Assembly: GCA_023920165.1 (NCBI GenBank)
Contig: CP089275.1
Span: 4,340,001-4,404,000 of the forward strand
Reading direction: 5' to 3'
DNA: 64,000 bases
DNA from: Curvularia clavata
Taxonomy: Eukaryota
Within the stretch, counting starts at the first letter, position 1. Each line of letters opens with the position of its first letter. Shown in pieces: positions 1 to 64,000 of this stretch. The notes under the pieces are model-generated. The model saw only the letters and a program-made list of their open reading frames with translations. It made no database searches and was not told where the DNA came from. The translations under genes were made by a program, and so were the position numbers.

Positions 1-239
1 ACTCCGAATGCACAAGCACCTCCGAAACCCCAGTACATGGCATTCTCCCAGCCCTCCTTCTCATATGTCTCGCCAGGCTTGACGCCAAACAGCCATCCTG
101 ATGGAGGGTCGTAGCTGGGTCCGTGTCCCGACTGCTTTGCTTGTGATCGCGAAAAGGCACGAGTGGTGGTGCGTGGGGTGGCGGAGAGGGCAGAGGCAAC
201 GGCGCGGGAGCCGCTGGTTGCGGCGCGGATCGAGTTCAT
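1..239 (-). CDS. NADH:ubiquinone oxidoreductase ESSS subunit (NDUFB11-like), 5' part; runs off the window edge
   Basis: Manual translation from ATG at 239: MNSIRAATSGSRAVASALSATPRTTTRAFSRSQAKQSGHGPSYDPPSGWLFGVKPGETYEKEGWENAMYWGFGG. Arg/Ser-rich mitochondrial presequence plus the YDPPSGWLFG..EGWE motif of fungal ESSS subunits. Not in the ORF track because the stop lies outside the window. Confidence 0.8.
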   Translation of the reverse strand, partial: MNSIRAATSGSRAVASALSATPRTTTRAFSRSQAKQSGHGPSYDPPSGWLFGVKPGETYEKEGWENAMYWGFGGACAFG

Positions 240-1231
240 TGCTTCTTCGTTGTCGGTGTAAAACCAGCTGAACAGGCCAATTCAATTGTGACGAGAGGTG
301 TCCCGGCGTGGGTTGAGGTGGTTGTGAAGCTGTGATAGGCGTAGGCGGTGCGTCGTCGGGTGTGAGGTTCGGCGTTCGCTGCGAGGGCTTGGCTTGGCGG
401 CGGAAAGCTAGCGCCGCTCGAGACGTCAGACCTACTTGACTTTGCTCGGTAAACGACGAAACTGCTTCATCAAGTACCAGAAACAGTACTCCAATTTATA
501 GTGAAGGACGATCGAAAATCAGTCCTTAGTTACGGGCTCCTGATGGTGTGCTGCGAGTTGTATCAGATTGCCGCAAGGATAATGCGTAAACACTACCTTA
601 GATGCTCTAAACATAGATTATTGGAAACTGGCGCCGACTCGAGAGGGCGAATACCGTGGATCTCAGTTGTGTATTCTGCAAAATTCATGTCTCCCCAGTC
701 ATTCTGTACTGTATTGTGAGCGACATGGAGAGGCCAACGGCTGCGCTGATCGCGGAGACTATGTCAGATATGTTTGATGAAAGCATCTTGACTGTGAAAG
801 AACTTAACCTTCTGTTTACAACGATAATCAGCATTAGGCATTGCCAAATATGTTGAAAGGCGTTCACTCAGAGCACCTTTTTTGCATTACACGACCCAGC
901 TCTGTAAGCACTTCTTCAAGCGACACCCTGACATTGAGAGATGGAGGGAACAAGCGTATTGTGCTCCGTTTGCTCTTGCTCTCGCTTTCTCATTCAAGTG
1001 CACGTGATGCACAGACGCGGTACAAAGTATGAGCGTGCCGCGAGTGTTGCCTTGTACCTCTGTTTGTCTCTTGCATCACGACAAGGCATTTATCTGCTCA
1101 AGCCTCTTCTTTCTCAACCAACACTCAACCAGATTTTGAAAATGCTCGCGCTATCGCATCAAGAACAGCTGAGCTGTTCCAATGTCAAGCCACGAGAAGC
1201 TCCCTGCCACTTTATTTCAGCTCTGGACAAC

Positions 1232-2240
1232 ATGACGGTAAGTGGTTTCTCGAGCAAGAGATCTTTCATTACTCATGCATGACAGCATCATACCGTCGCG
1301 ATTCAGAAGGCCGTAATGCCGGAACTATACACCTCAGTGCCTTCCACCCCACAAATTCACGTGCTTTACCTAGCCCCGGGACAACAAATCATTACCCCAG
1401 AACAGTTGATGGCATCGAATCCCGAGAAGATTGCCAAAGCAGGGGGCGGCGGACTTCTGAAAATCTCCCCAACAATGGCAGTCAAATACGGCAGTCATAC
1501 GTCTCTTATCGAGGCCAAGACTATGTTGTATGTAGCCGAGAGAACGTCAATACCCATCCCAAAGGTGTTTGCAGCATATGCGTACGGGCCGCTAAAGCGA
1601 GATTTTGCCGACTTTGGGAGTATCTACGACGTGTACATCTTCATGGAGTACATTGAAGGCGAAGACCTAGAGAAGTCATGGGGGAAATGCACTCCCGATG
1701 AGAAGCAAACGATCACGGCAGACTTGAAGAAGTATATGACAGAGCTTCGCTCCCTTCCAGCAGCCGATTACATCGGATCCGTGGATAAAGGTCCAGTCAC
1801 TGATGTTATTTTGGAGTGGTCCACAGATTCCCGAGGTCAGTTTCAACACACATACTGGTCAACAGCGATATCTCTAACTAGGTCTAGGTCCGTTTGAGAG
1901 TGTAGAGGACTTCCATGCTACCCTCGTTGACGCGTATATCACCAAATCGAAAAGAACTCACATGGACCCCTACATCCGCGGCATGATTGGTGCAAACAAG
2001 CATGCGATTGTCTTCACCCATGGGGACTTTTACCCCAGAAACATTATCGTGAAGGATGGTCGTGTCAAAGCAATCATTGACTGGGAGATGGCAGGGTGGT
2101 ACCCTGAGTATTGGGAGTTCGCTAAATCATTCTGGCTCGAGCGGTTCGTCGACGACTGGGGATTGCATCTACTCGGCGTTCTCACACCTTACTATCTTGA
2201 GCATTTGGTACATGCAAAGTTGATGTATGTACTGAGCTAG
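1232..2240 (+). CDS. Aminoglycoside phosphotransferase (APH)/choline-kinase-like protein
   Basis: ORFs 1316-1897 and 1962-2240 are joined by intron ~1836-1887 (GTCAGT..CTAAC..TAG). Motifs EAKTMLYV..IPIPKV, MEYIEG, HGDFYPRNI, IIDWEMAGWYPEYWE. Probable first exon ATGACG plus intron 1238-1285 is in frame; the start is uncertain. Confidence 0.85.
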
Positions 2241-2833
2241 CTGGCTATCAAGCTGCTATCAACGGTGCAGAGAAACTGCAACTACTGTCGTAGAGCGAAG
2301 TGTATAATTTCAAGATCGCCGAGAAGCCATCCTATAGACATTTGAGCGTGTGAAATAGAAATTCTACAGTTAGGCGCGCAGACTAGGTAAATATGTCTAT
2401 ACGAATAGTCGTATGCCGCTTTTCCTACAGATATCATCCCGAGAAACTGCATATAGATATCCGCATGCACCTACAAAGTGAGATAATTGAGTCCAAGACT
2501 AGCTCTTGTGACAGATACATACGAGGACAAGTCGTAAGATGTAGCAATATACGGCATGCTAAGAAAATCTTCCTTTGGAAATCCAGGCTACTGGCGTACT
2601 GAGATGGCTGTATGAAAACGGCGTCACCACAACAGCCAGGATCACTGTCAAAATCACCAAAATAGCATAAGCACACATAGGAGTTTATACAAATCATTCC
2701 ATTTCTTCACTTTCTGCATATGGCAGAGTTAAGCTCTCGTAATTGAGAGTTGGAAGTTGAGTTGTGTCAGGACTGCTGAGTGACTGCACCTTGTAGTAAG
2801 AGCAGTTTTGTCCGACTGAGTGTATCGTGAGGT

Positions 2834-3244
2834 CTACACAATTGGAACGCCAGTTTCGATAACCGCAAGAACCCTCTCGATGATCTCTTCAACCCAGGCA
2901 GCGCACTCCCTGGTGGGGATATTTGGATCTAACGGGGCGGGCGCGGAAGGGTCGTACGGAGGAGAATTGTTGGAGGCGATGTAGTGGAAGCTCGCCAGAA
3001 AAGCGCCCGACATCTTGAACACTTCCTCTTACTCCATGAGGACTCGGCTTTTACCAAAGTTGTAGTTAGGGCGGTAAAAGAAACGCATTCCTTCGACAGG
3101 GTTGCCAGTGACCTGGTAATATCGGCCGATGCCCTTATCTTCCTGGTCTTCACGAACCACACCGAGGGCGACGTGGGCGGGACTGTATCCTTGCCAGAAC
3201 TTGAGCTTGTAGATAATGTAAACTACAGGATTCGTAGTAGACAT
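2834..3244 (-). pseudogene. Small fungal protein (DUF6540-like) interrupted by an in-frame TAA
   Basis: ORFs 3029-3244 and 2834-3022 share one frame, separated only by TAA at 3029-3031. The joined peptide shows the HVALG..YQVTGNP.EGM..NYNF..PP..RECAAWVEE pattern. Confidence 0.55.
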
Positions 3245-4592
3245 GGTGTATAGTAAGGAAGAGGTACTTGAAGATAAGAGGTTATATGTGGAATGAGTAT
3301 ATGGAAGTTAAGGAGTTGAATATCTGGGGAGCAGTTGTCTATCTGTTGAGGAAAGGGGAGAGAAAAAGGGTTTGGGTGCAACTGGAGCCAAAAATATAGG
3401 AGCGGGAGAAGCTGGACGAGCAAACGAAATCACAGTGGTGTTGACCGTAAGGATATCCTGGCGTTTGCTGGCTGGTAAGATTTGCTCGTGTGACGGTGGA
3501 TAATACTACGGTGAAGCTACCCTCCTTGCCTGTTTCGATATCCATTGGCTGTTTGTACTGACAAAGTAGGTAGCATTGCTTTCAAAATTCTGGTCAGGCA
3601 CTATGTCTGCCTACTACATCCACGTAATTGACGCAATTTATTGATCTAAGCAAACGGACCAATGCTATAATGAACACAACTTCCTCTTGTCTACTTCTTG
3701 CTAAGAGCGGTAAGTGAGCGGTCGAAAGCATAACGAACGGCAAGTACGTATTGATAAGAGTAACGTGATCTGACAGCCTAGGGTCATAGGGGATCTGCGA
3801 ACGAAGTCCCCTTCTAAGAGTGATCCAGGATGTCACATTTTCTGACACTTTAACTGACCCAAATCATTGCATTCAATTGGCTTCAGTTCTAGCGCCCTCT
3901 GATGCTCGTATTAGCGCTGGTGGTAATCTCTATCATAGTATCACTGTCGATCGCGTTGTCAGAGCCTCATCTGGGATAGGCGGCTGAGATATTGTCTTTA
4001 TAATCTGCTGCGGCCGAACCCTCTGCCGCACTGTTTTGTGTCGAATTTCGAACTTACTCTAATGAATGAGCGGAGTATGCGGTCGACAGTATCTCACGCC
4101 CCATTGAGTCGTCACTAGTTTCTGTGATTCTCAAGACTAATGTCATCTTAACCCCCACAACAACAAGCGCTGGACGTGGCACAATCAGTATCTCTTAATC
4201 ACAGAAAAGTTTAACCAACTTTAAAAAATATCCCCAATTGTTCCGATATGCTCACGGGTTCTGTGATGACCCCCAAGTCGCGATCATATCTGTACGTTTT
4301 TGGAAAAAATAGTATGGATTGCAGACTCCAGATCTTGATTGAATTATGTGGAGTGTGAAAGCACGCCACTGCCCACTTGCAGATGCGATTGACTCTACTT
4401 TTCCAGTCAAAAAAAAGAAAAAAAGTTTCACGCAAGGCGTTCATCATCATGATGCGTAGCTCACCGGTAGTCCGTATTATAAAGTTATATGGTATATGCA
4501 ACAGCGTAGCCCGACGCTCGTCACGCTCGCTCGCAGTGGCATCTCGTCATATCCTATGCAAATGCAGATACTCGTCAACATTTCTTCGGCCG

Positions 4593-5286
4593 TCAATTCC
4601 GCCTATATTTTGCAGGGATGTTCTGCTCGATAACGCCCCTAAGCTCCAGTCGCTCCCACTCCTCCTGCCTAGCCTCCTTCTCCTCGTGCATCTTGAAATG
4701 CGCAATATCCTCCGGATGAATCAGGTCCTCCTCTTTGACATTGTCGCCGCTATGATACTTCTCCCAGTGGTGGATCTCGTATTCATATTCGTCATCTCCG
4801 TGATGTCCTGGACCGAAGCCAAAGTCTGGTAGCTTGGTACCTTGCGCGTCTTTTTGGGTGAATTCTTCCAGGGTAATTGTGCCGTCTTTGTTGATGTCGA
4901 ACATGTCGAGGATAGTTTGAACGACCATTTGTTTCTTGATCTCTGATATTGAAGCGCTGGATTCGTGTTCGAGACCATAGGTCCGTCGAATGTCCTGGGC
5001 TGTCCAGAGACCAGTGTCGTCATAGTCGTGAATGCGGAAAAAGTAATCAGCGTCGAAGCCGGATATGTGGTGCTCTTCTGTTAAATGGTTAGTCGGTATC
5101 CCATTCTTACGCGCTTCACCATGTAGAGATTGTAGGGTATTCCATACCAGCCATGTGTCGGGTCGCCCAGTCGGCATCTGGTGGAACTTCGATTGGTGCA
5201 TGCTCCTTGCTGCCATGCGCCGAGGCATTGAGCGCACATGACAGTAGCAAAAGTGCGCCGAGAGGGACCTGTAGTATGCGAAACAT
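4593..5286 (-). CDS. SSP120: Secretory-pathway EF-hand protein Ssp120
   Basis: Signal peptide MFRILQVPLGALLLLSCALNASA; DWATRHMA|EEHHI across an intron at ~5079-5147; EF-hands DYDDTG and DINKDG; PDFGFGPGHHGDDEYEYEIHHWEKYH motif. Confidence 0.9.
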
Positions 5287-5460
5287 CTTCTTTTGATTTG
5301 TGAAGCTCGAGAAGAGAGAACGAGTGAGTTGAGTCGCGCGTTGCGGAACAGGGGCTCGGTAGGACCGCTGGCCAATCGCCGACACTATGTCATGAGGGTC
5401 TCGAACGCATGTGGAGGCCGCCTGGACCTCTTGTCGCATCCACAACACCATCAATCCACA

Positions 5461-5706
5461 ATGAACGTATTAGTTCTCTTGAGTCTGTTACTCTTCATCC
5501 CCTTCCTTTTCTTTCTTGCCTTTCTGGCTGCATCCTCGTGCATGGGCGAGGGCTTTCGTGCCAGAATCGCGGGCGTTACATTTAACCCTCGGAACGCGTC
5601 TTTCGGTCGCAACTACACACGTGGGTTTGGGTCTGGGGCTGGTAGTGCGGGGTGGGAACAGATTGAGATGGAAGATATGCTGGGAGAGGACAGCGATTCG
5701 GAATGA
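5461..5706 (+). CDS. Small (81 aa) putative single-pass membrane protein
   Basis: ATG in a CACAATG context; N-terminal hydrophobic stretch VLVLLSLLLFIPFLFFLAFLAA; acidic tail WEQIEMEDMLGEDSDSE; fills the gap between SSP120 and ELP4. Confidence 0.55.
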   Translation: MNVLVLLSLLLFIPFLFFLAFLAASSCMGEGFRARIAGVTFNPRNASFGRNYTRGFGSGAGSAGWEQIEMEDMLGEDSDSE

Positions 5707-5794
5707 GGAAGATCTCTGCATTGACGGGGTTTGCATTATGCTTGCCAACTCGGTGCTTTGCCGGGTGTCTTATGCAGCAGAGGAACTACACGTT

Positions 5795-7058
5795 CTAGAA
5801 CTCTAAGTCCTGCTTCTTCGGCATTGTACTACCACCAGCCGCCTCTCTTACAGCTTCCTCCTGGGCCTCAGTATCCCCCTCCATCGGCGGCAAGCTAAAC
5901 TTTGCAATCACAAACTTCCGCCGGCTCAACGTAAACGCCATATCTTCGCCCAGATCCTCCACGCTTCCACCACCGCCTTTTTCATGGAACACTGGTAACT
6001 TATGTACTGCAAACATGCCTTGTGGTCTTTCCTCGTCCTTTGTAGTGCCTGCAGATTGCGCAAGTGCTTGCATTCGCGAATAGGGAAATGGGGATAGCTC
6101 AAAGACACCATCTGAGAGGATCTCCATCCAGCGGACAAGGCCAGACGAGCGGGGATACAGTGTCAGCGGAAGCGTTATCATTGCGGTCAAGCGCGTGGAG
6201 TACTGCCGCAGCAGTGCCCGAAGAGCATGTAGGAACTGGAGTATGGCGGTTGGGTGTGCGGATGACGAAGGGTATAGGGCTGGCAAGAGGAGCGAAGGTA
6301 TTACAATCCGATGGATGGTATCAGAGGGCGTCGAGGCTAGTTGCTGCCTTATGTTCTGTAGTATCAAGGGAAAGGATGACGCGGAAGCGCCTGTTGGCGA
6401 AGGTATGGGCACATAGTTGATGGCTGTTCCCACCGGCAGAGTGAGGCGTTTCGCGAGATCAAAGATATGGCAGAAAACGCCTTGTTCTTCTGCTGTGCTG
6501 TCACCTTGGCTTGCGGTTCTTTGTACACCTGGAGAGCCTGGCATATGCCCAGTCAGAATAATTCAAGAAACGCATCCCATTCTGACTAAATACACATGAC
6601 GCACCTCTAGCAGTCTCGAATTGACCCAGTCCCTCATACCTCCACGCTATCTTCATCTTCTCTGCTCTTTCCTTGCCCTCTTTCCGCTTGTCTACTGTGC
6701 CCTCGGATATGCCTGGTAACTCTCTGCCCCACACCTCCCCCATTCCAACCACATGTACTTTGTGGCCTTGGACCACTCCTTCAGCAGCGTAGAACCGCAG
6801 TAACGCGCCTGCATAGTCAGTCGTCCCACTCTCTCCTATTATTATAGAGTGCCCTAGTGCCAGGCCGGCATGTCCTGCGAGTATACCATCGAGCGAGGGT
6901 GTGCCAGTTGACGTAGTGGGGCGGCCGTCGATGGGTGAAGGGCGGACACCTGGCGGTGCTGGCGCCGGCGGTGCTACAGAGGGAGTAGAGGGAGAATTTG
7001 GCGCGTGTTCTCCAGTTGGTGCGCGTGAAAGCGCTACATTGCGCTTGCGGAAAGCCAT
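5795..7058 (-). CDS. ELP4: Elongator complex subunit 4 (PAXNEB family)
   Basis: MAFRKRN..GVRPSPIDGRPTTSTGTPSLD..GESGTTDYA..MKIAWRYE; C-terminal MAFTLSRRKFVIAKFSLPP..LEF; intron ~6538-6604. Confidence 0.92.
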
Positions 7059-7416
7059 CTCTGTGATTTGAGAATAGTGAGTCGCGACATGTAGAAAATG
7101 TTGGAGGGGCTATCGATAAGCCTACTTAGGTAGCGCTAGACGTCATCTGCACCTTGGATCTTCACCATAACCAAAGATGGTAGCAGCTTTGATCATTTTT
7201 GTTTTCACTTGCTTGTGATATGCACCTTGCATTGCCATATTAGTAAAGAATGTGGCAGAGGCCTTCCAGAACAGAGGTGGTGTCTGCCATAACCTTCAGT
7301 AGACTGGAGCATCGCACATCATATCTTATTCGAAGTACATGGGGTGCAGTTGGGTAGGCCGAGTGTTCATATTACAGGCTAGGAATTCATCGTTAGTACT
7401 TAGGATAAAAAAGGTG

Positions 7417-7690
7417 ATGAGATGTATCTTCTAGCACACCTGGTACGTATGGTTCCAGCATTTGCAAACTGAAGCGTGACCTACTGCTAAAAGAGTGCAC
7501 AATTCCCCAGACGTGTTGCAAAGGTAAAAGCAGCATCCGTGTGCAGGTCGCTTCTATGACAGAACCCAAAGCAAAAAGAGAGAAGGGCTGACATGGGTGC
7601 CACAGAGGTTCGAACGCACTGGTGATCGAACAAACCCCAAAAAGGAAAGGAGCCTGGTCCGAAGACCAGGCTGGTTCAGCGATAGTTTGT
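7417..7690 (-). ncRNA. Candidate structured non-coding RNA, family unassigned
   Basis: TATATATA at ~7729-7736 upstream; perfect AGCCTGGTC-TTCG-GACCAGGCT hairpin; further nested stems; ANANNA (ATAGAA) and a terminal ACA-NNN before a T-run; no credible ORF. Confidence 0.4.
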
Positions 7691-8045
7691 TAGTCGCTAC
7701 TTTCCTGAGAATCTCTTAATTTTGTTAGTATATATAGGTATTTTTGTAATCATCATAGAAAGTGCAAAGTGGTGGGTGGCTTTGTGGTCAAGGCACATGT
7801 GGAAGGGCTGAATCGGAAAGGGCGTATGAACGCCGGAGCAGTGAACGAACAAACCCGCAGATAGGCTGGTACCTACCCACTTGTTTGTCAAACTGCCAAG
7901 GTCGCGAGCATTGTTTTCCAACCAAGCTTCGTTTTGTAACTCTTCTAAGCTAGCGGCGGAATCAAGTCATAGTTTTCGGCATCAAATAGCATAATTGTTG
8001 TTCATTAAACACCTCTCAATATCTCTGCAGCACGTCCTGACATAT

Positions 8046-9246
8046 CTATTTCTTTTTACCCGCAGCTTCTGTCGCACTCAGCTCCCGAATAAACACCTTG
8101 GTGACACCGTCTGGTACATCATCTATTCCATCCTCAAACCCTGGGCTGACGCCGATCGCCACGTACTTGCCGTCGTTTGAGAAATCAATGGTCTGGACAC
8201 TGGCTGGGAATTTCTGGTACTGTCGTATCCTCCTCTTTGCTACAGCATCCCAAAGAGCCACTATGCCGTCGCCGCCTCCTGTCGCAAAGGTACCGTGTAC
8301 TGGGTGGTATGCTAGTGCATGGACTGGATATACTATATCCTGACCGTCCACTTGCTGTCTGTGGCACTTGAATGCGTACTTTCGCGACTGCGACTCTTCG
8401 GATGGGTCAAACCATTCCACAGCAACACGTCCCTCGATGCTTGAACTTGAGTAACCAGCGTCGTTTGGCATGCATGATACAGCGCGTGTCATGTACTTCA
8501 TCGAGCTCTCTCTTTGTTGCCATGGCTCTACGCCCACCTCTTCTCCTCCACCAGTCTTAGCTGCAGCTGCTAGCTTCTCGAGTTCGTAGATGTTAACCGC
8601 CCTGCTGGCCATGGCAACGACCAATTTGGTGGGCGATGCGGAAAGTGAGAAAGGCTTCGAGGGTAGGCGGACGGCAGCGAACTCGCCTGGCTGTGATAGG
8701 TCGTGCAGATGCAGCGTAGAGTCCCACGATGAAGAGATCAGCAGGTTATGCGCTGCTGAGAAGAGCACGTTGCGTACGCCCTCCGAGTGCGTAGACATGA
8801 TAGTTTGCGCACCCGTCTCAAGGTCAATCCTACGCACTTCCCAGTCCAGACCGCATGAGAATGCCTCGTTATCGTCGCGACCAAAGCAGACGTCTAGTAC
8901 TGGCGCACGGTGTTCGAACTTCTGTAGCAGCTTTCCGCCGGGCTCAGCGTGGGTATCGTAGAGGTAGACATGGCGATCCCAGGAAGAGACGAGTAATCGC
9001 GTCGGATTGTTGGTCGCAAATTTGACGGAAGATATGGGTTCGGTTGGATTTTGCGCAAGCTCGAATTGACCTGTATACACGGTTCAGAATCTATATAATG
9101 TCGAATGTAGATTCGAAGGCCCACTACCACGGTGCGACAGCTTGCAGCACCTGCATTTACAGCACACGTTGAGCACAGCGCGCGTGACAGGCCGGCACGT
9201 AGCAGAAACCTAATGAAAATAGAAACAAGGACAACTTACTCGACAT
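8046..9246 (-). CDS. BUB3: Spindle checkpoint WD40 protein Bub3
   Basis: LLVSSWD, HRAPVLDVCF, SSIEGRVAVEWFDPS..KYAFKCHR, YPVHALAYHPVHGTFATGGGDG. 7-nt first exon ATGTCGA followed by intron 9071-9239. Confidence 0.93.
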
Positions 9247-9432
9247 GTTGGTGGTAGTGAGTGCTGTGACTGTCGAGAGCAGGGAGCTGGAGTGAGTGAA
9301 GCTCCACAGGTCGGAGGTCCGCAACTAAACAAATAACTTGGGATGCACGCGCTAAGGCCCCTCCAAAAGTTCCCAGCACCCCTCCCTTGTTCACTTTACC
9401 TCTCCACTAACGTCACTTTCACAACATCGAAT

Positions 9433-10683
9433 ATGCCATTCGCACAGCTAGTCATAGGCCCGCCAGGGTCGGGAAAGTCGACATACTGTGATGGCATGCA
9501 GCAGTTCATGAGCGCTATCGAGCGCAAGTGCTCCGTCGTCAACCTCGACCCCGCGAACGATCACACCTCGTACCAGCCTGCAGTAGACGTCCGAGATCTC
9601 GTCACCATTGACGAGATCATGGAGCAAGAGACACTGGGTCCGAATGGCGGAGTTTTGTTTGCACTAGAGGAGCTGGAGCATAACTTCGACTGGCTAGAAG
9701 AGGGCTTGAAGGAACTCGAAGGTTGGCATACATCAAATCGGCCTTGGTGGAAGAATGCTTACCCTTGACAGACGACTATATTTTGTTCGATTGTCCAGGA
9801 CAAGTCGAACTATTCACACATCATGGGTCGCTGCGGAACATCTTCTTCCGCTTACAAAAACTTGGGTATCGAGTATTCGCCCACCACCCATGACTGGCAA
9901 CTTGGGGCTAACGTCTCACAGCTTGTTGTCGTACACTTGACCGACTCAATAGTCTTGTCGCGACCATCGCTATATGTTTCTTCACTACTTCTTGCACTGC
10001 GCAGTATGCTGCAGATGGATTTGCCTCACCTGAACGTTCTTACCAAGATCGACAACCTGCGCAACTATCCAAACCTTCCTTTCAACCTCGATTTCTATAC
10101 CGAAGTCCAAGACCTCCATTATCTCCTGCCACATCTGAATCGCGAGCAGACATCCGGTATACCAGGTCCTACGACAGCAGGCGCAACCGAAGACATGGAC
10201 GTGGACGATGACGAACCAACCTCCAAGTTCTCTGCGCTGAACAAGGCAATTGTAGAGCTTGTCGAGGAGTTTGCGCTGGTGGGTTTCGAAACACTGGCAG
10301 TCGAAGACAAGAAGAGTATGATGACGCTTTTGCGAGCTATCGACCGAGCGGGTGGTTTCGCTGTGGGCGGAATAGAGGGGGTGAATGACACTGTTTGGCA
10401 GATGGCTATGCGCGAGAATGGAACGACCATGGACGCGCGCGACGTGCAAGAGAGGTGGTTGGACAGGCGAGACGAGTTAGACGAGGAGGAGAGGAAAGCC
10501 TGGGAAGAAGAGACCAAGGACATGCGAGACCCTCCACAACAGCCCGCACAGGCACCGCCAGCGGAAAAGCCTCCGAATAAACCAAAAGAAGGGGATAGTG
10601 ATGACGACATGGATGATTTGGAGGAGATGCGGCAATTTATGGAGAAGAACAGGGACAGTGGCGTCAAGATAATCAGAAAATGA
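9433..10683 (+). CDS. GPN2: GPN-loop GTPase 2
   Basis: MPFAQLVIGPPGSGKSTYC, VNLDPAND, LGPNGG, FDCPGQVELFTH, LPHLNVLTKID; introns ~9722-9771 and ~9873-9921. Confidence 0.92.
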
Positions 10684-11394
10684 TGGCTAAGTCACTGTCT
10701 GCATCAAGAGTACCACGATGGGCACAGGGATATTGCGGTGCTGAGTAGCTGATGAAGACAGTTGGGTCAATAATCTGTCTCCTGTCCAATTCTCAGCCAG
10801 GCAGCACCATTTGAGGTTGTTCTAGTCATGTACAATAGTTATCCATGTGCCCTACACATAGCCTATGCCGCTCAGGTTGGTGGCTAATATGGGAAGTACA
10901 AGAACAAGAGGAGGCACTGTCGGGCAAGCAATAATGCACAATGTGTGTATAGATAATGCCGATGGGTTGAAATATCCAGAGCCTGGCTAGCCTAGTATTC
11001 TGGTCTACTACTACCACTCCACCCATACACGGCAGAGCAAACGAACAGTTTGCGGGTGCTCATCTGAAACAACGCGTCGCGTCAGTTTACAGCTGCACGC
11101 GCCCCGCACTCAGCGCAGTACACTTGGGCCTAGCATGATACCAATACCATATGTGACATACCCGTCCGTCCACTCATACGCTAGACCATATTAGATCTTG
11201 TCGTCACTTTGGATACCTACTTGCCCCGGTCCCCAGACGCGCACATGCTTAAACGCAAGTCCTCTTGCGACCTCAGCACCCCCCACGTCTCCATCTTTAG
11301 CGACGACCCCACGCCCGGACGTCACAAGCGGAGGCGTACCCTCTTCCGCTCCAAGCCCAACAAACCGCAGTGGATACCCGAACCCCAGCGCGAC

Positions 11395-12878
11395 ATGAGT
11401 GAGCTGCTCGAATTCATACTGCAGCATGAAGAAGCCTTCAAGAAGTAAGTCTGGCGCTGACTAGCTCTCGTCCTACATTGCCTGATGGTTCCAGCCAGTA
11501 TCGCCTCGCATCACTCTATGCCGACTTCCGACAGCAACTTGAGATCAATCCCGAAGGCTACCATGCGAATATTGCAGCATGGACGAAGGCCCTCACCGAC
11601 GCTGCGCGTGCGGGTGTCATTCCTACACAGGGCACGACCCATGACCTCCTGAATATTCGAGCCGCCGAAGAGCTTGCGCGAGCACTGCAACATCCACAAC
11701 ATGGCAAGCCGACATGCTTGCCTGCCGTGTTTCACGAAGCGGTGCAGAAGAAGGAAATGATTCCCCTGAAGGAGTTTCTCAGTGCGAAGGAGAGCATATA
11801 CAAGACCTCGTGGGTCCCGTCCCCCTGGAAGGTGCTGCAATGGAGCCTGCGGCAGGTCGGTGTACTTGGGCAACCGCAAGCACCGGCCAAAATGGAGGTT
11901 GGCAACTTTGTCGTTCTTAAGAACGTAGAGGTCGCTGCAGACGAGATACTCAAGAAGATGAAGGAACACACATCGACGGCTGATCGCGTGCTATCCAAGG
12001 CTGACTTTTTGAGGCGCTTCTCAACTACGCTCAACCCCTCTGCACCACTCACAGGAAATGACCTGGATATCCTACTAGCGTTCCTCGCTCGCGACAAGCA
12101 GGCCATATCCTACAACGCGCAGACGATCAAGTTCAAGCCGGAACACGAGCCTGTGCCACTACCCGTCACAACAGAAGACGCCGCTATCGCGAACCTGCGG
12201 GACACGCTCACAAAGATCAATGCCCAGATCTCATCTTTGATGGAGAAGATTGCCGTTGCTGATATTGCAGCTCGCGAGGCTGTAGCTGCGAAGCAGATGG
12301 TTCGCGCCAAGGCAGCACTCCGCTCGAAGAAGCTTGCCGAGAATGCGCTTGCCCAGCGCTCAGATATAGCTCTCCAACTTGAGCAAGTATACACTGACCT
12401 GCAGCAGGCATCGGACCAAGTCGAGATAGTAGAAGCCATGCGCGCTGGTGCTGCCGCGCTCAAGACCTTGAATGAAAAGGTTGGCGGCGCAGAGGGTGTC
12501 CAGGGTGTGGTCGATGCCGTCAATGAGCAGATGGCAACCACGGAGGAAATCACCAACATCATCAACGAAGCTAACCAGCCACTCGACGAGGGCGAGATTG
12601 ATGATGAGTTTGAGGCCCTCGAAAGAGCTGATCGCGAGAAGCGCGAGAGGGAGGAAGCGGCCAGGACTGCTGCAAGACTTGCTGAGCTTGGAGAAGCTGA
12701 GAGCAGGCGCATGTCAAAGGAGGCCTCGGAGCAGAAAGCAGAGATGGAGCGAGGCGAGGCGGATGAGCAAGTCATTGAAGCTTCTCAAAGTATGGCACAA
12801 ATGTCTTTCAATCCCGCAACCGACGACTATGAGACGGAGGATGAGTCTCAGGAGCGTCGTATTCGCATGCCCGCATAG
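11395..12878 (+). CDS. Snf7-family ESCRT-II/III hybrid (CHMP7/Cmp7/Chm7-like)
   Basis: MSELLEFILQHEEAF|intron ~11445-11494|RLASLYADF..NPEGYHANIAAW; long N-terminal domain followed by a Snf7 coiled coil (AKAALRSKKLAE, IDDEFEALE). Confidence 0.85.
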
Positions 12879-13121
12879 ACTATTAGGTTCAACAGGGCGT
12901 TCTCTTGGGCACAGCGTGGGCGTTGGTGGGTCATGGCTTTGCATATTCCGCATATACACTGAAGCATATCTCCTGCGGTAGCATAACAAAGTGACTACTG
13001 CCCTGCACCTTCTGGATTAGACTTGTTGACGTCACGTCTGCCTGCTGCTCTTTCCCATGGACCGTAGGCTTACGTAAGGGCTCCGCTTAGTCAGGCTTGA
13101 TTTTGGCTAGATCATTGAGGA

Positions 13122-13127
13122 TATAAA
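13122..13127 (+). promoter_or_regulatory. TATA element about 28 nt upstream of the 5S rRNA gene
   Basis: TATAAA at -28 from the 5S start; dispersed 5S genes of filamentous ascomycetes such as Neurospora have a TATA at about this spacing. Confidence 0.7.
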
Positions 13128-13149
13128 TATCTAAATTACACTGAATGGT

Positions 13150-13268
13150 ACATACGACCATAGGCTCGAGGAAGCAGGATTCCCCGTTCGATCAATCATA
13201 CTTAAGCTCGAGACCGGTGGACTAGTAGTCAGGTGGGTGACCACTGGCGAATCCCCACTGTCGTATGT
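13150..13268 (+). rRNA. Dispersed 5S rRNA gene (divergent isotype)
   Basis: 119 nt ACATACGACCATAGG...TAGTAGTCAGGTGGGTGACCACTGGCGAATCCCCACTGTCGTATGT; helix I ACATACGAC/GTCGTATGT; followed by Pol III T-runs. Confidence 0.95.
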
Positions 13269-13283
13269 TTTTGCACTTTTTTT
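13268..13283 (+). terminator. RNA polymerase III terminator (T-runs) of the 5S gene
   Basis: TTTTT directly at the 5S 3' end, followed by a second longer T-run. Confidence 0.75.
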
Positions 13284-13544
13284 GCGCGCGGTCACTAGTG
13301 ATGAAAATGGCTAGCTCCGGGTCGTGGGTGTTCGCGCTTGCTCTTTGCGCGTACAGTGCAATGACCGCTGCCTCGTCAATTCGACCCTCTTCAATCCAGC
13401 CACCGACGCTACCACGACACACCTAGGCAATCACTGGTTTGTATACAAACAGTGCTTTTGTGCCCAAAATTTGGTGAAAACAGCTACCGTTGCTCACTCT
13501 CAACACCAAAGTATCTTTTCAAGTTTGCGTAGCCCTAGTACACC

Positions 13545-15622
13545 ATGACTGATGAGGAAGATGTGGAGACTACCTTGATACCAAGTCTTTACAAGCCGCC
13601 TGCCCTGCTACCAATCGCCCAACTTAAGGACCAATTGCTCTATACTATCGAAACATATCCGGTAACCATTGTTGTTGGTGAAACAGGCAGCGGTATGCCA
13701 ACAATGAAATTTGCTTGATCTCTCTTACTAACGAGAACCCAGGTAAGACAACACAAATACCAAAGTTCTTGCTCGAAGCAGGATGGTGTAGCAGCGGTCA
13801 GCAGATTGCAATCACGCAGCCCCGGCGCATAGCCTGCACGAGTGTCGCAGCTAGAGTAGCGGAAGAGCTGGGGACGCCTCTGGGCCAGAAAGTCGGATAC
13901 AGTATCCGGTTCGAAGATGTGACTTCGGCAGCTACCCAGGTCAAATTTGTCACAGATGGTCTGTTGCTACGTGAGATGCTCGTCGACCCCCTGCTTTCGC
14001 GCTACTCCGTCGTCATGGTAGACGAGGCACACGAGCGTAGCTTATCATCAGACATCCTGCTCAGCTTGCTCAAGAAGGTCTTGAGAAAAAGAGAGGACCT
14101 AAGAGTAGTTGTGAGTAGCGCCACACTAGAAGCTGAGCGGTTCCTTGACTTCTTCAATCCGGATGAAGAAGAGCAGATCCATGGCAAGAGCAAGGAAGAC
14201 TTCGGCTATATCATTGGCATTGAAGGACGCACGTACCCGGTCGAAGTCCAGTATCTTCAGGCGCCAACGGACAACTATGTCGAAGCAGCCGTGGATACAG
14301 TCATGAATATCCACAAGCATGAAGGCGAAGGTGACATCCTCGTATTCCTGACAGGACGAGAGGAGATAGATGATGCGATCGACAAACTCGGAGACCACAT
14401 TGCTCAGATGTCCTCGTCTCAACAAAGACTTATGCCTCTACCACTCTACGCCGGTCTTCCTACGGAAGATCAAAACATCATATTCACCAAGGCGCCGCAG
14501 AACACACGCCGAGTAATTTTTAGTACCAACATCGCAGAGGCTTCTCTGACCATTGAAGGTATCGTCTTCGTGGTAGACACCGGCTACGTCAAGCTCCGTG
14601 CCTATGATGCCAACCTAGGGATTGAGAACCTCGCTGTCGTTCCTGTATCAAAGGCTAGTGCAACGCAGAGAGCTGGGCGTGCGGGACGAACCCGACCTGG
14701 CAAATGTTTCAGGCTGTATACAGAAGGCGTTTACGAAGGGCTGGAAGAAGCTACCTTCCCTGAGTTGGCCCGCTCAAACCTCGCACCCGTTATCCTTCAA
14801 CTTCTGAATCTCGGCATTACAAACGTGGTTCGCTTCGATTACCTCTCTCCACCACCATCTGTACTCCTAACACGTGCTTTGGATGTTCTCTATTCCCTAG
14901 GCGCCCTGGATGTCCACGCACGCTTGACAAAGCCCCTTGGGACGCGGATGGCCGAACTTCCTCTCGAGCCGATGCTCGCCCGCGCCCTTCTAAAGGCTGC
15001 AGAACCGGAGTTTGGATGCCTGAGTGAGATGCTCACCATAGCGGCTATGATGACACTCCAAGGAAACACATTCATATCTCATGACGGAGGAAAGAAACAG
15101 CTTGACGCAGCCAGACGACGCTTCGCAGTCGAAGAGGGCGACCACCTGACCCTGTACAACGTGTATGAAGCCTTCTTGAAAGCAGGTGTGAGTAACACGT
15201 CGTGGTGCCACTCTAACAATCTGAACCACAAGGCGCTTGTAAAAGCAGTGAGTGTACGGAAACAACTGGCAGCGTATCTCGAACGTTTCGGGGTCAAGGA
15301 AAACGTACTCTCATCTTCTGGTGTGTTGAGGGTGGGTGGGACGCCAATAGCTGAGCGTGTGAGACGCTGTCTCACCTCTGGTTTCTTCGCGCACGCAGCA
15401 AGAATGAAAGTAGACGGTAGCTTTACTACGGTCGATGGGAAGACAACACTCTGGGCACATCCTTCATCCGTCTTCTTTACAAGAAAGGCAGACTGGGTGA
15501 TCTATACCGAGATACAGTCTACGCGGGACAAGATCTACATTCGGGATTTGAGCAAAGTAGATATGGATTGGCTGACCGAGTATGCCCCCGAGTATTACAA
15601 GGTCAAGAATGGAGGGAGATAG
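13545..15622 (+). CDS. DEAH-box RNA helicase, DHX35-like
   Basis: GETGSG|KTTQIP split by intron ~13693-13742; TQPRR, DEAH, SAT, STNIAEASLTIEGI, QRAGRAGR; short N-terminus with LYKPPALLPIA as in fungal DHX35. Confidence 0.88.
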
Positions 15623-15778
15623 ACAAGGTAATAAGAGGAATGAAGTCAAAGAAATGTGTCTATATAAAGATTCAAGGGGTATTACCAAACAACACCAAAG
15701 ACTAAGATGTAAGCCTACAAGTCTAAACGCCGCCTATAACCCAAAGTCGTAACCTTCATGTTCCACAATGGCAAAGCT

Positions 15779-16613
15779 CTATTTGCAAGCTTCCACAAAT
15801 AGTTCTCGCATGCCTTTGAGAAAGCCTGCTAGGTCTCGTGTCTCATTCAGTCTCTCCACCACTGTTTCAATTTCCTCGCGCTCTACTTTTGGCCTCGCTT
15901 CTAGCACCTTGTAGTCACGCTCGCTAGTGTCCAGCTCGAACCACGCCTCACGATCCCACTCCCTCTCGTCAACATTAGTGTACACAAACTTGAGTCTATC
16001 GTCTTTGCCAAGCCCCTCAATCCTCAAGCCCAGATAACTCTCCCAGAAGTCGAGTTCAGGCTCGTTGTAGCGGCTCTGGCCATCGAGATATCGACGGTGC
16101 TTGAGTTGAGCCTCACGGCGCGCAGAAATGGTCTTCTGTAGTTCGGCAATTTGAGCACGGAGGTTGTCGCGGTGTGCAAGACGCTCGTCGCGCTGCAGGG
16201 TTAGGGCAGAAATGGCTTCTTGCATTTCAGAAGTTTCCTGCGACTCCTTGGCGAGGGTTTGACTGTGCTGGGCAGTTTTGAGTTCGAGGATTTCAATATC
16301 GCGCTTCTTCATGCGTTGGTCCTCTGCAAGGTCGTCAGCGCTTGTATAACGGAGAGAGTCTCCCCTTAAGATGTGGGAGCAGAGTGTGCTTACCGTGCAG
16401 TTCTGCAACATTCATGCGGAACTGGTTGCGCTCTTCTAGCACTCGCCGGCGGCCATTCTCAATGAATGCATCAAAGCGCGTTGTGAACTGGTTCATGCGG
16501 CTGCGCAGGTCGTCGAAGCCAAAGTTGATAGAGGGCAGTTGATCGGCCATTGACGGCGCATCGTGCGAGGATGCGCGCATCGTGGTGCTGAGGGAGGGTT
16601 CGAAAGTCGTCAT
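15779..16613 (-). CDS. SPC25: Kinetochore Ndc80 complex subunit Spc25
   Basis: LPSINFGFDDLRSRMNQFT coiled coil; PELDFWESYLGLRIEG..LKFVY RWD domain; FLKGMRELF; intron 16324-16393. Confidence 0.9.
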
Positions 16614-16961
16614 ATTGGGATTTGTATTACGGATGGTTGCTGGACTTCGTCAAGGATTCTCGTCGTCTGCCAGTGTATGCTGTGGTGCAATGCGACGCCA
16701 GTGAGCGGCGATGTTTAGATGGTTGCTGGGTAAACAACCTGTCCGCGCTAAAGCGCAAGGGACGCCACGCCTGCGGGGCATGCACGTGCCTACGTGCCTT
16801 ATAGCGCTAGTGGAACTTTTTGTCCCGCCTCGGCTTCTTCTCACCATCGCGTTCACCAGTTTGTCGTGTTTCGATCCAGACTTCGCCCATAGCCCGCCGT
16901 GTCCGAAGTATGATTTTATACTGCCGAGCCGCGACTCAACGAGACCATTTACAACGGCCAA

Positions 16962-19955
16962 ATGGCTGACAGATCGCTCACAGATCTGAATTACGGCTAC
17001 CCCGGTGCTGCAATTTATGATCTAGGGAGCAACGAATGGGCATTTGCAAGACAGTTTTCAAGCAGAAGTTTCGAACAAATTCGGGCACCGGATAGCTCCC
17101 ACCTCGCAGAAACGCTCGCGACAGTACCAGCCCAATTTGCTGATCCGCAAACCTCTGCGAACAGCGCAATCTTGGAGAAAGAAGTAAGAAGTCACATACA
17201 AGACAACCCTCAGCTTGCTCCAGCAGCTGCACTACTCCCAGAGCTGAATATAATTTCTTCTGCCATCTCTGCGACGACCTCTGCCTACGACCCACTTGTC
17301 GGTGGTTTACTATCCTTCGGCTCCATCACGCTCAAAGACAGACATGAAAATCCACGTAAGGTCGCCGCGCTACCTACGGGAGAAGCTGGAAATATACTGC
17401 AATTGGCAGTGTTGAACACGGAAAAGCTGGGCTGGGGTATGGTCAGAAAGACATGGGTAGAGGGATGGACTCTGAGGGAAGCCGAGTGTGGTCACTGGAA
17501 CGAGGAGGCTGCATCTATACAGCAAATCTGCTTCTCGCAATCGGAAGACAGAAGTTCTTTACTTGCTGTGCGGCTTCCTACTCGCACAGTCTTATTCCAC
17601 CCTATCTCTTACCGTCGGGCTCACACAACTGGATCTTCGCCCTTTTATGACCTCCCCGCATCGACCATCGACGCACACCCCGTTTTCAGCATCGACAAGG
17701 AAATCACCGGTGGATTTCCCCATTCTCATGTGGCATTCAACCCAAGATTCCAGCGACAATTCGCCCTTGTTGACCAGAGCCCGATGTGGAGTATTTGGAA
17801 TATTGATTTTTCGCGCGAGGATGAAACCTACACTCCTTCATGTCTAGTTCGAGGGCGAATTAGCAACTCAGAAACCGAGGAGATGGCAGGTGAAGACGGA
17901 TGGGCCAGAATACTTTGGGTGGCCGACGTCAACACGTTGTTGGTCTGCAATCGGCGCTACTTGAGCATCGTCAGTATTAGCGGAGGGAAATCTAATTACC
18001 TACCCTGCCCGAAACTCCTCAGCGAGCGATCCACAGAGTGGTTCCTAGATGTCAAGCAGCATCCAAACCACGTCGATCAGGTCTTTGTTCTGACCTCTAC
18101 TCGCTTGGTTTTGATACTAGTCAACAGTCCGGACAAGGGCAGTGCTTCGTTCGATGGTACAGGAGCGACGACGCTAGCATCATGGAGGCACTATCGGGAC
18201 GCAGAAGATTTTACTCTTCAGATTGATTTGCAAATGCTGTCAGGTGATGGTAAGTTGGGCATAAACCTGTTGATGATTGGCATGCTAACGAAAATAGAGT
18301 TGTGCCTGATGCTCTATTCGCAGGTGAACAATCTCATCCAGCTGTATACCTTTAGTGAACATCCTACGGGCATTTCTTCTATGGTGGCATGTTCTGATCC
18401 TGGCATACTGGACCTCACCATTGATGGGCCAGGCCGAATTACCAACTTACACATGGAGCCTATGCAACAGGGAGGTATCAGGATGAACATCAACTTCTTT
18501 CGGTTGTTTGCTACACTCTCCGGTTCTGGTGTTCACGAGCTCGTCATCTATACTGGGAAATCCTTGATTCAAGAACCGCTCGCTCACCGGCAAATCATTG
18601 AAGACTTCACCCGAAGCACGATAAAACGGCCTAGAATGGGCATTCCCAAGTCGGAATCGATCGGCCGGCATGGCGAATCTATGAACCTAGGTCGTTTGAA
18701 TCCTCTCAAGCTGCCAAAATCAACGGCTCCATTAAAAGACTTAGAGCAAGAGGGGAGTTTGGAGGATGCCCCTGTGCACAGAACGGAGAACTACAGAATT
18801 CTGTACGAGGCCCTTCAGTACCCTGTAAAACCTGAGAGCGATGCATCGGGCTTCATGGACATAGAAGCAGTTACGGATGAAGTGAAGGAAATGCTTGACG
18901 AAGACCCTGGTTCTGCACCGCTGCCGATCGGTACATTGATGGAATACGCAAACGCGAAGCTCTACGTTCTGGACGTTGATACGGCATCATCCAACCTCCA
19001 AGATCTATTATCCGAGAGCGAAGAAAACGACCTCTATATCGAACGCGTCGCCTCGGTACGGACGCTCGACTTGACTGTGGAAGGCAATCCTACTATTTCT
19101 GACGTTTACGACGCCCTGTTGCAAACGTGGGTAGCGCCACTGCCTTCGGATGTGTCGAGTCGAGTGCGACAATCTAAGGAGCGTCTCGCTCGACGTATCG
19201 CTGCTGAAGTCCTACTCTCTAGCATGCGTTTACGAGAGCATGATTTGGATGAAGCGATCACTGGCTCACAATCGGGAATAATCCAGGATAGGAGCATCGC
19301 ATTACCTATCTTGCCATCACGGCCTAAGAGCGGTGATTTTGATTTTGCATTCCAATATGGCATATCCCAGCTGCCAACGCCCCCACACTCTTCTGTCCCG
19401 CCTTCATCTCAGCCTCCGTCATCACTACCAGGCTCATCGCCGCCTGTTCTGCCTATCACACAAAGCGCCCTGCCAGACCCTTTGGCGCGACTGGGGAAGT
19501 ATCTGCGCACCACGAAGCCTTCCAGGGACCCAGTGGATATTCGTGCCAACGCATCCCAGGTCCTCAAACACTGGGAAGTTGGTGCCCATCCAAGCGAATA
19601 CAATTGGGCTGCTACAGAGCGTGCCCTTCAGCCTGAGGTCATGGACGAAGAGAGTCAAAAGCAACGTGAGAAGGAGCGCAAGAGGAAAGAGCGCAGGGAA
19701 AAACGTCAGCAACGTGAAGATGAGCTGGCGAGGGCCAAGGCTGCAAGCCAAGCTGCAATCTTCTCTAGAAGCTCTCCTGGGCCTATGTTGGGGGACATGG
19801 GAAGCAGCAGTCAGATACCGAGTCAGAGCCAAAGCCGGAGTCAAGTGCCAATTCTCAACGGAGGATTTGTACCTCAGAGCCAGGTGGAGCCGGGAAAGTT
19901 TGGAGGAAGGTTGGAAAAGAAAAAAAAGAAGAAGGGAAGGATCAGTGGCTTCTGA
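16962..19955 (+). CDS. RRN6: RNA polymerase I core factor subunit Rrn6 (TAF1C-like)
   Basis: N-terminal LNYGYPG.A.Y..W.F.R; beta-propeller-like region (IQQICF, HVAFNP..RQFALVD, DGWARILWV); C-terminal HWEVGAHPSEYNW and SQVEPGKFGGR..KKKK..GF. Probable intron 18250-18297. Confidence 0.8.
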   Translation: MADRSLTDLNYGYPGAAIYDLGSNEWAFARQFSSRSFEQIRAPDSSHLAETLATVPAQFADPQTSANSAILEKEVRSHIQDNPQLAPAAALLPELNIISSAISATTSAYDPLVGGLLSFGSITLKDRHENPRKVAALPTGEAGNILQLAVLNTEKLGWGMVRKTWVEGWTLREAECGHWNEEAASIQQICFSQSEDRSSLLAVRLPTRTVLFHPISYRRAHTTGSSPFYDLPASTIDAHPVFSIDKEITGGFPHSHVAFNPRFQRQFALVDQSPMWSIWNIDFSREDETYTPSCLVRGRISNSETEEMAGEDGWARILWVADVNTLLVCNRRYLSIVSISGGKSNYLPCPKLLSERSTEWFLDVKQHPNHVDQVFVLTSTRLVLILVNSPDKGSASFDGTGATTLASWRHYRDAEDFTLQIDLQMLSGDGKLGINLLMIGMLTKIELCLMLYSQVNNLIQLYTFSEHPTGISSMVACSDPGILDLTIDGPGRITNLHMEPMQQGGIRMNINFFRLFATLSGSGVHELVIYTGKSLIQEPLAHRQIIEDFTRSTIKRPRMGIPKSESIGRHGESMNLGRLNPLKLPKSTAPLKDLEQEGSLEDAPVHRTENYRILYEALQYPVKPESDASGFMDIEAVTDEVKEMLDEDPGSAPLPIGTLMEYANAKLYVLDVDTASSNLQDLLSESEENDLYIERVASVRTLDLTVEGNPTISDVYDALLQTWVAPLPSDVSSRVRQSKERLARRIAAEVLLSSMRLREHDLDEAITGSQSGIIQDRSIALPILPSRPKSGDFDFAFQYGISQLPTPPHSSVPPSSQPPSSLPGSSPPVLPITQSALPDPLARLGKYLRTTKPSRDPVDIRANASQVLKHWEVGAHPSEYNWAATERALQPEVMDEESQKQREKERKRKERREKRQQREDELARAKAASQAAIFSRSSPGPMLGDMGSSSQIPSQSQSRSQVPILNGGFVPQSQVEPGKFGGRLEKKKKKKGRISGF

Positions 19956-20458
19956 GTCGGATGGTGTTCATTTACAATACTGTGCTTATGTTCAGTGGAT
20001 AAAACAAAGCCGTGGTAATGGATCAGACCAGAGACATGGATTCAGCCAAACCCCAGCATGTTCAAGACAGCTTTTTGTGAACTCTAAGGAATGAGCTGTA
20101 CATTATATAGTTCAAGTATATATTTAACCTTGATTACAATTGGAAAGATATCCGCCCCCGATAGCGGCTCAATCCCTAATGCTTCATTTCCTTTTCAATA
20201 GAATAACTACACTACTGGGCCTTGTGTTTGATGACGTCATTACACGGAAGGAAGGAAGTGTGCTCTCCTCTATTTGTGCAACCGAGGGAGTGGGGTGGGA
20301 GGGGTAAGTTCTGGATTTACGAATTGGGCGTATGCTTACGTTGCATGGTACGATTCCATTCTCCTCTCGACCCCAAGTGCCCTCTCGTGATATTTGCTTT
20401 TTCTCATCTCGACAACTTTCCAGTTCGCATCCAAAACATTTGTTGACTTTCACCCAAG

Positions 20459-21029
20459 ATGTCTGGCTTCCCATCGCTCCAACCCGCGTTTACGGTCCGC
20501 GTGAACATCGATGCGCCGATGCAGGTCGGCGGTCAGGCAGGCCCTCAATTAGCCATTGTGCCTATGACCAGTGGCACAGTGAAGAGCGAAGAGGGCTTTG
20601 AACCTAAACTCGACGGAGAGCTCCATGGCGTGGGATACGACTACATCCACAATGATGCCGATGGTGCACACATGAGGCTCGATGTTAGAAGCCAGGTCAA
20701 GTATGTCTTCGTAAACCATTGCCAAAGGTTGAATTGGGTAGCTAATCAAGGATGCAATTAGGAATCACGACGGCACGGTTTTGGCCATGTACTACAAGGG
20801 CAATGTCAAGCTTACCCCAGGTGTCGCTGCCATATTGACTAACTCTGCGGATGCAAAGACAACAGAGTATGGTGACTCTTTTGTCAATTTTACATTCGAG
20901 ACGGGTAACCCAAAGTATGCTGAGCTGCAGAATGGGACGTATGTTGCTGCTGGGCATTTCGTCAAGGAGGCCGGGAAGCCCGGGACTATTGTGGAGTACA
21001 AGGTTAGTAAGGTTGTGTACAAGGCGTAA
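20459..21029 (+). CDS. DUF3237/UPF0311 beta-barrel protein
   Basis: GYDYIHNDADGAHMRLDVR, FTFETGNPKYAELQNGTYVAAGHF; intron ~20702-20761. Confidence 0.85.
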
Positions 21030-21231
21030 AGCTCTGTAAATCAAGGGATAGTGGAAGCAGTCACTAGTAGGTTGTAACAATGTCTATTCGTTTTAGGAAG
21101 CCTAAGTTTACTTCACATGTCTCCGTTGTTTCCCTCTTCACTATCTTTCAAGAGATTGATGTTTCAGATTCTCTTCCCAATCATCCTAACCTATTCTGTT
21201 TTGGTCATCAATTGGCAGGTCTAGCAGTGAG

Positions 21232-21857
21232 AGTTACCTGAGAACTTTCGTATAACTTTTCCTGTCTGAGACCAAGCTCTGGTGCGTGTCGCAGGAGTGG
21301 TCGGGGTGAATGAACAGGCAGTGAGGTACTGATTTGATCGATCTTTACCTGTCAACTAACGTCCTCAACATATCCCTATACAGTTTGCTCGTGAAATCCA
21401 CCTTGGTTAAGCAGTAGTGGCTTACAGCAAAGAATAATCCAGCTAAGCTTACCTAATATCTAATCGTCAAATTCACTGCTCGTCTGGTCGCTTCCTCAAT
21501 ATGGACTTCTAGAAATTCATTCAGAAGCTGTGTATAGAAGAAGCCAGCAGCACCATCGTTCCCACAAGGTTCCAAAAGGCTAATATTCTCAAAGGAACGA
21601 TGGAGTAACAACCATAATACAGTGGCAGATGGAAGAACATTGAATCTTTGTAGTACAGGTACCAAAGTGATAGTACACGTCTCGGATACTTGCTCGTCGA
21701 AAATCTGTCATGCTCCTGCACAGTAGTATTGGTCGACAAGTGCATCTTTCCTCCCAGGCGGAATGTTAAGTTCTTCATTGGATACGAAAAGCCCCGGTTC
21801 TCGAAGAAATCTCAGATACTCCATAGAGAAACCCTCACGATACACAAAAAATCATAT
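21232..21857 (-). pseudogene. Degenerate spliced gene of unknown family
   Basis: About 130 codons in one frame (FVYREGFSMEYLRF...CAGA*QIFDE...NLTIRY*), bounded by a CTAAT..CAG acceptor and a GTAAGC donor; a further exon (VDFTSKLYRDMLRTLVDR*) also carries stops. Confidence 0.35.
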
Positions 21858-23913
21858 CTGTAACCTAATTAGTCGAGACAAGTATGATAGAACCAAGGCT
21901 TGGATCGTGAGAAAGCTCAACGGTAGAAACTATGATGATACCAAGAAAAGAATCGTTTGTCTGCATTAATACGATAATTGAGGCTTCGAATCATACAAAA
22001 ATATGAAAGTATAACACCATGTCCAAAGAGTTACATGACCGAAAGTTACTTCTGGTCTTATAATGACGTCAGACAGTCAAGAGGCAAACACAGTGGTGTT
22101 CACGACCGTTCCGAGACAACGAGTCCTTTAGTTATTCGAAAATGCATTCAGTCATGGTAATTTACGAATCACTGTAATCAAAATCTTGCTTGCTCTAACA
22201 AGCTCACCGTTATTGCATCATGCTGTTCGAAAGTGTCGACATATTTCTATTTTAAGAAACCACAACGCAGATCAACGCCTCCGTTTCTTTTCCTCTTCTC
22301 CTTTCCCACTATCTCAAGCCTGGATCTTCTGTTCCGCGCTTCAACCATCGTACTACCTCTTCCGTGCTAGCCTAACCTCTAGCACAGCGCTACACCAGCA
22401 CACCGTTCACCCTTTCCTTTTTGCATCGATTGCGTACACATGTATGCGTAGGTGTGACAGCCAGCCCCCCGTCGCACATGTAACCCCTCCAACGTCAGCC
22501 ACACAGGCAAAGATGCAAGATGGTACGATGGTGGTGGCCCAGATGCAAGCCCACTCCGACTCCACGATCTGAGCTAATCACAATCATACTATGTAGGAAA
22601 TCGTTACTTGAAGAAGAGCTAGGGTGTAGGTTGGAGCGTTTCAATGCTCGAGTCCAAACGTTGCATTTTGGAAAAGAAAGCAGAGGCGTCCTAGCTAGTA
22701 AGAACGAGGATATGTGCACACACCGTATCCGCATTACCTTCCCCGAACGGTTGTAATACATTTGTTCAATGGAAGTGGGCAGTGTCGTCAGATACCTACT
22801 ATCCGATACTGATACTATACGTGCTCCACGATACATAATTTACACGACACCAGGATCACCATGCCAATCCCACGTCTATTGGCCCCCCACACCCCACACC
22901 AACCCACGGAGGCCTCCGAGTCAAGTACCAAAATAACCCTCGTGGCCACTGCTCAGGAGCGGACCCCTCCTGCTCTCTTTCGTGTGAACGTGGGATGAAG
23001 GATGGCAGTAGCCGTTAGTCTACGCCAGCGGATGATCCAATACACCGTTTCTTTTTTTCCCACGTTAGTCTCGGGATGATTACAGCGGGCAAAAAGAGGC
23101 AACAAGCATACACTTGGAAAAACAAAAAATGCGGAAAAAAAGGAAAACGGTAAACAGTGTGCTTTCTCCACAAGCGTGCTTTACCAGACTGAGCAGTGAC
23201 TGCAGTAGTGAGTGGCGTTGGGGCCTGACGATCTAATCATAATGCAAGGTGCAGATGAGAATGCGATTGGGTAGTGTTGGTATGCTGGAAAAATCACATG
23301 TTGGTAGAGAACCGTAAGCAGGCGAGCATGAATGGCTGACGGGTTGAGAATATTTCTGTCCCCGGAGTGGTCGTGCAGCCAATGGGGGGTTACGTTGTGG
23401 TCATCTCCGTGGAGAAGCGCGTAGATGCGACTGCAGCAGACCCGATGAGGAGATGCATGTTGAGTTGACGACGTAATGTTGAATTGATACATGAGTGCGC
23501 CTTACTGAGAAGCGCAATGATTGCAACTGGGGTATTCTTATTGTACACTTTTTGGAGCTAGATTATTGTTGGTGAATTAAGGGTCCAGGGTATGTAGAAC
23601 ATGCTCATAGGCGTGAAAAGCGCCATGATTCGTACAGATGTAAAGACGAACTCCGTCATAATCTCATGCTGTGATGCGCATTGTGCAAATGCATAAACCA
23701 TAAAAGAAAAGAGCCATTGATAAAACCGTGCTGAAGAAAAACAGCACTCATAGCAAGGGGCGTGAGACTACGCAGTACCGAGTCGCAACTCACGATAGAC
23801 AGGGCCGAGTGTGTTGGAGGCGCAGTGCTTCTAGCGAGCGATCGTCGAAAAAGAGGAGCCCAACTTCCACATAGCCGATCGATGATGTCCAACCATCACC
23901 AGGGCCAATGGGA

Positions 23914-26900
23914 TTACATGATGCCCCTCAAACCGCGAAAGCCCCCAGTTTTGGAGGATGATGGCTTTCTCTGGTCCTTGTCTTTGACCTTCTTCCCAAT
24001 GTTCTGGGCGCCTCCTACGTTTAAGTCAGTTTCAGATCTCGGGATCAAGTACGGATGATTCACCTCGGCCATATACACGGACTTCCGACTTGGCTTCTAC
24101 CTTGTCCTTCTTGTCTTTGTTTGAGCTGCCATCCGTGTCTGCGGAAAAGCTACTCTTAGCGCTCGAATGAAGCTGCGGTGATTGCAGCTGGCCAGCGGGA
24201 GAAGCTTCATGAGTGCCAGCATAGTCTGGTCCGTAGCCGCCACCGAAGCCAGGATAAGGTGATGGGCGTGTTGAAGAGGTCTGTTGCATTCCTTGGTTCA
24301 TAGAACCAAACCTAGCAGAATAATCTGGCATCGCGCCCGAGCCAGGGCTTTGCGCAGACTCTGGGGAGCTGTATTGGGAATAGGGCTCGGGTTCTTCGCT
24401 AGATGCTCCTTCTGTGGAAAGAGGAGGCAAATACTTTGGATTGTAGCTGCTCGCATGTCTCGTACTGGGATTACGATTGATTTGCGGTGAGCCAAAGTCG
24501 ATCTGACCAGACTTGTCTCGAGGGTAAAGCTGTCCAAGTGTAGCCTTCTGCTCACCCTCAAGTTCGTAATACTTCATCTGTAGCTCTGTATGCTGCTCTA
24601 GAAGGCGGTAGTGGGCCTTCTTCAGTTGCTGGAGCTTAGCATTACTCGCCGCCAGGGTTGAGTCGAGCATTTGCTGGACTGAAGGGGGAAGTTGCCCTGG
24701 CTTGATAGCATTCTTGTCGGACGATTGCAGCCGTGCCTCCAACTCCATGATGCGGCGCTCGTAGGCCTTGACGGAGCGTTCACGTTCATTGTCCCGGCTG
24801 TTTAGTCGCATGTTCGCAATCTCAAGATCGTTCCGTAAGTCATTTCGCTCTTGCATGAATATATGCAGCTCTTTCCTTTGATTTTCAAATGCGTTAATCT
24901 TCTCTTGCGCATTTTCTAGCTCACGACGAATGTCACCGTAATCCTCGAGCTCATACTCGAGCGCCTTGGTCCGCTGCTGGGCTTTGAGTTGTTCTGCTTC
25001 TGCCCTCTCTACAATCTTCTTAAGCTGCTCGTAATCCGCTTGGGTCCTCTGTAGCTCGAACCGCAGCTTGTCTTCGTCATTGTGCCAGGTCTTCTCGCTT
25101 TCTTTGTATGATCGCACCTTTGCGGTCAGTTCACCCTCCCATTTCTTGGATTGGCTTCGGCTCGTGAGCGTCTCTTTCTTAAGCTGAGCGTATTGCTCGT
25201 TTGCTTTGGCAAGTCGGGCTTTCAAAGTTTTATTGGTGTTGATCAAATTCTGGGTTTCGGCCTCGGCAGTTGCTTCTTTGATGTGCTTACGCTGGAGCTG
25301 TCCGATGTGCACAAGATGTTGCAACTTAAGATAGCGCTCAAAATGGAGATCATTCCGAAGCAGCATGATCTCTCTTTGCAGCGACGCCACGGTATGATTC
25401 TGGAATTCGTTTTGATTGGCATGAGTTTGCCGAGATACTGAGTGCACAAAGTTGTCAAGACTAGATTGTTCTGTAATGAATCGATGGGTAGCAGCTGCAG
25501 ACGGACTGTGTAAGTCGGGCTTTGGCGTGTCTTTTGCAGGTGGCAGTGTTGGGGAATCCGTCATGTCACGACCTTTTAGTAGAGGAGAGGCCATGGATTT
25601 GATGGACACTGTAGATTTGATGGATTTGATGCGGGGAGGGATTTCGAAGCCATCCGGGACGTCCGGAATGTCGTTTGAAGTGACGTTCATTGTTGACTGC
25701 GTGTTTCGTCTACTCTCGTCCGAGCCGTGAACTGTAGCTCCATCTTGATCATCCAAGGTAAAATTCGAAGGAATGTCTGGGACGGGTGGTAATGCTGCGC
25801 TTGGTGGAGGACCAGGGTCACTCAATGTCGACGATACAGCCACACATAGGCCCATGCACTCTATAACGACATCTGCGGGATCACTCTTCAACCACTTACT
25901 CTCAGTCAGCTCGTCCTCGGCCGTGGTGTTGAACATGTTTGGGTGCAGCAAATGGGCTTGGCGATAGGGCTCTGTTCGAGTGTGAATGAGGTCTTGGTCC
26001 AAATCGAAGTCGCGTGCGCCAGGGAAGTTAAGAGACTTAAGGTACCTCCTAGGCTTGCGCACAAAGCTCATGAAGTTGAGCGGGAAGAGACCATAGAGGA
26101 ATGTAAAATAGTACATGAGCGTAGGCGGCGAGGATTCCGGATAGTCCACAGATGGTTGTACCTGTTCCCAGGCTTGCTCCGAGTCGTCTTGCTCCTCCTC
26201 ATCTTCCTCGTCCTCGCTGGAGTCGTCTTGGACATCCATATCGCCTGCGTTGGCATCGCCTCTCCTAAGCTTGTCCCAGCACAGTATCCTGCAGTAAACG
26301 AGGAACAGCTTTTCCAAGTGGTGATCCGAGGTCAAGGCTCCACATATGTGTGGTAAGAACATGATCAGAACGACAAGGGCCAGCTCGATCACGAGGGATG
26401 AGTTGTCGACGAGCAGGCATTTCTCCAGGTGTTGGATGAGCGGGGTTTCGAGAACCAGATGCAGGTGGGGTGGCTGGAGGCGAACAAAGGCGCTGAGCAG
26501 GTTTAGAGCCCGGATACGATACTGGGCTTGTACAAAGAGGTCATCGAGTTTGAGGAGGAAAACCTGCTCTCGTCAGTGTGAAGTACGGTCTGGGGGCATG
26601 CCGTGCCTACCTTTGGCATTTTGCGCCCATAATCTACAAGAACAGTTTCCAGCCCACGAACGATGTATTCATTCTCTGGAGAGAGAAAGTCGTCGGGTGA
26701 AGAGGGAATAGCCGTCCTTGCTAGGTAGGCATCGAGTATTATGGTAGTGAAGAGACTTGACAGGCGTGCCTGTTCTCCATCTTTGTCGGCTTCGGGGTCG
26801 TACACCAGTATGCTCTGGATAATGGCTTTTGCATCTTCCAGCTCGCGCTTCTTGTACCCTATGCCATCAATGATGGACTTCAAAACTGAGTTCCACCATA

Positions 26901-27276
26901 CTGTCAAGCGCGCCTCTCCAGTGATGGCGGGGCGCAAGATGCGCAGAGCGGAAAGGAAGGCGCCGCGCTTCTCTGGGCTGTTTGCGACATGGCGCAGGTA
27001 GAGGGTATGGAGATCTTCATGGAAGCGTTGAGAATCGTGGTCGTCAATGTCGTGGTAGCGTTCCAGGAAGGCATCTATGGTTGCGCAAAGCTCGTCGGGT
27101 AGCGGGTAGGCAACGGTATCGGCGGAGAAAGTGGCATTGAGCGCCTTGAGGGCTTCGCGCATAGACCTTGAAGAAGATGTCAGCAACCTTGTGGCAAATG
27201 TCAGAGGGTTTCCAGACATGTCGAATTCTATGTCCGCTTACGGATGCTGCTTGGGCGGAGGCGCTGTGGCTGGCAT
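23914..27276 (-). CDS. TSC1: Hamartin (tuberous sclerosis 1 homologue)
   Basis: YYFTFLYGLFPLNFMSFVRKP, HLLHPN, LQREIMLLRNDLHFERYLKLQHLVHIGQLQRK and a long coiled coil; C-terminal YGRGGAQNIGKK; introns near 27169-27241, 26564-26611 and 24018-24064. Confidence 0.9.
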
Positions 27277-29082
27277 CCAGGTACGACGGGCAGGTTAAAT
27301 TTCAGAGTTTCGCAAACGGGCAAAGGTGACGAGCATATCACTGCTTATGCAGGGCGAGTCAGAAGGGGCGTTTGACTTTGGTTTGGTGGGCGTGCATGTG
27401 GGATGATGAGTGCGGGTGAGGGACGGGCGCATGCTACAGGGCCGAGTTCCAGCAACACGCTTTCCAGAAGCCTGATTGTGCTTTTGGGGCGAGCATGGCC
27501 TTGCTGATGCGCGGAGCCACTTATTGGGAACAGCACAAGGCGCGCCAAAAGCAATTCGAAGGTCAATGCCGGGCGCCGCTGGCGTGCTGATGGTCAAGGA
27601 TGCCGTAGTGGTGCTGGGCGACATGCAGCGCCTAGCCGCGGGAGAAGCAACAAGGCCGTGCGCCTGTCCTCATCACGTGATAATGACAGCCGTTCCTGCG
27701 TAACGTGACGCCATCTGTCGAGGCCTCCCACACCCGCTCCCCCGACTCGGCCTTATCTCTTCCCCTCGCTTCTTGGCTCATGGCCAATTGCTCCAGTCGA
27801 GCATAGTTCTGCTGTATCGTCATTGTCCCCCAGTCAGTCTTGGACTCGTCTCCCGGCCCCGCGGCGCCCAGTCTCGACCATGGGCAGAGTCACCCTGTCC
27901 CACATTTGATAAGCACAGGTGGGATTTCGCTACCGACGGGCAAAGTTAATGGGCACATCCTCCGCTATTCCGTGAATGCTTCATCTAATGCGCCGGCCAC
28001 CTTCCCGCTATCACCACGTTCCGCTACCGAGGGGACGGTAAGCCTTGAGCTCCGGCCAAGTGTCTGCATTCTGCATCTTAATCCGCCAACTATCTTCCGT
28101 CTTATCGCGGCTTTGGTACTGTCGTCGCCTTTCATATTTTGATCATCAGAAGCATAATCCTCAGGCCCAGTGGGGGTGGTTCCAAATGAGTGTGGGTTCT
28201 CGTACCTGAGTGGAATCGCTTTGCAGCTATACACACATGCCGAGAGAGAAAGTGATACACAAACCTGGTTACGCAAACATTTTCGTATTTGCCGTCTGGT
28301 TCTTCACAAGGCTCATCGTATATCACCCTCCCCAAATTATACCGGATTGCAAAAGCTTAATAGATGGGACACTCCTGGGAAATCATGAAATACGAACATG
28401 AACCAGGCAACACAAACGAGAGTCGTTTCCGTTTCCACTCTCTGCATCTTATGCGATTACTTATATCATAAAGTCGCCTTATAAGCCGGACGCCTCCGCA
28501 CCAAAGTCCCCAGGAATCCTGTCAATGCCTGCGTGTGCATGCAAACGTGGATGGCCGCACACGCCACCAACCACATGTGTAGCGACCGTTGTACAACCCC
28601 TTTCCACATCGCTTACCAGAGCCGATCCCTGTTGTTGGTGGAAATGAGAACCATCAGCTTAGGTCACCGCACAAGAATGCTAATCTTTGTTCTTATAGCG
28701 TCCGTGCTATTACCTCACGGTGTCCAGGGTCAGAAAACAGGCGGGTTGCGCAATCGCAGGCCTTGCGCGGCTCACGTTTCCCGATGTTGTGAATATTCCA
28801 AACAGGCATCAAACATGTCTCTCTCCTTAACTCAAGTACGCCACTTATGGAAATGGCCTTGGCATTATCGAGGTTACACAAGTGAGAGCGCTTTGCTGCT
28901 ATGATTTCTAGGCATTGGCCTACCCAAGTATTCAAGAGGCCAATATTTGTTTTGCACAGAGTCTGGACGAATATTTCGCACCTAATTACACAAGAGAAAC
29001 ACATGGGCATTTTCTTCTGAGTTGCTCTCTGTTTCCTGTCTCTTCTGCACATTCCATTCATCCTCCTTTGTCCCCCACACCC

Positions 29083-29448
29083 TTATGTCCTCTCATCAAC
29101 CCCCTCCTTTCCCCCCTTGACTCGGTCTCCACCCCCAATCCCTGTCGTCCTGTCAGGCTTCTCCTGGAAATCCGGCTGCTTTGCCGGATGATCATCCCCT
29201 TGCTTCGCCTCGTCGCGCGAAGCACTCGACTGTTGATCTGTATGCTGGCTGTCTGATCGCACTTTGGCGTTTGGCGCAGCGCTCGAATTGGGATGCGGGT
29301 CGGGGATGTTGGAGGCGGGTTTGGGCGTATCCATAAGCTTTTTATCGGATGCGGAGCAGGTGAAGGGTCTTGCCGAGTGGAGGGTATTTGGTAAAGCTCG
29401 GAGCAAGGGTTGCTGGCGCAGGGTGCGAAGGGCAGTCGGAACGGTCAT
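29083..29448 (-). CDS. Hypothetical small protein with mitochondrial-type presequence
   Basis: MTVPTALRTLRQQPLLRALPNTLHSARPFTCSA (Arg-rich, no acidic residues) followed by a hydrophilic tail with DHPAKQPD. Confidence 0.6.
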   Translation of the reverse strand: MTVPTALRTLRQQPLLRALPNTLHSARPFTCSASDKKLMDTPKPASNIPDPHPNSSAAPNAKVRSDSQHTDQQSSASRDEAKQGDDHPAKQPDFQEKPDRTTGIGGGDRVKGGKEGVDERT

Positions 29449-29996
29449 GGTTGGCAATGATACTATGTTTCTTGTGTTTCTTGTTATCACTGGAAATCCC
29501 AAGGAAATTTATTCGAGTAAGTGTTGCTTGATTGTTGAGAAATGCAGAGTTTTCTGAATTGTAGGAAAATTATATCGTCGAGACGTGTTCATTTGTATGA
29601 GCGAGCTGTTACGTTGCTCAACCCTCTCTAACGACTGCCCTCTGACATCATTGTGACCGTGTCGACTATTTTCCAGGATATGTCTTTTTGCAAATTCCTA
29701 AAAAGAACTGCGATAAACTCAAGCGCATCATAGTTGTTCGTTTGCTAATATATTGCAGGCCACCTTCAAAACATGGCGGGATGAACGTGGTATACAGCGT
29801 TTGCTAGAAGCATGAGTGTTTGGCGTTCTGTCTACACCAAACAGCTGCTTGCATTAGCTTAGAGCTCCGTCCCACTTACGCTATACCGTATCTGGCTATC
29901 GTCCGTTTATCTTTCCCCAGCTTTCATTGCTCACACTTGTACATTTTCCCCCCTTTACTATCAACTCGTCCACTGTAGACTCCATTCACGATCGGC

Positions 29997-30977
29997 ATGC
30001 CGCAGTTTGTGCTCTTTGGTGATTCCCTCACCGAGTGGTCCTTCGATGAGGTCGACCAGGGCTTTGGATGGTTTCTCCAGCAAAAGTACCGGTACAAGGC
30101 GGCGATCCTAAACGAAGGTAGGGCATAATGCAGGCCTGACAAAGACTATTATCCAAAATGTCATGTCGCAACTTAGTTGGCGTGTTCCTGCTACCTAGTT
30201 ATCATGAAAAGTTTATATTCTTCTGAGGTCTTGTATTAACCATGCAACTACAGGCAAAGCGGGGTGCGTCTTACCGTTGACCCGTTGTGAATTGAAGACA
30301 CCGCTAGTATTAACTCATCATACAGCGGCACAAGCTCCGACCAGAAAGAGGCTTTCAATCGCATCATGCAATATACAACGGCTCCAGGTGCACCAAAGAC
30401 TCTCCTCTTCACAATCTTGCTCGGCACCAACGACGCCTGCTATGTCGGAGCAGATAGAGAGAAAGTGCCCTTGGCTGAATTTTCTGGAAACATTTGTGGC
30501 TTCCTCGACACAATTCTCACCGAAATGGCCTTGGAAGATGCTAAAATCGTCCTTATAACACCACCACCGCTTAATATGCCCAGTCCAAGGTCCGGGAAAA
30601 ACATGTCGCAGGAGGAGATTGAGAAAGACAACGCCTCGATGAGGAAGAGTGTGTGGCACATGGCGTATATGAACAAGAGGAGGTACGCCGAGGAAGTCAT
30701 GAAGATTGCCAAAGAGTACGAGGAGACGCAGAGGGTGGTAGGTTTGAACTTTTGGCAGAATATTGTAGATGCAGTGGTAGAAGAACAGGTGTACGAGTAC
30801 AACCCCGGGTTGCCTCCAGGCTGCGGATTGCATGGCGCGAAGACTTTCCCCAAGGGCTGGTTTACTGATGGCTTGCACTTGGATGTCAAGGGGTATGCGG
30901 TGCTGAACAAGGGCCTGTTCAAATTGATTACTGAGAAGTGGCCCGAGTTGGCGCCTGAGAATCTGCTGTATGGATGA
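29997..30977 (+). CDS. SGNH/GDSL hydrolase (Iah1-like esterase)
   Basis: Block I FGDSLTE; block II NEGKAG assembled through a 10-nt microexon at 30254-30263; block III LGTNDA; block V DGLH. Introns 30118-30253 and 30264-30325. Confidence 0.87.
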
Positions 30978-31490
30978 TATAGTGTAATGGCAGGTGATTA
31001 ATTTGTAGGCATATGAGGTAGTATGCATTGGGCATAGATAGGATACTCCATTCACTAAATTGGATTGTAATTGGGTTTTGACTTTCTTGAAGTTTCTAAC
31101 TCCTCCAATGCGGTGACACCGTTTGGAAAACCATATATGAGGAACTAGTGGGATGTGGTTGTCTCTCACCCACCACATACCCATACTCTCTTACACACGC
31201 AAGATTTTCACATTGCGTATATATACTACAATATTTCCCATCCTTCTATCAACCAGTTCCTACTCCTGCCGTCGGGTGGGCTCTAAACACTAAACATTAG
31301 ACTGTTAGCAAGGCCATAGGAGATGCCAAAGCGCTACCAGCGAGAGCTTTCAATAACATGTTGGGATGAGATGCTGGTAGGCTATATAGGAACTCGCCCA
31401 GTAGATCACGTCTCATGCCACCAACACACACACATTCGGGTTCCATTATTATTTTTATAACTATCTTGTGCCTTCTCGACACATACCTAC

Positions 31491-32705
31491 TCAGCCTCTA
31501 TTCAGCGTGTTACCCGAGCCCTTGGGATTAGCTTCCACGTATTCATCCCACGCACGCTGCTTCATAGTTTCAGCATCTGCCGCCTCCATGTCGTCCTCAT
31601 TTGGCTCGGGCTGAATTCCGGACTGCGGGCCTCCGCCTTCAATGATGCCACCTCTCTTTCTCTCTTCTTCGAGATACTCGTCAATTGTCATGGTTGGCAG
31701 ACTGTGATCTGGACGGAAAACGCCCTTCTTCAACGTCTGGCGACTATCCAGCAGCGTAAACGGCCGCATGGGTTTCCCATCGCTACTCAAGATGGGCCCA
31801 GAGTACCTCAGACCCGCGTACTGGCCATCAAGACGCTCAGAGTAGCCATCTTTACCTCTGCTGTCTTGCCGGGCATCGGGCGCTTGCGGGTCCTGGCCTT
31901 GTGGCGGCGCAGGCGGTGCAAGTGAGATGATGTGAAGTTCCTGGGCCATCGACTCGAGCGAAGCAAAAGTCTGATGTATCATGAATGCCAGATCGGTCAG
32001 ATGCAGATCGCGTACCACCTGCTCATCCTGCTCTGCGAGCTTGGGATTCTGTCGTAGATACTGTAGTTCGCATGGGTCAGTTTCTTCATATGTATTGTAG
32101 TAGAAGCAAATGTTTAAGAATGTTTACCTCGAGTTTTGTCTTTAGCTCCTTTTCCTGTCTAAATCGGGCAATTTTGGCATCCCGTCTTGCAGCCGCATCC
32201 CGCGTGTTGGCAGTGGAAAAGTTGTTCTTGTCTTCGTTGTAGGCTTCGAGAAGTTTCGCATCAGCCTTGCCAAGCATGTCGTAGGAATCCAGCAACTTGA
32301 GAAATTGCTCATAGTATCCCCGCGCGCGCAAGAGATTTTGCTTTCTAAGTGAGACATCGGTGTTTGAGATCTTTTGCACAAGCTCAGCCAAGTGGTAGTT
32401 TATCGCCAGGTATCTGATGAGTGCGTGAGCAGGGGTCCGAGGTGAAAAGACGTGGTCCAAGCCGTGCATCTGAACCGGATTGGAACATACTGTAGATCCG
32501 TCGATGATATGTCTTCCAAGGATTCATTTGGGCTGAAGAGTGATACCTGCTCGGCGACCTTGAGACATTCTTCGTAAGTGGCGATAGTCGTGCTGAGCTT
32601 TTCCTGGTAGGTGGGACTGTTTGGCTCATAGGAAGATGAAAGTTCTTCGCGCGCCTTCTCTGCTTTCGAGAAGAGACCTCGAAGGCTTTGCGGTTCGTTC
32701 GACAT
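31491..32705 (-). CDS. TAP42: PP2A-associated protein Tap42/alpha4
   Basis: SLFSPNESLEDIST.DLQY, RRDAKIARF, GPILSSDGKPMRPFTL, LPTMTIDEYLEEE, WDEYVEANPKGSGNTLNRG; two introns. Confidence 0.93.
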
Positions 32706-33164
32706 TTTGCGGAGATGGTGGGTTAAAGGTGTGCTGGTGATGAGGAAGTCTTGATACGGATGCACGTGAGAGCGTGAAATGGTATTGACTCAGCACGAGC
32801 CTCTAGACTGAGCATCGCGTTGGTACCCCGCCATGCCCGTCGAACGACCGCTCTGCTTCGAAGCAGCCAGCCTTGGACAGCAAACACCTTGATGCCGCGT
32901 CCCGTTTGCAGCATACTGAAATGGGCTTCACCATCTGCATACACTGTGGAGAAAGGGTTTGCTTTTAGATGCTGGTGGACGGGTGAGTGCGTTTGTCGGC
33001 TGGTGACAAGGCTTGCAGGAAGTCGCACAAATAGCAGTGGCCTTTACTTGACTTCACCACCACCACCACCTGCCTAGGCGGAGTGCTTGGCCTCTTATGC
33101 TGTATTTTCCACTACGCTCGTGACACCACAAATATCTACAGCGCGCCCCAGATACACTGCAAGT

Positions 33165-36100
33165 ATGGCTTGGATTGAAATCGAAGAGCAGCACGAGGAC
33201 TACTTCTTGTCAGGCGATGAGAAGCCGATTGATCCCATATTAAACGGAGATGACAAGGAAATTGAACAGGCCAAACAGCAAGACCGTGAATCGGACGAAG
33301 AGTCAGACGAAGATCCAGATGCTGCGCGTGGACATGGCCCTGCGACAAGCATAGAGAAACGCAGGGCACAAAACAGTATCATGAGAGCTTTTGCTGCTAA
33401 CATCAGTGCGATCCTGACACAGAGCGAAGTCGAAGATGCTGCTGCGAAGAGTGCCAAAGAAGAGCAACTCTCAATTCGCGACATCCTTGCGAAACAAGAA
33501 ACAACAGTCCGCATCACGAACCCTCGCGACTACCAGACTGAGTTATTTCAGAGGGCAAAGGACGAAAACCTGATTGCAGTACTAGATACTGGATCCGGAA
33601 AGACACATATAGCAACTCTTCTATTGCGGCACGTTTTAGACCTAGAGCTTGACCGACGGGCCAAGGGCAATGCTCCCAAGATAGCGTTTTTTCTCGTAAG
33701 GCCATCGAAGCATTTCTCACGTATGCACCTAACACTTTCAGGTCGACTCGGTCAATCTTGTTTTCCAACAAGCAAATGTCTTGCGCTGCGGTCTCGACCA
33801 GAATGTCGAAGGAATATGTGGCTCAATGGGTGCATCACTATGGTCAAAGTCAACTTGGCAGAGCCACTTTGAGAAGAACATGGTCATAGTCTGCACAGCA
33901 GAGGTTCTTGTTCAGTGCATGATGCACTCTTTCATCACCATGGCCCAGATAAATCTCCTTGTATTTGACGAGGCTCATCACGCCAAGAACAATCACCCTT
34001 ACGCTCGTCTCATGAAGGACTATTACATACATGAAACCGACTTTGCGAAAAGGCCCCGTATTTTTGGAATGACGGCATCTCCTGTGGATACGAAAGGGTT
34101 ATCTGAAGACCATATCAAAGAGGCTGCTAGAGATCTGGAGAAGCTACTTGATGCCAGGATCGCCACAACCGCTGAGAGCACACTCGCTTCAAATAGTATT
34201 AGCCGCCCGCAAGAAGAAGTTGCAACATACTCTCAGTTGGAGGAAGATTATGAGACACCATTGCACAAAACGATAAAAGCCAGATTTGGAGACATGGATG
34301 CCTTCAACAAGTACTTCCTCGCATCAAAACGACATGGGAGGGAACTCGGACGTTGGGCTTCTGACATGTACTGGTCTTTTGCTTTTACTGATGAACAAAG
34401 TCGTAAACTTGAGCAAAGGGAGCGTTTGAAGCACACAAAGGCTCGCCCCGGTGAGGTGAAGGACTGGGATGCTAAATTGAAGCGCCTGCAGGAGGCATCT
34501 GAGTTTGTTCAACAGTTTGATTTCAACGCGTGCACTCTCAGCGATCAAGACGTGAGCTCTAAGGTCCAGAAACTTCATTACTGGCTCAACCTGTATTACG
34601 AGCGCAGTGATGAGGCTCGTTGTATCGTCTTTGTTGAACAGCGACAGACGGCGCGTCTGCTGCAGCTCATCTTCTCCCACATTGGTGGTCCACACCTGCG
34701 CTGCAGTGTCCTTGTTGGTGTCAACACCCGCGAGAATGAGCAGAGCATATCACTTCGCAATCAGATCCTCACTGTGGCCAAGTTTCGACGCGGAGAACTC
34801 AATTGCCTCTTTGCCACCTCTGTTGCCGAGGAAGGCCTAGACATCCCTCAATGCAATCTGGTCGTACGGTTCGATCTCTATCGCACTATGATTGGGTACG
34901 TGCAGTCTCGTGGCCGCGCGAGGCATCGAAATTCGAAATATCTGCACATGATTGAAGAAGGTAATCATGATCATGCGGAACGAGTCATGGATGTCAAAAT
35001 CGATGAGCAAATCATGAGAAAGTTCTGTCAAGAGCTTCCGCAAGACCGTCACATCGATGAATACGACAAAGATGGGATTGACCTGTTGACGTTTGAGGAT
35101 AGGCTGTTCCCAAGTCTCATCACAAAGTCCGGCGCGAAGCTCTCATTTCGTTCAAGTTTGGCCGTTCTGGCTCATTTCGTTGCGACTTTGCCTGGACCCG
35201 ACAGACAAACCATGTCACAGCCCACGTACGTTATCTGCCCTGATGTAAATTCCAGGGCATTGGACTCCCAGCAACGTGGCTTCGTGGCTGAAGTAGTATT
35301 GCCAGAATATTCTCCGGTAACTTCAGTCATCGGTGACGTGCAGAGCAGAAAAGCGATTGCCAAGTGTTCGGCAGCATACAAAGCGTGCCTCGAATTGTAC
35401 GAAAAGGGGTATCTAGATGAGAACCTACTTCCCACAACTTTCCGGCGTTTACCAGCTGGGAGGAATGCTCTATTAGCACTCAGTGAAAAGAAGAAGGGTA
35501 TGTATCCTATGCTGATCAAACCCGAGTTTTGGAAGGTTGGACGAGGTTCGGTTCCTGACTCCCTCCATCTCACCGTTGTCAATCTTGACGCTGGCCTCGA
35601 CCGACCCCATCAGCCCATGGGTCTTCTCACCCGCAAAAGATTTCCAAGCATTCCCGAATTCCCAATCTACCTCACCGATGGCAGGCGTTCCAACATAGTT
35701 TCTCATTCTTGTGTGGTCTCGCTCCCTGTTTCTGCAGAGATGCTAGATCTCATCACAACGTTCACCTTGCGGATATACAAAGACGTATACAACAAGGAGT
35801 ATGAGAACAGCGTTCAGAACATATCGTACTGGGTTGTGCCAGTCGTTCAAGATCGAATATCCTCCATCTCATCCGTGACTGCGCTCGACCAGATTCTGGA
35901 CATGGACCAAATACGCAAGGTCTCGAACCAACCCTCGTGGAAATGGACCCCAGATACCAAGCCGGAGGATCTGATAGATCGGTACTTTGTCGATCTTGGA
36001 CACGGAGGACGACGCTACTATTCTAACCGTCTTGCACCTCACCTAAAACCGCAGGACCCTGTTCCAAAAGGTCTTGCACGCCAAGGACACAAGTTCATGA

Positions 36101-38121
36101 ACAGTATCCTCGACTATAGTGACAGCACATGGACGAGAAGCAGGAACATAACGAAGTGGAACCAAGCTCAGCCTGTTCTCGAGGTAGAGAGGATCCCTTT
36201 CCGTCGAAATCACCTCGCCGCTGTGGAAGATAAAGAGAAAGGCGAACTGGACGACCTGAAGGCATATGTCTGCCCAGAACCTCTGCAAATATCCAATGTA
36301 GGTCTATCGTTTCTTCTGTGTCTAACCATCCAAGCTATCGACTCTGACAATCTAGATTGCGACACCATTCGTAGTCATGTGTTATGTGCTCCCCGCCATC
36401 ATCCATCGATTCGAGAGTTACCTCATCGCACTGGAAGCCTGCAAAGTCTTGGATCTGAGCGTTAGACCAGCACTTGCCTTGGAGGCTCTGACGAAGGATT
36501 CTGAAAACTCCGGGGAGCACGATGAAGAGAAAATCAACTTCAAGAGTGGCATGGGTCCAAACTACGAGCGGTGCGTCAATCCTTTATACAAATCAGCAAA
36601 ATCTAATAGTGAGATTTAGTTTGGAATTCCTCGGTGACTGCTTTCTGAAGATGGCAACTTCTCTGTCTGTCTTTGTGCAACAGCCAGATGAGAACGAATT
36701 TGAGTTCCATGTTCGTCGTATGGATATGCTCTGCAACAAGAACCTCATGGAGACTGCAGTGGGGAAGAAGAAAGTCACTGCTGCCGATGGTACAGAGCAG
36801 GATCTGCAACTGTACAAATACATTCGCACGGAATCATTCTCTCGGTATGTGAAGTTGAAAGAAGATTCGATAGTCTAAACTAATTTACAACAGTCGCACG
36901 TGGTATCCCGAGGGTCTGAAGCTGCTCAAGGGCAAAGGCGCGAACAAATCCCAAGACGACTGGCTCAGGCTCACGCACAATCTGGGAGACAAGAGCATAG
37001 CTGACGTATGCGAGGCATTCATCGGAGCAGCACTACAAGAGCATTATAACGGTGGTCCGTGGAAATCTGCTGACTGGGACGAAGCGGTAAAGGCAGTCAA
37101 GCTCTTTGCCAACAGCCCAGACCATCCCATGTCAAAGTGGTCCGACTACTATGCAGCATATCAAAAGCCAAAATATCAGGTCGCAGAGGCCAGCGCAGCG
37201 ATGCTCGATATGGCTCGGAAGATCGAGATGAAGCATCCGTACCACTTCAAGTACCCTCGCCTTCTCCGATCAGCATTCGCCCATCCTTCATATCCATATA
37301 TGTACGAGAGCATACCCAACTACCAACGCCTTGAATTCGCCGGCGATGCACTCCTTGACATGGCATTCATCACACATCTCTACTACCGGTATCCCGACAA
37401 AGACCCGCAGTGGCTCACTGAACACAAGACGCCCATGGTCTCCAACAAGTTCCTCGGCGCCCTCTGTGTCAAGCTTGGCTGGCACATTCACATCAAGCAA
37501 AATACGGCGACTCTCACCAACCAGATCCGGGACTATGTACTCGAGGTGGAAGAAGCCGAGCGCGAAGCCCGCGGCGCCGTCGACTACTGGGTCACCATCA
37601 GCGAGCCGCCCAAGTGCCTCGCCGACGTCATCGAAGCCTACGTCGCTGCTATGTTTGTAGATGCAGAATTCGATTTTAGCGTCGTCCAGCGCTTCTTTGA
37701 CATGCACCTGAAGCCTTTCTTCCTCGATATGACGCTCGAGGCTTACGAAAACTTTGCTTCGAATCACCCGACCACACGCCTGAGTCGCTTGCTAACAATC
37801 AACTTTGGATGCTCGGACTGGCGCATGGGCGCACTAGAGACCGAGACGCTGATTCCGGGAAAGGGAAAGGCGATTGCGGCGATGGTGATGATTCATGGCA
37901 AAGTGTGGTTTTACTCGCTGGGGCAGAGTGGAAGGTATGCGCGTGTTAGGGCGAGTCAGGCTGCGCTGGAGAAGTTGGAGGGGCTCCCGCCGTATCAATT
38001 TCGGCATGCATATGGGTGTGATTGTGTGGATGAGGAGGTGAGCGGAGATAAGTTGTCGAATGAGGCGGTGGCAAGGGCCAAGGAGGAGCAGATGCGGGAG
38101 GCGGTTGGGCTGAGTATCTAA
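33165..38121 (+). CDS. DCL1: Dicer-like protein 1
   Basis: PRDYQ..DTGSGKT, DEAH helicase, [17 protein letters not shown], Dicer dimerisation region, RNase IIIa ERLEFLGD, RNase IIIb QRLEFAGD, C-terminal dsRBD with CDC; about four introns. Confidence 0.93.
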
Positions 38122-38650
38122 GGAAGTGATGAGTGAACGTTGGTAGTAGGTCGAAGTGCCATTGAGTTGATTGCGTGGTCTTTATATACCTCAGAGTTCG
38201 AGAACTACCTCTCTCACAACCAGCAAACTCGAAGTTCAAAAGGAGCTCACTTATTTTGTCAACTCCGTAGAAAGCAACTGTGACAAATACTGCTACTTTG
38301 ATGGTAGATCGCCATGTTCCGGTTGCACCATTTGTAAGAGGGCCTGATGTCAAAGTAACACATTACTCAGATCAATTACTATTACAGTAGCTACAATGTC
38401 GCTAAACTATACAGTATGCAGCAATTGCAGTGCACCGCCTATTCCATGCTCAAGCAAGCAAATAGCGGATATGCCTATGCAAAAGGAAACCAAAAGACAA
38501 GCAGGACGGCCATGAAATTTCTCTCATACCAACCCACCAGCTCTACGTCTTCGTGTTCGTGTATCGTAACAATTCGTAACATCTTCATTATATGAATCCT
38601 AGGTTGTAAAACAGCCTCTGCGCTTCGGGAGGATCATACAGATCTCCAAA

Positions 38651-40217
38651 TTATAAGCAGAGAGCGCAAACGAAGAAAGAGATGAGTGCAAGCATGCTGC
38701 TGTCTCCAATATTTGAGGCTGCCCCCTGAGTTCCTGTAGGTCGTGCCGAATTGCCGGTTTGACTGGGTTGGTTGTTGTCGCTTCCACCTGTGGAGCTGGG
38801 GCTGGTGGTCTCGCCGCTTGGCTTGTTAGACCCATCCGAGACGATGTTGAGGTTCAGATTCTGGACTTGCTGGCCACTGTTGCCAAAGACCTTCTGCTGG
38901 ACGCTTGTCTGGTCGACGTTCACCAGATTTCCGTTCTGGGGTCTCGCGATGCCGTTGTCGATGAGATCCTGGCACCCTGGGCAGACAGCTGGAATTGTGA
39001 AGTTTTTGCTGAATTCATCTGCGGTTATGAGGCTGTTCTCACACTGGGGTGCTTTGATGTTGGTGGCTTGTGGGCTTGCTGATTCGAGGGCGCTGATGTT
39101 GAGCTTGTTGAACTGGCCTTGGAGGTTATTGTAGTCTTGCATCAGTTTGACGGAGCCATCCTGGTTGATCTCGACGAGGCCGTAGCCTGCCTCTTCGGCG
39201 GAGTACTCGTAAACAAGACCACCAGAGAGAGCCCGCATCTCTTCTCCATAGAGAGCCTGGACTTCGTTGAATTCACGAGGGGTTACGCGGTTGCAACCGT
39301 ATTCGCTGAACTGTGTAAATGTTAGTCACGTTTCAAAGTCCCAAAGGACCTGGCATATATCCGACTTACAAAGACAGGAATAGCGGACTCGGCAAACATA
39401 TTGGCCAAGGTGTCATAGCCAGAAGTTTGGATGTTGTCGCCATTGCACCAGCTATAAGAGTTGAGACCGAAGAAGTCTGAGGACGACTCGTCTTCCTCAT
39501 GAGCGCACTGCATATAAGCCCAAGTATCTTGCAGAATCTCACGCACATCAGCAGCTGAATAGCCAACAGGTATGGTGCGGTTGACATGATTCTTGATGTA
39601 GTTTTTCATGTCGCGTTGAACAGCGCGAATGTACTGCGGATTGAACTCGGCGGTTGAGAGGTCGTTCATAACCTCGTTGGCTGAGAAGAAACCAAGAGTG
39701 TTGGGAAAGTTTTTGAAATTCTCAATGATTCCAAAGGCACGGTTGAGGTAGTCGCTGTTGTAGCTTGTCCATGGCTCGGCACGGTTAATGCTTTCGCCTG
39801 GCAGAGGAGAGTTGACGTCAAGCAGCATATAGATGCCGGCAGCATTGAAGATGGAAGCACACTTGGAGTGGTCGAGGGTAGGGTCAAGGTTGTAGACGCG
39901 AAGTGTGTTCACGCCCAACTTTTGCATGAGAACTGCGTCTCGCAAACAGACATCGGAATTGGTGAGAGCATCTTCATTGTTCTGAGGCTGGTATGCGCCT
40001 TGGCCTCCCGGCTGGTAGTCGACACCGATGATCATCAAACGGTCGCCCGTGACAGAGTCAACGAAATCGCGGCCTCGAACCTCGACGGGGTTGACAGCAT
40101 GAGCAACGTAAGAGCAGAGGACTGGAAGCAGCAAAGCTGCGTGAGAAAGCTATGCAAGCTTATGGTTAGCGATGCGGGCACTGTCGGAAACATGGGAGTT
40201 GTTCTTACAGAAACCAT
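38651..40217 (-). CDS. GH72 1,3-beta-glucanosyltransferase (Gas/Gel family), GPI-anchored, no evident X8/CBM43 domain
   Basis: GVDYQPGG, CLRDA, GVNTLRVY, FFSANEV, IPVGYSAAD, FFGLNSYSWC, FSEYGC, SGGLVYEY; Ser/Thr-rich tail and hydrophobic C-terminus. Confidence 0.92.
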
Positions 40218-40680
40218 ATCAGTGAATGACTGTCAGACAACAAAGCTGGTAGAAGGAAAGACGCGAATGCCCTGCAGGATAACGCCTGGCGACTCAGGCA
40301 ATTCTTATACGACTAGGATTACTGGGTAGTGTAGGTGTCGCGATCGATATGCACCAACGCTAGTTGCAGGCAATCTTGGCCGTGGAGGATCAGCTAAGAC
40401 GGATTGCTTGCCGGCTAGTGTGCAGTGATTCGAGGGCGCAGGGAACGTTGCAGTGTAGAATGCCGGACGGCTACGGAAGTGAACGAGCGCGTGTGTGAGT
40501 GAGTAGAAGGAAGACAGATGAAGACACTTGCACCACTACAAGGCCACAACAAACACAACAAGGGCAGGAACAAAATTGTACACAGGGAAGGCGCTGCTGT
40601 TTGTCATCTTATTGCGGTAAGCACCTCGACCCCCACGAGGCAAGAGCAGGATGACCTCAAGAGCGCCGGGCGTTGGCAAT

Positions 40681-40735
40681 GTCGGTAGTGGCAGTGTCAG
40701 TGTCAGTGTCGGTGCCAGTGCCAGTGCCAGTGCCA
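40681..40735. repeat. Imperfect hexanucleotide microsatellite (CAGTGY)n
   Basis: gtcggtagtggcagtgtcagtgtcagtgtcggtgccagtgccagtgccagtgcca upstream of the GH72 gene. Confidence 0.8.
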
Positions 40736-41243
40736 TGCTAGCGCGTATGGGACTTTGCTATCCTGGCTCAAGTTGGCCATGATATCTTGCTTTCAGTAGC
40801 GTCTTGGGTGGGCGAGCCGACTGCCTAAAAGTTCGCGTGTAACTGTGACGCCACTGCCATGCAACCCAGCCACTGCTTTTCTTTCTTATCTGCATCCTAA
40901 TCATCCTAGCCAAGACTCCGTCTGCGGCTCTGTCCGCCAGCCCACCATCGTTATAACATTTCACTTTCGTGCGCGTTTTTTACCCAGCATACCCGCCGTG
41001 GTATCCGTCCTGCTGGCCGAGCTAGCCACGGAGCCCAAATGGTCTATTACTCTCTGTGTGTGGGACACTTGTGCAGCTTCCTAGCTCGCCCCATACGCTT
41101 GACCTTGAGAAACCTGTCTACCGGCTGTTGGGGCCGTTAGAGCCCACTTTCGCCCAAACGATGCCATCGCCGATTTCCCCATTGGGCCGTTAGCGTGCGC
41201 GCTCACGCGCTTGGTGACAAAGTACGCCGGTGCGCTGCGCTCC

Positions 41244-42375
41244 TCATCCACTCATCTCCACGTCCTGCGCTTTGCGCTTCACCCCACCCTCGCTGCTCTC
41301 CATTTGTCCTTGGAACTTGGCCTGGACGGCTTCGAGCAGGACTTCCTTGACTACTGCGAGGCTGCCTACAGCCGCATGTGTGGCTCCTTCAATCAGCGCC
41401 TCGGGCTCTGCGCCAACATCTCCCTTCATCCACATCTCGGTGATTTCGTCTCTTGAAGCCAAATATCCCACTACGCATGCTGCCACCACCTCCTTGTGTT
41501 CCGCAGGACAAGGGTCCAGTATCCTAGCCAGCTCCTGCTCATTTTTCGATGATGGATTCCGTACCAGTGCTGCCACGCCACCACATACTACATCCACGCA
41601 ATCAATCCCTGCGTCGGTTATGGCCGCGCTGGCAACAGTTATGCACCCTGCCAAAACATTCAGCAGACCCCAGCCGCTTCCAATCGCACTGCCTTCGCTT
41701 GCCAGATCCCCCCACCAGCCATCTTCATCGCCCTCGAGAATCGTGACTACAACCTCCACGCCACTCTTGGGCCATCTTTCGCCAATGATGACGCCTCGTA
41801 ATGCCGTCTCTAAATGCACTCCCAGATCACGTTCTGTTGCGTCGCGTAGATAACCTCGCCGATGCCGTGTCGCAAACGGCGCAAACTTGACAGTAGTGGT
41901 AAGGAGGAGTGACGGACTAAAGGGCGCGCTGCGAGGTAGGGGCTTTGGACCTTGTATCGACGCCGTGATCTTCAGCGATGAAGTTGGTGCGATCAAACTC
42001 GTTTTGGGCGCAAGCGAAGACGATGGTATCTCAAGGTACGCAGATCCAGACGCAGAAGGTATGATTGATGTTTGGAGGACTGCGACGAATGGTTAGCAAG
42101 CGAAATCAGCGTAGTGGGTGCTTGCTGAGCACCACGAAGCTAGTGAATTGCTCCCTCGGAGCAAAACACCTCAATTGAGCGATCGTGTTGCTCCTAGAAG
42201 CACCGATGGAGGAGCTTGGCAACTCACAGATCTTGCGGAGCTCATTCGGGCCTCTTGATCTTGTCGGCCGCAACTTTTCGACATATTGTGGCTCTCTAAT
42301 AGTGCGCGCGAATATCGGCGCGCTTGTTCCGCCACTGGGCGCATTGTTTCTTCGCTTGTCGATATTTGCAGCCAT
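41244..42375 (-). CDS. MTR3: Exosome RNase PH-like subunit Mtr3
   Basis: DKRRNNAPSGGT..ELRKI|FLQTSIIPSASGSAYLE, GPKPLPRSAPFS, VKFAPFA, ERWPKSGVEVVVTILE, DAGIDCVD; intron 42080-42227. Confidence 0.88.
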
Positions 42376-42589
42376 TTTGCGTGCGTGGGGTTATGTGAAT
42401 GTTGGTGTTGCTGGGATTGTGGATGATCTCATGGTGGTAGACGCGCAAATTATGCATGACTAAGCTGCAGATCCGCGCCAAGAGTTCGTTCCTCAAGCTC
42501 AATTTTCCTTCGCGTCTGGACGAACTTTCTTTCTCACCACACTGCAACGCTCGAGGTAAGCCACCACCCCATTTTCTTCGCACCCAATC

Positions 42590-42666
42590 TTTCATGATTG
42601 ATACCCTTGAAATACGTTCTTGTGATCTCAAATGAGCTTTGAACACATGCACCACCCTCTGATCTC
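42590..42666 (+). ncRNA. snR55: Box C/D snoRNA snR55/U33 orthologue (18S Um1269, yeast numbering)
   Basis: Box C-like ATGATTG at 42594; box D CTGA at 42659; guide CATGCACCACC complementary to 18S GGUGGUGCAUG; the D+5 rule selects the U equivalent to U1269. Confidence 0.85.
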
Positions 42667-42762
42667 GTCTTTATCAGCTTCTGGTTGTACGACAAGCTTT
42701 GCGACTATAGCTGACCTGATTTCAGATGATAGAGCACCCACAATCTCGCAACAGTGCGCAGT

Positions 42763-42985
42763 CACTACGATGAGCCTGCCCGCAATATGCTAGCGACGCA
42801 TCTCAGTTGTCGGTTGTCTAGTCGCGCAGGGTGGCTCGAGCGATTGGATATGAGCATGGAATCCACTTGGACATGGAGAGTTTCGCTGTGCATAAGCTGC
42901 TATTTCAGCATGTTTGTTTGAGAACTCCAGTCCAATGTGGGCCATGGTTCATCTGCACTCCCTGCGAGACCGACCCTGAGCGTAT
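42763..42985 (+). ncRNA. Unassigned long intronic C/D-like structured RNA A
   Basis: ACGATGA at 42767 and CTGA at 42976, TACG/CGTA near the ends, two internal hairpins; lies in intron 2 of the snoRNA host. Confidence 0.5.
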
Positions 42986-43066
42986 CCATGCTATACTAAC
43001 CTACTGTTAGCAGCAAGCTCAGGCACTAACAATTGGTAAGTCGTCTCCTGCACTCCTACAACCTTC

Positions 43067-43147
43067 TTTCATGATGAACGTATTATTTCAGTTCTGCTTC
43101 CGAACTACAATGTGGAAGCTATATACCGCTTACCTTTATCTGATATC
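43067..43147 (+). ncRNA. snR61: Box C/D snoRNA snR61/U38 orthologue (25S Am1133, yeast numbering)
   Basis: Box C ATGATGA at 43071; D' CCGA at 43100; box D CTGA at 43140; guide CAGTTCTGCTT complementary to 25S AAGCAGAACUG. Confidence 0.87.
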
Positions 43148-43305
43148 GCTTTACTCTTTGCTTGTTTGATCAGCACTTCTCATAGACACTGCTGACAATT
43201 CAATCAGACCGCACAGCTACACAGCACAGCTCATCTCATGTATTCTGTTCAATGGTAAGCACTTCAACACCCTCCCCGCGCGCTAGGAAGAAAACTAGTC
43301 TATCC

Positions 43306-43521
43306 ATTCAATGACATCTGTTGCCGGGTCACCCTCCCACACTCTACTGGTCTTGACTGGAATGACGGGTTGTGGAGTTGCGGCACTGGCTTGTCCAGCG
43401 CTGCGTAATTGTGGTCTTTGAGCTGAAAGTTATGGCAGTCCGTCTTGGGCTGCCGCAACCAGAGGCCAGGTGATAGGGGTTGATTTAACACGGCTTTCTG
43501 AGCACAACGCCTTCTCTGAAT
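43306..43521 (+). ncRNA. Unassigned long intronic structured RNA B (C/D-like)
   Basis: ATTCA/TGAAT terminal complementarity, degenerate C-like ATGAC, terminal CTGA and several GC-rich stems; lies in the 309-nt intron 4 of the host. Confidence 0.5.
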
Positions 43522-44374
43522 ATTTTACGGGATTACAGCGTGTGCATGACTAACGGCGCTCAGATCACAAAGTGCAATAACAGCTTTACGGCTCGGCCCA
43601 TGAATGACACCGAGGGGTAGGATGATGGGAGTGCGTGGATTGGTCAGTAGCCTAGATGTAATCAATCACCTCGAAACGCGATTGCCTGTTCAAAATATGC
43701 ATACATGTTACGTTCCGTGTTACGTCTGTGTTCCTCAACGAGACGTTTGTAGCTGTGCTACGTGATCGGCTCCACAAGCCAACTGTTAGTACCGTTCGTT
43801 GTAGTTGCGTCCACTGGCTATGGTATCTGCCACACGACCTTGCAATGACGGGCGCATGGATACTGAAGCTCGGTGCTCTGTAAAGTGTATGTATTGGCGT
43901 TTCTACTCCGTCGAATTTCCGGGGATACGTACCTCCTGTCCATCATTGCTCTGAAACGGGCATTACTAGTCAGCTTGGCTTAGCTTCACGCCCCCGGGCA
44001 TCTTGCAAAGTGTCCGAAACACAACGATAAACGTTCACCATATTGTCAGGCCCGCGCATCGAATCCATTGACTGGTGCTATTGCTGCCAGACGCAGTCGA
44101 CCATCGACGGCTCATTTAAACTTTAGGGCAGCCTTGGCGACTGGTCCCTAGGCCAAGCCCGTACCGGAGTTTACCAAAGACGCGCAACCCTTCCATTGAT
44201 CCTACAACCCACTCTCTTCTCGTCGCACACCTTACGGCCGATTGCACTTCTCCCCTCACGGTATAGGGGAGAACAGAGCATCATTGTTTCCTGGCGCAGC
44301 CGGGCACCCTGGCAGGTCTTAATTGACCACGGTTTCAAAGGGACCGATCCTTATCTGGTACCCGTCCTACACGA

Positions 44375-46044
44375 ATGCTTCCCACGTACTCGACATCCAA
44401 GGGGAAAATGCATCGCCATGCGTTTTCCAACGGGGCGTATCCCTCCCAAGGAGGAGGTACTTTTTCTATCCAGCCTCACAAGTACGTCCACCACTGCCAT
44501 GCACAGCGCAAGTAAAGTGCGGCATCATCGCACCGCACCTCCTATACCTTCACGATTCCCTAGGGCCTTATTCTGACTTCCATTGTGTCTGCAGGTTCCA
44601 GCCTCGGTCACAACCTGCCCTCCGACGGCGAAGGACACTAATTCAGCGTCTGTTGCTGGTTGGGTCGCTTTTCTTTACGGCCCTCTTCTTTTTCTTCCCC
44701 AACCTACGACCAAACCTGGGCTCCGGACCTCTTAGCTTGATCACTTCGAACGGTGACACGCAACTCGAGACGGTGCGATATTACGATTTGAACAATGTGC
44801 AGGGCACAGCGAGGGGTTGGGAGAGAGAGGAGCGGATACTTCTATGTGCTCCACTGCGAGACGCATCACCGCATCTGCCCATGTTCTTCAGTCATCTCAA
44901 GAACCTCACATACCCGCACAATCTCATTGACTTGGCATTCCTAGTCGGAGATTCAAAGGACAACACCCTTGCGCTTCTTACTGAAAAGTTGGAAGAGCTA
45001 CAGGCCGACCCAGACCCAAAGCAACAATTTGGTGAAATTTCAATCATGGAAAAGGACTTTGGACAAAAGGTCGATCAGAACGTTGAGAGTCGTCACGGTT
45101 TCGCCGCGCAGGCCAGCCGCCGAAAGTCGATGGCGCAAGCCCGCAACTGGCTTTTGAGTGCTGCTCTGCGGCCTACGCACAGCTGGGTATACTGGAGAGA
45201 CGTGGACGTGGAGACTGCTCCATTCACTATTCTCGAGGATCTCATGCGCCACAACAAGGATATCATTGTACCCAGTATGTTCTAGTCCCAATAACGAGGA
45301 CAATTGTTGCTAACGTGCTCTAGACGTCTGGCGACCACTTCCGGACTGGCTCGGCGGAGAGCAGCCTTACGATCTGAACTCATGGCAAGAATCTGAAACC
45401 GCGCTTGCTCTTGCCGATACGCTCGATGAGGATGCAGTCATTGTAGAGGGTTACGCCGAGTATGCAACCTGGCGCCCACATTTGGCCTACCTTCGTGATC
45501 CATACGGTGATCCAGACATGGAGATGGAAATCGACGGCGTTGGTGGTGTCAGTATCCTCGCAAAAGCCAAGGTCTTCCGCGCCGGTTGCCACTTCCCTGC
45601 GTTCAGTTTCGAGAAGCATGCCGAGACAGAAGGATTCGGCAAGGTAAGGCATTATTCCTCATTTCTTAATAGCACGCTAACATTTCACAGATGGCCAAGC
45701 GCATGAAGTTCTCAGTCGTAGGTCTACCCCACTACACCATCTGGCATCTTTACGAGCCCAGTGTCGACGACATCCGGCACATGGAGGAAATGGAAAGGGA
45801 GCGCAAGGCGAAGGAGGCTGAAGAAGAAGCCAAGAAGGCCAAGGAAGCTAAGATTAAGGAATCTTTCGACGAAAAGAAGGGCGATTGGGAGAAGGAAAAG
45901 GCCGCCGTCCAGGAGCTGATTCAAAAGTCGAAGAACGAGGCCAAAGAGGAAGAGCAGACAAAACAGGAGGGGACCAAAGACGAGCCGAAGAGGGAAGAAG
46001 CCAAAGAAGAGAAGGCAGCAAAGAAAGAAGAGGGCCAATCGTAG
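44375..46044 (+). CDS. ANP1: Mannan polymerase II subunit Anp1 (GT62)
   Basis: FSIQPHK|FQPRSQPALRRRR plus TM anchor; HNLIDLAFLVGDSKD, ARNWLL, WRDVDVE, YDLNSW, ETEGFGKMAK, LPHYTIWHLYEPS; three introns; start at 44375 or 44408. Confidence 0.9.
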
Positions 46045-46844
46045 CACCTGCCGTACACTGATAATGTGAGGGGTTACCAGACTTGGATTTCTCCCCATTA
46101 AGACGGCTTCGCGCGTGCAGTGGGGATGCGCGGATACGGCAACGACAGTAACGACTTGGGTGGATCGGGGGGCGCTCATCTGAAACTCTCTTGTTTCTCT
46201 CGACTAACTGCATGGATTGGCCGGACGCCTATCGATACCACCATGTGATGTCTCCAGGCTGAGCCGACATCTATTTGTAGAAATCAAAGCATGTGGCTTT
46301 TTCTTACGGTGGGCGTTGAACAAGTATTGGGTAGGGTTGCATACATTAGACAGCAGCTGGTGCACCACGGGCGCTGTGGGCTCAGTAGTAGATTTGCGCA
46401 TCATGTTTGCCTGTAGTAATATTTAACAGTATATCGACTCGGTGGACATGGATGATTTCTCAGTGGTGTCTTTTCTGGGATCGTGCTTGGCCTATGATGT
46501 TGGTCGCACCCTGGCATGATCAGCGTGCGTCTCAGCAGCACCTCCGAAACTCCGCTGGAGCTAAGCCGCCAAATGTACGAATGTAACCACCAAAGACGTC
46601 TTTTGCCAGGTGCCTAGTCTTTACGAACACGTTCCCGGCGGAAAGTCTCACCCTGTGCTCCGGAAGTTTGGGAGACGCCTACCTTCCTAGGCAACAGTAA
46701 CAATTGGAGGATGCGTGTCATCTTCAAGTCGATCCAACCGTAGCATAACTATACTTGTCCATGTGCCCGCCGCCATAACGACACCGTGTCGCGCGCCATA
46801 CCTCCCCACCACATACCCAACGACACATCAGCTTTCCCGACATC

Positions 46845-49800
46845 ATGTCGAGCACCGACAGCGACGACAATGGCGCGTCAACCCTCCAAGAGACGGTCGC
46901 CAGCCTAGACCCCCGCCCTATCACCGTGGCAGTCAACCCAGTAGCTCTCGTCGTGACAGAATGTATCACCGTCACATCTGCCATGCGAAAGCATGCCCGT
47001 TGGGCGCACTCCTCAGTCGCCGCGATTCTGGGGAGCTCCTCGAACAAAGCACCCACTGTACAACGGCGCGATCGCACCGGACAGGGCATTGTCAGCGCAG
47101 GAGAACAAGAGGAAGTCGTTCCAAGCAGATGGGGATTGCGGGGAAAGAAGGGCAAGAGCATGCAAGACAACCCCCTCATGTCTGCATTTGCGCGCCTAAG
47201 GAATGATCTCAAGGGCTGTAAAGGTGGGAAATGCACTCACAATGGGCACCAGAGTTGTGCTAATGCTTCCATATTAGATATCAGGACGTTTGACACACCC
47301 GCTATGCTTCACCCCTTCCTCCAGGTCATTCGCTCGTCTTCCACCTCTGCACCGATTACCTCGCTCGCCCTCATTGCCATTACAAAGTTCTTGTCGTATG
47401 GTATCATTAGCCACGACTCTCCACGTTTACCAGAAGCCATGCAGCAGCTCTCGTCTGCCATTACACACTGTCGATTCGAGGCTACTGACTCTGCAGCGGA
47501 CGAAATAGTTTTACTTCGTATTCTCCGTCTCATGGAGGTCATGATTTCGGGTCGTGGAGGAGAGGTACTCGGCGACGAGAGTGTGTGCGAGATGATGGAA
47601 ACAGGCCTGAGCATGTGCTGCCAGGCCAGACTCTCCGAAGTGCTACGACGATCTGCCGAGGTCGCAATGGTGTCCATGTGCCAGGTCATATTTAGGAGGC
47701 TAAAGACGCTGGAGGTTGAGTCGCCAGATGAACTGGATGCCATGGACGAAGAGCTCGATGGCAAGGACGAGCAGGATGGCCTACGGATGGATCCAACTGC
47801 TGATGGGGGAGGCGACGCAGCACAGCACAAAGTCGAAGCACTTCAGTTATCGAGCGACCCAGACAAGAATCAGGAAGACAACGAAAGCACCGCGAACCCA
47901 GCGAGCAGTACTGTGGATCTTCCTGGAACAGCTGCCAACGGTGAGCCCCAGCCCGCTGTTGAGATCAAACCATACTCGCTCCCATCCATAAGAGAACTGT
48001 TCCGGGTACTAGTTGATCTACTGGACCCGCATGACCGACAGCATACAGACACCATGCGTGTCATGGCGCTGCGTATTGTAGATGTTGCACTCGAGGTCGC
48101 TGGGCCCTCGATCGCGAGCCACCCCAGTCTTGCAAACTTGGCCAAGGATACTCTGTGCCGGCACCTTTTCCAATTGGTTAGGTCGGACAACATGGCCATC
48201 CTGAACGAGTCATTACGAGTCGCTGGTACCTTGCTGGCAACGTGCAGGAATGTACTGAAGCTACAGCAAGAACTCTACCTTTCCTATCTTGTTGCTTGCC
48301 TCTTTCCAAGAGTGGAGATACCCATAGAGCCGGGTGTTGAACCTTCATTATACGAAGGCGTCCCACAGGCACCCAGCCTCATAAAGCAACCGCCTCAACA
48401 GAACAGTTCCAGCGGCCGGTCCACCCCAGTGCCTGTCAAGGACCGACAAAAGCTGGGTTTGGAGGGCGGTGCCCGAAAGCCTGATGCCCGAGAAGCTATG
48501 GTAGAAAATCTGGGTGGTTTGGTGCGGATATCGTCGTACATGGCAGAACTGTTTGTCAACTACGATTGCGAGATTGACCGTGGCGATGTCTGCATGGACA
48601 TTGTTGGACTTCTCTCAAGAAATGCCTTTCCAGACTCTGCAACCTGGAGTACTGTCAACGTCCCCCCTCTATGTCTGGATGCCCTCCTCGGCTTTGTTCA
48701 ATCTATGGCAGACCGTTTGGATGACGAACCAGTAACTGAAGGCTACCCCAGCGTTGACTCGCTTCGTGAACAGCGAGCACGCAAGGCCGTTATCATCAAA
48801 GGCGCAACCAAGTTCAATGAAAAGCCCAAAGACGGAATCGCATACCTTGCGTCAAAGGGCGTCATAGCTGATCCCAGTGATCCCAATTGTGTCGCCGAAT
48901 TCATCAAAGGCACAACAAGAGTTGACAAGAAAGTCCTTGGAGAGTTCATCTCGAAGAAAGGAAATGAGGCGATACTCAGTGCGTTCATTGACTTGTTCGA
49001 CTTCACTGGGCAACGCATTGATGAAGCACTCCGACAGCTTCTGCATACTTTCCGTCTTCCTGGCGAATCTGCACTGATTGAAAGAATTCTCACAGAATTC
49101 TCTGAAAAGTATTTTAAGATGGCAAAGCCCGAAGGCATCGCCAATGGCGACGCCATCTACATTCTCACATATGCAGTCATCATGTTGAACACCGACCAGC
49201 ACAACCCGAACATGAAACAGAAGCGAATGCAGCTAGAAGATTTCAGGAGGAACGTACGCGGTGTCAATGACGGAAAAGACTTTGATGCCGAGTTCCTGGA
49301 GAAGATCTACGAATCCATCAAGAACCGTGAGATCATCCTGCCCGAGGAGCATAGTGATCGAAATGCCTACGAGCACGCATGGAAAGAACTACTGGTCAAG
49401 TGTCAATCCACGTCAGATATTGTCATCTGTGACACCAACATCTTTGACGCGGACATGTTCGCGGCGACATGGAAGCCCATCATAGCGACATTGTCATATG
49501 TTTTCATGTCTGCTACCGACGATGCTGTCTTCTCGCGCGTTGTTCAAGGCTTTGACCAGTGCGCTCAGATTGCGGCAAAATACAGCCTTACTGATGCCTT
49601 GGACCGCATTATTTCGTGCTTGTCATACATTAGCACATTGGCGCCTGATGTGCCCCCAAGCACCTCGCTAAACACCGAAGTTCAGGCTGATAAGAAGAGC
49701 GTCATGGTCAGCGAGACTGCTGTACGATTTGGCCGTGATGCCCGAGCACAGCTGGCCACGGTCGTGCTGTTCCAAGTCATCAAAGGCAATGAAGCATCGA

Positions 49801-51872
49801 TTAGAGGCGGATGGGAACATGTAAGTTTTGTGCTACTGGGTGGTGAATGTCGCTGACCTTGCTAGCTTATTCGTATCATGATCAACCTCTTTGTCAACTC
49901 CCTGATACCACCTTACTTTCTTTCATTCCAGAAAACTCTTGCCCTGGCACCGATACCTCTCCAGAATCCAGCCCAAGTCATTGACCGTGCTGAGCGTCCT
50001 GCTGATACAGGAATATTCTCAGCTCTGTCCTCGTACGTCTCAAGCTTTGCCAACGACGAACCGCCAGAGCCGTCCGATCAGGAAATAGAATATACACTCT
50101 GCACTGTAGACACAGTCAAGGAGTGCCATTTCGAAGACATTCTTGCAAACATCAGTCAGCTACCCATAGATTCTCTCAGGTCGCTGCTTGATTCATTACT
50201 TCGACACCTGCCTGAGGATGGCTCTCCAAGGGTCATTGTAGTAAAACCTGAAATTCCAGGTGCAAGCCCACGAACACCTGGTCCCCGGCAAAAAGGCAAG
50301 GGACCTGTTTATGACCCCAGTCTGGTCTTTGTCCTCGAGCTTGCTACAGTACTAGCCTTGCGTGATGACGAGACGGTCAAAGAACTCGCGAAAGACGTGA
50401 TTGATGCGTTGGCCTCTGTCATCCGAGATGCTACCAAGCATCATTATGTCGTAGTTGCACGGTCGGTCTACTACCTTCTGAGCCTGCTCAAGGCCAGTAA
50501 CGTAAGTATCAATATGCAGAATTTCTTCCATATGCTAACGCGCTTAGGACTATGACTTCATTCGGGCGCCAGTTCTTATGCACACCTTCTCGAGCTTCAA
50601 CGACACACTGCTTCATGAGTGCGCACAGCCGATTCTTAAAGGCTTGAGCGACTGTTGCAAGGGTCCGAATGCACTCCGCAGCGAGCTTGCAGGTTCACCA
50701 GACTTCTGGACCATCCTTAACAGGTTAGCTAGTGTGCCTGATGCTGCTGGAGATGTCTTTTCACTTGTGGAGGACCTTGCTACGTCGGCACAGCCAGGCA
50801 TCACTGCAGACAACTATGAGGCTGCGATTGCCCTTTTGAATGAGTTTGCAACTGCTGCTCAAGTGGGTGCACTGGAAGAACAACTTCACGACCAAGCTGT
50901 GCGACGGAACAAGGGGCAGAAGCCTAAGAAGCCAGAAAACAGTGAGGTTGTTGTGCGCGGCAGTACTGCCATGAGCATCGTCTTCCAATTGTCTAGCCGA
51001 GTACCGAACTTCATCGAGCAGTCTCATCTCGAGACTACTGAAGGTCTGTTCACTTGTTCAAATCTTTGCTTATCTATGCTAACAATTTCGCAGCATGGAC
51101 GGCCTACTGGTCTCCTATCCTCAAGACACTCGCGCACCAATGTCTAAATCCCTGTCGCTCCATCCGTCAACAGGCTTTTGCCTCGCTCCAGCGTACTCTC
51201 CTCTCTGCCGATCTCGCCTCTCCTGACCACAAGGAGTGGACTTCCATCTTCAGCGAAGTGCTCATCCCCCTCATCACCCAACTCCTCAAACCAGAAGTAT
51301 ACCAATCCGATCCCCTCGGCATGAGCGAAACGCGTGTCCGCGCTGCTACTCTACTCAGCAAGGTCTTCCTGCACTACCTAGTCCTGCTTGACGGCCTTGG
51401 CGAGAAGGGGGAAAAGGGTCTGTTTGAAGAGCTCTGGATCACCATTGTAGGTATCATGGACCGTCTAGGCAACAGCGGCCAAGGTGACATGGAAGAAGCT
51501 GTAGCCGAGAACCTTAAGAATATGCTCCTCGTGTTAAGCAGTGGAGGCTACCTCGCTCCTCCTGATGAGAACCCAGAGCGCGAGGAACTTTGGCATGAGA
51601 CATGGAAACGCATCAATCGCTTCCAGCCGAACTTTTTCGCTGAGCTGTTCCCGGAGGAGGCAGGTAAGCCGGCACGACCAAGGCCAAGTAAGGATGAGAG
51701 AGCTGCTGCTAAGAGTCCTGTCCCTCCGGCTGCTGGGCGGGATGTGGATGTTGCGATTAGAACGAAGGGTGGTGAGACTAACAAGGGTGAGGAGGAAGAA
51801 GAAGACGAAGAAGAGGACGAGGAAGATGAAGGAGACAAGCCAAAGAAGAAGGTCGAGGAGAAAGAGAGTTAG
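46845..51872 (+). CDS. Sec7-domain ARF guanine-nucleotide exchange factor, GBF1/Gea family
   Basis: DCB region (PFLQVIRS..TSAPITSLAL, HCRFEA), HUS box LFVNYDC, Sec7 motifs FRLPGESALIERI and IMLNTDQHN, HDS regions; introns 47224-47277, ~49821-49865, ~50502-50547 and ~51044-51093. Confidence 0.93.
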
Positions 51873-52330
51873 TGTTTCGTCTCTTCTTCACCTGAGAGTT
51901 CCGGCATAGACGGATAAGACGCTTGATGTAGTTTGGGTAGACGGTTCATTGTTATGAGTTGTGTAGCATTCAGCGGGTGTGGGTGTGGAGAATTTAATTG
52001 ATACGCATCACAACCTATCTCTTATTTTGAAACTGGTGCTTTCTCCCTTGTCAGCGATTGCTCACATCCAAAATAATCCGTCCTGCGTACTCCGCATACA
52101 GCAGGACTTTCCAAGTACAATGACTCTTTTTCTTGCACTGTAGAAAACATCAAAAGTGAAGTGCTCGATTAATCTTCAGTTCTTCACTCAAACATATACA
52201 CATGTGTAAATTTGAAAACAGTTCAACCTTTCACTCCACCAATCCCACTCCAACCTCATTTTTGTACACTTGAATTCGAAATCTCTACTTTAGTTGCTAC
52301 TTCTTCATGCGACAGTGCAGGTATGTTGTA

Positions 52331-53233
52331 TCAAATCATGTGTGTGGCTTCTTTGGCCGCAGGCGTTTCCGCTGCGGGCGCCGCTGCAGCCGATGATTCT
52401 GCAGCTGGTGGTGCGCTCTCAGCTGACGGTGCTGGAGCGGGAGACTCTGCAGGCGGTGCTTCTGCGGCAGGCTTCTCTGCTGCTGGTGGTGCTTCAGCAG
52501 GTGGTGCCGCAGCAGGTGGCGGTCCGCCACCGCCCTGCTCAGGGGGCGCAGGCACAAAACTAGAAAAAAAAACTATCAGCTCGTGTTCCTCTGAAGATTA
52601 TCAGTTCTAGTAAAAGAAATAGGTCACTTACGCCGCAGCATCCAACGCCAACTTCCCCGGCGCCCCACCCACCACAGTCGTCCCATCAACACTGGCGTTG
52701 CTCTGCTGACTCAACTTGGTATACGCCGCCAACTGCTGAGCATCCGCTGGGTTAATCATCATGACTTGTCCGAGCTGGCAATGCGGACCAGTAGCACAGT
52801 ACAGATACATGGGCTCGGTGCTTGTTATTGGCATATTAAACGTGCCCACCTCCGTCTGTCCGTCTTGAAACGGGATGTGGCCACTATGCACGCCATTTTC
52901 CATAGGTGTGCAGGCTTTATCGGCTGTGGATTGGGTGACTGTGTGGTTGCCGTTGGAGAATTGGAATTGCACAATGTCGCCGACGGCCGCGGTGACGGAG
53001 TTTGGGACGAATGTATCCTGGGGTCCCCCCACGACTACGGGGATAATTTGGCTGGCGCGGCGGAGGGGGTTACCTGATTGAAAAGTATTAGTTGAATGCA
53101 AGGTTACTTGTGTTTATAGAATGAGTGAATACGTACTCTTGATATTAGGCAGTGTGTTAGCCGTCTTGAACACAGGGCCTGGGAGGCCGACTGCTGTCGC
53201 GGCAAAAAGGAGAGATAAGGCGAAGCACCTCAT
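52331..53233 (-). CDS. Secreted cupredoxin-domain protein with Pro/Ala/Glu-rich tail
   Basis: Signal peptide MRCFALSLLFAATAVG; FVPNSVTAAVGDIVQFQF, NHTVTQS, YCATGPHCQLGQVMMIN; introns ~53075-53136 and ~52560-52630. Confidence 0.85.
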
Positions 53234-55024
53234 TGTTTGCGAATAGCCCAAGCAATTAACCTGGTGTTTTGAATAGATGTGTCTGGTGTGATGGTATTGG
53301 GGCCGCCAAAAAGGTAACCGCTCAACGGTTAGACTTGAAAGCAGAGAAGAGAAAAAAGTAGTTATTATGTAAAGATCGTTCTACGACTTGCGTAGGTCAA
53401 AGAAGGGAAGAGAAAAAGAGTGATACGAAGAGAAAGATCGATTGAGAAGAGAGAGGATGGAAAAGGGCTCACGTAGCCGCTACTTGATATACTTTACGTA
53501 CGCCCTTTTTCTTTCTTTTCTTCCTTCTGATCTCATTCGTATGCATGTCTGAAGAATCCACACCTACACGCCCTCTATGCCCACACCCCCTCTTCCATGA
53601 GTCTTGTCTAACCTCCTGCCAATACCATCTCAAACCCTCAAAATGGCGTGAGGTGCCCTCCGAGTTTGCCGTATCCAGCCTATAAAACTAACTAATGTGG
53701 ATACCCGAGTAGCCCACCACCATCGGCCAAGCTGTCGCATCGTCGAGCCTGTATCTAAACGCTGTTTGACAGCCTTGTTTGCCAAGCGCTTCCCGCTGTA
53801 CCTTGCATACTGGGCATGGGTTGCGGCAGTTGGGTCCCGTTTGAGGTTAAGTGGGGGAGCGGAGCGCTTTGCAACATCACAAGCGTTTGGAAACCTTAAC
53901 TGCCTTACTATGTGTGGCGCTACGCCTTGGGCGCAAAGGCAGAAATAGATGTTCGGCCGAGGCGGTACATGTATAAACATGTCTTCTACTATTTGTATAT
54001 CTGCTGGATACCAGCCCGCGTAGACAGAATCGATTTGACCGCGAAAGCTTCCACAATCTCTTCAAGAAAAGGCCTGGGACACTGGTTTCTTGGAAGCTTA
54101 GAGCGTATATCCTATAATCTCCTCTCTCTTCTTTTGTGATTACGAAGCACATTGCGATGACGCGTATTCAATGCGATCGCAATGGTAGGATGCAATGCCG
54201 TGTTATGTCAGAGACTTGAACGCGACTGGAAGGCATGTATACGCGAGCGTTTGAGTGAGCATGCGCACCCGTCACCAAGGCCAATCGCATGGAAGCTGGC
54301 TTGGCCTGGGATGCCTGGCCATGAGACGACGCAAGCTTCGCATGAAAGACGCAAGCAGAATGCGATATTGCCAGACAAAGATTAGCATCTTGCGTCATCC
54401 AACAGGCTGGGTCGCTTATCTTGTACATTGACTGGCACTAGGTTTGTGCATGAACCCTCGCTTCGTCCTTGTTGCGCTCCGTGATGATACTGTGCTGAGT
54501 CGTCGTGCGGGAATCTGTTTGCTCGCATGAGATATCGGTCCTATTGTAGTAGTCTTTAGGGTGCATATTACCAAAGACGATCACTGCTTTCATTAGCCAA
54601 ACCCCAAGTGTGTAGTATAAAAAGAAAAAGGGAAGGGAAGGGATATCACACGATTACAAGCACATAACAAGAGATGATACATCAAAAGATGAAGGATAGC
54701 GAGCCACAGGAAGGAAGAACAAACGCATATCGAGAGATCTAGGAAGCACGACAAGTTTCATTATTTGGTAGCCTTGTACCGATATAGGCACGGCCAAAGG
54801 TATTGTACGACGGGCACTCCAGGCGACTCGAGCGTGGCTGCTTCAGCGCCCCCTAGACATCACATAGTCCTATCGCAGACGGGACACGATAATGTCATGC
54901 GCTTTGCATCGGACGCAGGGGCAGCTTCTGTTAACAGAAACGCAGTCGTACACAACGTGTTTAGAGATCATGTCCAAGTGCGACCGTGTTCAGATTTGCA
55001 GGCAAGAGCCCCAGATGAGTTCAT

Positions 55025-56279
55025 CTAGAGGAAGTAGTCTGGAGTCCTTCGTGAAACCATGGGCTCACCAGCTCGTGGGCAAGGATCAAACTGCAAGCTA
55101 GAAGAGATATTAGAGAGTTGTGGTGCATATCAGATCAGCGGGTACTTACAACGTGTACTTCAGATGCTCGTCAATCTCCATGATTGCGGCCTGATTACCG
55201 CATCTGTAGCAGTAGTTTGGTGCTGTCATGTGTAAGTCATTGGCTCTGTCAACTTGAGACAGGGCGCCTTACCTGAAAATATCGTCACAACGTTCCTATC
55301 CTGTGACCAGTTGTATCCCTCCATGACAAGCTGATGAGCACGTGCAACGAGCGTCAATCCGTTGTTGTGGTTAAATGCCTCTGAAATGTCCTGTCCAAAA
55401 GTGTATCCAGCACCACGAGGCGATATTCCCCAACCACACCTGTCGTCTGGGTCGGACCAGAGAAGATCGCACATTGGGCCCTCGTGAGGCACTTCTTGTA
55501 TACGGTCGAGCGCCCTGATGTTGTCAAGCGTGTCGATACTGGGGGACAGACCACCGTGAAGACAGAAGATCTGGTTGTCGATCAAGGCAGTGAGCGGCAG
55601 GTAGTCGAACAGGTCTGTGAAGTATTTCCAAACGTTGGCATTGCCGTACTTGCGGAGGCACTCGTCGTAGAAGCCGTATACTTGAGTAATTTGACGAGAC
55701 TCGTGATTACCACGGAGAATGGTGATACGCTGGGGGTATCGAATCTTGAGTGCGACCAGGAGAGTTACGGTCTCGACGGAAAAGTAACCACGATCAACGT
55801 AGTCGCCTGAGAAGGTCAGCGTGGGAAAAGGATGCTTGGATAGGAGACGCACCCATGAATAGATAGTTGGTGTCAGGATTGGGGCCGCCGATCTTGAACA
55901 GTTCCATCAGATCATGGAACTGACCGTGTATGTCACCGCATACTGTGACTGGGCATTTCTGTGTAATCATGAGTATATAGGGGCGTGACGGCAGAGAATG
56001 GTACCTACCACTGGCTGAACATTCGACTCATCCTGGAGGACTTCGCGGGCCTGTGGCACAGTTGATGTCAGAATATGCAATCTTTGCGATTTTCTTGCGC
56101 GAGTGAGTGGCGCATACCTTATCGCATAGCCTCTGCACGTCACTCTCTGCCAGCTGCTTGCAGCTCATAAGGCTCTCGATCCAGCCGTCCAGGGTGGGGA
56201 TTGTGGTCGGCTCAGACGTGGGGGCAGATGACAACTGCATGGCCTCGGGCATCTTGACATCCTCCATGTTGGTATCCAT
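55025..56279 (-). CDS. PPH21: Protein phosphatase 2A catalytic subunit
   Basis: [29 protein letters not shown] and C-terminal TPDYFL; about five introns. Confidence 0.95.
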
Positions 56280-56606
56280 GATTGCAGTGCGGCGGGTTCA
56301 GTGTAGGTGGGGTGGTCGGTGGTTGTGGTGTTAGAGCTGTCGAGGGGTTCTTCCCTTCAAACTCAACCAATGACGTGCGGCAGACGCGAGTATGGGCGAT
56401 GGGGCGTGCAGACTGATAGGTGGTGGGAAAGAGAGTCTGAGAGGCTAGGGAGACGTGCAAATAAATATCAGGCGTGGCAGCAGGGGTTTAAGACAGGAAT
56501 ATGGGGTGAATCAACTCTACGCACGCACTCTACCCAAGCAAGGCGGGCGGCGCTGGAATATGGTTTCTCCTGGTCCGGTTGCTTCGACGCAAAAGCACGT
56601 GACAGC

Positions 56607-56636
56607 CACTAGCGCGAACTGCAGTTCGCGCTAGTG
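56607..56636. repeat. Perfect 30-bp palindrome in the PP2A/ULP1 divergent promoter
   Basis: CACTAGCGCGAACTG|CAGTTCGCGCTAGTG is its own reverse complement. Confidence 0.9.
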
Positions 56637-56744
56637 CCTTTGTTCCAGCACCCGCGACTGCGTCCCTTCTCCACTCTAACCATTCTACCACTCCAGTGTC
56701 ACAGTCGCACATCGCCGTTCCCAACGTTATCGGCAACAGCGACA

Positions 56745-59125
56745 ATGTCCAACAAGCGCTCATACAGTGCTTTCCTCTCCAGTGCGCCTGAGGATGCATC
56801 CGATACTTTGAATGGCTTTGACGCTCACCAGCTGCATGTAAGTCGTCACTATAGTTATTCACTAACCGTGATTCACACTGATGCCAGGCGCAACAGTCCA
56901 CAACATCCCAGAGCCCCTACCGCCATATACCTGGCGCCTGGCCCGAGGGATCATCAGTCTTCCAAGATGTCGCGCCCGAACCTCCGTCCCCCTCCGTTTT
57001 CACCACTGTCAGTCAATGGGTATCGACAATGAGCATCTCGACGCTGCTCAGCCTGCCAAGGTACATCGCGAACAGTTTTCTGCGCCCACAAAACATCAAG
57101 GCCGTCTCCATAATCAGCTCTACTGGGTCCAGTAAGAGGCGCTTCGTCGCTGCCTGTTTGGCGGACAATGACGTTACAACACGATCACCTTCAGAACGCG
57201 CGCGCGCGCATCAGGCGCGTCGCCAGAACCAAACCCGCGCTTTTTCAGCATCGCAGACACGAAATCGCACGACCAGTCCCCAACAAAGTCGCAAGCCGAC
57301 CGCGCCAGTCCAACCTATAACGCAGCTGCCAATTACACACATCGGCTCAGGCCCCGACCCATCTTCAACGTCTCTTCACAAATTCGACACTGATATCGAT
57401 GATGACGCCGATACAAGCATAGACTTCTCTTTCGAGGACATCCTCACCTCAACGCCCCCGCGTAATCCGCAAACGGATTCGCCCCTACATATTTCCTGGA
57501 ACTCCCCGCAGACCCTTCCATCTGCCAGCCACGTCTCTCCTGTTCTGCGCAAGCAGCCCAAGTTACTCTCTCCGCTATCACGCCGCTCTTCCGGACTGCC
57601 TTGCTCCGTTGGTCAGGTCTTTCAGAAACCAGCCTCATCCTATACCAAGGGACGTATGGAAACCGCACGACAGACTATCCATTGCGTACCCAAAAAGCCT
57701 ACCACTACGCCCTTGCGCCGCCAGTTAGTCAAATTGCAACTTATTACAAGACAACAGCATCTTGAAGCCACCCGACAGGCGGAATCCCTGATAGAAACCG
57801 CGGATCAAGGTTTCACCGAATCCGAGCCAACTAAAATTACCCCCGCCGAAGCCGTGGACCAAGACCTCTCTTACCTGCCGGATGCTCCATCGCCACTAAA
57901 CGCAGAGGTTCCATCTAAAGTTGAGGGCTTGTCTCATGACCCCAATGCTGAGGTCGCTGCTCCGGAATTTGAATACGAAAACGACCTGTCATTCCTAGCC
58001 GATGCGCCATCTCCACGACGTGTGCGATGGACAAAGCATGCGGGGACCAAGTCTTTCTATTATGACGAAAAGGTCAGCGATATGCTTGACTCTACACTAG
58101 AAATTATCCAGTCCAGCCCGGTGAGAGGGATCTGGCACAACTTCCAATATGACGAGCAGACCCAGTCTGATGATACCTCACCCGCATTTCGCTCCTCATC
58201 AGCCGAAAGTCCAAAGGCTGCAGCAGTCGAAAGTCAGGTCAATGATGGCGGATTCCATGGCGTGCCTCCAGACACCTTTGACGCTTCTGACGACTCACTT
58301 GAGGAATCGGCTCTGTCTCTTGAGCTTGTTCAAGATCTCCAAAATGAATTCAAGGCCAAGCTCGCGTTGGCGCCACCACCTCCCCCGCCCAAACCACTAA
58401 TCACACCGCTATCCGCGGAAGAGAGAGAGATACTGCACACCGCGGCAGCGAACACCAGCAACGGACTCAAAGCCGACAAGTGGGTCATCGAACAGAAACT
58501 GTACGCTCGAGATTTTGCGACATTGCTGCCCAGGCTCTTCAATGGCGATCCTAGGGCTTGGCTGAACGACAACATTGTCAACGAGTATCTCTCGATTCTG
58601 GTTGCCGCCAAAAAGAAGGAGGCAGGATTCATACACAAGCGTGGCGGTCCAGCTCCACCGGTCCACGCATTCTCATCATTCTGGTACAGCACTCCTGACA
58701 CGTCACGTTGGTCCAACCGGTTCCAGCTCAAAGGCAAGCAGTATCTGGACGCACAGCTGATCCTCTATCCCATCTGCGACAGGGGGCATTGGCGTCTACT
58801 TGCTGTGTATCCTCAGAAACGTTCGATTGAGTACCTTGACTCGATGGATCTCAGTGGCGAGCCGTACCTTGATAAGCTGGATGAATATTTGCAAAAGGAG
58901 CTGGGCGATCTCTACATTGCCGATGAGTGGACCAAGAGCACGACTCAGCGCAGCACGCAACAAATGAATGGCAGCGACTGTGGTGTCTTTACTCTTATGA
59001 ATGCACTGGCGCTTCTCCGCGGCGACGATACGAAGCTTGTGCTCGCTACTAACGGCATGGACGAAGCACGCAGGCGTATCGCCGCTACTCTACTTGCTGG
59101 ACACCCTACCACGGAGCTGGACTAA
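56745..59125 (+). CDS. ULP1: Ulp1-family SUMO protease (peptidase C48)
   Basis: WLNDNIVNEYL, HW, EYLDS, QQMNGSDCGVF catalytic triad motifs; first exon MSNKRS.. spliced through intron 56838-56887 in frame with ORF 57029. Confidence 0.88.
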
Positions 59126-59591
59126 AGGGACTTTTATTTTCTACTTCTGCACGTCAGGAAGCGACTTGATTTTTTTTTTACATTGCATTGCATGGCATGG
59201 TTTGATACTGAGTGGGAGTATTTTTCCGCTTCAGCAGGGCGCATAGCGATGGAGTTTGATCGTTTACGGTAACATGATGCACGATTTGATACCCCCACAC
59301 GATACCCAAGGCCAGCAGAGGCTCGATTTCATAAGTGGTCTCTCTTTTTCGGCTAGTTGATGGGCACGTGGTACGCTCACTTGGGCATACAACGGGAGGT
59401 CTACTTGATTTTTCTCCTGTACTATAGCCTTTTCGCTTTCTTGTACATACAGTTAGAACATTAGCAAAATTGCTTCAGTGCATCACACCCTGGAGTCTAC
59501 GGACACGGTGTAACGATCAACAAGAGATTGAACATTAAAAATTGTTTGATTAAAGCGTTGTACGTGACGGCCTTTTTATGCAACAATGTTT

Positions 59592-60748
59592 CTATGCAGC
59601 AACCTTGACTGTGAGCTTACCAAAGTGCTTCTGGTCCCACATGTATTGATATGCCTCCTTGAGGTCCTTGAGTTCAAATACCTTCTCATCGACAATGGGA
59701 TGGATGTCGTTTGCCTCAATGGCGCGGCACATGTCCTCCATCTGCAGTCTTGAGCCGACAAGGATACCACGGACGGTGCAAATGTTGTTCAAGCAGTCGA
59801 GGAAAGTAGGCTGGTCCTTTCCAGCACCGCCAATGAAGCCGATGATAGTAATGACGCCGTCAATGGCTACGGCCTTGAGCGACTGCGCCATGGTGGTGGG
59901 TCCACCAACCTCGACTACGTGTTGGACACCGGCGCCGCGAGGCGTCAGCTTCTGGGCCTCCTCGCCCCAGTTGGGCGTCTCCTTGTAGTTGATGACGTAG
60001 TCAGCGCCGTACTTCTTGAGCAAGTCGGCCTTGCTTGCAGAGCTAGTGGTGGCGATGACTTTTGCGCCTGCGGCCTTTGCGAATTGGAGGGCGAAGATGC
60101 TGACACCACCGGTACCCTGGGTCAGGACAAAGTCGCCGGGCTTGAGGGCGCGCGACTCAAGGCCATAGAGGGCGTTCCAGGCGGTGAGGGCGGCGCAGGA
60201 GAGGGTTGAGGCTTCGAGCATGTTGAGATTTGAGGGCGCTGCGACAAGACCGGCTTCGTCGAAAACGGCATACTCGCGGAGTGTGCCGTCCAAAGCACCG
60301 CCCAGGCCGGTGCCGAGCGATTGTGCGTCGAGGGATCCGGCAGTGTGGCCTTGGTTGAAGAGAGTGACGACTTTGTCTGGGTGGTTGTTAGTTTTCTCGG
60401 TCCAAGGGATATACAGGTTGTGTACGGACCTCCGGGCTGGAAGCGTGTGACGTGCTTGCCGACTGCTTCTACGGTACCAGCACCGTCTGAGCCAGGAACA
60501 ATGTTGTCTTTCATAGGGAAAGGGTATTTGCCCTTGGGGATGATGAGATCACGGTAGTTGAGAGACGCGGCGTGGACTATGATTGCACTGTCAGCGTTGT
60601 TGATAAGTCTAACTGGCTCAAGGTACATACTCTTGACAAGAACATCTTTGTCACCAATCTCTGGAATCTGGGCCTGCTCATTGAACTTGAGAGAGTCGAA
60701 GCCGTCCTTGCCTTGGACGGTCCATGCTTTTGTGGTTGTGGGAGCCAT
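59592..60748 (-). CDS. Medium-chain dehydrogenase/reductase (zinc-type ADH-like, MDR7/QOR group)
   Basis: AASLNYRDL, PGSDGAG, CAALTAWNAL, QGTGGVS, HFGKL; two introns. Confidence 0.9.
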
Positions 60749-62030
60749 GTTGGACGTGTGTTGGAAGACTGTTAAGTATATGTGCTAACTGGATTAGATG
60801 ATGAAAGTATTTGCTGGAAAATGCTATGTGAAGGTGATACGGGATTTCGTAGAGGAATTCCAGCAGCTTTTGTACTGGTCCCCGCCATGCCGAAACCTAG
60901 ACTTATAAACAACTCTTGCCATGTGTATGTGGGGTCCTCCAAGGCCCGGGAGTGACGCAAGAAGACGACGGCTAACTCAATCCAACGTCACGACGTCGAT
61001 GAACCTGGTAGATTGCGGGTATTCTGAACGGCTAGCGTTGGATGAAAGTGGCGAGTAGGCCGATCAAAAAATGCAAGGCCCGAATCGGTCAATTGGGCCG
61101 CGCTGTAGGCTAGGAAGTGCCGGGCGCAACGAGTGGGAAGAGAGGAGAAGAGGGAAGACGTCAGGACCAGAGCAGTGCCATGGCGGAGATTATTCGGACA
61201 TGTCTAGAGACATCAAGCATGCAGTATTGTACAAGCATCGAACGGAGGAACACTCGAGGTGCATTTGTAAGCTCGCTCGTGCAGTTTGGCAGGTGGGGCT
61301 GGTAGACAGTTGCCCCTGCCCCGGTCGTCGCCCCGCACCACCTTCGATTGTTTTCTATACTCTCTGCCTTCGTTCGTTCTGCTGGCCGCGTACGCGAGGC
61401 ACCCTGCCGGATGACAATGGTCGGCTCAAGTAAGCAGCATCTTTGGACGCAGCCTGCGCATATTCCGGATATGGCAGACCATTGCGCTGAAACACGCCGC
61501 ACCGCAAACTAGTACACAAGATGAGTGGTCGAGAGCATACTGGTAGGCGTGGCTTGGCATGTCGGGCAGGCAGGCACCAGGTCCCTTGTATATCTCCCAC
61601 CGCCTCCCACCAACAACGACGGACCAAAGAGCGTCTCGCGGCTGTGTCGTCGCAATCATCCAGCAATCTCTCAGCTCTGACGGCTTGCAGCTGGCAGCCA
61701 CCGTGTGCCAGCAACGCCTAGTGCAGGGACAGCCTACCAATGACCGCGCATTGGCCGTAATCCGCTACCCCCCAACCTTGTCCACCGACTGCACCACAGC
61801 TAGAAAACGCCTCGCATAAAGAGGCAGCAACCGCCTTTGCGCACAACGCTCTCTGCCATGGAATTTTCGTCCCAGGTTCCACAAATTTCTCCCCCGACAA
61901 ATACCCTGTCGCTGCTCCCCTCAGCTCGAGAATGCGGTGCGCGCCCATCATAATGCATGTGCAACTCAGTCCTCGACACTTTAGTTTCGCCCCGTAGCCC
62001 ACGAAACACGCCTCGACCAACGCCTCCACA

Positions 62031-64000
62031 ATGGTCTCTCAAGCGCCTCTATCCGCCGACTCGTCGCGCGACCCATCACCACAAAGCCGCCCCGAGCCCT
62101 ACGACCCTTTCCGCTCCGAATCAGACCCCATCGAACTTGCCCACCTCTCTAGACCCTCCCTCGACGGCAGCGACACGTACGGCAGCCATGGGCGCTCCCC
62201 GCCTCAGGACTTGGGGCAACGCACCCGCGATGGCCAACGCCCTGCCCTCAACTTTGGCTTCTCACAACAAAGTACAGAGTACGAACCCGTTCACCAGCGA
62301 AATGGCAGCTCCAGTCGGCCCTCTCTCTTCTCAAAGGGAGAGTCGTCATACACAATCAATCGGATGCTGTACAACAGCAAATCGAGAGACGCCGATACCC
62401 AAGCCCTAGTGGACCGGAGATCGGGAGAGCTGGCGCAATGGCATATCTACTGGACGACCCCCGCCCTTATTCTACTGCTGTTCCTGTCTGGTTTCGCTGC
62501 GGCAGTGGGCCATCATATGTTCTATTCACATCTCAATGGCGAGCCGGCTACAGCACAGCTGAAAATGGTCAGATATGGCACAGCGCTGGCCTTTTTCGTC
62601 AAAAGCACGCTTGCCGGGGCTGTCATCATGTGCAATCGTCAGCGCATCTGGTATACGTTTCGACGAAAAGCCATGACCATCAACGGCATCGACGGCCTAT
62701 TCTCGGCAACAGAAGACCCTACGCAGTTCTTCTTGAACTGGGAGATGACTCGAAATGGCAAGCTGGCAACACTAATGGCTGCTTGCACATGGTTGATCCC
62801 ACTAGCTTCTGTTCTTTCTCCAGCCTCGCTCACGTCCCAACTCCGTACCCTGCATGAGAATGGTACCTGCTCGGTGGGTAACCTCGACTTTGGCCAGGAG
62901 GCTACCTATGATTTTCGAGACACAAAAGACTTTTACAAGAAGTCTCTGAGTTTCTCCAACACAACCGACATCAAAGCTCAGCAACCAGGATGGTTTGATT
63001 ATTATGACCAGCCGTCCAAGGCCGCTCGGCGCCTGGCCTTCAGCAGCGTATACACCCAGAAGCCTCAGGCCCGTGATAGGGCGTCTGCATCGTTTTGTGG
63101 TCAGAGCTGGAACTGCACTTTTTCAATCAATTTCTTGGGACCAGGATACAAATGCGATGATATTAATGCCGGTGATGGCACCAAGACACCGTTTTCCATG
63201 GACTTACTGGCGCCAAAAGGAAACTTCACCTATTTTGCGGACGTAGATGAGGGTGACTATGGCTACCAGGACCCCGATGGTGACAAAGACACTCTAGGGG
63301 TCTTTAAGAGCGAGCCCAGCCTCTGGATAGGCTACGCGATCAATACCTCTGAGCCATACGAGCCGGATTCTCCCTACTACGCAACATGGGGAAATGTCCA
63401 CGAACCGAAAATGTTCAGATGCGTCATGCACTACACCAACTACACTTTTGAGATGAAATACGACCCAAAACAAAACGTAACTCGCAAACAGCGTGATTTT
63501 CTTGATCCAGTAATAGACACTACGGTTGAGTGGGACGACAACACAAAGAAGTGGACGGCCTCTCCGGAAAAGAACTTTATACGACCCACTGATGTTAGCA
63601 AATACAAGGTGACGAGTACCTATCATACGCTTGGTCTGCTCCTACGGGGCTTCCTTCGAGGCAAAATCGAGAAGAACAACGTCCTGATTACCTACACTGA
63701 TCTGTCTGAAACACGGCTGGTCAATAGCAGCACATCGTACCCGTTGGTCGACCTAAAGACCGAGATGCAAGACCTCTTTGAAGACATGCTCATCACGCTA
63801 CTCAGCGAACCGCTCCTCGTCGCCGCCAAAACCCAAGACGTGCCTTGCGACAAATCCCGCACCATGATGGTCTACGTATACTACATGCAATCCCTATGGG
63901 TTGGCTACGCCATTGTCATCGCCGTAACCTTTGCCTTCGTCCTCGTCGGCGCATGGTCCCTGTACAAAAACGGCGTCGCTTCCGATGTCCTCTTCTCCCG
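62031..64000 (+). CDS. Multi-pass fungal membrane protein of unknown function (family often labelled formylmethionine deformylase-like); runs off the window edge
   Basis: Frame from ATG 62031 appears open to the window end; AVGHHMFYSHLNG, RYGTALAFFVK, QRIWYTFRRK, IDGLF, TWLIPLASVLSPASL; late TM LWVGYAIVI..YKNGV. Confidence 0.8.
   Translation, partial: MVSQAPLSADSSRDPSPQSRPEPYDPFRSESDPIELAHLSRPSLDGSDTYGSHGRSPPQDLGQRTRDGQRPALNFGFSQQSTEYEPVHQRNGSSSRPSLFSKGESSYTINRMLYNSKSRDADTQALVDRRSGELAQWHIYWTTPALILLLFLSGFAAAVGHHMFYSHLNGEPATAQLKMVRYGTALAFFVKSTLAGAVIMCNRQRIWYTFRRKAMTINGIDGLFSATEDPTQFFLNWEMTRNGKLATLMAACTWLIPLASVLSPASLTSQLRTLHENGTCSVGNLDFGQEATYDFRDTKDFYKKSLSFSNTTDIKAQQPGWFDYYDQPSKAARRLAFSSVYTQKPQARDRASASFCGQSWNCTFSINFLGPGYKCDDINAGDGTKTPFSMDLLAPKGNFTYFADVDEGDYGYQDPDGDKDTLGVFKSEPSLWIGYAINTSEPYEPDSPYYATWGNVHEPKMFRCVMHYTNYTFEMKYDPKQNVTRKQRDFLDPVIDTTVEWDDNTKKWTASPEKNFIRPTDVSKYKVTSTYHTLGLLLRGFLRGKIEKNNVLITYTDLSETRLVNSSTSYPLVDLKTEMQDLFEDMLITLLSEPLLVAAKTQDVPCDKSRTMMVYVYYMQSLWVGYAIVIAVTFAFVLVGAWSLYKNGVASDVLFS

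Follow-up and report, generated by a model that had tools for sequence, protein, structure and literature searches.

A cluster II snoRNA host gene of Curvularia clavata with a CD53-type long box C/D RNA and its predicted target in 25S rRNA

In the Euascomycetes the snoRNAs of cluster II are intronic and snR57 has been lost from all of these fungi, according to the available part of Luo 2013 (PMC3596301). The cluster has a spliced non-coding host with one snoRNA per intron, snR55 followed by snR61, and the same part of that paper describes no fourth member. In N. crassa both guides are intronic, and alternative splicing is found in hosts of this kind (Liu 2009, PMC2780460).

The N. crassa RNA CD53 was cloned in the latter study as a Northern-positive RNA of 212 nt, listed as intergenic and reported as an orphan. 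The best target prediction for CD_53, 25S-3500, was judged not unambiguous and the RNA was left an orphan (Canzler 2018, PMC5824354). The same paper also gives 25S-3500 as the pseudouridine position of snR86, and the snR86 pseudouridine is yeast LSU 2314 (PMC2551606). Other long box C/D RNAs have been described. Human LSU-3797 has been assigned to the D' box of SNORD17, an RNA of 237 nt (Krogh 2016, PMC5027482), and snR4 and snR45/SNORD13 have their bulk between D' and C' (Sharma 2017, PMC5464676).

Here we investigate a locus of Curvularia clavata that resembles cluster II in its host and in the order of its guides, and differs from it in carrying a CD53-type RNA after snR61, in an intron of its own. 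The window analysed is a stretch of 64,000 nt (contig CP089275.1, positions 4,340,001 to 4,404,000, assembly GCA_023920165.1), and all coordinates are those of the window. The genome searched comprised 32.4 Mb in 8 contigs, with eukaryotic rDNA. The cluster, the loss of snR57 and CD53 as an orphan were already known, and the target site proposed below was weakly glimpsed in 2018. The D' register, the parallel with SNORD17 and the position of CD53 in the cluster are new relative to the literature found, which covered few subscription papers and in which no paper connects CD53 with SNORD17 or cluster II, or MTR3 with the host.

The host gene and its canonical guides

Evidence for transcripts comes from assembled contigs of 4 of 24 runs (X1, X9, X13 and X14), among the records listed. 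One of these four is RNA on record and three are RNA by guess; X1 and X9 carry the splice joint of the neighbouring MTR3 gene, with its intron joined out. Rare variants are dropped from such contigs, and RNA ends and levels are not readable from them.

The host lies on the plus strand and had been annotated initially, from the sequence alone, with four introns. Donor, branch point and acceptor are indeed present in four segments (42556–42725, 42754–43010, 43036–43207 and 43255–43563), and the contigs show removal of three of them. Intron 1 (42556–42725) is joined across in one X13 record, the short side of the joint being 19 letters, and the first base of the spliced X13 record is 42535. Introns 3 (43036–43207) and 4 (43255–43563) are both joined out in X1 and X14, that is, in two studies, and X1 also has a form that retains intron 4. 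The joint of intron 2 is absent from the contigs of all four runs. Between introns 3 and 4 the contig joints delimit a non-coding exon of 47 nt (43208–43254), and the last exon (43564–43626) is closed by the end of X14 record 9. Upstream, the 180 nt from the MTR3 start codon to the first donor (42376–42555, unstranded) comprise, as read from the sequence, exon 1 of the host and the region of a shared promoter. No AUG frame of the predicted host RNAs exceeds 53 codons and this, together with the splice joints in the contigs, bears out the earlier description of the host as spliced and non-coding.

A spliced antisense transcript was also seen on the minus strand, in window 43563–44200, between the host and an ANP1-like gene. 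Its introns are at about 43878–43932 (X1) and 43651–43703 (X9), it may overlap the last exon of the host, and a search of it for a conserved coding frame came up empty.

Intron 1 contains a box C/D snoRNA of the snR55/SNORD33 type (42590–42666, plus strand), with a degenerate box C at 42594–42601, a guide at 42646–42656 and box D at 42659–42662. It scores 21.5 bits against the SNORD33 model, below the cut-off of 44. The D guide forms an 11-bp duplex with positions 1265–1275 of the organism's own 18S rRNA and is directed at U1267; this is the site of yeast Um1269 and the predicted target of the RNA. Of 10 matches to the snR55 pattern in the genome, one is the host locus, six are rDNA copies and three lie elsewhere; one of these three is without box C. 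A second 11-bp complement, between 42636–42646 of the RNA and 18S 761–771, is not conserved in the homologs viewed and is probably due to chance.

Intron 3 contains snR61 (43066–43146, plus strand; box C 43071–43077, D' 43100–43103, D 43140–43143), which occurs as a single copy in the genome. It scores 50.5 bits against RF00476, where the cut-off is 45, and forms a 12-bp duplex with the organism's own 25S rRNA directed at A1130, which we take to be the site of yeast Am1133. The initial placement of both guides therefore stands, given the 18S duplex of the one and the Rfam score of the other. A match to RF00474 (snR57) is absent from the genome among the 60 of 2887 candidates that were scored, in agreement with the earlier statement that no snR57 guide is present. 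The Rfam scan that had been proposed as a check gave a mixed answer: snR61 passed its cut-off, the snR55-type RNA fell below that of SNORD33, and CD53 and the long segments yielded no family at E up to 10 (region and two CD53 copies).

A metagenome scan with the snR61 pattern gave at least 120 loci, with flanks for 80, many of them not fungal. From position 1072 of locus L040 onward snR61 is duplicated in tandem in two near-identical introns, and CD53 is absent from the next 557 nt. Five loci (L022, L096, L101, L105 and L125) are compact clusters in which snR55 is preceded by one more box C/D RNA, possibly snR57, and CD53 has a short form of about 150 nt.

The segment between introns 1 and 3

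Between introns 1 and 3 there is an unspliced block of 310 nt (42726–43035, plus strand), in which a second intron carrying a long RNA had been proposed, so that long and canonical RNAs would alternate along the host. The intron-like signals at 42754–43010 consist of the donor GTGCGC, the branch point TACTAAC at 42994–43000 and an acceptor at 43010. Among 1022 tiles of the organism's own DNA the same pattern was found in 3 when defined strictly and in 25 when defined loosely. As signals of this quality are unlikely to be chance, the segment may be a retained intron or may involve an alternative acceptor. In X14 record 9 introns 3 and 4 are gone and intron 2 is kept, and the X13 record has lost intron 1 and kept most of intron 2. 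A relative's record in X9 shows 156 loose letters ahead of the final exon, close to the 168 that would be expected with the segment kept. Because contigs drop rare forms, these data show the retained form rather than an absence of splicing.

Is intron 2 nevertheless spliced, releasing a fourth RNA, a long box C/D RNA specific to the lineage? The branch point and acceptor are strong, as the strict count among the tiles indicates, there are C-like (42767–42773) and D-like (42976–42979) words at the ends, and the segment folds with a z of about -2.2 to -2.7. However, the 322-nt counterpart in locus L017 folds equally well (z -2.2 for both) and does not align to the segment, since 423 of 500 shuffles reach its score. 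In the X9 relative, 25 of the 104 listed positions of the segment are changed, against 24 of 331 in a coding piece of MTR3, and where both partners of a pair are listed, five pairs are broken and one is compensated. The C-like word sits 13 nt from the donor and the D-like word about 15 nt from the branch point, where the real snoRNAs have 30–38 and about 48 nt. The segment gave no guide of credible length against the RNAs tested, which were the organism's own rRNAs, 30 of 60 tRNA loci (about half on the wrong strand) and two snRNAs other than U1, U4 and U5. It has no blastn match in the at least 120 snR61-pattern loci, no second copy in the genome and no Rfam match at E up to 10. Box spacing, guide target, conservation and excision all set it apart from a box C/D snoRNA, and we consider its release as a fourth RNA distinctly improbable.

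Two other readings of the segment were also rejected. Neither an H box nor a terminal ACA was seen by eye in the fold, as an H/ACA RNA would have, and the relative's changes are spread 9/9/7 over the three codon positions (hand count), which argues against a small peptide.

The distance between snR55 and snR61 is a further difference from the usual cluster II: 407 nt here and 434 nt in L017, against 112–259 nt in 38 of 39 loci. We read the middle segment as lineage-specific, either a long exon or an empty intron that is retained or poorly spliced. Since it is unspliced in the contigs and its RNA is unsupported by homolog, credible target or structure, the host has three RNA-bearing introns and not four in alternation; the proposed long RNA of intron 2 is withdrawn and only that of intron 4 is supported.

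Neighbouring genes and the promoter

MTR3 encodes an exosome RNase PH subunit of 327 aa on the minus strand (41244–42375; exons 42375–42228 and 42079–41244). It has a Pfam RNase_PH domain and its best PDB match is MTR3 itself (8pel_F, E 7.5e-71), which confirms the divergent neighbour named by the initial annotation. Synteny was examined in 22 loci of more than 700 nt with snR55 and CD53, from which 4 with less than 900 nt upstream were dropped. MTR3 is head-to-head with the cluster in 12 of the 18 informative loci, at 44–67% protein identity (L009 and L081 being near-identical), and is missing from the other 6. The other flank of the host is an Anp1-family gene by Pfam, and of the 13 loci with about 3 kb of sequence, 8 have an ANP1-like gene on the downstream side. 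In L049 a tblastn match places the ANP1-like gene upstream, in the position of MTR3, and L012 also appears head-to-head with an ANP1-like gene, judged from a similar N-terminal frame. Together these two loci suggest a local inversion. Elsewhere in the window, 33826–38121 is presumably a Dicer-like gene, from helicase and RNase III motifs in its frames, about 3 kb from MTR3, and a dispersed 5S rRNA gene is found at 13150–13269.

The 180-nt gap makes a promoter common to the host and MTR3 plausible. Selection might even keep MTR3 in this divergent position, coupling the supply of snoRNAs to the exosome that trims them, as had been suggested. The shortness of the gap and the divergent MTR3 in two thirds of the informative loci speak for such coupling. 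Against it, the ANP1-like gene is about as conserved on the downstream side and replaces MTR3 upstream in L049, and a third of the loci lack MTR3 altogether. In a search for a shared 7-mer in the 9 promoter regions that could be delimited, the best word occurred in 5, and 40 of 100 shuffles reached at least 5. It would also be surprising for a core of nine subunits to be controlled through a single structural one. Coupling is therefore unproven, given the comparable conservation of the ANP1-like neighbour and the lack of a shared promoter motif, and we think it unlikely. In A. fumigatus and N. crassa, snoRNA and ribosomal protein genes are without a common motif in the available text of Diao 2014 (PMC4138321).

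The long RNA of intron 4 and its predicted target

The long RNA of intron 4 (43280–43504, plus strand) has a degenerate box C at 43285–43291, with two mismatches in this copy, a guide at 43302–43309, a D' box at 43311–43314 and box D at 43498–43501. A degenerate box near the 3' end, at about 43480–43486, is the probable C'. From box C to the end of box D it measures 217 nt, within the 200–300 nt of the CD53 family (Liu 2009, PMC2780460; Canzler 2018, PMC5824354). By eye it shares 15 identical bases with N. crassa CD53 at the guide and D' box and a common motif before box D, and this likeness identifies it as a member of the orphan box C/D family Nc CD53. In contrast to the published intergenic orphan, the copy here is intronic, in a spliced host within cluster II, with a fixed D' register and a degenerate box C. 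It is single in the genome; one further pattern match lacks the other features, and the control also gave one. In X14 there is a stand-alone 212-nt contig at 43289–43500, almost box to box, which hints weakly at a stable RNA; the contig has a depth of 25.4, whereas the spliced host record has 4.2, in contigs that cannot show ends or levels.

With an iterated profile CD53 was found in 42 of the 120 listed snR61-pattern loci, always on the same strand and 166–350 nt after the snR61 box C; the motif of box C plus guide was present downstream in 41 of the 120 and upstream, as a control, in 1 of the 120. In 33 of the 37 distinct homologs a single base separates the guide from a D'-like box, a feature that the search pattern did not select, although such homolog counts overstate independence because the homologs are related. 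The alignment consists of the window and 19 of the 20 near-complete matches, L015 having been dropped as a near-duplicate. There the guide of 8 nt shows little or no variation, as do box D and a loop at about 43441–43448, and two-sided changes occur in 26 of 34 predicted pairs. The helix between the stretch that follows D' and the one that precedes the degenerate box near the 3' end reaches -17.6 kcal/mol with true partners and -15.2 with swapped ones, none of 500 swaps attaining the true value, and this control too overstates independence by the relatedness of the homologs; shuffles give -14.8 kcal/mol, and 1 of 200 reaches the true value. The fold of the single sequence is insignificant (z -0.96), and its support comes from the alignment. 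We infer that box C is followed after 20 nt by D', then by some 165 nt of folded RNA, which probably include an internal k-turn at 43359–43365, and finally by C' and, 11 nt further on, D. The likeness to CD53 at both ends, the homologs after snR61 and the covariation uphold the earlier claim of a real long RNA in this intron.

The family is not universal. CD53 is absent within 700–900 nt in L014, L016 and L038 despite the presence of snR55 and snR61, and these AT-rich loci appear to be budding-yeast-like. It is also absent from L040 and L042 and, with 2–3 kb downstream covered, from ten basidiomycete-like loci, and six other basidiomycete-like loci carry the CD53 guide.

By the D'+5 rule the 8-nt guide points to U2288 of the organism's own 25S rRNA. 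This base is 26 nt after the G of the Gm2288 context and is therefore equated with yeast U2314. The target 8-mer occurs once in the organism's 18S and 25S rRNA, and the duplex of 8–9 bp is the best for CD53 among the RNAs tested; an 8-mer match to rRNA has a chance expectation of about 0.08, and a minimum guide duplex of 7–8 is cited in Sharma 2017 (PMC5464676). In 39 of 41 copies the position four bases upstream of the guide holds a G, which faces a C in the flank of the target.

In human rRNA a fully methylated pseudouridine at 3797 follows Gm3771 at this distance of 26, within the same sequence, and the counterpart of 3797 in a table of the same paper is a plain pseudouridine of yeast, which bears the number 2312 there (Taoka 2018, PMC6182160). 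S. pombe has a plain pseudouridine, 2402, at the equivalent site (Taoka 2015, PMC4605285). Nanopore data for C. thermophilum give about 90% of a pseudouridine-type signal, itself blind to methyl, in row 2276 (Wild 2025, PMC12723226), which we read as ct U2277 by a one-base offset. In the available parts of Kisonaite 2022 (PMC8789840), Wu 2021, SnoBIRD and PMC3025573 nothing was found on methylation at the CD53 target site. An additional pairing of 43368–43376 with 25S 2333–2340 was rejected, as those positions show covariation within CD53 itself.

SNORD17 (HBI-43; RF00567), which in human is hosted by SNX5, resembles CD53 in its length of about 237 nt, its intronic location, its D' guide and its target, the same uridine in the same rRNA context. 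Guide and fold of the two RNAs are presumably alike as well. As RF00567 does not detect the fungal RNA (own genome and two CD53 copies), CD53 is best described as working like SNORD17 and not as a member of that family. CD53 also shares with snR4 and snR45 the bulk between D' and C', and differs from them in having a canonical D' register and no 5' guide before box C. Its reading as an acetylation guide was rejected, as it has no guides flanking 18S C1280/C1773 (helix 34/45). Another N. crassa orphan, CD55, looks by eye complementary to 18S helix 34 on both of its sides (Liu 2009 supplement, PMC2780460), and may be an snR4-like acetylation guide.

We consider it likely that the three box C/D snoRNAs are released from a spliced host and that CD53 acts as a methylation guide in the manner of SNORD17, the middle segment being free of RNA. 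The non-coding host would be transcribed, presumably by Pol II, head-to-head with MTR3 and then spliced, and the snoRNAs would be freed from introns 1, 3 and 4. snR55 would then direct modification of 18S Um1269 and snR61 that of 25S Am1133 (yeast numbering). The guide before D' in CD53 would direct 2'-O-methylation of 25S U2314, with the folded RNA held between D' and C', and the middle 310 nt would be left as a long exon or a poorly spliced intron. Since U2314 is also a pseudouridine, a methylated pseudouridine would be expected in these fungi, as in human through SNORD17.

Could CD53 instead base-pair in the region of helix 70/71 and serve there as a platform or a chaperone of folding, in the manner of snR190, snR4 and snR45, with methylation absent or a side job? 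The large conserved domain between D' and C' recalls snR4 and snR45, the probable k-turn and the invariant loop have no canonical role, and the duplex is short. However, a strict D'+5 register on one uridine across the homologs is what a methylation guide predicts, the matching human base is methylated, CD53 has no complement to the acetylation sites of helix 34/45, and the budding-yeast-like loci do without it. We regard a chaperone as quite unlikely. Still less credence is given to the view that the 8-mer is aimed at a tRNA, snRNA or mRNA and matches rRNA by chance. The match is indeed short, with the chance expectation given above, and the scan covered part of the tRNA set (about half in the wrong orientation) and two snRNAs. 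Yet the 25S site gave the best duplex of all RNAs tested, it falls exactly on the base whose methylation in human is directed by a long D' guide, and the conserved G upstream of the guide faces the target-flank C. The SNORD17-like methylation guide is thus the reading that we retain.

A broader proposal is that CD53 and vertebrate SNORD17 share common ancestry as one ancient long box C/D family, which most fungi would have retained and budding and fission yeast would have lost, and whose 165-nt domain, with its extra k-turn and invariant loop, would have a role of its own, beyond the methyl, in folding the helix 69–71 region of the large subunit. Yeast-centred work would have missed such a family because of that loss. 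We hold this proposal to be speculative and rather unlikely.

The host gene itself is ordinary. A snoRNA family that has been an orphan since 2009 gains a probable target and a place as a conserved member of cluster II. The prediction is of a doubly modified LSU uridine in filamentous fungi, present in human and absent from both model yeasts. Three "Um sites that are in fact pseudouridine" are discarded in Wild 2025 (PMC12723226), and sites discarded in this way from fungal maps may include true double modification. If the ancient family were real, a filamentous fungus in which the gene can be deleted would offer the first genetic model of what SNORD17 does and of the sequence in which methylation and pseudouridylation take place on a single base.

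Follow-up and report, generated by a model that had tools for sequence, protein, structure and literature searches.

The question raised by this locus is what a 309-nt intron on the + strand of the window (the whole 64,000-nt stretch of Curvularia clavata DNA that was analysed) carries, and what its product might do in the cell. A preliminary description had placed there, at 43306-43521, an orphan, multi-branched RNA of non-canonical anatomy, either a distinct snoRNA or an ncRNA not yet described. We consider it quite probable that this intron, the third seen in its host, yields an orthologue of Neurospora crassa Nc CD53 of about 220 nt that guides the methylation of U2285 of the 25S rRNA in a SNORD17-like manner.

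The intron itself was borne out: it runs from GTAAGCAC to GCGCTCAG between GT..AG borders, has a branch-point-like ACTAAC at 43549-43554, and a joint that skips its 309 bases is present in contigs of three of four public runs (X1, X9 and X14). It had been numbered as the fourth, but is the third seen in the four runs, because 42726-43035, inside which no joint was found in their contigs, is exon; further introns of the host, rare or upstream, may exist beyond these three. If the RNA named as the first orphan was located in that 310-nt exonic stretch, it is doubtful. The host and its introns comprise the following features:

42556-42725, + strand: intron 1, with a GT..AG joint in one of four runs; houses snR55
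42594-42668, + strand: snR55/SNORD33-type snoRNA (Rfam SNORD33, 21.5 bits, E 0.85, below threshold)
43036-43207, + strand: intron 2, with a GT..AG joint in all four runs; houses snR61
43066-43146, + strand: snR61 snoRNA (Rfam RF00476, 50.5 bits, above the gathering threshold of 45)
43255-43563, + strand: 309-nt GT..AG intron, the third seen in the non-coding host transcript

With a longest ORF of 45 codons in its spliced stretch, the host is the non-coding transcript of fungal snoRNA cluster II, and the CD53-like RNA is the last member of its snR55-snR61 series. Run X3 skips 53 bases at 43651-43704 with CT..AC ends, a sign that a transcript of the opposite strand may have an intron immediately downstream of the host. 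Head-to-head with the host lies an ORF at 41244-42092 (- strand), which from its translation we take to be an RNase PH-type exosome subunit, and the gene downstream, at about 44560-46044 (+ strand), is presumably Anp1/Van1-like, again judging from its translation. A dispersed 5S rRNA gene was also detected in the window at 13150-13269 (+ strand, 75.5 bits). In its non-coding host, with one snoRNA per intron and snR55 followed by snR61, the locus resembles the cluster snR57-snR55-snR61 described for fungi, and snR57 is missing, as stated there for Euascomycetes (Luo et al. 2013, PMC3596301). The running text of that article, as distinct from its Figure 1, names no member after snR61, whereas the window has the CD53-like RNA in that position. 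The guide of the snR55-type RNA resembles that of Nc CD34, and Nc CD53, CD34 (snR55) and CD38 (snR61) are all listed on Neurospora chromosome IV (PMC2780460).

Homologues were collected by a scan of metagenomic sequence with an snR61 pattern, which gave at least 118 fungal loci, at least 80 of them with long flanks. A model (R1) trained on the window plus 29 long homologues matched 50 of 80 long-flank loci among the matches listed, with E 0.003 or better and always downstream of snR61; for the 29 distinct training sequences a match is built in, and short forms of 145-185 nt are among the remaining matches. The structural analyses below use an alignment of 30 rows, and the tallies of boxes and targets use 43 sequences (42 distinct homologues, among the matches listed, and the window), the homologues having been picked by the guide 8-mer. 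The near-identical loci L020 and L027 also align with the window by blastn (E 1.1e-5 and 3.2e-5), and splice-site patterns, loose ones used without a control, flank the RNA on both sides in 30 of the 42 homologues. The short forms (L011, L021, L025, L037, L038, L040, L047, L059, L060, L072, L079 and L116) keep box C, the guide, D', GGCU and box D and have lost most of the internal domain. Two loci, L054 and L060, have an snR57-like guide upstream of snR61 and a CD53-like RNA downstream; given the reported loss of snR57 from the cluster in Euascomycetes, they may come from fungi that do not belong to Pezizomycotina. We also observed tandem duplication of snR61, in separate introns, in L038, L072 and L054, and in L009 and L080 an snR55-snR61 spacer similarly long to that of the window (about 440 nt vs about 180 in most loci), which aligns poorly with it.

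The alignment of the homologues (A1), the model R1 and a match by eye to Nc CD53 together form the basis on which a mature RNA of about 220-225 nt is predicted, with these elements:

43280-43504, + strand: predicted mature long box C/D snoRNA, putative Nc CD53 orthologue, its ends inferred from the boxes
43285-43291, + strand: box C AGGAAGA, degenerate in this species, located by the homologue alignment
43297-43300, + strand: AGTC, which may pair with GGCT at 43492-43495 as the 5' side of a 4-bp stem
43302-43310, + strand: D' antisense guide ATCCATTC(A), invariant in A1
43311-43314, + strand: box D' ATGA, from the alignment
43480-43486, + strand: probable box C' TTGATTT, its TGA (43481-83) invariant in A1 and 17 nt before box D
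43498-43501, + strand: box D CTGA, conserved in A1

With a box C near the 5' end, a box D near the 3' end, an internal D'/C'-like pair and an antisense guide, the RNA has, as far as its sequence can tell, the makeup of the box C/D class. Its anatomy is thus less unusual than had been supposed, since the C, D', C'-like and D set is recognisable, although box C is indeed degenerate in this species. Across the 43 sequences the box C column reads CTGATGA in 12, ATGATGA in 11, GTGATGA in two and other variants in 18, and the D' column reads ATGA (18), ACGA (9), TTGA (7), CTGA (5), ACTA (3) and CCGA (1), ending in GA in 40. By alignment the RNA starts about 25 nt upstream of the interval first proposed and ends about 17 nt before its end, so the degenerate box C that had been noted at 43311 is box D', and the true box C falls outside that interval. 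The ATTCA and TGAAT once read as the ends of the RNA are a coincidence, the former (at 43306) being the end of the guide and the latter (at 43517) lying past box D. Three copies of CTGA are present, as had been remarked, but their number is within chance (mean of 1.48 in shuffled sequences, with three or more in 163 of 1000), and only the copy at 43498-43501 is conserved.

The public runs bear on the product to a limited extent. Contigs of X1 and X3 still contain intron 3, so that cover of the intron is no proof of a free RNA. The oligo-dT run X14 has a 212-nt contig at 43289-43500 (depth of 25.4 vs 4.2 for the spliced host) and a contig of X9 begins at 43281; such contigs show neither the ends nor the levels of an RNA, and we take them as a weak hint of a stable one.

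Near the 3' end, the sequence suggests a 4-bp stem between the D-side GGCU and the AGYY just 5' of the guide. The four pairs of AGTC with GGCT can form in 41, 43, 43 and 41 of the 43 sequences; the changes are one-sided only, with no compensatory change among them, and the stem does no better than permuted partners (469/500). The D-side element has no common target in a scan of 18S-ITS-25S and U2, where its best site ranks top in 11 of the 43 sequences; rather than serving as a guide, this region probably folds back on the bases just 5' of the D' guide.

Between D' and C' lies a domain whose structure is apparent in the comparison of homologues. Single-sequence folding is no better than that of shuffles (z of -0.61 on the + strand and +0.26 on the - strand), and over the 30 homologues the median z is -1.0, with values below -2 in 6/30. 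All four stems proposed in the preliminary description are present in the sequence: TGCCG 43322-26/CGGCA 43381-85, CTCCCACACTC 43334-44/GGGTTGTGGAG 43367-77, TGGTCTTTG 43412-20/CAGAGGCCA 43460-68 and TGGCAGTCC 43433-41/GGGCTGCCG 43447-55. Two of them covary in the 30 sequences, namely the arm CTCCC../..GGAG of CTCCCACACTC/GGGTTGTGGAG (100% and 96% of cells paired, with changes on both sides in 2/4 and 4/6 pairs) and the hairpin TGGCAGTCC/GGGCTGCCG (91% paired, with changes on both sides in 8/9 pairs). The other two fail in the same alignment, TGCCG/CGGCA with 55% of cells paired and TGGTCTTTG/CAGAGGCCA with 65% and a both-side change in one of nine pairs. In their place stands a helix of 43326-31 with 43412-17 (93% paired, both-side changes in 4/6 pairs), and the revised domain is laid out as follows:

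43317-43477, + strand: structured domain between D' and C', with a basal stem and the helix 43326-31/43412-17
43334-43377, + strand: long arm (100%, 96% and 96% of cells paired) with an apical hairpin at 43347-43360
43433-43455, + strand: hairpin with the conserved apex CGTCTTG at 43441-43447, CGTYHTG in 30/30

The structure first proposed has 81.9% of cells paired and a covariation of 0.44 over the 30 rows; the revised one reaches 86.8% and 0.583, vs 0.269 in shuffled alignments (0/500) and 0.10-0.16 with slid partners, in a test that favours it because it was drawn from the same 30 sequences. Covariation among homologues, whose absence together with that of a stable product had been named beforehand as refuting the proposal, is present. 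The basal stem, at about 43317-25 with 43469-77, fits poorly (54-68% paired), in an uncertain register that RNAalifold places at a shifted position. In the long arm, a 2x6 internal loop (TA 43345-46 and AATGAC 43361-66) reads NA and RAKGAY in 30/30, and on structural grounds it could be kink-turn-like. More speculatively, the CGUYHUG apex of the second hairpin might pair with the UAACG that comes right after the target, the full match occurring only in the CGUUAUG form (6/30); short guides often come with additional pairing sequences in the D'-C' interval (PMC3116282).

Judged from these elements, the intronic RNA appears to be the orthologue of Nc CD53 and so not a new molecule, having been known since 2009; of the earlier reading, the long structured intronic snoRNA, separate from snR45 and U13, stands, and its undescribed status does not. 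Nc CD53 (EU780977) is a 212-nt RNA recovered as a cDNA clone and detected by Northern blot, and is listed as "orphan" and "intergenic" (Liu et al. 2009, PMC2780460). By eye only, its published sequence shares with the window RNA a box C followed by the 14 bases AGUCUAUCCAUUCA and then D', common internal motifs, the 3' arrangement UGA..AA.ACGGCUU..CUGA, and a similar length (212 vs about 222 nt). They differ in box C (AGGAAGA in the window vs AUGAUGA), in D' (AUGA vs ACGA), in the middle hairpin and in setting, intronic here and intergenic in that list. In the main text of Canzler et al. (2018, PMC5824354) the corresponding family CD_53 stands alone among C/D families with a length of 200-300 nt, a range that includes the window RNA at about 225 nt but exceeds the short forms, and is given as having no unambiguous target; its best prediction, a weak one, is column 25S-3500 (ICI 0.71), the same column as the snR86 pseudouridine. 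No Rfam family matches the window RNA.

Although published as an orphan, the RNA has, on the evidence, a single 25S uridine as its likely target. The guide ATCCATTCA pairs with positions 2281-2289 of the species' own LSU in a 9-bp duplex, and there is a single GAATGGAT in the 8-kb rDNA stretch of this genome. Under the rule that places the target at the fifth base from D or D' (PMC3116282), A43306 faces U2285, which is the top site for all 43 guides in 18S-ITS-25S and U2 (mean score of 19.7 vs 15.0 for the next), a tally that is partly circular, since homologues were selected by the guide 8-mer, and so shows the uniqueness of the site and not independent conservation. Weaker 6-bp sites were seen in 18S, 5.8S/ITS and U2, and a motif search of U6 found no GAATGGAT. 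Genome-wide (32.4 Mb, 8 contigs), a search for another gene combining this guide with a canonical box C gave 0 matches, with a pattern blind to a degenerate box C and hence to this gene too, and ATCCATTCNCTGA was found four times vs two for the reversed control, which is chance level. The correspondence of U2285 with human 3818 fits the spacing of human methylated positions, 13/13 of which agree in base, vs 9/13 in the next best register. Its equivalents are yeast 2314, Chaetomium 2277, human 3818/3797 and S. pombe 2402, and to our knowledge the site is without a methyl group in S. cerevisiae. Human 3818(3797) is given as Psi-m, with SNORD17 and SNORA48 as guides (PMC5597630, PMC6182160, PMC6984369). 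In Chaetomium thermophilum, "Ym2277", by its label a 2'-O-methylated pseudouridine, is positive in all four method columns of Supplementary Table 2, columns that score pseudouridine, and is annotated as "close to PTC" (PMC12723226); m5C2241 of the same source, added to the 36-nt spacing measured in this genome, gives 2277. For S. pombe the only modification listed at 2402 (yeast 2314) is pseudouridine (PMC4605285). Nothing on the site or on the SNORD17 sequence was found in PMC8351944, PMC8817022, PMC12309372, PMC3025573 or PMC11880993. By complementarity, then, this one 25S uridine, U2285, is most likely the target of the listed orphan.

The pathway that we propose starts from what is established, i.e., the intron, its conservation, the boxes, the covarying structure and the complementarity, and from the listing of the site as methylated in another filamentous ascomycete, Chaetomium (PMC12723226). 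Splicing of the snR55-snR61 host, which is observed, would free intron 3, and trimming back to boxes C and D would leave an RNA whose stable accumulation is expected from its class and its orthologue. The C/D core proteins Nop1, Nop56, Nop58 and Snu13 would then assemble on it, as in other members of the class, the D' guide would pair with the GAAUGGAU stretch of the pre-25S rRNA, and fibrillarin would methylate the ribose of U2285 under the presumed guidance of the CD53-like RNA. A separate H/ACA RNA, Nc HACA_7/snR86-like according to Canzler et al. (PMC5824354), would pseudouridylate the same base. Against a guide count the length of the duplex, only 8-9 bp and shorter than usual, the ambiguous target call of Canzler et al. 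(PMC5824354), the lack of an Rfam match and the degenerate form of box C in the window RNA.

Four other explanations were weighed. It is improbable, although deserving of attention, that the same RNA and contact serve mainly to chaperone the folding of this pre-25S region, as with snR190 and U14, the methyl group coming from another guide or being incidental. Such a role would fit a 160-nt covarying domain kept although a form of 145-185 nt exists in other loci, the short guide, and the many non-canonical chimeras reported for human SNORD17 (bioRxiv 037259); however, the distance between guide and D' is exactly that needed to hit a site for which methylation is known in human and Chaetomium, and the D side has no other conserved rRNA complementarity. 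We find it distinctly unlikely that the true target is another RNA (snRNA, tRNA or mRNA) and that the 25S match is incidental: an 8-mer is short, weaker matches of 6 bp lie in 18S, 5.8S/ITS and U2, and the scan covered 18S-ITS-25S and U2, yet the 25S site scores best (19.7 vs 15.0), U6 lacks GAATGGAT, and the base concerned is a known methylated one. A guide for 18S cytidine acetylation of the snR4/snR45/U13 type is very hard to sustain. Like the window RNA, snR4, snR45 and U13/SNORD13 are long, structured box C/D RNAs of similar length, and the D-side ACGGC of the window copy is the complement of GCCGU of 18S helix 34; however, no more than 13 of 43 homologues retain ACGGC, CTTGTTAC is absent from 42401-43700, as the preliminary description had noted, and the window RNA has, in place of a conserved antisense element to 18S helix 34 or 45, a standard D' guide to 25S. 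The helix-34 antisense words are carried by a different RNA, the other Neurospora orphan Nc CD55, in whose published sequence they lie on both sides of the acetylation site and which may, on this ground, be the snR4 counterpart. Finally, an often-retained intron with chance hairpins and no stable product, which the folding scores (z of -0.61; median of -1.0 over 30 homologues) and the retention in X1 and X3 would allow, is very unlikely in view of the covariation (0.583 vs 0.269, 0/500) and a Neurospora orthologue that was cloned and detected by Northern blot (PMC2780460).

With a methylation guide as the preferred reading, the closest functional parallel is vertebrate SNORD17/HBI-43 (RF00567), with which the CD53-like RNA has a target uridine in common, a predicted one for the fungal RNA. 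SNORD17 is also unusually long (237 nt in human and 205 nt in Xenopus; PMC6984369), and its D' before nt 58, followed by a long D'-C' insert (bioRxiv 037259), recalls the fungal D', which is likewise near the 5' end. The GUGUUCUAC hairpin apex of the Rfam SNORD17 consensus aligns to the fungal CGUYHUG hairpin. The settings differ, SNX5 being the host in human vs a non-coding cluster for the window RNA, and the RF00567 model (gathering threshold of 45 bits) has no match in the genome or at the locus; on homologue L039 it gives 9.1 bits (E 4.3), one of ten chance-level matches, which is lost on a 61-base slice. What the two RNAs share is the target, the length and one hairpin apex only, as compared with the Rfam consensus and not with a vertebrate sequence. 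By target prediction the fungal RNA would thus work like SNORD17, and by the model test it is not a member of that family. The GUGUUCUAC element is in both the SNORD10 and SNORD17 Rfam models, whose targets are 10 nt apart (3808 and 3818), and may be common to long guides of this 25S region. No paper linking CD53 with SNORD17 was found, and the name SNORD17 is absent from the main text, as distinct from the online supplement, of PMC5824354. It is conceivable, if doubtful, that CD53 is a true SNORD17 orthologue inherited from the animal-fungal ancestor and lost in the two model yeasts, with an internal domain that has a second job; candidates for such a job may be extra pairing beside the target, coordination with the H/ACA particle acting on the same base, or chaperoning of the 25S region.

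The RNA has been in print since 2009, and the gain made here is a modest one, consisting of a target, a cluster context and a structure backed by covariation. The listed orphan acquires a well-supported predicted target when the weak prediction of 2018 is joined to the modification map of 2025. The RNA lends itself to a direct knockout test of a base close to the peptidyl-transferase centre that carries both modifications in human and not in S. pombe, and it bears on why such guides are so long. Were the common ancestry with SNORD17 true, filamentous fungi would serve as the genetic model of SNORD17 for which yeast is unsuitable.
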